Assembly: GCF_018350175.1 (NCBI RefSeq)
Contig: NC_058368.1
Span: 58,158,001-58,222,000 of the forward strand
Length of the DNA stretch: 64,000 nt
DNA from: Felis catus
Taxonomy: Eukaryota
Direction: 5' to 3'
Part shown: positions 1-64,000 of the stretch, piece after piece
How the letters are laid out: each line of letters starts with the position of its first letter
How positions within the stretch are numbered: position 1 is the first letter of the stretch
Position numbers and translations under genes: made by a program
Notes under the pieces: generated by a model
Told to the model about the DNA's origin: nothing
Database searches by the model: none
What the model saw: only the letters and a program-made list of their open reading frames with translations

Positions 1-197
1 ATAGTTAATGATGCTAAGAGAGTTGATTTTAAAAGTTCTTAATCACAATAATTTGTTTTGTTACTATTTAAGGTGATGGATGTTAACCATACTTATTGTG
101 GTGATTATTTTGCAGTGTGTACAGATATCAAATCATTATGCTGTACACCTGAACCTAATATAATATTGTATGTCAGTTATACTTCAATTTTTTAAAA
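1..197 (+). mobile_element. L1 3' end fragment (L1MA-like)
   Basis: Typical L1MA 3'UTR motifs: GGTGATGGATGTTAAC..TTATTGTGGTGATTATTTTGCA..ATCAAATCATTATGCTGTACACCTGAA, then an A-rich end. Cut by the window start. Confidence 0.8.
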
Positions 198-224
198 ATG
201 CTAAAATTTAAAAAAATAATGTAT

Positions 225-395
225 CAAAATTGGTTTATTAATCAAAACAAATGTACTACATGAAGGAAAGTTATGATAACAGGGGAAATTCTGAATGGGG
301 AGGAGCATGTATATGGGAACTCATGGTACTCCTCATTGATTTTTTTCTGTAAATTTGTAAATGACCTAAAACATAAGCTCTGTGAAGTAAAAAAA
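225..395 (+). mobile_element. Old L1 (L1MB/MC-like) 3' end fragment
   Basis: ACAAATGTACTACA..ATAACAGGGGAAA..GTATATGGGAACTC..TTTTTCTGTAAA resembles old L1M 3' ends. Confidence 0.55.
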
Positions 396-729
396 CAACA
401 TAATATAGTACTCTGTTGAATATAGTACTAAATACATATAATTGAAATTGTAGGCTGGATGCAGTGTCAGTTTCTGGCTGTCTCTAATCTCTGCATAAAG
501 CTAAAAGGCAAGGTTTAATTAAATATTTAAGTTAGTGTGAAATTTTATCAAATTAGTACTTAAACATATTTTAAGACCTCAAAAGGCACTAACAGGTATT
601 AGGAGGGGAAAAAAGCATTTGTCTGTCCCAAATCTAGTTGTTCCTTAGACTAATACACCAGAAACAGCAACTCTCCAGTCACTTAGTATTTAACTGTATA
701 ATTGTAAATACAATTTTATTTTGCTATTT

Positions 730-786
730 AAAAAAATAATGTTTATTTATTTTTGAGAGAGAGAGACAGAGTGTGAGGGAGGGAGG

Positions 787-825
<39 letters not shown>

Positions 826-950
826 TGAAGCAGGCTCCAGGCTCTAACCTGTCAGCACAGAGCCCAACGCGGGGCTCAAACTCACTAACTGCGAGATCAT
901 GACCTCAACCAAAGTCAGATGCTTAACTGACTGAGCCACTCGGGCACCCC
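730..950 (-). mobile_element. Can-SINE (SINEC_Fc-type)
   Basis: Reverse complement of the GGGGTGCCCGAGTGGCTCAGTCAGTTAAGC head, (CT)n linker and AATAAA tail. Partial TSD TTGCTATTT (721-729/955-963). Confidence 0.95.
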
Positions 951-1365
951 AATCTTGCTATTTTTTTTAATTTAAAAAGTAAGCACTACTTATTTTCATA
1001 TCATAGAAAATAATGGTTTATCTTTTTAACACTTTTTAGCATTTCAAACAAAGAGACACATATGTGCACCTACACAGATATACACAATGCTCTTTCCCAA
1101 TCATTTCATGAAATTGTTATTTATTTTCACATTTACAAATATATAATAGTTGGCAGAATTAATTCTTTATAGTTACATCTCCTTTTTTCTTTTTTTTAAG
1201 TTAATTTTAATTTCCAAACTTACTTATGTATTTCTCCACTTGCTTAATTTATTAGGTAACAGATTGTTTTCTTCTAAAATTTCTAAAATAATGTCAATAC
1301 ATATAAATATGTTTAAATATAAAATCATCTAGATGTTTTATTTCTTGGAGTTATCTTTCACAGAT

Positions 1366-1550
1366 AAGGTAACTTAGATTTAGCAAATAAAAATAAAAGA
1401 TACTCAGTTGAACTTGTATGTCAAATGAGTAGCTATTTTTTAGTATAAATATGTCCAATGAATTATTTGGGACATTTTATACTAAAAAAGTAGTTTATCT
1501 GAAATTGAAAGCTCACTGGAATCCTCTGTTATTTATCAACTGTACCCCCT
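1366..1550. mobile_element. MER53-like palindromic MITE (hAT family)
   Basis: AGATTTAGCAAATAAAAATA..CAGTT..TTTTTAGTATAAATATGTCCAATGAATTATTTGGGACATTTTATACTAAAAAA..GTTTATCTGAAATT matches the recalled MER53 consensus. The central inverted repeat is directly visible. Confidence 0.8.
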
Positions 1551-1835
1551 GGGTGTTTTTGTTTACCTGCTTTGATATGAAGTTTTGTTACCGGTACTGC
1601 TCACTTAAGTGGTATCTTCCAATTTTGTTTTACTGTCTTCTTGATGATTATCTTTATGTGTCTTTTGTCATGAACTCTCTAACTTCTGCATTCAATATTT
1701 TCATTTTTCATGATTTCATTGAAAACATCGTCTGGTAGTTCCATGGCATGGCAAATGGGAGTCATTTCTGAGAGTGCATATTTAATCTGTATTTGATTAA
1801 TAGTTTGGCCATATACAGAGTTCTAACTGTATATG

Positions 1836-1837
<2 letters not shown>

Positions 1838-1872
<35 letters not shown>

Positions 1873-1883
1873 GCACACACACA
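1838..1883. repeat. (CA)n microsatellite
   Basis: Direct reading. Confidence 0.97.
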
Positions 1884-4780
1884 TCCCCTATAGAATTTTA
1901 ATGTTTTCAATATAGCTTCCAGTTCTGCTGTTGAAAATTTCTTTACCATTCTGATATTTGATCATTTATTGAACTTTTCCCGCGTTTTTTTTCTTTTAAA
2001 TGTTTTAGAAATGTCTCTTAATACCTAATAAATTTTGTATCAATGTTTCTTGATGAGAGTATGCTTTATTCATTGTGTCTGGCCCTCAGTCTGAAAACTA
2101 CAGGGAAATAAAATCCACATTAGTGAATGACCACAATCAAGAGAGAAATTGTATAGTATAAAATCTGATTACATGAAATTAAAAATTGGGATAATTATGG
2201 AGAAATAATGGAATTTATTTTAAAATATAGAATGAGGGGCCAAAGGGTGTGTGCAGAATAATTCTGGGCCTATTTGTATCAGGGCTGGGAGAAAAAAAAA
2301 AGAAAGAAACTCTGCCACATAATAAAAATTTAGAGGTATCATTCACTGTCTTTGGGGGAGACTTGGGAATGTTCAGAAATGAGGTTAATGATTTAGGAAT
2401 TTTTTTGATAATGAATGTTGAATTCTAGATTGTATATTGGAAGAATTTTCAAAGTTAGGGAGCATAATATATGAGGAAATAAAATCTATGCAGAGAAGTA
2501 CTAAAAGTGGAGATAATGATGAGGAATAATTGCAAATGGGAGTTGTGTTGAGACCTGGAATTCTGGGACCTGTAGCGCTGATTTACATAAACAAGGATAA
2601 TGAATATAATGATATTAGGCATGATATCCTTAAGAATTTTAATAGTGACAACACTATTATTTTCTGTATTTTCTTTTGTCTTATATTTTGTTTATGTCAA
2701 TAAAAATGTACTATTATAATGGAGAAAAAAAGCAACTTTTACTAAATTATTGTCTGTAATACATAAAAATATATACATGTTTATTTTTATTTTTAAATTT
2801 TTTTTTACATTTTTATTACGTATTTTCCCTCAAGATAAAAATTGTACCAGGCACTATACCCCTGGGTGCCCTTTAGGGAGGCATTGAAATTTTAAAAAGT
2901 TAGTAAAATAATCTCAGCCTATTTTCAATGGTCTTAGAATTGTGTAAGGGAGAACTTTAAATAAAACGCAAAACTTGTCAGTAATGAATAATATGTCTTG
3001 TTTTATATCGCAGACTGCATGAATTTACTAGAGTCAAAAGTAAAAAAATAAAGCTCAAGGGTATGTTAATATAGAAAGGCTATGTCTCCAAATATGTATT
3101 GAAGATATTTTTCTGCATGCCTTTCCTAGAAATAGACTCATAATTCAAAACACTAGTGGTATGGATATCCCAGGTTCCTTCTTTTGTGTTGCAATAAGAG
3201 ATCACACAAATGAACTTTCTAGGAAAGTATATCTGGATCTACATTCCTAGGTGTGGTGATAGGCTAATGGAAAGGCTATTTTAATATGAGAAACACAACT
3301 TTCTCCTTCTTTAGGTCACCTATAAAAACAGAACAAAATATACATTCATAATCCCCAACTGTCTAAATTACCATACAGATAAAAGGATTTTAGTGGCTGG
3401 TTTTTGGCACCCTCTCTCATGATGAAAGTGGCAGACAATAGATACCAAAGTCATGATTTCTCTTGACTGTGACAAGACTTCTTTAGTGCCCAATTTTAAA
3501 GCTTATGTTTGTCTGCCAAAGGTTAGTAAAAAGTAGAATCAGATATGTAGTTATAAGCCAAATAAAAAGATTGAATATCTCAGCTTGTGAATGGAGACTG
3601 TCTAGATATATGGTTTTATTCACATCAATTTTTAGTACAAGGAGGTTGTTTATTTCTACTTCATTATCCCCAAAATAAAATCCCTGACATCACCAGAGGG
3701 GACATATTCTGGCAGTACCAGTACATTTCTCTATATTGCATAAATATCTCCCGAGATCTCTTTGTCATGTAAATCATTCCTTGTTCTGCATCATTGCTAC
3801 CCTTCTTTATTACTTCCTGAGGTCTTGTACCTGACTTCATGTTTCTAACCATGACAAATAGAGGCACGTGATCCTCTCTTAAGTTCCTGAAACATTACAA
3901 CTATTAGTGTTCCACAGACCAGCGCAAGGACACTCATTCTGCTCTTTCCTCTCTTCGAGGGTCAATCACCATATTGCAGAAAGCAACTAGCCTAACTTCT
4001 ATTGTGCATGTACTTATAACCACATACCCCTTGTGCAGTCCAGCTTCCATCACACCTAAGGAGATCCTCCTATGCAGCACCCCTGTGCAGTATAAACTGA
4101 ATGTATTTTAACTTACTGTTTTAGATTTTGCCAAGAACAATAATTAGAAACTTCCCCTATTTGTCTATGTTTAAACTATGCACAAAAATGTACCATACCA
4201 AAGAGAATGCCCTAAGCAGAAATTGTGATTTCTACCTTAAAATAACAGTTTGATTGCTTCAAAATTTAGTATCCAGAGCTTTTATAGGAATACACTTATT
4301 CATAAATATTTTGCGAAGAAATGAGGACAGGCTGTGTTACAAAACTCTGTCCGGATGATATTTTAAATGGTGGCCAGTATATAATTTTCTCTTATTCACA
4401 AGGATTTAAACATAAATAATGCAATTTATTTATGTGGTCACTGGCCCTTTCTGAGCAGAATCTCCTAATACGAACTTCTTTTGAGCTTCTTTCCATGTTT
4501 CTTTGAGCTGTGATTTGGGAAACAGACTTTCTATTCTATTTTGCCTGTCCTATGTCCTATAACAGAATTGTTTGTTTTCTTTTTTCTTTTTACCTCATTT
4601 TTACCTTCTATTTTTATTTTAGCCTTTCTAAATGCAGGGAGAATTTTAATTCAAAGATGGGAAGAATTTTTTTTCCTACTAAGTTACTGGCTGTGGATCA
4701 GCAAAAGCGTCAATTTAGTATATTTAGTAATTCCTAACCTGGAGCATAACTTAGCGTTGAGCTGCTTGACTTTGCACTGT

Positions 4781-5180
4781 CAGAATTAAACATTCATGAA
4801 TTTTATTAGAGAAAAATCCTGAAATGTCCCATGAGAGAAAATGGGAGGAGGCTGGTATAGCTGGAAGATCCACTATGCTGCCATGCAAATTTGATTCCAG
4901 ATGATGGAGAGAGACTAGGGATGTGTGTGAAAGACTCCTAGAATGTTTTTCAGTCTTAGAAATGTTGGGCACAGTGACTGGAGAGTTCTGGAGCCAAATT
5001 GGGCAATCCAATGAGTCCTATCTTCCAGGAATAGGCCAGCTTTAGGATCCTTGCCATTCTCAGTCATTAGTTGGGAGCAGATAGTGAAAACCTTGGCTTC
5101 GATGCAAACACAGTTGATGAATTTCAGTGCACAGAAGCTAGGGCTCTTGGTCAATTGTGCTCCCATTCTCATGCCCACCA
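4781..5180 (-). mobile_element. ERVL LTR (LTR41-like), copy 1
   Basis: Collinear motifs shared with 5922-6380 (TTTTATTAG, CCCATGAGA, GTCAyTrGTTGGGAG, ATTTCAGwGCAyAG, CTAGGGC, TGGTCAATT, TTCTCAT). Resembles recalled LTR41. Confidence 0.65.
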
Positions 5181-5921
5181 GAGTATACCTCTTGTGCTAA
5201 ACAGATCAGCTTCTCCACGTAGGATCAGGGTAGCTCTTTGGTGGTTTTCTGTAGCCTGTTTTTTTTTTAAAGGAAAAATTTAGAAAAGTGTTACTGCTAT
5301 GAATTTTAGCACCCATTGATGCAATTGATCTTGAAATTACAACTGATATCCTCCCCAAACACCATCATCCATTCTAAACCCCTCCCACTCTCAGTTATCT
5401 CTTCAGAGTCGTGCTGGCTTACTTAGTAGTATGACCCAAAACTTCATTCCAGATGGGCCTGATCCCTTGATAATCTTAACTTCCTTCTCAGCTCAAGGTT
5501 TCTGCATTTGTCTATTCACAGTTAAAATGGGGCATGGGAATACAGATGGAACAGAGGTTATCCAAGTAGATCAACTGGGTTCTATACATCTTCCTCCCTA
5601 CCCTATTGTCTAAGAACAGAATTCTTTCTCCTACTCATCAAGGTCAATTACATCTGACATCATAGTTCTTTGTGCTTGACTTGCAATCCCCAAGTACATG
5701 GATTCTGAAGTGACCTGCTGGTGGGCATAACTGATAGTTAAATTTTACCCTTCTGTCCCCTACCCAGTGCTACTCTGTGTGGGATTTCAAGCCTCTGGAT
5801 TAAGTATTGTTAGTTTCTGTGTTGTTGTCCTAGCCAAAGCTTTGTGTGTAACAAAAGCAAACCAGTATCTGGAGTAAATATCTATCACTCTGAGGGAAAA
5901 AAAAATCTGGTCCTTCCAGGA
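5181..5921 (-). mobile_element. Degenerate ERVL internal-region remnant
   Basis: Lies between two related LTRs. Starts with CCTCTTGTGCTAAACAGATC (resembles the ERVL-int 3' end) and has GAAGTGACC..GGCATAACT and GGTCCTTCCAGGAT motifs recalled from ERVL internals. No intact ORF. Confidence 0.5.
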
Positions 5922-6380
5922 TCCCACTTTGGAATTCTAGAAGTAAAGGCAAATGAAATTAAATGTAATTAAGTGTGCAAGAATTTTATTAGGGGAAATA
6001 CCCATGAGAAAAGTATGGGGTAAGATCTGGGAGCTGGAACAATCAAGGAGAACCATTGAATTGCAGTGCAGGTCTGATCCCAGTAAATGAGAGGGGGAAA
6101 GAAGGTTGGTGGAAGCTTTACAGACAGTAACAATTTACAGGAAGCTCATCCAGGCTGTGGAGTTCCTAATTCAAAGATGGCTGTCATTAGAGTCCCATGT
6201 CGCCCAGAACGGGTCTGCCTTTTTAGCTATATCTTACTTGGTCACTGGTTGGGAGGAGACTGTGGAAAGCATAGCCTTTAAGCACACATGGAAACGCATT
6301 TCAGAGCATAGCACCTAGGGCTTCTGGTCAATTATCCTCTCATAGTTGGAAAATCAGACAGTATGTTCTCATCACTGATG
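5922..6380 (-). mobile_element. ERVL LTR (LTR41-like), copy 2
   Basis: GTGTGCAAGAATTTTATTAGGGGAAATACCCATGAG..TGCAGGTCTGATCCC..AGAGTCCCATGTCGCCCAGAACGGGTCTGCCTT..ATTTCAGAGCATAGCA. Confidence 0.7.
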
Positions 6381-6858
6381 TACTTCTTATTCATTAAGTT
6401 GATAGTTCATGATAGTTGGTCAATACTTAATAGCTAAATAATACAATTGATTTAGTTAAAATTGTTACAAAGGTCATTTGAATTTATCTCTTTAGAATTG
6501 CCTTTAAAGTCCAGTTATGAAATGCAAAAGAAATCTACACTTGATTGCATTATAACTTATCCTTTTTAGTTAAAAAGTATTATTAAGTCCTGATACAACT
6601 TTTATTGCCAGAGTGTTTTTAAAACGTTGTTATTTCAAAACAATGTATTCACTTGGTAAATTAGTCCTACTGTTTTCATAAAATTTCTCTTATTTTGAAA
6701 AATGTTTTTCATAACATAAGTAGCATAAAAAATGTTACTTAACATGTAATGGGTTTGTTGTTGTAATTTTTAAATGAATCATTAAACACTTAAAATTTTA
6801 AGAATAATTTATTCAAAAAGGATGGTACATTCTTACCATTGAAGATCAAATTTATGTG

Positions 6859-6928
6859 TAAACTATGTGTATAGAAATATACATATAAACTATGTGTATA
6901 GAAATATACATATGTGTATAGAAATATA
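6859..6928. repeat. 27-bp tandem duplication plus partial third copy
   Basis: TAAACTATGTGTATAGAAATATACATA twice, then TGTGTATAGAAATATA. Confidence 0.9.
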
Positions 6929-7108
6929 AATGCTACGCATAGATGAACTCTATGTTAAAATGGCAAGAAATCAACACAAGGAGTAAGATATGATGTTCAT
7001 GCAATTCTATACATATTATTTTAATAAACTGATATTTCAGTATTTAATATGTAAAACAATCCAGAGTATATTTTGTGAACAAGCACATTAAATTTATTAT
7101 GACAACTA

Positions 7109-7266
7109 GGGCACCTGGGTATCTTAGTTGGTTAAGCGTCCGACTCTTGATCGCAGTTCAGTCTTGTTATTAGGATCATGAGTTCAAGCCCCACATTTTT
7201 TTTATTTAAAAAATAATAAAAAATGAATTACAATGCAAAAAATGACAATTTAGTATAAAAAATAAA
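7109..7266 (+). mobile_element. Can-SINE, 5' half only, with A/T-rich 3' segment
   Basis: SINE head GGGCACCTGGGT..TTCAAGCCCCAC ends near 7194. Flanking direct repeat TAAATTTATTA(TG/CA)ACAACT. Confidence 0.8.
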
Positions 7267-7385
7267 TAAATTTATTACAACAACTTTCATAAACTTTCAG
7301 CCTGCATTTTATAAAAAAAAATACCATCAAATAGTATCATGAAAAGTTATTAGGGACATTCTTTGAAGAAAAGAAAATTGAAGTT

Positions 7386-7817
7386 GGGATGCCTGGGTGG
7401 CTCAGCTGGTTGACTGTCCAACTCTTTTGTTTTTAATGTTTGTTTATTTATTTTGAGAGAGAGAGAGAGAAGGCAAGCAGAGGAGAGACAGAGAGAGAGG
7501 GAGACAGAATATCAAGCAAGTTCTGCACTGCCGGCATGGACCCCCACACGGGGCACCAACTGTAAGATCATGACTAGAGTCAATATCAAGAGTCAGATGT
7601 TTAACTGACTGAGCTATACAGGTGCCCCCAGCATCCAACTCTTGATCTCAGCTCAGGTCATGATCTCAGGATTGTGGGGTCAAGCCTTGTGTCAGGCTCT
7701 GTGCTGACAGCCTGACAGCTAGACCTGCTTGAAGTTCTCTCTCTCCCTCTCTCTCTTTGCCCCTCTCCTGTGTGGGAGGACTTTCTCTCTCCCTTTCTCT
7801 CAAAATAAATAAATTAA
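7386..7817 (+). mobile_element. Can-SINE (outer), interrupted by a nested SINE
   Basis: Head at 7386-7426; body resumes near 7630. TSD AAAATTGAAGT at 7374-7384 and 7818-7828. Confidence 0.9.
7427..7629 (-). mobile_element. Can-SINE (inner, nested, antisense)
   Basis: Full reverse SINE ending GGTGCCCCC. Duplicated host sequence TCCAACTCTT at 7417-7426 and 7634-7643. Confidence 0.9.
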
Positions 7818-9259
7818 AAAATTGAAGTACATTTGTGGATACCCTGATTACTCTCCTCTTACAGAGAGAAGTTACAGACTTTTGAATAGTTTTGAGAGAC
7901 AACACATACTACATGTATCATTTTACTTTCATATATTCTAGTTGACTTATTTTAGGTTGTATTTTCTTAATTTTGAAGGAATACCCACTTAAATAATAAA
8001 TGCTTGCATAGGATTGCTTGTATGTTTGAGTTGAAGATAATTTTCCTGGTTGTATAAACATTAATATAAAAAACATACATTTACAAATGTGATATATATA
8101 AATGTGTGTGATATAACATTTTAATTATTCTTTAGGAAATTTCTTGGAGAAACTTAAATGCATAACTAGTGCACAAGGACTAGTCTCTAATATTTGCAAA
8201 GTTGTTTTGCATCATATTCAATATATTACACATTCCCCTCAAATTTCACTAGATGGTGCTATGTATTAAATATAATAAATTTTATGTTCAGTAAAGGATA
8301 GTTCATTTTAATGAACTATCTTTTATTATCATTTTATTATATTTATGACTATTAAACAGGAAACTGGCATTAGATGACTCTGTTTTTAATGGCATTTATG
8401 GACCTCATTTATGGAGAGACATAATTGGAACAGGTGATGAGAAGGCAAAATGAAAAAGTGCAAAAGTCTTCCCCCTAACATGACTATTGAGGCTGTTTAA
8501 TGGTGTGTGAGAGCTTATCCAATTTGTCATGGTTCACACTCACCTGCTGTGTTTTCATATCTCTATTTTTGATGGATAATTGAGTTATAATTTATAAATT
8601 CCATATAAATCTTCTTTTCTAGAATGTGCAGTAATTATTGATGTACACTAATTGACCATTCAGAGTGGATCTGATGAGCCATAAAAAATGCAGGCAATTC
8701 CTTTTAAATTACATATCACAGGTGTTATCAGGCAAAACTTATTGAGATCTCTGTCAAAGAGGTCAAACGGAACTCTGAAAATGACAGAAACATAATAGTT
8801 ACCTTGTAAAAATAAGTAAGTACCTTTTAAGCCTGTGTCAGTAAACCATTCTTTTCTGATATATCCAAATTAGAAAACTTCTAGGATGCTGGCTAATATG
8901 ACATTGCATAGCAAAAAATTTAATTACTGTACTCAGTATTTAAACACCATTATTAAATGAGATGCAATATCCCCTAAAAAGAAAAAAAGGCAAATGTTTA
9001 TAATTGGTATGGAAGAAAACCAGGCCTTTTAGATCAAAGAGGATCTTGTTTTTGTTGTTGTTCTTGTTTTGTTTTGTTTTAATTTTCCTTAGGATTTAGC
9101 TGTAGAAGTTATTTTAAAAATAATGTATGAAGGAAAATGGCTTTGTCCTTTATTTTACACTTTTTATGATTCACTGACCATAAACTTTTCCCTCTTTCCT
9201 AAGATGGCTCTGTTCTTCCTGGACCTGCCAACCGCCCTGAACTAATGTGCTATCATCTT

Positions 9260-9545
9260 TCTGTGTTCACACTGAGTCCACTGCACACTGGCCCAATTTT
9301 GGAGAGTTCTAGAATCATATCAGTGTCATATGTGCTTTTCTTCATTTGTACCAGTTGTTCTTTCTGCCCAGGAAACTTTTACTTCAAATAACTCCATAAC
9401 TTTGCTATTTATCATCTGTCATATCCTACTAGAATTTAAGCTTCAGAAGAGGAAGAGCCTTTTGTGTCTTGTCCAAAGACATGTTTCCTGAACCCAGGAT
9501 ATACAGAGAACTGAACAGTAATTTGTGTTTGAAAGAATCAATATA
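9260..9545 (+). mobile_element. L2 3' fragment
   Basis: CCTACTAGAATTTAAGCTTCAGAAGAGGAAGAGCCTTTTGTGTCTTGTCC..TTTGAAAGAATCAAT resembles the L2a 3' end. Confidence 0.65.
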
Positions 9546-10677
9546 TTAGCTGAAACCAAAGGATGTTGGTCCATATGTATTTTAATTATAGCAAGTGAGT
9601 TCGAATGAGGAAACACTGTTGAAAGTGCATTTGTGTCTGCATATAGAGTGTCGTTTTTGTTTTTGTTTTTCCAAGCAGGTTTTGAGAAGAATTTTTTTCT
9701 CTTTGGAACCAGGATATTGAACTACTCTTTCATACACATCTGGATGTCAATAGAAGCCTTACTTTAATAACCTTTTTTTTAGAGATGTGTGTGTGTGTGC
9801 ATGTGTGTATGTGTGTGAGAGACATTACAAGTTTTAATTTCATATTTTTAAAAAATTATATAACTTCACAATCCTCTGTGGGTTTTTTAGAGTATGTTTT
9901 ATTCTTATTACGACTAACTTTTTTTAAGCACATCTAGTTTAAACTATGGTATCTACAGACAGATAATTTTTTTTAATTTAGATTAAGTTGTTTTCGTATG
10001 AGTACTGCTATTGATGATAGGGCATAAGATGTCTTTTTAAAAGTATAAATAGACAAAGGATTATGAGAATGCCAGTATCTGAATGGGAAATACCACATTT
10101 CTTGGGTCTACCGATTTAGGTGCGATTATAATCATGAATATAAATGCACTCTAATTCACATCTAACCTGATTAGAGCTGAATAAACTTTCAGAAGCTAAT
10201 CAATCAAGTGAAGTGTAAAACAACTGTATGTGTAAGTCATTACCCTTAGCAGGTTTTGGATATAATACGTGATTGCACTTCTTTTTTTTTTTCCTAAAAT
10301 GAAATTGTTAATGCATGAGCTGTTGTCAGTCCACTTATCAGTAGTTAGTTCTACTTGAAGTGTCTGCTACATGTCCTTTTGCAAATGACATTGATAAATT
10401 TGACCTCTGATTAGAGTAGTTATAATCCTGTTGTATATATACATAACTTGCCAAATAACATTCTGACCTTGGGAAGGTTCTCATTCTTCTCAGTGTTCAC
10501 CAGTGATAACATATTTTGAAATCACCCTTTGGAATTGTTAAGTAATTACAATTTCTGCCTTGAGTATTCACTGCTACAATTTATTCTGGCCCTATTGATA
10601 GTATGGAGAATGTTGTTGACATTACTGTTACTAACATAGAGAAAGTATTGACATTACAGTTGTTTTTTTTTATAGTC

Positions 10678-10793
10678 TATCTCTATATGAACAGCTATAA
10701 CATCTCCACCCATACATCTCCAGCTATAGCTATCTCTACATGAACATCTCCAGCTATAGGTATCTCTACATGAACAGCTATAACATCTCCACC
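10678..10793. repeat. Complex local duplication mosaic
   Basis: 33-bp unit at 10678-10710 and 10761-10793, with a 30-bp rearranged tandem unit between them. Confidence 0.85.
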
Positions 10794-11034
10794 TACTATC
10801 ATTGATATCAAAATAATCATTGAAACCTCCTTACTTATCAGAATCAGGTCCCCAGAGAAGGAAGGAAATTCTTCCTTGCCACTAATATTTCCTTACTGAC
10901 CTTTTTTTTGGATGTAGGAAAGTACATTTTTACCATGCGATAATCAGTAACAAAATGATATACACTGTATGTAGGTATACATATATATGTGTATATATGA
11001 GTATATTATATATATATATATATATATATTTCTC

Positions 11035-11818
11035 AAATATTTAGAAATTAAACAAAATATTTCTAAATAACTCATAGGTCAAAGAGAAAGTCTCAAGAGA
11101 AATAGAAGATATTTTTAGATAAATGAAAATGCAATATATAAAAAATTTCTTCAATGCTTAAACAGAAACTTATAACATTAAATGTGTTTATTAGACTGTA
11201 AGGCAAATCTGAAATAGATCTAAGGTACATCTTAGGAAAATAGATAAAAAAGAATAAGTTGAGCTCATACCTCACAGAATAAAAGAAAGCAAGAGAAAAG
11301 TGGTGAAACAAAATTTGGTTCTTTGAAAAAAGTATTAAACCTTTAGCAAAATTCACCACAGAATAACCCCCAAACACAAATTACTCATATCAGGAATGAA
11401 AGAGAGAATATCCCTGCATACTACATAGAAACTAGAGGATAATAAGTAAATGCTCTGAAAAACTCTATGATTGTAAAGTTGGTAATTTAAATGAAAAAGA
11501 GAAAACCCTTGAAATTCTCATACTACCAAAATATACTCAGGAAGAAATATATAACATGATAATATAATATCAACTTGAATTATCAGCCAAAATCTTCCAA
11601 TAAAGAAAGATGCCCAGAAAGTTTCACTGTTAAATTTTATAAATATTTAAGGATTAAATAATATCATTTATTAATCTTTAAAAAATGAGGAGAGGAGGAA
11701 ATATTTTCCAACTCATTTTATGCAATCAGCATTTCTTGATACCTAAACCCAACAAATTGTATGTAAACCACAAAACAATGTTCTTTATGAGTAGAGTTGC
11801 ACAAGTTCTTTGTAACAA

Positions 11819-11860
<42 letters not shown>

Positions 11861-12445
11861 CAAGGCATCTTAGATAGGTAGAGTATATGTAAGTTATGAA
11901 AGAGCAATTCAATATATAAAATTCATTGTGATTCACTGTATTTACAAAAGACAGAATAGTCATGTGATCACTTTAACAGATTTAGAAAAGCCTTTGCCCA
12001 ACATCTGATCATAAGAAACTTTTAGCACATTAAGAATAGAGGGTAAATTCTTTAACCCGGTAATGCAAATTTGCAAAAACCCTACAGATAACATCATTAT
12101 AAATAGTGAAAGGCTGAACAGTTTCCCTGAGAAATCAGGAGCAAGGCAAGCATGTCTAGTCTCACCCATCCGTAGACCATTATACTGGAAGTCACAGTCA
12201 TTGTAGTAAGTAAAGAAAAAAAAACACAGAAAATGAAAATTTTTCTAATATATGTTTATGTTAAAATTCCAATGAGAGCAACACAAAATATTCTGGACAT
12301 AAAGTGATATCAGCAAGATTTCTGGATACAAGGTCAATATATAGCTATCAATTGTGTTTCTAATTACTGGCAATGAACAATTCTAAAATTTATATGAAAA
12401 GGCAAAAGAACTAGAATAGCAAAAGTAATTTTAAAAAGAATAAAA
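11035..12445 (+). mobile_element. Old L1 ORF2-region fragment (L1M)
   Basis: A-rich strand with L1 ORF2 motifs (TTGGTTCTTTGAAAA, ATCAGGAATGAAAGAG, ACTCAGGAAGAAATA, AACCCTACAGATAACATCAT, CAGCAAG..GGATACAAGGTCAATATA). Reading frame is disrupted; internal (CA)n at 11826-11858. Confidence 0.85.
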
Positions 12446-14222
12446 CCCTCATGATTGATTTCTTATACACATTTTATCTCAAAAGTTAATAGAGGATACC
12501 AGTTAGCTCATGCTTAATAAAAGCTTTTCCGGACCTTTGGTAAATAATTACAAAAATAGTTTAAAATGATTAAATAGTTTGCCTTCATATTTTGTTATTG
12601 TTATGATTTATTTTGAGAATCAGTCTGAACTTAAAACATAACAAGTAACAGAGCACACATGGATATATTTATCTATCATGGGAAAATAATCATGAGAAGA
12701 TTAAAAAATATATACTATTTTAAGATTCTGAAGTTCTCATTTCAGTGAAGATCAAGTAATCCAGGAATAGAAGAGATCTAGTTATCAATGTTGTCCAACA
12801 GATTTATTTACCTTAGCTAAGGATGATAATTATTGATTATATGATGCAAAATGGCAGGTTGTTATAAAAGATTTATAAATCATCCCTAGAAACAAAGAAT
12901 TTGCAGGGATCTTAATAATTTCTTAAAATTTCCTTGCATATTTATTCCAAAGATAAAGCAGTCAAGCCTGAGCCATTCCATCATGAACCCCACTTTTGCT
13001 CATCAACACATACCACAAAATTACATATCACGGAGCCCCAGTGGCTAATGCTATATCTTAGTCTCCAACCCAGAAGCCATGAATTAAATTGCAGCTTTCA
13101 AAAGGGCAAGCAAATAGTCAATGTGTATATTACAAATACCATGGATTTAGTACTTCCTGTTTTTTTTTCATACACTGCTGATCTAATACATTGTTTATAA
13201 ACATCTCTGAAAACATCTTGTTCTGTTTTGGAAAAACTGGACAAAACTGAAATTTTCCTAAAATGCTAGATATAAAATGAATAGATTTATAACAGAAGTG
13301 CTTTCAGAACTTTCATAAAAGTCCAGGGATATGGTGCAAAATAAAAATTTCTTCATTTAAATATGAATAATAATTGCTTGGGAAGAGAATATATTAATGA
13401 CATTATTTGTTAATATGGATGTTAATGCAAAATTCTCAATCTCAAATTCAAGTGACATTATGGTATAATGATATGCCAGGTGGTGTTCCATAATAAATAC
13501 CTAGATTTATCATCATTTTTGATCACAAAACAACAAATGTCAATTTATTTTTTTGTTTCCCTTTTGATTATCAGTTTCTTGAAACAGGGACTGTGTCTTT
13601 ACATATTTGGTGCCTAGCTGTTATTATATATCTCGCATAAAATGGATAATTAATAAATAATATGAGAAGAGCCATCATAGGTAGACATTCACAACTTCCG
13701 TTGGAAAGTGAATAATTTCAAGAAAACGTAACTGGCACAATGTGCGTAATTTAACTGAGTTTAGTAACTTAGACTTATTGGATTGAAGTTCTTCTAGTTG
13801 CTCTGATCTGAGTATCTGATATTTTTGATACTTATTTCCTCGTTTGAATTCAAATATTACTGAGCACCAATATGTTAACTATGTAATACTGGACTTACAT
13901 TATCAGAGTAGAAATGACTGCTCTTAAAAAAGTAAAACTGAACTTGGTAATGCAAGAGGGTTAAGGAGAGCTGTCTATTACTCACAAAAATGTACTTGGC
14001 TCACTTTTTTTTTTCCCTGAAGTGTTGATTAAATTATAAATTTATGAAGATTGGCATAAAGCCATTTCTGACTTTTTATAAATGGCTGAACTCATATTTT
14101 TCTTTCTAGTTCTATCATTTGTATAAAGCAAGATAATTTCCATTACTTTTATTAAGTCCTAGTGTCCTGACTCACAGTGACATCCATTCAGCATATATGA
14201 TGAAGGTTTAAAAATAGTTTAA

Positions 14223-14420
14223 GGGGCCCCTGGGTGGCTTAGTTGGTTGAGGTTCCGACTCTGGATTTCTGCTTAAGTCATGATCTCCATGATCATGAGA
14301 TCAAACACTGTGGCCAGCTCCACATTTAAGATTCTATCCCTCTTCTCCCTCTACTCCCTCTCCCCCACTTGCACTCTGTCTCTCTTTCAAAAAATAATAT
14401 ATATATTTATATTATATATT
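14223..14420 (+). mobile_element. Can-SINE (older, diverged)
   Basis: GGGGCCCCTGGGTGGCTTAGTTGGTT head. TSD-like AAA(A/G)TAGTTTAA on both sides. Confidence 0.85.
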
Positions 14421-14700
14421 TTAAAGTAGTTTAATATTCTAGATTATAATCTTAAAATTATAGAAGGCAAGACCATCAAATTTAGTCAGTTGATACTTGC
14501 TGTGCCCTCTTGACATTAATTTGTCTTAATGGGTAAAACAATTCTATGTTTATGTTAACTTATAAAATCTACAGTGAATGCGTTTGAAACAGTTTTAGTG
14601 ATTTGTATGTTATTTTGCCGTCTTTTTCTCTATTTTAAAAGTCAGTCACTATTACCAGTTAGGAAGATCATTAAAAAAAGCCATTTGTCATTAGAGAAAT

Positions 14701-14703
<3 letters not shown>

Positions 14704-14742
<39 letters not shown>
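14704..14742. repeat. (CA)n microsatellite
   Basis: Direct reading. Confidence 0.97.
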
Positions 14743-14745
<3 letters not shown>

Positions 14746-16749
14746 TTTATTCTATGGTAGCCATCTTTATTAGGAAGTGACATTTCTAACAAAATTAAAA
14801 CTTTGTACATATGTAAGCAAAAATCATTGATGCTGCATCTGAGTTATTTAATGGATTTAATGGCATGTTGTTAAGGTACATCTACATGAAAGAATTGTTT
14901 CTAATTTCAAATGGATTGTAAAAACTAGAGTTTTCTGCGTGAATTGCTTATTCCTCTTTAGATTTTGTTAATTTGGGTCGGAGCAAGTGTTGAGAGACTT
15001 GACCCATAGGACTAAAATCTTATTCTTCAAATCTTCTCAACTCTAAAAATGGTTGAGATTCATCAATTATTATTATTTTTCAATCAATGGAGTTACACTG
15101 AGATTTATTGTTCACTACCACAGAAAATTGGAATTACAGTGGTCTCTGATAACCTTTATTGTGGTAACAAAAGTATAGAAATAAATTCTAAGAAGAACAA
15201 ACTGAGAAGTTGAATAATAGTATTAATCAACTACTTGATCCCACCCATTTAGAAGTGAGGGCACACAAATGTCTGATAAACAGCTGAAGAGACACTCAGA
15301 AAAGTGCTTTCCCTTGTCAGTGTCGGTTACAAAGCAAACATAAGACCCACATGTAATTGGTGAATTACAGTTTTAAAAAGTTTGATTTTAAAAGCTTCTT
15401 GAATATATGGTATGTGAGTCACCACTTGCATGACTTTATGGTTGAAGGTTCTGTATACAGCAGCCTGAAAACATACTTACTTAATGAATCATCAGTGGAT
15501 GGTAGGGATGGCTTATAAATCTATCCATTCACATTACAGAAAGATAAATCACACTGAAGTTTATAGGCTTATAAACTATTGTATCACATACTTCTTATTC
15601 TAAAAGCTTTTTGTTGACATCACTCCTACAAAATATGCCATGCCAGCTATTCTCTTTTATCAGTTGAAGTGAGCACCATTGCTTTTCTGTGGAATTTACT
15701 TTTAATAGAATACCTTACCTCTGATTGCAATAACAGTTATTATTTTTTTTTGGTTAAAGAAACAATTGATTTGTTCTTAAAATCTTGACAAAATAATATA
15801 CTGCTGCTGATGAGCTGGCAGGTTGCTTTTTAATTATTTACCATTTAAACTACAACTTTCACCTAAATTTGGGTTAGTTTTGTAATACAAGGTAAGTAAA
15901 AGAAAGACAAAAAGGTTAGTTGATGGGCAGTAATGCCAGGGTCTAAAATGAGTAACAAAGCTTTTTAGAGATCACCCTGACAGACTTCAAAGATATTGTA
16001 TTCTTAAGTACTTATTATGTAGATGACTGTAATTTGTGTGGAATTAAGTTTAAAGAAATTGAAAGTTACTGACATTATGTTTATAGAATTTTCTAGGATT
16101 TTAGAAAATGTTAAGAAATTACAAATTTCTCTTCTTAATGCTTGCTTAGGTTTGTTTATCAAAAAAAAAAAAAAAAAAAAACAGAAAGAAGCAAAGAAAG
16201 CCATGAGGTCCCTTTATCCGAATATATTCATGCCTTTATTTCATCTGTGTATATTGCATAATTGCCCAACTGAAATTCAAAGTGTCACCCATGTATCCAG
16301 TAATTAAAGTAATCTAACCTGAAAGGAATAACAAGTTTATGTCTTTTTGATATAGATAGTAAAGGAAAAGGAGCAGAGTCCTTGCTCATCCTCCAAAAGT
16401 GATTCCAGTTTGTTAAGACACTATTTTAAGATCTCCACAGCCTGGAATGAAAGAGATCCCTGGGAAATTATATTGAAAATAAATAAGTAAATTGTGGTTG
16501 AAAGACTTATGTCAAGATATTTTATAATTAATATTATTAAAGTCATGTTTAACTGAGCAATGTAACTGAAAATATTTATTATCAATAAAATTTTTAAAAA
16601 TTAAAAAATAAGTTCTTGATGAAAATCTATATAATCATTACCAATTTAATGAAAAATAAAGACAATCTCTTAAGGTCTTTAGAATGATAGAAGTACTAAA
16701 TATATGTATGTTTTTATTTGTTTTCTTGGTCTTTCTTAAAACCATCTCT

Positions 16750-18200
16750 TTAAAAAATAGCTTTATTAAGATTATTCACATATCATAAAATTCACCCTTT
16801 AAAAGTGAACAATTACATGTTTCTTAGTATATTCGTAGAGTAGGTATCACCACTACTTAGTTGTAGAAAATTTCATTACACCTAAATGAAACTCTATACA
16901 CATTAGCAGTCACAACCCTTCCTTCCCAGCACTGGCAACCACCAATCTACTTTCTATCTTTATGAATTTGACAACCGGTGCATATCATATAAATGGGATC
17001 ATAAAATATGTGGTCTTGTATCTGGCTTCTGCCACTGAGCATAAAGTTTCAATTTTCATACATGTTGTGGTATGTATCAGTACTTTGTTATTTTTATTAC
17101 CAAACCATATCTCATTGTACGAATGAACAACATTTCATTTACCCATTCATTTAATGAAAGATATTTGAATTATTTCCACCTTTTGGCTATTAGGAATAAA
17201 GCTGCCATGATCATTTATATACATTTTCTCCTGGATATGTATGTTCTTTTTTTAAACTTTTAAAAAAGTTTATTTAGCTATTTAGAGAGAGAGAGAGAAC
17301 AAGAGCAAGGGAGAGGCAAAGAGAGGGAGAGAGAGAATCCCAAGCAGGCTCCACACTGGCAGTGCAGAGTCCAACGTTTGAGAACATGACCTGAGCTGAA
17401 ACCAGGAGTCAGACGCTCAATTGACTGAGCCACCAAGGCACCCCTGGAGATATATATTCTTATTACTCTTGGTTATATAACAAGGAATAGGATTACTGGA
17501 TCATATGATAATTCTGTTTCGCATTTTGAAGAACTACCTAACACTATTCCAAAGTAGTTACAGCTATGTAGTAAGCTTTGAAATAGGGCAATGTGATTTT
17601 TTTTCAAGATTTTTTTGGGGGTGGGCTAATCTGGATCCCTTGCATTTCCATTTAGTTTTAGGAATGTGATTTTCAACTTCTACAAAAGAAAATTGTACAG
17701 CTAAGTTTTTCATAAGGATCATATTGAATCTGTAGATCAATTTGTGGAACGTTGCCATCTTAACAATGTTAGTCTTCTGTTCCATGAATACAGGTAGTCT
17801 TTGTATTTATTTTTAAATTTTTTTTCCAGCAGCGTTTTACAGCTTTCTGTGTAAAAGTCTTGCACTATTGTTAATTTTTTTAATAAGTTTATTTTTAGTT
17901 ACTGTAAATTGAATTATTACTTAATTTCTTTGCTTAGTATATAGAAATAAAATTTATTTTTATATTGATTTTTTCTCCTGTAACTTGCTGAACAAGTTTG
18001 TTAGTTCTTATAGTTTTAGTGGATTCCTAAGATTTTCTGTATACAAGATTACATCATCTTTGAATAGAGCTAGTTTTACTTTTACCTTTACAGTCTGTGT
18101 GCTTTATGTTTATATATATTTATTCTCAAATTGACCCCAGGTACAACCTCTAGTGTAATGTTACATAAAAATGATGATAGGGGAATTCTTGTTTTCTTTC
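16750..18200 (-). mobile_element. L1MB-like 3' UTR/ORF2 fragment, interrupted by a SINE
   Basis: AGCTTTATT..CATAAAATTCACCCTTTAAAAGTG, CTGGCAACCACCAATCTACTTTCT, CATATTGAATCTGTAGATCAATTTG. The minus-strand ORF 17564-17785 (KMATFHKLIYRFN..KWKCKGSRLA) is L1 ORF2-like. Confidence 0.9.
17248..17444 (-). mobile_element. Can-SINE inserted in L1
   Basis: Reverse SINE ending GAGCCACCAAGGCACCCC. Degenerate TSD CTGGA..TAT.TTCTT. Confidence 0.9.
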
Positions 18201-18827
18201 TAATTGCAGAGTATTTCCTTCATCTTAAGTGACCAATGATTAGCCAAAATAATATGCAATTTCAGAATTAAGTGTTGTAACTATTTACCTTTATCAAAAA
18301 ATAGATTGTTGGGCAAATGATTTGCATGCATATACTTTATTAATTTTACTTGTCTACACATTACTTGAGGAAATTAGAAGTATATATTATGTTTAAACTA
18401 GTTATTTCTGTGAACAGAACACTCAAAATGTAATAAAATTTGTATGCTATTATTAATAGTGAATGGCAATGTTTGCCACTAATCCCATTGATTGTTTTGT
18501 AAATCAATTTTAATTATCTAGAAAGATACTGGAAAGGTAGAGTACAGCTCTACATTTTCATAGCATTTATATTTTAAGAAAAAAACTGAAAGTATTAAAA
18601 CTTATATGAGTACACAAAGTTATGAGTTCACAAAATTTACGAAGGTAAAAAATTTGCATAAATAGATAACTCAACAAAGATTAACCAAATATTTACTTCC
18701 AAACCTTTACACATATATTCTTTTATTTAGTAGCTGATATCCAATGAAAACAGAATCATTTATTACAGGAAAATTTTTATCATTAACATCTGTTGTTATT
18801 TATTTCATTTGGTGAAAATATATTTTA

Positions 18828-19043
18828 TTTTACTTTTTAGATGTCTATTTATTATTGAGAGACAGAGGGAGACAGAGCATGAGCATGGGAAGGACCCAGA
18901 GAGGGGAGACACAGAATCTGAAGCAGGCTCCAGGCTCTGAGCAGTCAGCACAGAGCCCGATGTGGGGCTCGAACTCACAAACTGCGAGATCATGACCTGA
19001 GCCGAAGTCAGATGCTTAACTGACTGAGCTACCCAGGCGCCCC
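18828..19043 (-). mobile_element. Can-SINE (SINEC_Fc-type)
   Basis: Full length. TSD TGGT(G/A)AAAATATATTTTA (18810-18827/19044-19061). Confidence 0.97.
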
Positions 19044-20004
19044 TGGTAAAAATATATTTTAGAATCCATTTACATTTAACTACTTTTACAGTCTGTCTTC
19101 GTACTATAGATTATACATTTTGATCTTGGTTGAAATGAAGAGCAATTGATACAATAAGTGAGACATATTCTCAATGCAGGATCTTTGGAAAAATACAAAG
19201 TATTCATTCTGACTCCACAGATACTTCATTAGAAGTTCAAGAATATGAGTGAGATCATAGGAGTATTACAATAAATATCAAGTACACTGATTTAAACCTA
19301 TATACTCTCTGCCTCATGTTGAGGTTTCCTTGCTTCTTTAGTATCATTTAGAATCATCAGGGGCATACTTTGTATTCAAAACTTCCTTAGGAATAATGTT
19401 GTTTGTTCAACCCAGACTGCTCACAGTTCCTTAAATTCTTGCTCTCACCATTGCTTTAAAATTATTTTGTTCATTTTAACTTGCTGACAAGATCTGGTCT
19501 TGTTTGTTTGTTTTCCCCGTTTGTTTAAAAACCACTGTCTATGTGATCCCTTATGATATAGCTATTATAGGCATTCACAATTCTTTCCACATCAAGTGGT
19601 CTCCAACTTTCTTGGTAGTTGTGCCTGGACTCATTCTATGTACCATACTTTCCATTTGGAACCAGGGTTCCCTCCAGAGTTTAACTCTTCATAATTGTTG
19701 GCTCCTAGCGAATTACGGATTTACTATCAGAGGCATATTTTTCATTCTACATATAAATTCTGGTCCATATGTTACCCAAAAGTGTACAAGGCATGTTAAT
19801 ACCTCAGAACAATTGTGGTGTTATAATTCACATTCTTCTTAGGCCATAGTTGATACTATGGCTATCTGGATAAAGGAGAGATGGAAGTTGCTAATTCCAT
19901 ATAATAGGCGTATGTGCATGGTAGCTGTAGGTCTGGCTGGCATACAAATATCTCAATTTGACTATATTAAATTGTGTTTTTAATCATATTGTGACTAATC
20001 AGAA

Positions 20005-20213
20005 GAGGTCTCCTGGGTGGCTCAGTCAGTTAAGCGTCTGACTTCGGCTCAGGTCATGATCTCATAGCTAGTGAGTTTGAGCCCCATCATGGGCTCTGTG
20101 CTGATAGCTCAGAGCCTGGAGCCTGCTTCCAATACTTGCCTCCCTCTCTACCTCTCCCCCGTTCTCACTCTCTCTCTCAAAAATAAGTAAACATTAAATA
20201 ATTTATAAAAAAA
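20005..20213 (+). mobile_element. Can-SINE (SINEC_Fc-type)
   Basis: CCTGGGTGGCTCAGTCAGTTAAGCGTCTGACTTCGGCTCAGGTCATGATCTC. TSD ACTAATCA. Confidence 0.95.
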
Positions 20214-21386
20214 ACTAATCAAGGTATTAAAAAGGAAAAAATCATTAACCTTAATGTTCATCTATATTTGCTCTGAGAATATACCAGTATTTATTTAATA
20301 ACTAACCTTTTGAAATTTTCATTGCCTTTAATATTGCTAAAGGAAATAATAAGTTATTCTTGTATAAAAAATTTAGAACATAAATGTACCTAGGATTGAT
20401 TTCTATTAGTGAAATTATTGGGTCCCAATGTATAAGGGACAAATAGATTGTCAGAAAGCTTTAAATAATGGTGTACTTCCAGAAATCCCTCATCACATTC
20501 TTGCTAACATTTGATGGGTAAAAATCATGTGATATTATTATATCATTTTATGGTTACCGTTTACATATGGATATTTTATTTTTTAATGTATTGACTGTTA
20601 GTGTTTCTTCTATGATCCAGCTTTTCTTCTCGTTGCATGTTGTACTAAATCTCTCTCTTCTTTTTTAACATTCTACTAGAGTTTCTCAAACCTACAATCA
20701 CAGATTTTGTTTTCTATATTATATGAATAAAATTATGTTCTGCTGCTCTTCCAGTATAAATTTTAATTTTGGTATTATGTCTAGGGCTTCACAGCAGTTC
20801 TTCAAAATTTCATCCCTCTGCTGCTTCTTGTCAGCCTCTTTCCTTAATGTTCTCTGTCCCAATTTCTCAGGAGGCACTGGCCTCTGTGTCCTGCTGAAGA
20901 TGCCAAATCATTTCATGTCATTTATAAAATGAAATATTGAGAGTGAAGCTTTTGCTGTAATTATTCAATATATTTCTACATTTGCTTTTTTGTAAAGATT
21001 TTTTTTGTGATCAATTCAGTTTCTTCAGCTTATTGATTCTATAGCACTTTGGCATATTTGATCATATGAGCATCTTGGTGCATTATCATCACTTTATTAT
21101 TCTTTTTTTTCTCACAAGACATTCTAAGTTACTTTTGTTGACTGTTCTTCCCATATGCACCTCTGAATACTGAAGCTTCCCAGGACCGAGGCTTTACACC
21201 CACTTTTTACCTGTATCTACATTAATTAGCTTCATAATTATATGCAAGGCTCTGTGTTAAATGTCATTTATACTGATATTTTCTACATTTGTATTTCTAA
21301 ACCAAATTTTTCTATTTGACTTGTATATTAGGTCTATTAGGATTCCCTAAAAAGAGTTTGAGAATAAAATTTACATGCAAGAAAGT

Positions 21387-22251
21387 AAGTAAAACGTTAG
21401 TTTGTGAACATAATTCATTCTGGAAACATGCCTGTAAACCAAAGCACTTGCATATCAAAGAGAATTTCCTCATGAGAAATAGTGCACTCAGATGAGTCAT
21501 TACACAAACCAGAATATTCAAGTAAAATGATTACAATGCTGTAATATAATACAAAATAATAAAGAAAATATAAAAATATAAAGGAAAATAAATCAACCTG
21601 CACTTACCTTTCAAAACTTTCATGGCTAGTGTGAGGGAGACGAGAGAGGAGGATATAGGATGACTTTCACTATTACTGATGGAATGATTGCTATCTGTTG
21701 GCTCAATGGAATCTTTTTCTGCATGGGGGCCATTGTATACACTTGCACAGATATTGACTACAGTACAGTGTTGATAAACTCTTGTCATATACTGTATTGA
21801 ATGTAACTGGAAATAAGGAGCAGAGGAAAGGGTCTATATCTGCAGGCAGCCTGACCTAGAATGAAGCAAAGCATTCCTAAGCTTACTCTTGTATGGAAAA
21901 GCAAAGGACTGTCCATAGGTGCTTTGAAGTGACAAAAATACACTAATGGCTATTGTGGGCACCTTCCAACCTTCTGAAAAATAACTGATTTCTGCCAAAC
22001 ACTGTGGTCTGAGACTGAGCATCCGAGCATGGGAGACAATCACTCATAATCCTGCAAAGAGACAGACAGAAAGAGAGAGAGAGAGAGGGGAGAAGAATCA
22101 TTGGCTCATTTGTGATCATGTGACATTCGGCATTACATACTACTTGTATTGCAAGACATTACTCATTTATCAAGTGAAAATTTATTAAAAATGTTTTCTC
22201 GTATTGCAGAACAATTGCAGAACAAGTTACTCATAATCCAAGATTTTACTG
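21387..22251. mobile_element. Non-autonomous TcMar-Tigger element (carnivore Tigger2a_Car-like)
   Basis: Degenerate terminal inverted repeats AGTAAAACGTTAGTTTGTGA ... TCATAATCCAAGATTTTACTG followed by TA. Internal sequence resembles a recalled carnivore Tigger derivative. No transposase ORF. Confidence 0.7.
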
Positions 22252-22643
22252 TATTGTCATGGGTAATGTAAAAGAGCCAAAGGAAACAATAGGAAACAGA
22301 AGAAGCCCAATGAAGACTTGCTTTCAGATATAAGTCTAGCCCCATGGTGATGATGTACATTGAACCATGAGGACAAGAGTATTGCCTTTTGTTCTTTACT
22401 TGCTATTGCCCTGGAAGAAACTGTTTAATGTGAGGTGTTGACAGTGGCCCAAATGCAATGTATGCTCAGGTATAGGCAGCAGCACAGGCAGTGTATGCGG
22501 CAGTTGGGTGAGTGATAGCACTAGCAGTCAATGGGAACCTAAGACATTTTGGAGGTGCACCAACAGTGTTTGCCCCAATATCAAACTTCCTACTTTGTAT
22601 CTTTGCTTTAGTATCCAGGAGCCATCTAACTAAACCAATTTTA

Positions 22644-22860
22644 TTTTATTTTTTTTTCAACGTTTATTTACTTTTGGGACAGAGAGAGACAGAGCATGAA
22701 CGGGGGAGGGGCAGAGAGAGAGGGAGACACAGAATCGGAAACAGGCTCCAGGCTCTGAGCCATCAGCCCAGAGCCTGACGCGGGGCTCGAACTCACGGAC
22801 CGCGAGATCGTGACCTGGCTGAAGTCGGACACTTAACCGACTGCGCCACCCAGGCGCCCC
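22644..22860 (-). mobile_element. Young Can-SINE (SINEC_Fc)
   Basis: CpG-rich and close to consensus. Perfect 18-bp TSD CTAACTAAACCAATTTTA (22626-22643/22861-22878). Confidence 0.98.
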
Positions 22861-23375
22861 CTAACTAAACCAATTTTAAAATAAAGGTTTGTTTCTCCTC
22901 ATACACACTTCTAGACTCATGATTGACCACTTCTCTAACTTTTAAGTGACACAGTCTTTTATTTGGTTACCTAAACCAAAAACCTAGGAGACTTCTTTTA
23001 TTAGTTTGTTTTGCTCATATCCTGTATTCAGGCTTATTGTAAGACCTGTCAGTGCATATTCAAACATTTTCCTAATTGTCAAAATATTTTATGACCTGGT
23101 GGAGGTGAGGCGAGGCATTCTGAAAATACGTAATTTTTCTGTCATTCATGCAACTATATTGTCATCTGCCTGTTATATGTTACAGAGCAATTAGACAAGG
23201 AGCAAAAAAGTGGAAAAAATTCAAAGCAGACTACTAAAATGAGAATAAATGTTTGTTAGGTGGGCTAACTTGATGACTATATGTAAGTATTTTCATGTTC
23301 TTGCTTAGAGACACGAAATCTCTTTTGTATATCAAAGAAAATACTAACTTAGGTACTTAAGGGAATGTATTTCTT

Positions 23376-23585
23376 TTTTTTTAAATTTTTTAACGTTTAT
23401 TTATTTTTGAGACAGAGAGAGACAGAGCATGAACAGGGGAGGGGCAGAGAGAGAGGGAGACATAGAATCTGAAACAGGCTCCAGGCTCTGAGCTGTCCCC
23501 GACGCAGGGCTTGAACTCATGGACCACGAGATCATGACCTGAGCCGAAGTCGGACGCCTAACCGACTGAGCCACCCAGGCACCCC
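23376..23585 (-). mobile_element. Can-SINE (SINEC_Fc-type), small internal deletion
   Basis: Reverse SINE ending CCACCCAGGCACCCC. Lacks AGCACAGAG after GAGCTGTC. Short TSD ATTTCTT. Confidence 0.95.
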
Positions 23586-25639
23586 AATTTCTTACCAATT
23601 ATGATAAATAAGCTCTGTCCAAATTTAAGGTCTGTGTTGCATCTTTCTCCTAGTTGAGTCATCTTACAGAGTGATCTGACAAAGAGTTCTGAGGGGAAAG
23701 GTTTCCAATCCAAGTCTGTAGTTTTTGTTGATTTAGTCCTATGTCTGCATCATATTTAATGTTTTCAATTGCTACAAGTCAAAGGTTACTTGTCAGACTT
23801 TAAAATACTTTAATGTATTTTCACAGTTCTGTCTGTATTTAAGTGAAATTGTGCAGGTCCTCCTGACTTGTTTTAATTCTTAAGTGACTCTCATTGCTGG
23901 GACACCAAAGGAAGCTGAGACTTATTATGCAGTGAACCAAAATACTACACAATAAAATAAAGAGGTGTGTGCTTACACATGTGTATAGATATTTGAAAGA
24001 ATCATAATCACAGCACAAATTAAAGCAATCATAAATTCAGATATATCATTCATAAACTTATTTAATATGGTAATATATTAGCTCTTAAACACATATATTC
24101 ATTTAGGTCACAAAAAGACATTCAGCTGATCTTATCCTTGGCTGTAAGTCTTACTTTCTTTGGAAGTAGGACATCATAACAATTTTTACTTCCCTAGGAC
24201 TTTTTCTCAGTTGGATGTTTCAAAGTAGCCTATTTATTTTTAATGATTTGATACTCTGTCTTCACTGCCTTTTACAAGGTTAAGTTACTTTTACTTTTAT
24301 ATTACTAAAAATACTGTTCAACCTAAAGTACTAAAGTCTCAAAAGCTACACATATAAGCAGAATTAATGACTGGAAGACTGTGTTCTTCATTTAATCTAT
24401 CCAAAATGCAGAGTGCTGCTTAGCTTTTAACCGTTGTAACCACTGTGGCTATCATGGGGTCTCTGCGCATATTTGCTGCTTGGTAGATCTCAGCAGGATA
24501 ATAAAATGTATGCTCTTTGTTAGAAACTAAGATTTTTAAAGCCTTTAACACAAAGACCTAATGATGAATACTTTTTCCAGTCTCTGCGGTTGGTGAAATT
24601 CTGTTTTACAGGGAAAATATTAAAAAAAAAAGGCCAATATTGCACAAGTAAAAAATCTACTTCCAAGCCACACTTTGTCAAATAAACATACTGAACAATT
24701 AGTTATGTAAGTTATTATTTCTACTTGAGATACCAAAAATAGCGTGAAAGTAATATCTTGGCTGCCTCATTTTACACAGAGACCCAGTATGGAAATTTAA
24801 CTAAAAAAATAAACTGTCATTACAATCTACTTTTCTCTATTTTCAGAAATGTAAATGTTAAGGTGTCATAAATTATTAAAAGAAACAAATTTCTAAAAAA
24901 ATATGACAATATATTTTATTTTTGTTACTTTTAGAAACAAAATATTGTAAGTATGACTAAACTTTATTCAAGATCAAAAGGCATTCAGTGTCTTGTGCCT
25001 GACCTTATTCCTTTAATCTAATTTCTTATGTTTTTACTTACATACAGGACAAACATCTACCTACCATATAGAACATTGCATATATGTCATTTCATGTGAA
25101 TTATGAAAAAAATATATACATTATCTGCTTATTATTTTTATTTTATTTTATTTTGCTTATAAATACATTTTATGGTCTAATTTAACTTTAATATAAGTTT
25201 TAACTCTAAAGTACTCAAATTTGTGAATAGATACCTATTAGCTAGTGACAAATTGCTCTGAAGATCATAATATCAATTTACCCTCTCAGAATCAGTTAAG
25301 GGAAATAAATTTATCCTTATTCTTGCCAACATTTGAATCTATCATTCTACTTTATTTTTCCCAACATTGTGGTTTGAAATAATGGCTTTAATTGCTTTAG
25401 TTTATAGTTATCTGGTAGCTTGTAAGATTGAGCTCCTTTTCAGTATCTTTAATTGCTGTAAATATTTTGGGTTCTGTGACTGCCTAATTTCTGTTCGTGG
25501 ACTTTGTTCTAAAACTTACAGGTTGTCTTTTCTTCATATATGTTGGATACTACATGTCTTCTATTACGTTGAGTTGTTCTCTCCATCTATTGTTTGAATC
25601 TGTTGCTTGGGTAAGAACATTATCAGAACCCTGTGTTCT

Positions 25640-25854
25640 GGGGTATGAGGGTGGCTCAGGTGGTTAAGCATCTGACTCTTGATATCAGCTTTGGTCATGA
25701 TCTCGTGGATCGTGTGTTTGAGCCCCATGTTGGGCTCTCTTGTGACAGTGCAGAGCCTGCTTGAGATTCTATCTTTCTCCTTTTCTCTGCCCCTCCCCTG
25801 CTCTTGTACTCTCTCTCTCTCCCTCAAATTAAATAAATAAACCTTAAAAAAAAA
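25640..25854 (+). mobile_element. Can-SINE
   Basis: Head, (CT)n linker and A tail. TSD AG(A/C)ACCC(T/A)GTGTTCT. Confidence 0.93.
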
Positions 25855-26344
25855 AGCACCCAGTGTTCTAAAATCAATCATGAGAAATGCTTTAATTTTA
25901 AATAAATTAATTATAAAGACAAAGGGGATGGTAGATTGCACCAGTATAGACAAAGTATGTGACTTCGGTAGATTACTTCTGTATCTATTACTTCTTAAGG
26001 GTCAAATACCTTCTTAGAAAGGATAATGATTTGCATTGATCAGTTTTACACATACCGGGCAAGAATATGTATTGTTTTGGTAAAACAAATAGTAGCAAAC
26101 TTCCTATAAGAGTTTAGATTTTATTTTCACTATTTATTAAAATCATGTTTTCATCTAAGGTAGAAATGAAAAGAAAGAAAACATTGTTAGAAAACAATTA
26201 TAGAAAAAAGACTTCTTATTCTGAGATAGAATTTTCCAGGTTATAATTTTCAAGCAAGGTTAACTTTATTCTGCTACCGTCCTGTTTTATTTTCAAAGAG
26301 ATACATAACCTCTCTCATCAAACAGTAACATTTCCTCCTGTATT

Positions 26345-27560
26345 TTTGTTATAATTTGATTAGGTCTAAATTGCCTACAGTAAAAGTCACCCTTTTTTAA
26401 TGTGCAGTTATGTGAGATTCGAACAACACAGAGTTGTGTAACTGCAACCACAGTCAAGATATACCATCACTATCCCAAATTCCCTCATACCCACTTGTAA
26501 ACAAGCATTGTCCTCACTTGATCTCCTGGAAACACATGGTCTGACCTGTCAGTACAACTTTCACCTAATCCACGATGGTCATTAAAATAGGTTCAGACAG
26601 TATGTAGACTTTTGGGTCTGTCTTCATTCCCTTAATATTATGAATGTGAAATTAATCTATGCTGATGCTGTGTAGGTAGTTTGCTGACTTTTAAATGTGG
26701 AGTAGTATTTCATTGTATGGATCTGCCCTTCATTGTTTACCAGTTCACGAAGGAAAGTTTGGGTGGGTTTCAGTTTCTGGCAGGTCTGAATAAAGTTGTT
26801 ATAAATATTCACACGGTATATTTGATTGAATGCCATACTCACATCTTTGGGTAAATACCAAAAGTGTTTGCTGGCAATTGCTGTGTCTTATGGTAAGTGC
26901 ACATTAGCTTTATTAGAAACAGTGGAATTGTGTTCCATACTAGCTGTTGCCTCTGCAACAGAAATATATGAGAAATATATGAGAGTTCTGCTTTCTGTAC
27001 TCCCTGATCAACACCTAATAATGGCAAGAGTGGGATCTTAGCCATTCTAGGAAGTGTTTAGAGGTATTTCACTGTGGTTTTAAATTTGTTTCACTAGGGA
27101 CTAATGATATTAAGCATCTTTCCATGGTCTAATTTGCCTTTGTTTTCATAATGAAGTTTAAAATCTTTTTAAAATCTTCTGCTGATGATGAGTTGCTTGT
27201 ATATTTAGTGAGTTTTGAGAGTTCTTCATACATTCTGGATGCAAGTCTTTTATTAGTTATCTATTTTGAAAATATGTTATATTTGCCTTTTGCTTACTGT
27301 TTTATTCTTCTTATAGTGTCATTTGGCAAGCAGAAGTTTTCAATTTGATAAGGTCCAATTTATCATATTTATCTGTTGTAAATTGTGTTTTTGGAAAATT
27401 TTGCATATCCTGAAGAAATAATTTTCCTATTTAAAAAATATTTTTGTAAAAATTATAAGTAAATAGTCACATATACTTGTTTGTTTTTATGGTAGATCAT
27501 ATTGAGCTCTAGTTTTTTTCCACCACATGAATGTTCAGTTGTTCCAGCCCATGCTATCTC
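26345..27560 (-). mobile_element. Old L1 (L1MB/MC-like) 3' fragment
   Basis: CCTACAGTAAAAGTCACCCTTTT, ACCACAGTCAAGATATA, GTAGTATTTCATTGTATGGAT, GAGTTTTGAGAGTTCTTCATACATTCTGGAT, GCAGAAGTTTTCAATTTGATAAGGTCCAATTTATC. Confidence 0.85.
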
Positions 27561-27581
27561 AGAAGGGATAAAAGTCTCAAA

Positions 27582-27846
27582 TCAGAGATCTGAACACCAG
27601 ATTTTTACACAACTAATAAATTAATATCAGAGAGATACTTTATATATATATGTGTATATATATATATACTTTATATATATATATGAGATACTTTATATAT
27701 ATATATAAACACATATATATGAACATATATATATATATATACTTATATATATATATACTGAACATATATATATATATATACTTATATATATATACTTTAT
27801 ATATATATATCAGAGAGATACTTTATATATATATATATATAGAGAT

Positions 27847-27892
<46 letters not shown>

Positions 27893-28068
27893 CAGAGATC
27901 TGAACACCAGATTTTTACACAACTAATAAATTAATATCAGAGAGATACTTTATATATATATATATTAATATCAGAGAGATACTTTATATATATATATACT
28001 TTATATATATATATATTTATATATATATAAATAAATATATATATATATACACATAAATATATATATAT
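27582..28068. repeat. Compound (TA)n array with duplicated flanking sequence
   Basis: 69-bp exact duplication 27582-27650/27892-27960. AGATACTT and TGAACA fragments recur inside the TA runs. Confidence 0.9.
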
Positions 28069-28124
28069 AAAATTGGTAGAGTTTGTGCTCATGAGCGTAT
28101 AGGATGTGTCTTTGTGTCCGTGTG

Positions 28125-28125
<1 letters not shown>

Positions 28126-28155
<30 letters not shown>
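28126..28155. repeat. (GT)n microsatellite
   Basis: Direct reading. Confidence 0.95.
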
Positions 28156-28159
<4 letters not shown>

Positions 28160-28465
28160 GAAGGTGATGTCAATGATTAATAAACACATATTGAGCTCAC
28201 TCTAAGCTTTCTTGAAAATATTTGAATTTTGGTGAATTTTTCTTTTAGGTGAAACATTTACTTACAACTATATTTTTAAATGTTTTTAGATTTGCTCTTT
28301 CCAATGAGAAAAGAAAGGAAAGTATAACATGTACACTATAGAAATTATGTAATCACGTTTAATATGTTGACTAAACATATTTCCGAATCCTTAAGTATGG
28401 CTTCATACTCTTTATGTATGCTCTCATCTATACTTTTTTCTAATGTCATAATTTTTGACAAATAT

Positions 28466-28676
28466 ATCTATATATTACAATTTATCTATTTTGAGAGAAG
28501 AAAAGAGCATGTGAATGGGGAGGTGCAGAGAAAGAAGGAGAGAGAAAAAATTCCAAACAGGCTCTGCCCCATCAGCGCAGAACCTGATGTGGAGCTTGAA
28601 CCCTCTAACTGTGAGATCACAACTGAGCAGAAATCAAGAGTTAGAGGCTGAATTAACTAAGCCACGCAGGCGCCCC
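28466..28676 (-). mobile_element. Can-SINE (older)
   Basis: Reverse SINE ending GCCACGCAGGCGCCCC. TSD TTGACAA(A/G)TAT. Confidence 0.9.
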
Positions 28677-30595
28677 TTGACAAGTATTATTTGTCATTCT
28701 TTAGAAGTAATAAGAATTATGGATATAGTACATTATTGATACAGTTCACTTTAATTTTGTTGAAAAACAGTCATAATAGGAATCCATTTATAAAGCAGGT
28801 GTAGAGTGAATCCAAAGTAGAATTCTAGTGATCGTCTATTTATTTACTGCCTACATTTTCTTCATAGGTTCATTAAAAATGAGAATTGTAAATAATATAA
28901 AACTATGAGAAGTTGTGGATACATGCTCTTAGAAGTAAGAGAAAAATTGGCCAGCTTGAATACATAGATTTTTTAAAGTAGGTTCATTACTCAATAGAAT
29001 GTGAGATAAAAGGAAAAACAAATATTCTTGTGGTAGTATGTTCCAATGTGCCTTCCTAAATACCTATGCTATTAAAAAGTTAAAAGTGTTCTATTTTCTG
29101 TTAAATTGAAAGGAAAGTCTCAGTGCTTTTGTCTGTAAGGGTGATAATATTTGGATGTTAAAAATTTACTTCTGTTTCTAACATGACAACAAATATAAAA
29201 TATTAAGAAATAAAAATGTCCCAATGTTCCATAGCATGATAAAAATAGATTCTGCCTTAGAATATGCCCATAGTGCTGCCCATGTGAATAGCCTAGGTCT
29301 CATTTATGTGACATATGGTGACCTAACTCTCTCTTTAATTTTTTTTTCTAATTTACTGCTAATGAAGAATATTATAGTAAATAGTCATTTTATTAGTTAT
29401 CTTATATTCAGCAATCTACACCTGTGCCAGTCATTATAAATATGATTAATGTGATAGAAGTAGCTCATTTCATCACAGAATGGCATTTTCACTTGCTTTG
29501 ACACTTCATTGTGGCAGTCATCTCCAAACATAAGGTCACAGCTGTTCTGTGACATTTTTACACAATGGAAAACCAGCCTGTTCCATAGAGAAATAAAAAA
29601 GAAATTTAATAACCTGACATTTGAAAGTAGAAAAAAAGCATTTCAAATACAGGTAATTTAACATGGATCTTATGTGAAAACAACATCAGCGTTAAAGAAA
29701 TAAAGAATATTTTCTTAGGCCAATTATAATACACAGACCTAACAAGGGCATCATTGTGAGTCATTTTTCCAGTGGGCAAGACTGACAAGCTTATGAAACC
29801 TTTTCAGCAACTTGTATCCATGCAAACCTCTTCAGTTTTTATTGCATATGGAAAATTTCTGTTTATTTATAGTTTAATATAACTTTTTATAACTTTTTGT
29901 GTATATATTTATTTTGATGTAGAACTGCCATACATAAGCACATCTCTATCTTAAAATTACACAGTTTAATTGCAATACAATGTAATGAATATTATTACAT
30001 TATTGGAAGTGCTTCTGTCCTCTCTTTTCAGCCCATGAATTTATCTATTCTAACACCACTGTCAGAGTGTTTTAATAATTTGAACTATTAATCTCAATTT
30101 CTATCTTACCTATGGTATACTTGCTAAATTTATGTTTATTATTAGGATTTTGAGAATTGGCTTAACAAAGACTAAGCTGTCGTCTGTATAATTGGACTTC
30201 TCATATTGAATATTGATATTATTTCATCCTTTGTGAAAATATCTCTACCTTAGAAACTGTAGTTCTCATTATCAGGCTATTATATTACTTTTGATCTAAC
30301 TTGAACATCCATTCAACTGTCAAGTATGGCTTACAATAAAGGAATATTAATGACCATAATTAATCAATATTTTGAGCTTTGGTTTTTAAAACTTTAACTT
30401 TTATGCATATCTGACTCCTGGTTCTATAAAACAGTTGAAAGCACTGAGTCTTCTTTGTCTTATTATTTGAACATGCCCCAAATTCTATAAATACAATTCT
30501 TATTGCATTATTTCATCTGTCTCAATGTCTTTAAAAGCCTTATCTATGCTGGTGACTTGAATTTGTAGCTCTTCCTCCCATCACAATAACCTGAG

Positions 30596-30712
30596 ATATC
30601 TATATCTATATCTATATCTATATCTATATCTATATCTATATCTATCTATATAGATATCTATCTATATCTATATAGATATCTATCTATATCTGTGTATCTA
30701 TCTATATATATA
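30596..30712. repeat. (TATATC)n array with internal inversions
   Basis: TATATC repeats interrupted twice by TATAGATA (reverse-complement phase). Confidence 0.9.
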
Positions 30713-30744
30713 ATGTGGATCTCATGTTTAAAAATAAACTATCT

Positions 30745-30955
30745 GGGACCCCTGGGTGGCGCAGTCGGTTAAGCGTCCAACTTCAGCCAGGTCACGATCT
30801 CGCGGTCCGTGAGTTCAAGCCCCGCGTCAGGCTCTGGGCTGATGGCTCAGAGCCTGGAGCCTGTTTCCGATTCTGTGTCTCCTTCTCTCTCTGTCCCTCC
30901 CCCATTCATGCTCTGTCTCTCTCTGTCCCAAAAATAAATAAACGTTGAAAAAAAA
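30745..30955 (+). mobile_element. Young Can-SINE (SINEC_Fc)
   Basis: CCTGGGTGGCGCAGTCGGTTAAGCGTCC..CTTCAGCCAGGTCACGATCTCGCGG. TSD TAAAAATAA(A)CTATC. Confidence 0.97.
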
Positions 30956-30982
30956 TAAAAATAACTATCAAAATTGAAGCAC

Positions 30983-30987
<5 letters not shown>

Positions 30988-31037
<50 letters not shown>
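30988..31037. repeat. (GT)n(AT)n compound microsatellite
   Basis: Direct reading. Confidence 0.95.
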
Positions 31038-31675
31038 GTCATTATATATATAATGGGGTGGGATGGATATATATATATAATCTGTGTGAGAACTGCTGAT
31101 GTGAATATATATATCCCACTAAACCCATGCCCTACCATCAAGTTATTTCCCTCTGTGCATCACATCAGCAGTTCTCACACAGAGATAGAGGAGTTTTCTT
31201 GATTCCTCTCATTACCTTCCATGTTCCCACAACCAATCAGCAGCAAATTGTTTACTTATAACTATAATAGTTTGTCTAAGTCCATATTTCTTACTACCTT
31301 AGTCTTAACTATTTGCTCAGACTACTATAAGAGTGTCGTAACTAGTTGGTCTGTCTTCATTTTGGTCTGTATTATAGCTCTACTTTTAGACAGCAGTGTG
31401 GGAGCAGGGGGTGGGGAAGCCATCCAGACAAGAAAAAAGATAAATGCCTTTACATTTGGATGATGTGATTATTGGCAGGAAATCCCTGAGGGATTTAATA
31501 ACAACAACAAACAACAAAAATTATTTAAACTGATAAGCAGGTTTAACATGGATGAAGGTAAAAAATTAATATAATCTATTCTACTTTTACATACTGATGA
31601 TGAACATTTGGATATTGAAAGACATGAAATAATTAGGATAAATGTGACCAAAGATATTCAAGGTCTACAGATACG

Positions 31676-32454
31676 TGCTATGGAGGGTTAATTCAGCAAA
31701 CATGGAATTGGTCTGGAATATTTTGCTAAATAACCTGCAACACATTGAACTACATCGAGTCATGAAATAATATGAAAAATAGTGTTGCTTTGTAACCATG
31801 GGTTTGGGTTATATGGAATGGTTTACATAAAGTTGTCACATTACTTATTGATAACAGGGAAATTTAAAATCTGTATTCTGTCCTGGTGACACTTCCAGGT
31901 GGCCTGCTTATATAGGAAAAATATCTGTATATGTGCAACAGGGTATGAGAATCCTCAACTGAAACTGCACTTTGGGTTCTCTGATTCTCATGTATTCTGT
32001 ACACATATCAGTAGTTTTCTGACCCAAGAGATAAGTATATCTTGATATGGCATTTGTAAAAGGAAGATAATGGGAGCTTAAGATTCACCTTACTGGGTCT
32101 TATGCTCTGAGGGAGTCTTTGCCCTTAATGCTTATGTTTATTTCAGTCTTTTACTAGCATATTATTCTTTTTCTTAAAAAAAAAAAAACTGTAGGGGCAC
32201 CTGCGTAGTTAAGTGTCCAACTTCGGCTCAGGTTATGATCTCACGGTTCGTGAGTTTGAGCCCAGCATTGAGCTCTGCTCTGACAACGTGGAGCTTGCTT
32301 TCAGATCCTCTGTCTCCCTCTCCCCTGCTCACACACTCTCTTTCTAAAAAATAAAGAAATATTTAAAAGAAAAAATGCTATAGATTTGTAAACATCATTA
32401 TGGCTGTCGTGTTTCTCTTTTGGCAATCAAACCCTGAATTCATGTTTAGTGCAA
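31676..32454 (+). mobile_element. Possible ERVL LTR (MER68/MER77-like)
   Basis: Non-L1 block interrupting a collinear L1, starting TG and ending near CA. Only weak similarity to the recalled MER68/77 layout. Contains a SINE. Confidence 0.4.
32194..32375 (+). mobile_element. Can-SINE with small deletions
   Basis: GGGGCACCTG..CTTCGGCTCAGGTTATGATCTCACGGTTCGTGAGTTTGAGCCC, then an A-rich tail. Confidence 0.9.
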
Positions 32455-34405
32455 GACCATAAACTACTAAACATCGCTGAAGGAATTTAAATAAGATATG
32501 TATAAGAGATACACTGTGTATATGGGTTTGAAGATTCAGTACATTAAGATGTATATGTTTCTCAAATTGATCTATAGGCTTAATGAAATCATGTTAAAAT
32601 CTTATCAGGCTCTTTTATAGAAGCAGAAAACATATTTGAAATGTAATATTGAAATGCAAAAGACAGTATGGCTAAAACACACTAAAACAAAAAAGGATTT
32701 ATAAGACTTATACTGTCTGTTGTCAATCTTATTATAAAGCTGCAATATTCAAGGGAGTAACATAATATGTTGAGGTAGACAAATAGATCAATGCAAAATA
32801 ATAAATTTGAGAAATAGACCCATGTATTCGTGGTCAAGTGATATTTTTACAAAGGTGCTAAGGTAATTTTATAAAGGATAATCTTTACAAAAAGTGATCT
32901 TGATAAATTGGATACATAAAAAATGAACTTCAGCAGATATTCTGTACCACATACAAAAGTTAACTCAAAATGGTCACTGATTTAAATGTATTGTTATTTT
33001 AAATTATAAAATATCTCTAAGTGAACATAATAAAGATCTTTGTGACCTTGTTCCCTCTCAGTGAATGTCCTCTCTTGCAACTGATTTATGTAGTATTATT
33101 CTTTCCTTCCAGGTCAGACTTAATACACACTTTATGAGGGAAAGGCATAAAAGGGACCATTCTTCCCCTTTTCCACCCTCCATGCTACTGGTGTGATGTA
33201 GAAAGAATGGGTATGATTAATATTGGAAGAAATCATAAGCCAGAAGTGTAATGATTGTAGTCTAAAGAATTCAAGAGAATCCATGGCTGGAAACATGTTC
33301 TATGTTTACACAATAAAATTCTGAACGCAAATTTACTACAACCATGAAATTAAAGGTTGTAGCCACTTGCCTACATATTCTGGGTGAGACTTGCCTTTGT
33401 GGCCATCATCTATGGAACATGATAACAACAGTTGGCATGTCACTGAGAACAAGTATGTATGAGGGTGTGTTGTATGATGCAGCATCATGAGCAACGATGT
33501 CGCTGGCAATGAATAAGTGGTGTTATGAAGCAGCAAAGGAAGATGATCTCTATTGGTTCATGTATATTGATCCTCAAGGGCCATGCATGTGAGTAATAAC
33601 AGTGTTACTATTGTGTTTTTCATGTTGGGAGATATTAAATCAGCCAGCAATGCAACTTTTGAGAAATTAAAAGTTTAAGAGATAGTTCTTAGACCTGACC
33701 AAGCGGAGATGATGCTCATATACTATGAAGAATTTTCATATGCAGTTTGAGCAAAAAAACCCAAATACTCTTTTTCCATTATTCTAAATTATCATAAAAT
33801 TACTATATGCACCCATAAATTTTCTAATACATTTTAAAGTAAATTATGTATATAGGAAAGGGAAAAATAAAACTATTTTCTTTGAGTCCTACACAACTTA
33901 AGAACAGCTCTGATATCAGTATTGAGTTTACTGATTTCAAAATTGTACTGTTGTTATATAAGAAAAATTCTTGTGAGGGGAAAAATATACATAGAAATAT
34001 TTAGCGAAAAGGACTCAGTGCACAAAATTTACTCCCAAGTTATTCAGAAAACTATTACACACATAAACAGACACACACACACACTCACTCACTTGGAAAT
34101 GTTTTATATTCTTAATATTTCACCTTTTTATTTATTTGAATTTTCAGAAACATAACATAAACTAAATAACTGCTTTTTGACAATGTTAAAGTAGTTTTGA
34201 ATATCAGATATGTGCAGTGTCCTACCTCATGTTTTTCCATTTTATTTTAATATACCTGATTGTAAATTAGTTTTCTTTTCCAAAATATGGTGCTAATTAG
34301 TAGGATGTAGCAAACCCTGGCAGTGTGAAACCATAAATATGTCTTACATTAATCAGGAGTATAACATATCATGTAAATGCTCAGGGATCAAAAGATTCAA
34401 AAGAT

Positions 34406-34624
34406 GGGGCGCTTGGGTGGCTCAGTCGGTTAAGCATCTGACTTCGGCTCAGGTCATGATCTCGCGGTTTGTGAGTTCAAGCCCCGCATCAGGCTCTGTG
34501 CTGACAGCTCGCAGCCTGAGGCTGCTTCGGATTCTGTGTCTCTCCATCTCTCAGCCCCTCGCCTGCTCATGCTCTGTGTCTCTCTGTCTCTCAGTAAAAA
34601 GTAAATGTTAAAAAAAATTTAAAA
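34406..34624 (+). mobile_element. Can-SINE (SINEC_Fc-type)
   Basis: Full length. Perfect 16-bp TSD AAAAGATTCAAAAGAT (34390-34405/34625-34640). Confidence 0.98.
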
Positions 34625-36294
34625 AAAAGATTCAAAAGATAATTTACAATTTAAAAATATATTTTGTCATTTTATGTTCTATTTTTTTCCATTTCATCTT
34701 TAATGAAATTTAGTTACCTCAGATAGAGATTGATTTCCAAGTATACTGCTAAAAATTGTATATTGGTGTAAAAGGCCAGATAGAACAAATGTATATACAT
34801 TAAATGGAGGTCTATACATAAGTTATTCTAACACTAATTTGATTTGCAAAAAGCATTAATACAATGTACATGTGTTAATTTCATTTATAGCTGCAGACTG
34901 ATGATTATTCATTCACTAAGAGGCAATTTGGTACCTGGAATGAGATGACACTGGAAATTACTTGTGAGACAGAGATATTCGAATGAGGTGAATCTGAGAC
35001 ATGCACAGGCTAAGAGACTGAGAAGTAACCTCACTTCTGACCTCACTTCTGTGTTAATGTCGTATTGTTATGGACATGAACAAGATAAGTATTGAAATGC
35101 TCAGAACTAAATAATTCAAATCCAAAAGGATTTCCACCTCTAAGTCAATAAAATATCATGTTTCTAATGATCTCAGCAAATGCCAGTTAATCATACTGGC
35201 AACCAGTGATAGCCACAGTGGATATTATTCTTCAGAATGTCAAGACTTAATAGACCTAACAATAATGAAAGTGATCAATTTGGCTTTCTCATGTATCTCT
35301 TTAATTTTATGTCAGTAACTGTAATAGTAAAAAATTGGGAAATTAAAATGAACACGCAATTTGCATTTGGATTTCCTCCTTTTACTTTTTTTCTCTTTTT
35401 AGACATAAGAAAATATTCTTTCAGGTGAAAAGGGACAGTGTAGTCACAGTGATGCTTTTTCCTTTTAGATAAGAAAAAAGTCAGAATTTTGACTGAGCCT
35501 AGTATTTTAGATTCTCTTTGGTCTTTGACGCTTTTCTGCAATGGTCAGTTTTGGGGCAAAAAGTACTATGTATTTGCCAATTCTTCAATTTGTAAATATA
35601 GAGAAGGGGTGAATTCCATTTATCTGTAACTCTATTATATTGTTCTTAAATATTTGAAGATTTGTATTTGAATTTATTATCCATTTGCCATTTAAAAGCC
35701 ATGAAGACGTTAGGAGTCCGTATCATTACCTGCGTTTCAGTTCCTCAGTCATTCTGATGTAATCAGGGATTTTGAGAGAATTTCAGATCATGATCTTCTA
35801 ACTCTAGAGCTCTTACCCACTCTTCTCTAATGGCCCTGCTGCCCAGGTTTAGTGTTCAATTCCTACTGGTTAGATGAAAACTCAATAGATGCATGATATT
35901 TCTTCAGTTTTAATGATGAGACACATATTATGTCTGTCAGATGACAAAATAGACAAGGTAGCAACAATTGTAATGTGCTTCTTTCACGGGGAAACAACTC
36001 ATGGGACTATAGTGCCTCGTGAGCAGTGGAGCACTCTTCATGAGGGATGTGGGGATTATAGAGTGTTACAAGAGTGAATGCAGAAACAGGGCATGAATGG
36101 CTAGGAGGGCAGGGATTTCCTTAAAAGGTTAGCAGGTCTTATTTTCTAGGGAAGGATAAGCAAGCTAACACTGGTGTTTGTTAGGTTTCCCATAAGTACA
36201 GGCTGACTTAGGTTTAGATTTGGGATAGCCTCCCTTTTTGAGTCTCGATATATGAATTTTGTCATATCTTAGAAATGATAACTCTCGAAAAGTC

Positions 36295-36498
36295 TTTTTT
36301 TCAAGTATAGTTAGCATACAGTGTGATATTAGTGTCAGGTGTGATATATAATGATCCTACAATTCTGTACGTTATTCAGTGCTCATCACAGTAAGTGTAC
36401 TTTTATGCCCTTTTCGTATTTCACCCACTCCCCACCACTCTCTGGCAATCAGCGGTTTGTTCTCTGATTCAAGGGTCTGGTTTTTGTTTGTCTCTTTT
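36295..36498 (-). mobile_element. Carnivore L1 3' end (5'-truncated)
   Basis: CAAGTATAGTT..CATACAGTGTGATATTAGTGTCAGGTGT..TCAGTGCTCATCACAGTAAGTGTAC..TTTGTTCTCT. Confidence 0.8.
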
Positions 36499-36902
36499 AT
36501 CAAGAGTGTTCTTTTGTGCGGATGTTCTATACTCCTAAAATTAATATAGATTTTGTAATCTTTATTTTACTCTTTTTCTATTGATTTAATAGATCCAAAC
36601 TATATAAAAATGGTGCCAGAACAACACTACTTCATATTCATAAAATGCCATATTTTTCCTGTTGACCTTCTTCCTACCATGCCCTTCTCTTAGGGTTTTG
36701 TCCTGTTTCTGGTCTTTTCAGAATCTGCAACTTCTATAAAACTGTTATTGTTTAGTTATAAGTTCCAATTATTTTGCTCTGGCTTAACTGCCCAATTTAC
36801 ACAGGTAGAATTTTTCTGAAAGTAAAAATGTATTCTTTATTTAATATCTTTACCTGTGTACTCTCTTTAATTTTGAATAATTCATTTAAAATAAAACTAT
36901 CA

Positions 36903-37138
36903 GGGGCGCCTGGGTGGCGCAGTCGGTTAAGCGTCCGACTTCAGCCAGGTCACGATCTCGCGTTCTGTGAGTTTGAGCCCCGCGTCAGGCTCTGGGCTGA
37001 TGGCTCGGAGCCTGGAGCCTGTTTCCGATTCTGTGTCTCCCTCTCTCTCTGCCCCTCCCCTGTTCATGCTCTGTCTCTCTCTGTCCCAAAAAAATAAATA
37101 AACGTTGAAAAACAAAATTAAAAAAAAATAAAATAAAA
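36903..37138 (+). mobile_element. Young Can-SINE (SINEC_Fc)
   Basis: Close to consensus with a long A-rich tail. TSD AAAATAAAACTATCA (36888-36902/37139-37153). Confidence 0.98.
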
Positions 37139-37176
37139 AAAATAAAACTATCAGTTATAAAAAAGTGACTGATCTT

Positions 37177-37407
37177 TATTTTTTAAATTTTTTTTTAATT
37201 TTTTAACGTTTATTTATTTTTGAGACAGAGAGAGACAGAGCATGAACGGGGGAGGGTCAGAGAGAGAGGGAGACACGGAATCTGAAACAGGCTCTAGGCT
37301 CCGAACGGTCAGCACAGAGCCCGACGCGGGGCTCGAACCCACAGACCGTGAGATCGTGACCTGAGCCGAAGTCGTCCACTCAACCGACTGAGCCACCCAG
37401 GAGCCCC
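37177..37407 (-). mobile_element. Can-SINE (SINEC_Fc-type)
   Basis: Full length. TSD AAAAGTGACT(G/A)ATCTT (37161-37176/37408-37423). Confidence 0.97.
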
Positions 37408-37586
37408 AAAAGTGACTAATCTTAAATGAGCATTCATGTTCAAAAAGCCCTCACAGAGGGCTTACAGTATCTCCCCAGGGAAACCTGCTGATCATATAAC
37501 TGAGTGATACACCTATTCCTTGCCAGGCAAGCAATGATGATATTGTTTTCTCTGAAACGTATTTACTGGTTTTATTTTCAATCATC

Positions 37587-38074
37587 TCTATTAGTTTTAT
37601 ACATTGCATAACACATTATGAAAATCTTAGTAGCTTAAAATAAATCATATTTGTTATCTCACAGTTATTATAAGTCAGAAATCCAAGCCTGAATATGGAT
37701 CATTTCTAAAAGTCTCACAAGGCTGAAATCAAAGGTCTTCAAGGCTGGTTTACAATCCAGAGGCTCAAACTGGGAAAGATCTACTTCCCAGAGATGTTAG
37801 GTCGTTGGTAGAATTCATTTCCTTACAGTAGTAAGAATCCTGGCAATTTGCTTCTTAAGCCAAACACACACAGATAAAAACTAGGGTGATTCTGCTAGCA
37901 AAATTGAATCTTATTTAATGTAGTCACAGGAGTGGCATACCTTTGCCATAGTCTATCACTTAGAAGCAAGTCTTGAATCTTTCTCATTGGAAAGGAAAGG
38001 AATTACACAAAAAAGCCCAAAGCATGAACAAAAAATGCTGGTATCACAAGGCCCACCTTCTATTTCATTTACTG
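37587..38074 (-). mobile_element. MaLR LTR (MLT1 family)
   Basis: CTTAGTAGCTTAAAATAA..TTATCTCACAGTT..AGTCAGAAATCC..TCTCACAAGGCTGAAATCAA..GTTGGTAGAATTCATTTCCTT are MLT1 hallmarks. Confidence 0.8.
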
Positions 38075-40149
38075 TAGTAGAGCATCTATTTGTTGATTCC
38101 CAGAATCTTGTTAATTTTCCCCTCTGAATATTAAATGTTAAATTTTAAGGTAGGATGATGAATTTACACGTCACAGAATAGTTGCAGCTGAGATATATAC
38201 TACTACTACTGCTGCCAACTATTATTATCATAATAAATATTTTCTCTTTTTTATTGTGTTTATTGTATGTTAGTTACTATTATAATGATCTATCTACTCT
38301 TGGAAAGGAATATACCTAATAACTGGTTTTATTCTATGCCACAATTTCTTGAAATTCTTAACATGGCCACATTTGATTATATCATAAACATAACAAAATT
38401 AAATAGTTCATGGTGGCAACTTCAGAACAGGTATCATGTCATTTATTATTCTAAAATAGGAATATAGAATTCTTTTTGTGTACTTAGTTCCATTATTGGC
38501 ATTGTTCCAAACAAAATTTTTCATTAATATTCTAAAACATACATTCATTTTGGAATACTATACCACACATTCTATTAAATATGAGATGTTTCTCATGTTC
38601 TGATATTTTTTTAATCTCTAAGATTCCACATTATGTGCTAATTTCAGTATTTAGGCTTTGAAAAAAAGGACTACGTAAATTTGAAAGGGTTGTCAAAAGA
38701 TCTGCAGAGCCATTTTGTTTATAAAATGTAACCATTCCTTGGTCTTCCATATATCTGTTAAATTTTTCTGTAAACTTATTTCCTATACACTCAAATATCA
38801 TTAAACATATAATAGCAGAGAATTTAAATTTCTCATTCTGATCATAATTCTGGGAAGGGATTTAAATAATTTTACCCTCTGCAAACTCATAAATGCTAAT
38901 GCACTCATTGGAACTCTTTTATGTATTTAATTTTAACAAATATTTGAAAGTCAAAAAGCTTCCAGTATTTTAACTATCAAATAGGTTAAGACATACACAT
39001 GTCTATGCATATTAGGAGATAGGGAATCAATCAGTCATTATCATGCAATAATAACTTTTCCCATGTTTATCTAACACATTTATTTGGTTAAGTTGGATTT
39101 TGTGAATTTTATGTTTTTATTGCTCTTGAATAGTGTTTCACAGAGAAACTTTTCCATTTTGTTTGTTTGACAGGGTCAAAATTTAGACTTCCAATGTACA
39201 CCTAATTGCATGTGGATCTTGCTTTAATATTGTCTTGCAAATAAATTAAAGTGACTTTTATTTCATTATAAGAAGTTCATTAAGGTGACCAAATAATATA
39301 TCATATATATTACTTCAGTAGTCTCAAAGACAGTTAAATTTAATATTCTTAACTAGATTGTAGTCATTGCTCACTAGAATTATGAGGCAGAATATTTAAT
39401 ACTTGGCTTCTCTTTTTCCATGAAGATCTGGAAATGGGTTTTAACTATAAAAGAAAAAATGATACAATTCTCATGGTCTAAAAGGTACAAATGAACCCCA
39501 GCACTCCATCACCTATACTTTAGATTATGTATGTAAATTATGATAATTTTCTTAATAATTTGCTTAACATTTACTCTATATATTTCCAGATAAATTGAAG
39601 AAAATAATGTTCAGTAATAAGCAAAGCAATGGAACATTTTTAAAAATGATTACAGACAGTGTGATTTTTCTATTTATGAATTAGAATAAGTCAAAGCAAT
39701 TGCTACTTGAGTGAAACAAAATAAAGAGAGAAGTATCTTAATAAACAAAAATGTTGGACTTACAATGGATTAAAATGAAAACAGACACAAAAATAGAAAT
39801 TAAAAAGAGAGATGTGAATGATGATTGTCCTAAGCCAAAGAGTTATATCTGACTGAGCATCCTGAAATTTGATACAATACCCTTCCAAACAGCCACCTTC
39901 TTCTCTTCCCCAAAGACAGTGCAGCTGGTAGTGGAACCAAGTTCAATTGACACTTTCGATTGCTTTTATGTCAGCTAAATCCACAACTTAATAGATTCTC
40001 TAAATTGTGAACTTTTACTTTTGATTTAATTAACATATTCTTTAACTTTAAAATACAAATAAATGCATTTATAACTGCTGGGAAATGAGAGGCAATGCAA
40101 AATGCATTTATCATTGAATGGGTTCTTATTAGTGGTATAGAAATATTTA

Positions 40150-41270
40150 TGTTTCTAGATTTTTTATATATATTATGGCATATCTCAAATATATATGAAA
40201 TAGAATGGCATGATGAATCTTCATATGTCAATCTTTCAGCCTCAGTAATTATCAAGATACAATTTTGTTTCATCTATGTCTCTGCCTATTCACTCCCCAT
40301 CCCAGATAATTTTCAAACAAATTTTAACACTATGTAATTGTACTTCAGAAGGCATTTTTTTAAAAAAAAATTAACATTTATTTTTTACTGAGAGACAGAG
40401 AGACACAGAACATCAGAGCATGAGCATGGGAGGGGCAGAGAGAGGGGGAGACACAGAATCCTCAGCAGGCTCCAGGCTCTGAGCTGTCAGCACAGAGCCC
40501 AGTGTGGGGCTCAAACTCATGAACCGCGAGATCATGACCTGAGTCCAAGTCGGACGCGTAACCAACTCTACCACCCAGGCGCCCCCAGAAGGCATTTTTA
40601 ATGAAGGTTTTTTTCAGCTATTGCCACAATAACATTAACAAACCTAAAAATTTTAACATAGAGACTTTCTTATCACTCCATATATAGTCATTGGCAAACA
40701 AAGGTTATAAATTTTAATTGGTTATTATGGCTTCTCACGTATCCTTTATTTTGTATAATTTTCCTCACCCACATATTTTTCTAAATGTATGTTTATGGAA
40801 GAAATAATTTTCTTTTAATAACATAAGCAGTCTGGTTTTTGATATTTACATACCAGTGGTCATTTTGCATATTCTTTTTCTGAATTGCATGTAAATTAAT
40901 AGTTTAATCCAGTGTCTAGATAAATTCAGGCTTAATATTTGGGCAATAATTTTGTTCAAAAATTATTTTGACCATTAAAGTGATCATAATGTCTGGTTGT
41001 CTCTCTTTTAGTGATATTCAAAACCACTGACAATTATTTCTTTATTCCATTAATTCATGAGGGCTTGCAAAATGTTAGCATTCTTATTTTCTGTAATACT
41101 TTAATACTTTTATAAAGAGATTGTGTCCTAATCACATGGGTTTACACTGAGGTACAATCTATAAAGCAGGGACAGGATAATCACTTGAATTTTTTCTAAT
41201 TACCTCTTTTTATAATAATGAATTGTTTCCATATATTTCTTACAGTAACTAACAGTTTTACTTCCACAAA
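40150..41270 (-). mobile_element. Old L1 (L1MC4/5-like) 3' fragment, interrupted by a SINE
   Basis: CAGCCTCAGTAATTATCAA..TTGTTTCATCTAT..GATAATTTTCAAACAAAT; CATAATGTCTGGTTGTCTCTCTTTTAGTGAT; AAGCAGGGACAGGATAA. Confidence 0.6.
40360..40585 (-). mobile_element. Can-SINE (SINEC_Fc-type)
   Basis: Full length. TSD CAGAAGGCATTTTT. Confidence 0.97.
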
Positions 41271-41410
41271 TATTCCTATGAACTTATGAATTGAAATTTT
41301 AACATATTAAAAACCTTAATCATATTAATTAAAATATATTAAGTTCATTAAGTGCACATAGTCTACATAATATACTAAAAATTCAATATATGCTCATTGG
41401 TGACAATAAA

Positions 41411-41590
41411 TATAAACACTATATTAACACTATATGTAATATAAACTATTTATATATATATATATTGTTTATATTGTTTATATATATACATATAAACATT
41501 GTATATATATACACATATATACATATATATACATATATATACATATAAACATTGTTTATATGTATATATAAACACTATATATAATATAAA
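41411..41590. repeat. TA-rich mosaic repeat with 37-bp palindrome
   Basis: Perfect 18-bp arms at 41534-41551 and 41553-41570. Duplicated AACACTATAT(G/A)TAATATAAA. Confidence 0.85.
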
Positions 41591-44500
41591 TGTATTCTTT
41601 TTCCTCTGATATGATGATCTGAGAGTTTTGCTTTACTCCAGTTTTCAAGAGAATGACAAATTATTTAGGAAACTTGGACTATTGTACATTCTAGATCTTT
41701 CAGATCTAGAGTGATCTGAAAAAGTGATGCACACTATGATATCATCATGAAGAGTTTTTTTATTTCTACTACATAACCTAATACTCTTGACTTCTAACTA
41801 TTGCTACAATAAAGCATACTATACTATTGTGCAGGTTGCAGGATAAAGCAAATAAGTAATTTTGTTGGTGGTTTTTGAGAACTCGATTTTTGACTTGGTT
41901 TAAAGATGTGCAGTTAAAAGGTCAATACAAATGAAAATTATGTATTTAAAAAATAAGATGTATTATTGAATATGATTGATAAATATAAATTCATAATATA
42001 TTTTATCTTAAAAAAATAGCCATGTTAACTAAAAAGCCCAGAATACAATAACAAGCCAGCTTGGGGACAAGATTATAGACTCTATATGTGATTTTTTTAT
42101 TAAAAGAAATCTTGAGCAAATGTACATTTCCAGACATGGAGGAGGAAATATAAATGATGATTATTCTGTAGTATCTTAATGTCAGAAAGCAAAAATGAGA
42201 TCAATGATTTTTTGAATCTTGTTAGAAGAATAGGAGTCAACTTGAGGATTCCTCCAAAGTTCCAAAAACAAAACAAAAATCTAGTCTCAAAAGTGATATA
42301 CATAAAATATTTTTCAATTCATTTTCTTTATTTTATATTTAACCAATTTTTAGCAATAAAATCAAGTAAATGCCACATGAATACAGAAATTATTTTTGTT
42401 ATACAGAAATGGAAGTAAAAAATAAGTGCTGGAAAACAGTAATTTAATTAAGCAGACACTTAAACAGAAAAATAATTTTCCATGACCCATGCCATTTACA
42501 TGAATAAATCATAATAGTTCCAATAAATGTTTTGGCCATGTAATAGCAAATAAGCGCAAAACCTTTAGTGAATGATATTCTAATACACATAAACATACAG
42601 GTGGATCAAAATGTAATGTTTAAGGATATATCTATCTATCTTTAATAAATCTTCAATCCAATATCCAAAATAAGCTTCAAGCTCTAGTTAGAACATAGTA
42701 CATTGTTAAGGCACGCCCATGAAATTAAGGATTTCCATGAAAGTAAATGCATAGGAGCTATTTCTGTCCATTTAAAATTGTATCTTAAATTCAAAATATA
42801 CCAGGCCATAAAGCTAACTATATAATTGGCTTCATATTCAAACCACCATCCTGTTTGTATTGTTCCTTGGCTCTCTTCAAACCAGTCCAGTTCATATTGC
42901 CTCAGAATACAAAACAAATCAATCTAACAGGATTGGATGTCAGCATTTTACCAAAATTTATTTTTAAACAAATGACTTTTAGGTATATTGTACCATAATC
43001 TAGATGTCACAGTAGTAACCAATAAAGCAAATATTTTTTTTTAATTTTATCAAATCATTTAAACATTGATACTATTACCAGCAACATGATCACTGTACTT
43101 ATTTTAAGTTTTTTGTTTTGTCTTCTACACTTTTACCACAAAATATAATATCTTTAAACATGCATAGTTAATTTTTTATCTTTTAAAATGACTGAAATAA
43201 CTCTTTCCAGTTATATGTGTATACTCACACATGTACACACATACACACAGATAAGAGAAAGCATACACAATTAATTTTATTTCATAAACTGAATGGGGAG
43301 CAGTTTGTCCTTATATTTTTAGGAAAACAATAAGTACAGTATACTTTGCAAGAACATTGTTTCAATAAGTGAAGATATCTTTAAATAGATTTGAGTTTCT
43401 GGTGTTAAATTTATATACTAGAAAAAAGCCAATAAATACTACTTTTATAATAATATGTTTTGATAAAATTTTCTTATAAAAAAAACACCAAATCAGTTTG
43501 TATGTCTTGCCATTGATTGAGATATTCTTTGATATTTTTCAACATTTTAAATACATTCCATGAAAAGCAACAAATATAATACTTTGATATCCCTTCCTTG
43601 TTTCTTTAATGGGCTGAGAAGTTCATTTATCAACTTCAATAATAGATACATTTATGATGACTTCTATAAACATTCTAAATTTGTTATCCTTGGCTAGTTT
43701 GATACATGCAGTAGAAAACTAAAAAAAAAAATCCAAGCCTGATTTTGTTTTTGAATTCCACTATGGATGAATGTCAATGTGATCAAATACATAAATAAAT
43801 TGTTTCATTTAATGCAGATTATGAAATGTAAAAAGCTAAACACAGTAAGTAAGCTGTTTTTATGAAGTTCCTCTGAGTTTTTGAAGCCATGCTTTTCTAT
43901 TTCTGTATTCCTAGTATAAAGAATACAGAAGAAAATCTTTATTATGCCCCCTCTCTGTTTTGCCTTATGAGTATATTCAGTATTCATATGTTAATTGTTT
44001 AAAAATTAAAATTGAATAAAATGACATTGCTATATAAAATAGATTTGCCTATTGGAAAAATATGTAAAGAAAAAAAAGTATATCCATGCAGAAACTTCTT
44101 CCTATATTTCATTATTCTAAGAAGTTAGATAAGCTACTCAGGACTTATTTTTACATGAGAATTATTGAAACTTCCTTTTGCTGGAATAAAAATGGATAGC
44201 ATCTGGGGAACATTTATGTAGTCAGAAAGGAGGTGAAATATCTTTAACATGGATAATTGAAACTCTAAAAAGAATAATATAGTTCATATTTCTCTAGAGT
44301 AAGTGATAAAGGAAAGGACATATTAGCATTCTTTGTAGAAAAGATATTTAAAGAAATAGTCCATTTATTACATTGTAATTATTTCTCCCTTGAAACAAAA
44401 TTACATCTCTTTTGACAGTTTATCATCATATTTTCATTATTGTGTTATTTCTTATCACTTATCTTATTATGTTGCCAGTGACTTTCCATGACTGTTCTGA

Positions 44501-45084
44501 ACTCCTTAAACTTTAAACTTTCATACTCTCTGGCTATAGGATCTTGGAACATTTTGCCCACTTCAGCTGAGAAATCTTAACTTCAGGAAAATTTTTTCTA
44601 GACTCCAACCACTCCCTATCCTTTTAGAGGTTGAACATCTTTAGTTCCTTCTATTGATTTCAGCTTAGAACTACTCACAGTGCATTATAGTCTTCTGCTT
44701 ACTTTGTAGGCCTCCAGAAGTGGACTGTGAGCATGGTCTTACTCATCTCTAGATCCTTAGAATTTACATCCTTAGCTTTCATTAAATTATTGCACATGTA
44801 GCTTCTATATGTAAAATTATTTTTACAAAGATTCATAGATAATACACTACAGAATCCAAATGAGAAGCTTACTCCAATATAAAATATTAGTAAAAATACT
44901 GCAAACATAATAAGTTGTCAAACTTACAGGGCTACTAGCAATGTGGAAGGAAAACTAACAATTTTGATCTTCAGTTTCCTTCTCTCTGTAACAGTTGGCA
45001 GCACGGCAATAATAACACTCCTAAAATAAAGTAAATCAACTTCTACATATTTAGTACTTTCAAGTTATTAAGACTGTGAGTGTG

Positions 45085-45241
45085 ACTACTTTAGATTCCT
45101 CATATAAGTGAGATTGTGCAGTATTTGTCTTTATGTATCTGGCCTAATTTATTCAGTATAAGATCCTTCAGGTTTATTCATGTGGTCACAAATGCAGAAT
45201 TTCTTCTTTTTAAAGGTTGAGTAATATTCCTTTGTGTGTGA

Positions 45242-45276
<35 letters not shown>

Positions 45277-45460
45277 GCCTTTAAACAAACAAAAAAAAAG
45301 CATATATCAGTTGACAGACACTTAGATTGCTTCCATATCTTGGCTACTGTGAATATTGCTGTAATAGACGTGAGAGTACAGATATCTTTTGATATACTGA
45401 TATCAAGTCCTTTGGATATACCCAGAAGTGAGATTGCTAGATCATAGACTAATTTATCTT
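45085..45460 (-). mobile_element. L1MA-like fragment with (GT)n
   Basis: TTAGATTCCTCATATAAGTGAGAT..CACTTAGATTGCTTCCATATCTTGGCT..GGATATACCCAGAAGTGAGATTGCTAGATCAT. The minus-strand ORF has the L1 ORF2 C-terminal motif (YDLAISLLGI..AIFTVAKIWKQSKC). Confidence 0.9.
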
Positions 45461-45724
45461 GTTTTCTAGAGGTGAGCAGGGTAGAGAAATACAAGTGTTT
45501 AAGTGAGCTACAGTGAATATTTCTCTAGGTTTTATGTATATATATGTGTGTTTCGGGAGATTTATTCATTTTCTAGCTATTGAATAACCACATGTAAAAA
45601 ATATTAAAATATTGAGAAGTACAAAACATGGAGGTATGTGAAGTATACGAGTTTAGAAGTGCATCATTTTTATATTTTCGTTACCTTGTCTGAAGATGGA
45701 TGTTGGTTCATTGTGATTTGAATG

Positions 45725-45794
45725 GATCTGAATAATTGGATCACCCAATTAACTTTTGAACAGATTTGAATAATCGGATCACCCAATTAACTTT
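45725..45794. repeat. Tandem duplication, 38-bp period
   Basis: GAT(C/T)TGAATAAT(T/C)GGATCACCCAATTAACTTT twice. Confidence 0.9.
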
Positions 45795-46235
45795 AATCAT
45801 CTAAGATAAAAAGAAACGCTATTTTATGGAGAATACTGATTCCAATTCTATTTAATATTATTTTTTTTAGTCAGAATTCCTAATTTTTCAGATTAAGGGT
45901 AAAAAAAAACTTATTTGATATTACCCTTAAATTGAAAGTAAGATTTAGCTTATCAAGCAAAACTTACTATATGGAAAAAATTGCACTTTGGAGTAAGAAG
46001 TTAACAGATGCCTATGGCTATGCCAGTTAGGTATTGTAAAGATCTGGTTACAGAGCATCACGGAATATTATTCTATTTTTATTTAATTTGGAAAGGAATT
46101 CTGTACTACAATTAAAATGTCAATTTGCATGTAAAAATCTTTTTTATACTTTAAAGTTTGTAGCAATTCAGGCTACAATTTTAATTCACTGTGAAGTATA
46201 TCTGGACCTGAGTGTACTTTTTAAAATTAATATCC

Positions 46236-46237
<2 letters not shown>

Positions 46238-46282
<45 letters not shown>
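46238..46282. repeat. (CA)n microsatellite
   Basis: Direct reading. Confidence 0.97.
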
Positions 46283-46284
<2 letters not shown>

Positions 46285-46888
46285 AGGATAGATTATTTGT
46301 TAATAAAATTATGTTATTTGAAATGGTTAATGTTATTATATTTTCTTAAATTTGTCTGGGAAATATATACTCATAAAAATAAACAGTTATTTGACAGAAT
46401 TTTTTTTTAAAAACCATATTAACAGAGGTTTTTATTTATCAGAAATCTGTAGGACAAAAGTAGAAAAAGAAATGAATTAATTCCCATGGTAATGTTCGTG
46501 GAAAACAGCAGAACATTGAAAGTATGGATTTTCTGAGAAGGCAGCTTGTAACCAGAACAGGAGAAAGAAAATAAGAGAAGAGTGATGTATAAAGTGCTCT
46601 GTGGAATGAAAGAGGGAAACATGTTTGTATCAATTCTCATTGACAATTCTCATTGCATCAGTTCTCAGTGGCTCTAACACTCTTAAGAAGAGGAGGCTAG
46701 AGAGATATTTTATGTAAGGGAACTAGATGATGACCTATTTTCACTGTCCTTTCAACCATACTAATGAGCTCCAATAGCTGTCTAGGTTGAAGAAAGTCCA
46801 CCTCAAAGGTATAACATTTAGGGTCACATTATCTTGAATATTAGGATTAACACGTTGCAATTAAATACAATTTTATCATTAATCAGAA

Positions 46889-47203
46889 CCAGTAGTGTCC
46901 AATATGTCAAGCACTAGTCACCTGGTTATCAGACATTTGAAATGTAACTAGTCTGAATTGAAATGTATTCACCTGTCCAGTACATAAACGATTTTAAAGA
47001 CAGTACAAAAACAAAAAAAGAATAAAAACTCTCAATAATGTTATAAACTTACATGATAAATTATAACATTTTGAGTAATAAGGTTAAATAAAATATATTT
47101 CTAAAATCAATTTCACATTTCTTTTTAGCTTTTTAATATTTTTAATATTGTTACAAATTTGATTGTATATTTGGTTTATTTATAATTCTGATGGATTATA
47201 CTG
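46889..47203. mobile_element. MER33-like hAT-Charlie relic
   Basis: GTGTCCAATATG..CACTAGTCAC..TTGAAATGTAACTAGTCTGAATTGA..GGTTAAATAAAATATATT..AATTTCAC. Confidence 0.75.
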
Positions 47204-47619
47204 ATCAAGATTTTAGCCAGAAATAACTTCCCCAATGTGCTGTATATACAAATGAAAGTTTATGATGACACAAGATATTACTATTAATTCAATAACTTGT
47301 CAAACCAAAGAGATGATGAGTAGAAAAGCAATATAATTTTAAAAATTATGTTATTAAACAAATTTTTTGCATGCTTTCTCTGGATAAAACATTTTAAGTG
47401 AATGTGCAAATATATAAAATATTTTAAAATTGCAATGAAAAATTCTGAAATTTTAATTAAGCATATTTATACATTTTTGAAAAATCTTACAGTAATTCAT
47501 GATACATGATACAAAAAATGTATATATGTTCATTTATTTCTCCATTAACATATATTTGTAATTATAACAACATAATTGGCATTAAACATTCAGACTTATG
47601 TATAAAATAGTGATGGTAA

Positions 47620-47792
47620 GGGCACCTGGGTGGCTCAGTCAGTTAAGCATCAAACTCTTGTTTTCACTGTGCTGACAGTGCAAAGCCTGCTTAGGATTCT
47701 CTCTCTTCCTCTCTCTGCTCCTTCCCCACTGTCTCTCTCTCTGTCTCTCAACAAACAAACAAACAAACAAACAAACACACATTAAAAAATAT
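47620..47792 (+). mobile_element. Can-SINE with internal deletion
   Basis: Head GGGCACCTGGGTGGCTCAGTCAGTTAAGC jumps to CTGTGCTGACAG. (CAAA)n tail. TSD TAAAATA(G/C)T(G/T)ATGGTAA. Confidence 0.9.
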
Positions 47793-47968
47793 TAAAATAC
47801 TTATGGTAATGTCTGAAAGAGTTGTTAGAAAGATTTAAAAAATATAATGTCTAGTAAACAGTATGCATTCAATTATAATAATAACAAATAATATATATTA
47901 AACATTAAAGAAAATAATTAAAATAATGATGCAGAAAAAGTCAACAGTCTTAAGCTATTAATAAAACA

Positions 47969-48153
47969 TTTTTTAAGTTTATTTATTTATTTTGAGAAAG
48001 ACAGAGACAGCACAGGTGGGGGAGGGGAAGAGAGAGAGGGAGAGAGAGAATTCCAAGCAGGCTCCGTGCTGCCAGTATAAAGCCCAACTAAGGGGCTTGA
48101 ACTCACGAAATCAAGATTCGGATGCTTAATTGATTGAGTCACCCAGGTTCCCC
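47969..48153 (-). mobile_element. Can-SINE (older)
   Basis: Reverse SINE ending GAGTCACCCAGGTTCCCC. Confidence 0.9.
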
Positions 48154-48315
48154 TTGATAAAATACTTTTAAACACAGTTCCCATAATGAAAGATGTGATA
48201 TATCTGTCTTACTTCAGGGAAATTTCCATGTAGATTTTATTCAGGTGAACAAATTAATTAATTCTATGTTAATCTATTAAACAAAAATATTTTAGTGCTT
48301 TTCTCCTGCTTTATG

Positions 48316-48368
48316 TGTGTCTCCATACATCTTCAAAGTTCTTTGTGTCTCCACGCATCTTCAAAGTT
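48316..48368. repeat. Tandem duplication, 28-bp period
   Basis: TGTGTCTCCA(TA/CG)CATCTTCAAAGTT twice. Confidence 0.9.
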
Positions 48369-48856
48369 TGTTTAATATTAAAATGTGTCAATTGAATAAT
48401 TTAAAATTTACCAGTAGATTTTCTGATATTTTTAATAAAATTCTGGTTAGACTGTGTGCATACATACTAGCATTTTTAATTTCAAATCACGATTTTCAAG
48501 AAGAGAAAGAAGGAGACATCAATTGTGACAGTCCCCAAAAACCTTTCTTTTTATAATGCTGTGCTTCATCAGAAAGACAAAATCTTCCCAATAACTTTTC
48601 CTAACATTCAGAGAGAAGAAAAAAATTCTTATCTATTTTTAGATATACTGGTATACCTAAAGTATCAAGGTTATAAAGTCAAATTTGAAAAAAAACAGTG
48701 GTAATGGAGATACAGCTCTTTACCTTTTAGGTAAAGATAGAAGGTGATATAAAAAGAATGAACCTATACACTACACATTAACAAATATACTTGTATGTAT
48801 TGCTGCGGATTTTCAAAGGGTTATTTTAGACTTTTTTCATTTATGTTTTTAAACAG

Positions 48857-48901
48857 GAGAATTAGAGATTATGCAATAAGCATGTGTTCACATATAATGA
48901 A
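48857..48901 (+). other. Candidate 45-nt internal exon (weak)
   Basis: Acceptor CTTTTTTCATTTATGTTTTTAAACAG and donor GAA|GTGAGT. One open frame (RIRDYAISMCSHIM). No homology recognised. Confidence 0.3.
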
Positions 48902-49733
48902 GTGAGTTCATCACATCAGGATTTTCAAGGTTAAATCCCATACTTAAGGAAGACTGTTCCACTTTAATCCATTTGAAATGTTGAATCAAAATATATAATT
49001 AAATTTGCTCGTTGTGAGGGAAGAATAATATATATTTTGAATGTCACTTCATAGCAGCATGAGAACAATATTTCACTTTCTGCAGTCATAACGTACCTTT
49101 ATGATATCTATGCCCTGTTCCCTGACATCGTGGGAATGCTCATTTGGAGGCATGTTGACTAAAAAGCTAGCATGAATAAACACAGCCAAGCTAGACTTCA
49201 GAAAATATGTCAAAACATCTACCTGAAATTTTGGCATACAATTATTTAGTTGACATATCTAAAGGCCAAGTAAAATTTGATTAATGCATTAAAAAATAAA
49301 TACAGCAAGAAAAAAACACAGGATTTTTTTAAAATTTAAATTATGAGAAGCAGATAATGTACCAAGCATTTAATGGATAAGATGTAAATTATAAAAGCTA
49401 TTTAATTAATATTTTCTGTAATTAACACTTTCTAAGATTAGAAATAGAAATAGAAAAAGTTTACTTGTATATTTAGGAGACAAATGGCCTGAATTTCAGG
49501 AAAATGCTCATACCAATCAATAATGTGAATATCATGGGAATAAAGTAATTGTTAACAGTGCTCATTTTATAGTTATTTGTATATCCTGCAATGTTCATTT
49601 TTATAGTCTTAATCATATTGGAGACACACATGTAGCAGATCATATCAGGTAGGCCTTTATGAATGCAGTAAAGATATATTAAATAGAGCAAACAATGTTG
49701 TAACTTTAAAGGTCAAAATCTAAAAACATCGTG

Positions 49734-49768
<35 letters not shown>

Positions 49769-51419
49769 GACTTTTTTTGTTATCAAATCCCTACTTCCTC
49801 TCTAGCTCATTTATATATTAAGTAGAGTCATGCTTACATGCTAATAATTACATAACTGAATCTGAGTTTTAGGCCAAATTTGCTGATATAATTTACAATT
49901 TCATTATATATTCAGACTATTTTAATCAGCTCAAAATAGCATATCTGTCATACAGTTTAGCTAAATTTTGTTTTAGCAAAATAATAAAGATAATCAGTGG
50001 ATCTACCTTGTCTCATTTTAGAGTATGATACATATGTTTCAATCATGTTTGACCATAAGGAATATAATATAATGAATACATATACATGTATATCTGAATA
50101 AAATATACATTGATCTGTAATAGAAAATATTTTCTTATATGTTATGTATTGCATTACCATCACTACTTGTTCATTAAGCTCCCCTTACTTTATGCATGAT
50201 GATACTAAAGTACACTGATATCAGAAGGTAGTAAATGACTAGCATTAATCTATAACTAATTGTATTTAGCACCTATTATGACTTAACCAGTAGTAGACTA
50301 AATAATGGGGATAGGAGAGGCAAACATACTCCCAAATTATTAACTATCTAAAAAATACTCAATTCCCATTCAATGTAACAAAATGATTTGATATAGATGG
50401 TTGTAAGTTTATAATCTAAGAAAGAAAGAAAATTAAATGATAATATTTTAGATCTAATCAGTGATTTTCAATAAAATGATGAAGTGAAAATATTCCATTA
50501 TATAATAATAACCTTCCTCTGTTCTACCTTCAAATATCTCTTCTAATTTTTAACCTAGTTTGGACACATGGGCATTCCTTTCAGTTACATACATATAAAT
50601 TCCATTCTATATATGTATATATGACTATTACTGTTCTCTATAAAAATTTTATTTCTTATTTCAAGAAACTGTCTCTTGTTGGCTGATGACATAGATTTTG
50701 TATATTATCATCATAATATTTTTTGCTTAATCATCCAGCATATTTAGATGATACCATTCTATTTAAAATTTTACAATACTGTTACTTTGCCACACTTCAT
50801 TTAAAAACTTGATTAAATCTGAACATTTAAGTTTCAAAAATAATTATTTTCACTTTTATGGGAAAACAGATAGCCAAACCTCCTCATCTAAAACAAATTT
50901 CTAAGCCATTAGGTTGCAGAAATAACTATTCAGATCCCTTGTGATTAAAGAGAGCCATTAAACTGTAACTCAAAGTGAACTAGCATTTTGGTATATTCTT
51001 AGTGTTGTTTTGAAGATTTAATTAATGATATAAAATGCTATGTGAATGAAAAACAAAAGCAAATATATCCTGCTCATATATTTTAGCCTTTATGTTTTTT
51101 TTTACTTTAAGAATATTGTCTTATTTAAAATATTTCTGAGAAGTGAAACATTATTATAGATTCAATAGCTCATGTAAACTTATAATGAATAATCTTCCTA
51201 TTCCAAAAAATATCTTTGTTACTACATTCTTTAAAAAAAAGCAAACACTTTAGTTTGCCATAGTTTCATTGTTCATATAATTCCTTCTCATGGGCTTAAA
51301 GTCAAAACTGAACTGAAAGAACCATTTTGTTGAAAGTTCATCCTGTAATGTAGCAACTGGAGTTACAAAAGCAAGCTATTAAGACATAGAATAATGGTTA
51401 TTTTTTTATTTTTGTTTTT

Positions 51420-51586
51420 TAAGTTGAAGAAACTTCATGGTTATTTAGTCATTTTCTCTTTTTCTATTTCTGTAAGTGGGAAATGAATGACTCTGTTACT
51501 CACTTCCTATCTCACAGGCAGTTTGTGTCACAACTATGGTTAGGATCCAGGTCTTCTGGTCTTATTCAATGCTTTGTTTCATTATA
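51420..51586 (-). mobile_element. MIR fragment
   Basis: Degenerate MIR core: ..TCTCACAGGCAGTTTGTGTCACAACT..TAGGATCCAGGTCTTCTGGTCTTATTCAATGCTTTGTTTCATTATA. Confidence 0.55.
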
Positions 51587-52514
51587 GTTGTTGAGAAAAA
51601 TTGTTTCTTCATTGTTTACCAGGAAGACCACATTCTTCCATGTTTGTCAGTATCGAACTGCTGCTATGTGGCTGAACTAAGACTAAGTTTTAAAAAAGAA
51701 ATAAAATAAAATAAAGCTCTGACAGTTTTCTAGAGTTTGTTTCTATTTGAGTAGAGGAACAACACTGAACATTGACCCATTTCTATCAAGCCAAAATTCC
51801 CCTTACAGCCAATCATCAGTCACTTTGTCAGAAATGTGCCAAAGATTCCAGTCATTCGTGTAGCACTGAACCATAATACATACTGTTTAAGTCATGCATT
51901 AAATCTATCTCAGAGCTCTAACCTTAAATCCATTTTGTACTTAGCTGTCTGTGAGTGACAGGGCTAATTGGTCCACTTTCTTGTGTAAGGTTACTTTGCA
52001 GTAGTCAGATGATGGATTTCTGAAATTGTTAAGCTGGGAAAGTTAGTTCTTTACTTTTGACCTTCCTTCGGGTCTTGAATGTATTCTTAAACATTCATAT
52101 AAAGGGGCACAGCCTCTTTGTATGAACATCAGTATTGTAGGTTTCTCTAAAAATCTGTTATATCCTACTTGAGAAATCCTGGATTAGAATACATCAGAAT
52201 GACATAAAACTTTTGATTGTATATTGGGTGTCACCATAATCAGAGGGACACTGAAAATAACAGTAAAACTTATTTGACAATCTTCACAAGTGTACAAACC
52301 AGAATCTATTCTATTATGCACCTCATGCTTACTGACTTCATACTATGTGAGGAGACGTATTATTAAAATCTGTTCCTTCCCTAGTTTTCAAATTTGTGTA
52401 GCCACTCCACTGAAAATTTAAAGACATATAAACATCTTCAACCAACAATAATAAGAATGTAAGATTTAAAAAAAAAAACTGCCTTCGTTCATTCCGCTGC
52501 TATAACAACATTTC

Positions 52515-52724
52515 AGAAAACAGCATAGCGGTTCCTCAAAACATTAAAGACAAATACCATATGATCCAATAATTTCACAACTGAGTATTTACACAAATAA
52601 AATGAAAACACTAACTTGAAAAATATATGTATCCCTATGTTTGTTTATTGCAGCATTATTTACAATAGCCAAGATATGAAAGCAACCTAAGAGTCCATCA
52701 AGAGATGAATGGATAAGGAAAGTG

Positions 52725-52778
<54 letters not shown>

Positions 52779-53112
52779 AATATTATACAGCCATACAAAG
52801 GATGAGATCTTGCCATTTGCAACAACATGGATGGTCCTAGAAGGTATTATTTATGTGGGGAGAGGCACAAAATAGGTGGAGGGGAGTGGGAGATGTAGGC
52901 TTACAGTTATGGTGTGAATAAATCATGGGAATAAAAAGCACAGAATAGGAAATATAGTCAATGATTTTGTAATTATGTTGTATGGTGATTGATTATATCT
53001 ATACTTGTGGTGAGAATAGCATAATATATAGAGACATTGGATCACTATATCATATACCTGATACTAATGTAAAATTATGTGTCACCTATACTCAAATTAA
53101 AAAATAAATTAA
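52515..53112 (+). mobile_element. Carnivore L1 3' end with internal (CA)n and a deletion
   Basis: GGTTCCTCAAAA..TACCATATGATCCA..TTTATTGCAGCATTATTTACAATAGCCAAGATATG..GATGAGATCTTGCCATTTGCAACAACATGGATGG..CTATACTCAAATTAAAAA. Confidence 0.92.
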
Positions 53113-53340
53113 GGGGCGCCTGGGTGGCTCAGTCGGTTAAGCGTCCGACTTGAGCTCAGGTCATGATCTCGCGGTCGGTGAGTTCGAGCCCCGCGTCAGG
53201 CTCTGGGCTGATGGCTCAGAGCCTGGAGCCTGCTTAGGATTCTGTGTCTCCCTCTCTCTCTGCCCCTCCCCTGTTCATGCTCTGTCTCTTTCTGTCCCAA
53301 AAATAAATAAAAGTTAAAAAAATTAAAAAAAAATAAAATA
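53113..53340 (+). mobile_element. Young Can-SINE inserted in the L1 A-rich tail
   Basis: GGGGCGCCTGGGTGGCTCAGTCGGTTAAGCGTCCGACTT.., CpG-rich. Confidence 0.98.
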
Positions 53341-53582
53341 AAGACGAATAACACTCCTTAAGTCCTACTAGCAAGTGTCACATGTTTCTGGTAAAAAATA
53401 GACATCAACAGTTGTTCCAAAATCATCAGGATTGTAAATTCCACAACAACAGCTACCAAATCTACCAAACCTAATTGAATGGGGCAACATCTTCATTTAA
53501 CCATTTATGCATGCTACTGAAGTTGCCTGTCCATCAATAAATAACTTCTTTTTTTTTTTTTTTAAGAATATGGTTATCTATC

Positions 53583-53791
53583 GGGGCGCCTGGGTGGCGC
53601 AGTCGGTGGAGCGTCCGACTTCAGCCAGGTCACGATCTCCTGGTCTGTGGGTTCGAGCTCCGCGTCGGGCTCTGGGCTGATGGCTCAGAGCCTGGAGCCT
53701 GTTTCCAATTCTGTGTCTCCCTCTCTTTCTGCCCCTCGCCCGTTCATGCTCTGTCTCTCTCTGTCCCAAAAAAAAAAAAAAAAAAAAAAAA
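53583..53791 (+). mobile_element. Young Can-SINE with pure poly(A) tail
   Basis: Perfect 16-bp TSD AAGAATATGGTTATCT (53564-53579/53792-53807). Uninterrupted A run 53768-53793. Confidence 0.98.
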
Positions 53792-54009
53792 AAGAATATG
53801 GTTATCTGTGAAGGATTAGTTATTAATTACTTTCCCATTAGTAACTTAATTTAGCCATTTCTTGGGCTTCCCCTTTTTAGTGAATGTTCACAAAATACAT
53901 TGATAGGTTTCCCAGTTGGCCATACTTAGTATCTAAATGTTTATCCTTCCTAAATTATACTCTTAATCCCAGAGTAAACCAACTAATATTCTTATTATTG
54001 TGATTCTAA

Positions 54010-54651
54010 ATTCTGGTTCAGACATCTTGCTTATATCTGTGTTGGTTAAGTCCCTGGCTGTCCTTTCTTCCTGTTCTTTCTTTTGGGGTGAATTCCTTCA
54101 TTTTTTTCATTTTGAAGAAAGAAAAGGAATTAATAAGGTAAAAAATTTAAATTTAAAAAATTAAAAACAACACAAAAAATCAAATAAAGGATGCTAGATC
54201 CTAGGGGTTTTCTGGTCTGGTTGTTGAAAGGAGCTTGATAGAGTAGAGAAAAAAAGGAAAAATAAGAAAAGAAAAAACGAAAGAAAATGTTTGAAAATTT
54301 GAAAAAATGAATATAATGAAATAGAATATAATGAAATTATGGGAGTAAAAAATATAATTTGAAAAATTTACAAAAAAGTAAAAAATATAGAATCTCCATC
54401 CAATCTCCGTCCTCTCTCTGCAAGCAAAAACAGCTCCCTGCCCTCCGTGGCTTTCTCCCCCAGTTCACCTCTCAGCACCACATAACTGCTAAGTTCTCTG
54501 GTTCAGGTTATACAGATTGTTGTGTTAATCCTCAAATCAGTTTTCTAGGTGTGCAGGATGATTTAGCATTGATCTAGCTGTATTTCAGGGACTAGAGATG
54601 CAAAAAAAAAAAAAACAAAAAAACTTCCACGCTCCTTGCCATCTTGGCCCC
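54010..54651 (-). mobile_element. Carnivore L1 5' end (5'UTR to start of ORF1), internally deleted, 3' part absent
   Basis: Minus strand begins GGGGCCAAGATGGC (L1 5' terminus with YY1 core). The long T-rich (minus-strand) UTR tract and GACATCTTGCTTATATCTGTGTTG resemble carnivore L1 5' regions. Confidence 0.75.
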
Positions 54652-56197
54652 TAAATTCTAAATTGTTATAATTCTAATGCAAATTTCATTTTGTGTGTGT
54701 ATGCGTGTGTGTTCTGTGTTCTGGAGGACTCAATAAAATTACAGTATAGCAAAAAAACAAAAACAAAAACAAAAACAAGGGGAAATATTTTTAAATAAAA
54801 GTAAGAAAGAATTAACATTACTAAAGGTTATTTCAGGTTACAAAACTATAGTAGTTACAACACTTTGTACTCATAATGGACGTGGTCTTCTGTTTAAATG
54901 CTACTGTATCTAGGAGTATTACATTGATGATCTTGTATAAAAGGGAAATCTCTCCTACTCTCTACCTTACTTTGTTTTATTTTACCTCACGATTTTAATT
55001 GCTGATTGTTGTTACATATCTTGTGTAGGTGTTTTATTCTCAGTATCTTTTGAAGAGAATATACACTTTATGATAACAGAATTTTTTTTTCACTCTTCCA
55101 TCATGTGGGTCTGCAAGAACACCTGGCCTGATAAATATGTGATGGTGGAATGTCTTATACATATGGTAAATAAATAAATAAATAAATAAAGGAATCCTGG
55201 AATAATAGGGAAGCAGAGATTATTTACACAGTAGTAATGATATGGTTTTTCAAAGGTATGAATAAATTCTTGCAAAACGGTTTTGGAAAATAAAGTCCAA
55301 TTTAAGTATGTGATACAATGAAAATGACAACAAAGCAATCAAATTGTTTCATAGTTTACCTATGCAAATTGGAGAAATTTCAAAACCTAAAATAAATAAA
55401 ATGAAATAAATTATTAATGAAAAGCCCATAAAATACAATTCATTGTCATTTATAATTCTTTAATCTAAAGGATAAATTTATTTGGATTACGTTTCCATCC
55501 TAATAGATGCTGAATATTGGATATCCGAATAATATGTGTTTATCTATCTAGAATTATACCTGCCAATATAGTCTTCTTTTAGTAATAATCAAATGATAAT
55601 AATAACACCAATAGTAATGATAATAGTTTTCTTTTAAATAGGGTTATTTATAAAGTATTTAACAACACTGGGATTTTCATTTTGCTGTCAAGAAACTGAT
55701 AATCAAAAAAGTTACTTGGTAACTTAGGACTCCATGGTTACTTGGAAGCAAATACGGACTGGTAATCCACTGGTCACAATGAAGAAGTAATCTTTTGAAG
55801 AACTAGAACATTTATCATATGTACTATTAACGGATATTACATCATCCCACACAGTCATCACCACATTTGGAAACATGCTCTTTTATTACTTATGTCCAAT
55901 TAAGTGAATACAAATTAAGCACAGCCTATGAGTAATTGAAAAGATTCAAGTCCTTGAGAGAGTAAACACACACATGCAGGCACATACATTGTTAGTTTCT
56001 CTTATTCTTTTTAGTCATGTTCTGTCCAGATCTTTGCCTGGATCTTCAGCCTGGTAGTTTTTTCCTGAAGTCAGGTAATCCCTTGAGGAAAAAAGCCACT
56101 GCAGAATGTCAACTCATCCTCTGTAGTGCTACTTTCTCCAGAATTTTATCCCATTAAATTCAGGTTGCTTCAGTGGTTCTCTGATGACATATAACAG

Positions 56198-56326
56198 TAT
56201 ATATATATATATACGTATATATATATATATGTATATATACATATACATGTATATATATATGTATATATATACATATATATATACATATATATATATATAC
56301 TGTGTGTATATATATATACACACACA
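56198..56326. repeat. (TA)n-rich microsatellite
   Basis: Direct reading; interrupted by TG/CA units. Confidence 0.95.
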
Positions 56327-56780
56327 AATTTAACAATATTTAATAAAGTGGGTAAACTTGAAATTCCATTGTGAAAGTCTCATTGATTGCAGGGGAATTA
56401 CAGTGATGGACTTTGTCTTCATAAGGCAATGTAGTGAGGAGTTTAAGGTTTAAATATATTGAGGTTGGTGAAGTTAAAGGCAAATATAAACATTACCAAT
56501 CAATTTGGTACATTGAAACTCAAAGTTTTCTAAGCTCTTCAAGCGTTTTCTTTTAAAAGGCACATTTATAAAACTGAGAGCATCCTGTCTTTGTATGCTG
56601 CTGAATATGTGTTTCAACTTATTTTTAGCAAAGACAACATGGCCATACAGTTTCTATAAATGAACAATTTAATATCAATTATACAAAATGTTGTGAAATA
56701 AATACTTTTCAAAAATTATTTATGGCATCTCTATCTAAATTTGAAGGCACTTCACATATCTTTTGCATGACCATACTAAT

Positions 56781-57745
56781 ACATCAACAGTATTAGAAAC
56801 TAAATTACTTAATGGAAATCATAGTAAAGTTCCTATTTAATACCAACAATAAGAATTATGGGTTGCTTTGGTATGCATTTGAAAGTAAACTAAAGTTAAA
56901 AAATAGTATTTTCAGAAAAAAATGTCCTATTGTTTTGAAAGTCCAAGACATCTTCTGGTTGTCTATTTATGTCTTGTTGAAATGACTTTTATGTTATGAA
57001 GAAAATACATTTGTGTTACCAACTATATTAATTAAAATTAAGAAACTATTGAAACATTATTCTTCATCCTTCCTTCTCTTTAATGACAAAAGGGACTAGA
57101 ACATTAATTTTTTTTTTCAACGTTTATTTATTTTTGGGACAGAGAGAGGCAGAGCATGAACGGGGGAGGGGCAGAGAGAGAGAGGGAGACACAGAATCGG
57201 AAACAGGCTCCAGGCTCCGAGCCATCAGCCCAGAGCCTGACGCGGGGCTCGAACTCACGGACCGCGAGATCGTGACCTGGCTGAAGTCGGACACTTAACC
57301 GACTGCGCCACCCAGGCGCCCCAGAACTTTTGAAATATATACATTAACTAGTAGGTATGAGACCCTAAAAGGTACACATGGAAGAAGATGTAGCAAAAAC
57401 AAAACAAAACCCCAGACATCACCTTGATGTGCTCAACCTCAAATTTCTGGGTTGTTTTAAATACTTGAACAATCCTAAAATGTATAGAGAACAACTGAGG
57501 TCCTCATTTTCCAGATCTGTGACATCAACAGTATTAGAAACTAAGTTACTTAATGGAAACCATGGTAAAGTTCCTATTTAAAGCAACAAAAATTTATGGG
57601 TTGCTTCGCTATGCATTTGAAAGTAAACTAAAATTAAAAAATAACATCTTCAGAAAAAAATGTCCTATTGTTTTGAAATTCCAAGACATTTTCTGGTTGT
57701 CTAAATATGTCTTGTTGAAATGATTTTTATGTTATGAAGAAAATA
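56781..57745 (+). repeat. About 225-bp interspersed direct duplication (56781-57007 and 57522-57745)
   Basis: Both copies run ACATCAACAGTATTAGAAACTAA..TTTTATGTTATGAAGAAAATA, roughly 90% identical by eye. Confidence 0.95.
57108..57322 (-). mobile_element. Young Can-SINE (SINEC_Fc)
   Basis: Close to consensus, CpG-rich, nearly identical to the copy at 22644-22860. Confidence 0.98.
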
Positions 57746-58471
57746 TATAGACAGTGACTTACAGGGGAACAGTTCAAAATCCACACTTTACTGGGAAAAG
57801 TATGAGTACTTTAATCTGATACCAAAAGAGATGTCTTTATGCCAAGGCTACTTAAAGAAGTCAAGTGGATATGCTTAGCACATTTCAAAAAGTATTTCAT
57901 AGAATAAAGTTTATTTTTTTACTGTGATCTGATTTGAATCAAAGTAAATGCATTTATATTTTGAGGCATGAAGTCCAATCTTTCATCGTTAAGGATGTTT
58001 CATTCCCTGTATTCTTTCAGCTACTGTTTATAAAATTTCTAAACTCATTAAAACATCATTTAGCAGGAAGCACATGAATAAGAACATGCAAAAGGAAGTT
58101 TAATACTTATTATTATTTTCCATTTATGTTGATTTTGTGTCACCTTAAAATATTATATGAAATTTCTTAATTATGAGGAAATTAAAAATATAATCTAGCA
58201 TATATTTCAAATATTAAGACAATAGAAAACCATTTCATTATAAAGAGCATAAAGTTCTTGTTCATTATTACCTGGGGTAATTAGGTATTCATATATATTT
58301 CCAGGAAAGCTGTATGTTAAATATCAATTCTTACTAGAAAAAAAGCAAAGATTCATAATAGTGTGAAAATTAGGGAAGTTAATTTAAGAATAAATTTCAT
58401 AAAGATAAGACTACATTCAATTATTATAAGTTAGATCTGTTCAAAATATTTCCTTAAATGTAGATAAATAC

Positions 58472-58497
58472 TATATACACACAACTTTAGAAAAAAA

Positions 58498-58535
<38 letters not shown>

Positions 58536-58589
58536 AGATATATATATGGATATATATATGGATATATATATATGGTTTTTGTCTAAAGT

Positions 58590-58633
<44 letters not shown>
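58472..58633. repeat. (TA)n array with inverted duplication of its flank
   Basis: 58479-58500 and 58573-58594 are reverse complements at 21 of 22 positions, around a TA-rich centre. Confidence 0.92.
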
Positions 58634-58636
<3 letters not shown>

Positions 58637-58638
<2 letters not shown>

Positions 58639-58688
58639 GCCTTCCAACGGTCCTTTGCAGTCTGTGCAGGTCTTCGGCCGCAAGAAGA
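58637..58688 (+). pseudogene. RPS16: 52-bp fragment of the 40S ribosomal protein S16 5' CDS
   Basis: Translates [17 protein letters not shown] against the mammalian RPS16 N-terminus [17 protein letters not shown] (16/17). A GC-rich island between TA runs. Confidence 0.93.
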
Positions 58689-59208
58689 ACATATATATAT
58701 ATGTTGTGCTTTAGTGTGTAATTCACTAGTCTAGACATTAAAATGTAGCAGAGAAAGATGCAGAGAAAGAACAGACATCTTTGAGGAACAATAGTAAATA
58801 GCAAATAATCCATTTACTTCTGATTTCACTTTTGCATATATTGTATAGTAATCTTAATAAATGTTCATAAAAATGTAATGGGCTAGCTGATTTTTGTACC
58901 CATGAAACTATATAACATATGTAATGATGTATCTTCATGGTAAATTATGTTTTTCATATCTGTAAGCTGTTATGTATCATAAGTCAAGATAGGTCACTCA
59001 TTAAGATACGCTGTGAATCAATTTGTTTTTTGTTTTTTGTTTTTTGTTTGGTATTTAGGGTCAATGGGCTCATTTTAAGTTTAGGAAGGTTACATGACAG
59101 TGTCTTCTAGGATGAACAATAGTAGTCAATCCAAAATTTAAAAAGTGGATATACAAATTCTGTATCAATAATGTTTAGGGATTAAAGATTAAGAAAATAA
59201 AATAAATT

Positions 59209-59214
59209 CACACA

Positions 59215-59265
<51 letters not shown>
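59209..59265. repeat. (CA)n microsatellite
   Basis: Direct reading. Confidence 0.97.
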
Positions 59266-59269
<4 letters not shown>

Positions 59270-60581
59270 TTACCTGAGACCAAAACAACCCTCAGACCGT
59301 TTCATAGATATAAGAAATCACTGAGAAGCGAAATTTTAAAAGAGCTATTTTTTCTGATGTCTTCAGTACTAAATAGTTGTAAACAATGATAAAATATGTT
59401 AAAAATTATATTTGAAATGCTAACTTCTAATTGAATTAAGAAGTAGAGATATTTCAAAGATTAAAGAGGTATAGTGTATTATGGGATAAAATGAGAACAC
59501 ATTTTCATATAGACATCCAATAAGTGGTTATCACTGGTATCATTTTCTGAGTTAAGTTTTTATAAGTGAGTTTTTAAAATTATGAATCATTAAGTAAATA
59601 TTTGGTATGTGTAGACACTACATAAAATGATGTTTAATTTTTAAAACTAAATTTCAAAGAAAATTATTTTCCATGCAATAATTTTTTGCCATGTAATACT
59701 TTTACCCATAGCTCTATAATCTGGCACTCTTCATAATTGACAGGAAATGATGAGGGATGCTTTAAAAATTATGAAAGCATTAGTGATTTTTAAAGTCCTC
59801 TATTGAATCTGATGTGCAATCAAGATTGCAAAATAGTGTCCCCAACGCTGTGAAACATTGGGAACATTCAGGTATTCATAATGCTATTATTCTGAGCAAA
59901 ATACCCTTATAGAAAAAAAACCTAGCATACTTTTTCTCTATTCAAGAGGCATTCTCCCTCTACCTTAGAAAAAGGCGTAAGCCTTCATCATCCGGATGAA
60001 ACTATCACTGATCCAATCTCGTTTTATATTTCATATCTTCTACCTTTGATATAATCATAACAGAGAAATAGTTTAGCAATTCTTTTAAAATTATCTATTA
60101 TCTATGCCAATGTCCACTAGTATAAACAAATGATCTTAGTATGTAGTCTCAGATTAACCTTACTGTATTTTTCTTATGTATTGTTAAAATCAATATATAT
60201 TATTATTCAATGGGAAAAAATGGAGATATTTCCTTTGAAAATTATTAAAATAAGGACAGCAGACAGCTCTTTGACTGTGTATTTGTTTTAAATGAAACTC
60301 TTCATGTAGACTCAAATAACTCTAGATAATTTGAATAACTTTAATAAAGTTTTTTTCACTTGCAGAGTACTCTTAAAATTTCTATTAGATTTATTTAACA
60401 TATATTTATTCAGGGATTTAAATGGTTTTTCTGTCCAAATATTTTCTCTCCAGCTATATGTATGTTATTTTTTTTTCCTTGAAGATAGGAGGTTTCGTTA
60501 AAAATTGAGAAAAAAAACCTTTTTCCCCCCCCACGAGCAAATTTTACTAACCTGTTAATAGGTTGTATTCATTGTATAGGG

Positions 60582-60629
60582 GTGTGTGTGTGTGTGTGCG
60601 TGTGTGTGTGTATGTGTGTTTGCGTGTGT
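60582..60629. repeat. (GT)n microsatellite
   Basis: Direct reading. Confidence 0.95.
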
Positions 60630-61983
60630 TAGGACATTCTAAAGATTTGTTTTTTGGAGCATAAATATAACCATTTAGAGAAGAAACTCATGGACTATGA
60701 TAGATAGTAGAGATCGATAAAGCTGTACACGTAGATGTAGATGTAGCCATAGATGTCTGTATAGGTATTTAAAGTGGGAGGCACCAAAAAAGAGGAAAAG
60801 CCTCTAGGTGATTTTATTCTATAAATATTTTTGTTGCTTAGTTTCTTCATTCTTTAAAACCTAGCTTTTTTGCATGCGTAAGGGAAATATTCCACTATTA
60901 CAACTCCGGGGTAAGAAATAATTTCCCTTAACAATCTTTGGCATTAAAAATGTATATGTAGAATATTATATAGAAAAAAATGTTCTCAAAACATTCAACT
61001 CAAAAAAATAACCATTAAGCCTAACATAAGACTTACAGTCTAAGCTACAAAATGCTGCCAAATATAAGGATTACATAGTAGCACACTTTTATTTATTTAT
61101 TTATTTTTTGCCATTGGGCATGACTTTAAATGGAATTAACATGCACCACCCCATATATTTAGTAACAGTTGTTTTAAACATATACAAGAGACTTTTAAAT
61201 TAATTTGAAATATATCAAAGGAGGATAATTATCTCTACCACCCCAAAACATAATAAGAAAATACTAATTTTTTTCCTACATCTTCCAACTTCATATAAAA
61301 TATGCTTCTCTGGAATGCGGGCAGTGATTGGTGAGCTGTTCTCACTTGGTAGAAGATTCAAATACCTTCTTTTACTTCAAGGAGGAAAAAATAAAGTTAA
61401 TAGAATAGGAAGCTTGACACTGAAACTGAGAGACAGGGATCTCTAAAGTTGAGAAATTTGGGTGACATAATGTCTCTATGCATTAACTTCATAATAATCC
61501 AGCCAACATAATGGTAGTTATAGCAGAATGTATGTTTCCACAAAGGAAAAAGGTATGCTAGAAAATGAAACTTCTAAGAGGAATAATTTTATTTTCTATT
61601 TTAAATTATGAAGATAGATCATCAAACTAGTTCTAGGTATACATTTAAACTACTATGAACTGCATTAATTAAAAATGATATTCTAATATAACCCATAATC
61701 TCAAGTGAATTTAATCCATCACAAAACTCTTTTCATATCCACACACAAACACATAAAGGTACATATACACAAACACACATCTCTGCTAAAATCCAATCCA
61801 TCAGGTGACTATTCATATCTACATAGGAACATACACATAAGCACAAATAGAAACAAAATTCTAAGGAATATGGAATATTATTGGGAGATGGAAAAATCTC
61901 ATATTTGGGAGTACAAACAATAATTTATTTATTAGCAAATAATGTGTGAATACTAGTTTCTAAAGTGTTTAAAAATATTATTT

Positions 61984-62013
61984 GAACCCGCCTTGGCAGC
62001 ACATATACTAAAA
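61984..62013 (+). pseudogene. U6 snRNA 5' fragment (3'-truncated retrocopy)
   Basis: GGCAGCACATATACTAAAA (61995-62013) is identical to U6 nt 12-30. The upstream GAACCCGCCTT resembles U6 GTGCTCGCTTC. Confidence 0.75.
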
Positions 62014-62421
62014 ATATTTGGAAGTATGCCATCATATTCTAAGTTTAAGGTGCTAAAAATTAATATAAGATTAAATAATGATCTAATTTAGTAAAATATA
62101 CCTTATAATCATTGACTTAAAAAAAAGTATAGAGTTAATTCTTTTTTCAAAAAACGTACTTATGCCTGTAAAACACAACTTTAGAAAGTAATAAATTAAT
62201 ATTACATCTATCTGGATAAATTTGTTTGGTGACTTTAATCTTAAGTTTGCTCATCAGAAGTTTGTATTACATAGAAAATACTATGTTACATTTTTTTGAG
62301 GGAAAATCATGCCGGCTTTTATATTAATTAATCAAATATGACTCAAATTATGAAAAATCTAAATATTGCTATAATTATTATTTAGGTGCAGTATTTGACA
62401 AACCTTTTCTTTTCCTTACAG

Positions 62422-62466
62422 CCTAAAGCACTGTTCAGATGACATCATAACTGTGTCTAACAAAGG
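62422..62466 (+). other. Probable 45-nt internal exon of an unidentified gene
   Basis: Branch-like TTGAC, polypyrimidine tract CCTTTTCTTTTCCTTACAG, donor AGG|GTAAGT. Only one open frame: x-LKHCSDDIITVSNK-G (phase 2/2). Confidence 0.65.
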
Positions 62467-63062
62467 GTAAGTTTATTATTATGAACATATTTATGTTAAT
62501 ACATACGCATGTTTGTTAGTGTGATATTTTTTCCTTTGTCAGCTATTACAGGAATGTTAATAGAACATGTGTGTGCACCACTAATAAGTATACAGATTTC
62601 TATACAAAATGCCAGCTTCAAGCACTTTTAGTTTTCTGTTAATTTTAGAATTGTCTGCAATATTAAGTTGAAATGCATTTAGTAAATCAGTTATCACTAT
62701 ATTGTCAATTTCATATCCTTTCAATTTCATCATTTGCTTAGAATAAATGACTCTTTATCTAAGAACCATAAGAAACAGATTTCTCTCTTAAATAGTATGA
62801 CAATACTAATTTTTATATTATTTTATTTATCTAAATTTAGTTATTAATATTATAAAGTATCAGTATATGTTATAAATACCATCTACCTACACTTTTTAGG
62901 TTAACTCAATTTTATCTATAAATGGGATGGGGAAATGTATTGTTGCAATCACTCTTCTTGTAACCACCATATTTGATTCAAGGAAAAAAACGTAACCCTC
63001 TTTCTTTCAGGAAAAAAAAAAGACCTATGAAGTAGTGCTTTTCTGCTTAACTATTGTCTTTA

Positions 63063-63250
63063 CCATGGTTTATCAACTTCAGCATTATTGACATTTGTTG
63101 TGAGGGTTGTTCTGTTCATTGATGGACTGGCAGTATCCCTGGCCTCTATCCACTAGATAAAGTCAAACCCCCAGTCATGATAATCAGAAATGTTTTCAGA
63201 CATTTTGTCTACTCCCTGGGGGGCACATTCACCCCTTTAGCTTGGTAACC
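63063..63250. mobile_element. MER20-like hAT-Charlie relic
   Basis: TGGTTTATCAACTTCAGCATTATTGACATTTG..GCAGTATCCCTGGCCTCTATCCACTAGAT..AAATGTTTTCAGACATT..CCCTGGGGGGCA. Confidence 0.85.
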
Positions 63251-63588
63251 TCCTTATTGTTTTAAAGTGAAGAAAAGAATCAGACAACTGTTCCCAGGCT
63301 ATACTCCACCTTTAGTTATTTGTTAAAATGACACTATTTTATTTTACATTTGTGCAGAATCTGGAAATATATGGCAGTTGGATAATTGCATTACAGTATG
63401 CAATTATGCATACTAAAGTCTGTTGTTTTGAGTCTTCTACACTTTCATGTTATATCAGTTACACACAGATTTTTTTTTCCCCTGAATTGTGACTAAATTT
63501 TGGTTAATTTTGCTTGGTAACTCACAGTAGTTGATGCTCCCAAATGCATGAGGCATTTTCTTGGTTAAAGTGTCAAATCCCTTTGGAG

Positions 63589-63775
63589 TTTTTAAGTCTA
63601 TTTTGAGAGAGAGTGAGCATGTGCAAGTGGTGGAGAGGGGCAGAAGGAGGGAGAGAAAGAATCCTAGGCAGACTTAATGCTCAGAGGGGAGCCCAAAGCG
63701 GGGTTGAAATGGAATCATGACCTGAGTGGAAATTAGGAGTCAGATGCTCAACCAACTTAGCCACCCTGGAGTCCC
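63589..63775 (-). mobile_element. Can-SINE (older)
   Basis: Reverse SINE: GAGAGAGAGTGAGCATG..ATCATGACCTGAG..GAGTCAGATGCTCAACC..GCCACCCTGGAGTCCC. Confidence 0.88.
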
Positions 63776-63932
63776 AAGATGTTATTAAGCATTATCATAA
63801 TGCATTATTCTTAAATTCTTTTTAAAAGTTATTAAGCAGATTTAAATGGTGACCATGATTATTATAATTCAATTGAGAGTAAGGATGCCTGGTAAATATA
63901 TCACCTATACTTTTAAGAATCCTGTTCATCCG

Positions 63933-64000
63933 GGAGTGTCTGGGTGGCTCAGTCAGTTGAGCGTCCGACTTTGGCTCAGGTCATGATCTCGCGGTCTGTG
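63933..64000 (+). mobile_element. Can-SINE 5' part (cut by window end)
   Basis: CTGGGTGGCTCAGTCAGTTGAGCGTCCGACTTTGGCTCAGGTCATGATCTCGCGG. Confidence 0.95.

What the first reader, a model, noticed from the sequence alone, without database searches (positions are those of the whole stretch)
58637..58705. Spliced RPS16 mRNA 5' fragment captured inside a TA microsatellite
Seen: 52 bp encoding [17 protein letters not shown], starting exactly at the ATG, flanked by TA runs and followed by the perfect palindrome AACATATATATATATGTT. There is no poly(A), no TSD and no other RPS16 sequence in the window. Known: L1-made processed pseudogenes keep the 3' end and poly(A). From memory, human RPS16 intron 1 follows codon 16; here codon 16 is followed by AAGA (exon 2), not GT, implying a spliced template, though only 4 nt support this. 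Inference: an RNA/cDNA-templated patch inserted during repair of a broken TA cruciform, or a copy from a processed pseudogene elsewhere. This is the best candidate for novel biology in the window.
Basis: partly seen in the sequence, partly recalled or inferred. Interest (0 to 1): 0.8.

Follow-up and report, generated by a model that had tools for sequence, protein, structure and literature searches.

The report
mRNA scrap patching a TA break
A 53-base piece of the ribosomal protein S16 gene's sequence, running across its first splice junction, sits in a TA repeat of this cat-family genome among back-to-front copies of neighbouring DNA; it was likely copied in from messenger RNA while a DNA break was being mended, a known kind of rare accident, with no sign of a function.

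Summary
The piece is RPS16. Read contigs from 2 of 3 DNA runs laid (two studies) join it to the right flank, and one also shows the left junction, so it is no assembly chimera. The same contigs show the gene's exon 1 ending at 58684 followed by GT; one RNA read matches 58636-58688, across that junction. The contig graph shows no other genomic copy that shares 30 exact bases across the junction or the codon-4 change. Best reading (0.6): an RNA/cDNA patch at a break in the TA repeat (class-2 templated insertion type). Rivals: a trimmed retrocopy, an L1 tailless copy with a 3-nt duplication, a DNA copy of exon 1 with AAG slippage. Splicing rests on 3-4 bases; no empty allele was seen. A neat new member of a known kind.

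The parts
58472..58499 (+). left flank; template of the inverted copy
58500..58533 (.). (AT)17 run
58534..58573 (.). three short units, each GG (mirror of the CC before the AT run) plus AT repeat; read as aborted fold-back rounds (inferred)
58574..58599 (-). inverted copy of the left flank; 1 substitution and one 2-nt gap against 28 nt
   Evidence: 62-nt arms, 90%; DNA fold z -11.3
58594..58633 (.). (TA)20 run
58634..58637 (+). CACA, mirror of the TGTG before the TA run; last two bases shared with RPS16 (-1, +1)
58636..58688 (+). RPS16 piece, mRNA positions -1 to +52; differs from the gene at 58648 (codon 4)
58637..58684 (+). coding part of RPS16 exon 1 (codons 1-16); identical to the gene over 58649-58684
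   Evidence: records 2, 4, 7; loose ends after 58684 begin GT
58685..58688 (+). first 4 bases after the splice junction (exon 2 start)
   Evidence: RNA read reaches 58688; K17, T18
58688..58705 (.). 18-nt palindrome: AAC mirrors the GTT that starts the right flank; first A shared with RPS16
58703..59051 (+). right flank, on one 397-nt contig with the RPS16 piece in runs X1 and X2 (laid to 59015, 0 differences)

Best explanation
A 53-base piece of RPS16 that runs across the exon 1 splice junction sits, without tail or long target duplication, among mirrored copies of its own flanks, and was likely copied from RPS16 mRNA (or its cDNA) as a patch while a break in the TA repeat was being joined. 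Steps: (1, inferred) the self-complementary TA run broke in a germ-line cell. (2, sequence shown, process inferred) Its 3' ends folded back and were extended in short rounds, leaving three GG restarts, a 26-nt inverted copy of the left flank, CACA on the left and AAC on the right. (3, inferred) The right-hand minus-strand end primed on the mRNA through 1 shared base, 4 bases into exon 2, and was extended about 52 bases toward the mRNA's 5' end; the piece lies sense on +, which fits this polarity. (4, sequence shown) The new end meets the left side at a 2-base overlap. The enzyme is not shown: L1 ORF2p acting at a ready-made break, or a repair polymerase such as Pol theta. The result is a dead scar with no promoter, frame or sign of function.
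For: Real in reads: 397-nt contigs of X1 and X2 cover 58655-59015 with 0 differences; a 67-nt contig of X1 covers the left junction. Spliced: gene contigs leave the window at 58684 into GT; the window and one RNA read go on to 58688. Donor is the live gene's sequence: 36 of 36 identical at 58649-58684, 1-2 differences in 53 to the RNA read. No second DNA donor seen: contigs overlap by 30 bases, so a copy sharing 30 bases would split them; none is split at 58688 (X1, X2) or around 58648 (X1), and the shared 36-nt contig has depth 36.3, about insert (19.7-22) plus gene (13.5). Fold-back letters: both TA runs beside the piece extend as perfect palindromes by 4 and 3 bases, against 4 of the 40 other TA runs in the window with 3 or more. 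Known chemistry: Pol theta stem-loop extension leaves inverted repeats (PMC11292364); MMEJ mends breaks at TA repeats (PMC13645644); spliced-mRNA pieces with 1-5 nt microhomology are captured at breaks in mouse zygotes (PMC4516963).
Against: Only 3-4 bases lie beyond the splice junction and they repeat the preceding AAG. The RNA support is one read out of 12.9 million records read (the tool drops human-like reads). No empty allele in 0 of 3 DNA runs, so the pre-insertion state is reconstructed, not seen, and the inverted copy may be a separate event; other TA loci in the window carry local copies with no foreign piece. A 3-nt ACA on both sides allows a simpler target reading, and CA interruptions of TA runs occur 6 times elsewhere in the window. 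Microhomologies of 1-2 bases are weak. X5 gave nothing.
Confidence: 0.6

Rival explanations
1. An ordinary near-full-length L1-made processed pseudogene landed here, and a later deletion at the fragile TA site removed everything after base 52, including the tail.
For: Spliced form, sense start near the mRNA 5' end; ribosomal-protein retrocopies are common (recalled); the locus is plainly unstable.
Against: Only 1-2 differences in 53 from the mRNA and both original CpGs kept leave little time for a second event; the left junction, which should be an L1 5' junction, sits on fold-back letters with a 2-base overlap; no leftover TSD longer than 3 nt.
Confidence: 0.17
2. An L1 tailless retro-copy: internal priming at the A-rich AAGAAGA of the mRNA into a (TA)nCA(TA)m target, with a very short staggered cut that duplicated ACA.
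For: 3' end lies in an A-rich stretch; 3-nt ACA on both sides; tailless copies are primed internally at A-rich sites and include mRNAs (PMC5322556); the Thr codon after K17 starts AC, one base off the target's AC.
Against: That class is defined by 8-35 nt TSDs and a TT/WAAAAWW target; neither is present; it leaves the palindromic fit at both ends as coincidence.
Confidence: 0.1
3. A DNA-templated switch to the RPS16 gene's exon 1, with the last AAG doubled by slippage so that it only looks spliced.
For: Exon 1 ends in AAG and the next three bases are AAG; the last A can come from the palindrome; template switching is evident at the locus.
Against: The copy would have to stop exactly at the exon end and then gain exactly the bases of exon 2; a random genomic donor is far less likely than an RNA donor to be a ribosomal-protein exon (inference).
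Confidence: 0.07
4. A DNA copy from a young RPS16 retrocopy elsewhere that has since changed or is absent from these animals.
For: Would give a spliced piece with no reverse transcription at the break; retrocopies that differ within each 30-base stretch are invisible.
Against: No genomic copy shares 30 exact bases across the junction (X1, X2) or the codon-4 change (X1), while the live gene matches 36 of 36.
Confidence: 0.05
5. Assembly chimera or laboratory contamination.
For: Hard-to-sequence TA hairpin; X1 may be the source sample; X5 showed nothing.
Against: The right junction stands, letter for letter and at flank depth, in two runs of different studies and years.
Confidence: 0.01

Closest known systems
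Class 2 templated sequence insertions (TSI/TSIP; Onozawa and Aplan, PMC5110952, parts 1-2 of 4 read)
   Same: Distant donor left intact, no TSD of 5 nt or more, no tail, microhomology at junctions, germ-line origin; donors there include spliced cDNAs.
   Different: Shorter than the 73-414 bp experimental inserts; sits in a TA repeat with fold-back copies of the flanks; polymorphism not shown here (both informative runs look homozygous).
RT-product-mediated break repair (RMDR) in mouse zygotes (Ono et al., PMC4516963, passages read)
   Same: Spliced mRNA piece cut at both ends, joined by 1-5 nt microhomology, no TSD.
   Different: Those were Cas9 breaks with inserts of 300-800 nt crossing several junctions; here a natural site, 53 nt, one junction crossed by 3-4 bases.
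Pol theta templated insertions and stem-loop extension (PMC11292364, passages); MMEJ at TA-repeat breaks (PMC13645644, passages)
   Same: Short inverted copies of adjacent DNA made in rounds, joined by tiny microhomology, at a TA repeat.
   Different: Those templates are local DNA; an unrelated mRNA as one of the templates did not appear in the passages read.
Tailless retropseudogenes (Noll et al., PMC5322556; abstract, passages, first half of Results)
   Same: RNA-derived, 3'-truncated, no tail, ends in an A-rich stretch, 30 nt or longer.
   Different: No 8-35 nt TSD and no TT/WAAAAWW target here.
RNA-templated break repair by Pol zeta, whole-intron deletions (PMC12065846, abstract and passages)
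   Same: Spliced mRNA as a repair template.
   Different: That acts at the gene's own locus by homology; here the RNA is from a distant gene and the join is by 1-2 bases.

Membership tests
Class 2 TSI/TSIP | Insert templated from a distant locus, donor intact | tested here: met
   Gene contigs with exon 1 and intron present in X1 and X2; no donor in the window
Class 2 TSI/TSIP | No TSD of 5 nt or more, no poly(A), no TTTT/A target | tested here: met
   Longest junction duplication 3 nt; no A run of 7 or more after the piece
Class 2 TSI/TSIP | End-joining marks (microhomology, extra bases) | tested here: met
   2-nt and 1-nt overlaps with fold-back letters; weak by length
Class 2 TSI/TSIP | Empty site known; insertion, not leftover of a deletion | tested here: inconclusive
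   No empty allele in 3 DNA runs laid; no own or related genome held
RMDR / RNA-templated patch | Insert crosses a splice junction | tested here: met
   Exon 1 ends at 58684; window and one RNA read run on to 58688; only 3-4 bases, slippage not excluded
RMDR / RNA-templated patch | No closer genomic (retrocopy) donor | tested here: inconclusive
   None at 30-base exact identity in X1, X2; diverged copies not visible
RMDR / RNA-templated patch | Dependence on a reverse transcriptase | not testable with these tools
   Needs experiment
Canonical L1 processed pseudogene | 3' end with poly(A) and TSD | tested here: not met
Tailless retropseudogene | 8-35 nt TSD and TT/WAAAAWW target | tested here: not met
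   3-nt ACA only; target is a TA run (definition)
Tailless retropseudogene | 3' end in an A-rich single-stranded part, 2-18 nt complementary to target | tested here: inconclusive
   Ends in AAGAAGA; 1 base shared, or 2 with a one-base slip; RNA structure not folded
Pol theta templated insertion | Inverted or direct copies of adjacent DNA in rounds | tested here: met
Pol theta templated insertion | Dependence on POLQ | not testable with these tools
   Needs experiment

The most novel reading that the evidence does not exclude
One repair reaction at a broken TA hairpin switched between fold-back copying of its own DNA and reverse transcription of an unrelated, abundant mRNA: a germ-line fossil of Pol theta-type RNA-templated end joining in trans. 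TA repeats would then be traps that hold many such short exon-junction scraps, missed by pseudogene catalogues because they are too short.
Probability: 0.2. Interest if true: 0.62.

Novelty: new member of a known kind. Interest (0 to 1): 0.34.

Why it matters
As a single locus it is a clean natural example of a known accident and has no sign of function. Its value is as a pointer: whether repair polymerases reverse-transcribe unrelated mRNA at natural germ-line breaks is open, and a foreign mRNA scrap bracketed by fold-back copies is a signature that can be counted genome-wide in TA repeats, against other AT-rich sites and against canonical retro-copies.

Tried and rejected
Own genome: none held. 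A 21-base stretch of the piece found 0 matches in viral and 0 in metagenome contigs, so no outside RPS16 DNA came from there. Word shares (14 DNA-type rows at 0.85-0.91) cannot tell carriers from empties: ceilings 0.862 against 0.814-0.843, sampling error about 0.034; not used. X5 laid nothing, which the tool says can be false. X1 record 5 (under 90% alike, 5 gaps, unrelated loose end) is taken as a chance match from another TA locus, not an empty allele. The 94-aa frame over 58430-58714 is TA-repeat text. Rfam and ARAGORN found only SINE-type tRNA heads, none near the finding. An 8-nt direct repeat at 58456/58741 is away from the junctions and not a TSD. The long TA runs and left flank were not part of the stretch laid, so the inverted copy is unchecked in reads. 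Earlier findings: none near, none by sequence, none by words. Nine paper searches listed no paper on mRNA capture at TA repeats or on this locus; the library lacks most subscription papers, and no supplements were opened (the insertion lists of the TSIP and tailless papers may hold like cases).

Full report
Setting. The window is AT-rich, non-coding mammalian DNA with many copies of a tRNA-headed SINE; the label 'carnivore SINE' is recalled. A feline metagenome among the holders and earlier notes on this genome (unchecked) point to a cat; I treat it as felid. No whole genome is held.

The observation. 58637-58688 reads [17 protein letters not shown]. All 16 PDB sequences matched are RPS16/uS9, best E 3e-05, with K where the window has N4, and T18 after K17. 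No 11-mer of the piece recurs in the window. There is no A run of 7 or more after it and no junction duplication above 3 nt.

It is in the reads. One search listed 24 runs; I laid 4 of them on 58626-59015. In X1 and X2 (different studies and years) a 397-nt contig covers 58655-59015 with no difference, so the right junction is real in 2 of 3 DNA runs; a 67-nt contig of X1 covers the left junction; X5 gave nothing. One of the two may be the assembly's source, not both. Neither contig forks at the right junction and their depth (22, 24.5) is that of the flank, so both animals look homozygous; contigs can drop variants, so this is soft. No empty allele was seen.

The donor. In X1 and X2 a second contig (1084, 1089 nt) matches 58655-58684 and then leaves into a GC-rich stretch that begins GT: the gene's exon 1 and intron 1. 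One read of the oligo-dT RNA run X24, 95-99% alike, covers 58636-58688 (bin depths 0.23 and 0.85 = 3 and 11 places) and then runs on unlike the window. So the spliced form matches from -1 to +52 with 1-2 differences. It is one read of 12.9 million records; the tool drops human-like reads. The contigs overlap by exactly 30 bases, so any other genomic copy sharing 30 bases would split them. The 36-nt contig 58649-58684 is shared by gene and insert (depth 36.3, against 19.7-22 plus 13.5); it starts at 58649 because the two differ at 58648. There is no split at 58688 in either run and none inside X1's left-junction contig. Hence no retrocopy with 30 exact bases across the junction, or with the codon-4 change, is present in these data; more diverged copies are invisible. 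Divergence is 1.9-3.8% (95% range 0.05-13.6%), both original CpGs stand, and the inverted copy differs from its template by one substitution and one 2-nt gap: fairly young, not dated.

The locus parses with almost no unexplained base: left flank ending CC, (AT)17, three GG-plus-AT units (the first with an extra AG), a fourth GG that runs on as a 26-nt inverted copy of the left flank (arms 62 nt, 90%; DNA fold z -11.3, 0 of 200 shuffles as good), (TA)20, CACA mirroring the TGTG before that run, the RPS16 piece, AAC mirroring the GTT after the last AT run, right flank. The last two bases of CACA are RPS16's -1 and +1; the first A of AAC is its +52. Of 42 TA runs in the window, 6 extend as perfect palindromes by 3 or more bases, and 2 of these are the runs beside the piece. 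Other TA loci here also hold local copies, such as an exact 70-nt copy of the flank at 27892: the habit is common, the foreign piece is not.

Mechanism. Most likely (0.6) a break in the TA run was joined by rounds of fold-back synthesis, one of which used RPS16 mRNA or its cDNA. The polarity fits priming from the right-hand minus-strand end. Break, order and enzyme are inferred. Against: only 3-4 bases lie past the junction and they repeat the AAG before them, so slippage on a DNA copy of exon 1 stays possible (0.07), though it needs the copy to stop exactly at the exon end. A 3-nt ACA on both sides, with 6 CA interruptions of TA runs elsewhere in the window, allows an L1 tailless reading (0.10). 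A full retrocopy later trimmed (0.17) cannot be excluded without relatives. A changed or lost retrocopy as donor gets 0.05, artefact 0.01.

What is known. PMC5110952 (parts 1-2 of 4 read) defines class 2 templated insertions: distant donor, no TSD or tail, end-joining marks, spliced cDNAs among donors. PMC4516963 (passages) shows spliced-mRNA pieces captured at Cas9 breaks in mouse zygotes with short microhomology. PMC11292364 (passages) shows Pol theta stem-loop extension from two base pairs, giving inverted repeats. PMC13645644 (passages) ties MMEJ to breaks at TA repeats. PMC12065846 (abstract, passages) shows spliced mRNA as a repair template at the gene's own locus. It works like a class 2/RMDR patch and meets the features testable here, with the empty site untested. 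Nine searches listed no paper on mRNA capture in TA repeats; the library is partial and no supplements were read.

Verdict. Real, well-formed, a new member of a known kind; interest 0.34. The bold reading, one repair reaction alternating fold-back DNA synthesis with reverse transcription of an unrelated mRNA at TA traps, has probability about 0.2 and would deserve about 0.6.

Noticed in passing
window 27582-28069: Complex TA array holding an exact 70-nt direct copy of its left flank (source 27582, copy 27892), many short repeats of the flank end, and mirrored letters around TA runs; a second locally templated scar.
   Followed up: partly
window 56781-57010 and 57522-57748: 230-nt direct duplication, 91% alike, 741 bases apart, with a young SINE (about 57104-57330) between the copies.
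   Followed up: partly
window 41406-41588 and 56198-56330: Further TA arrays with interruptions and mirrored letters (15-base and 6-base palindromic extensions at 56262 and 56307).
   Followed up: no
window 6859-6928, 10714-10776, 45717-45794: Short tandem duplications of unique sequence (27, 30 and 38 nt units, 90-100% alike).
   Followed up: no
   Followed up: no
window 18953-19038, 34411-34496, 53118-53203: tRNA calls fall on heads of the window's SINE copies, not true tRNA genes (inferred from self-BLAST).
   Followed up: partly
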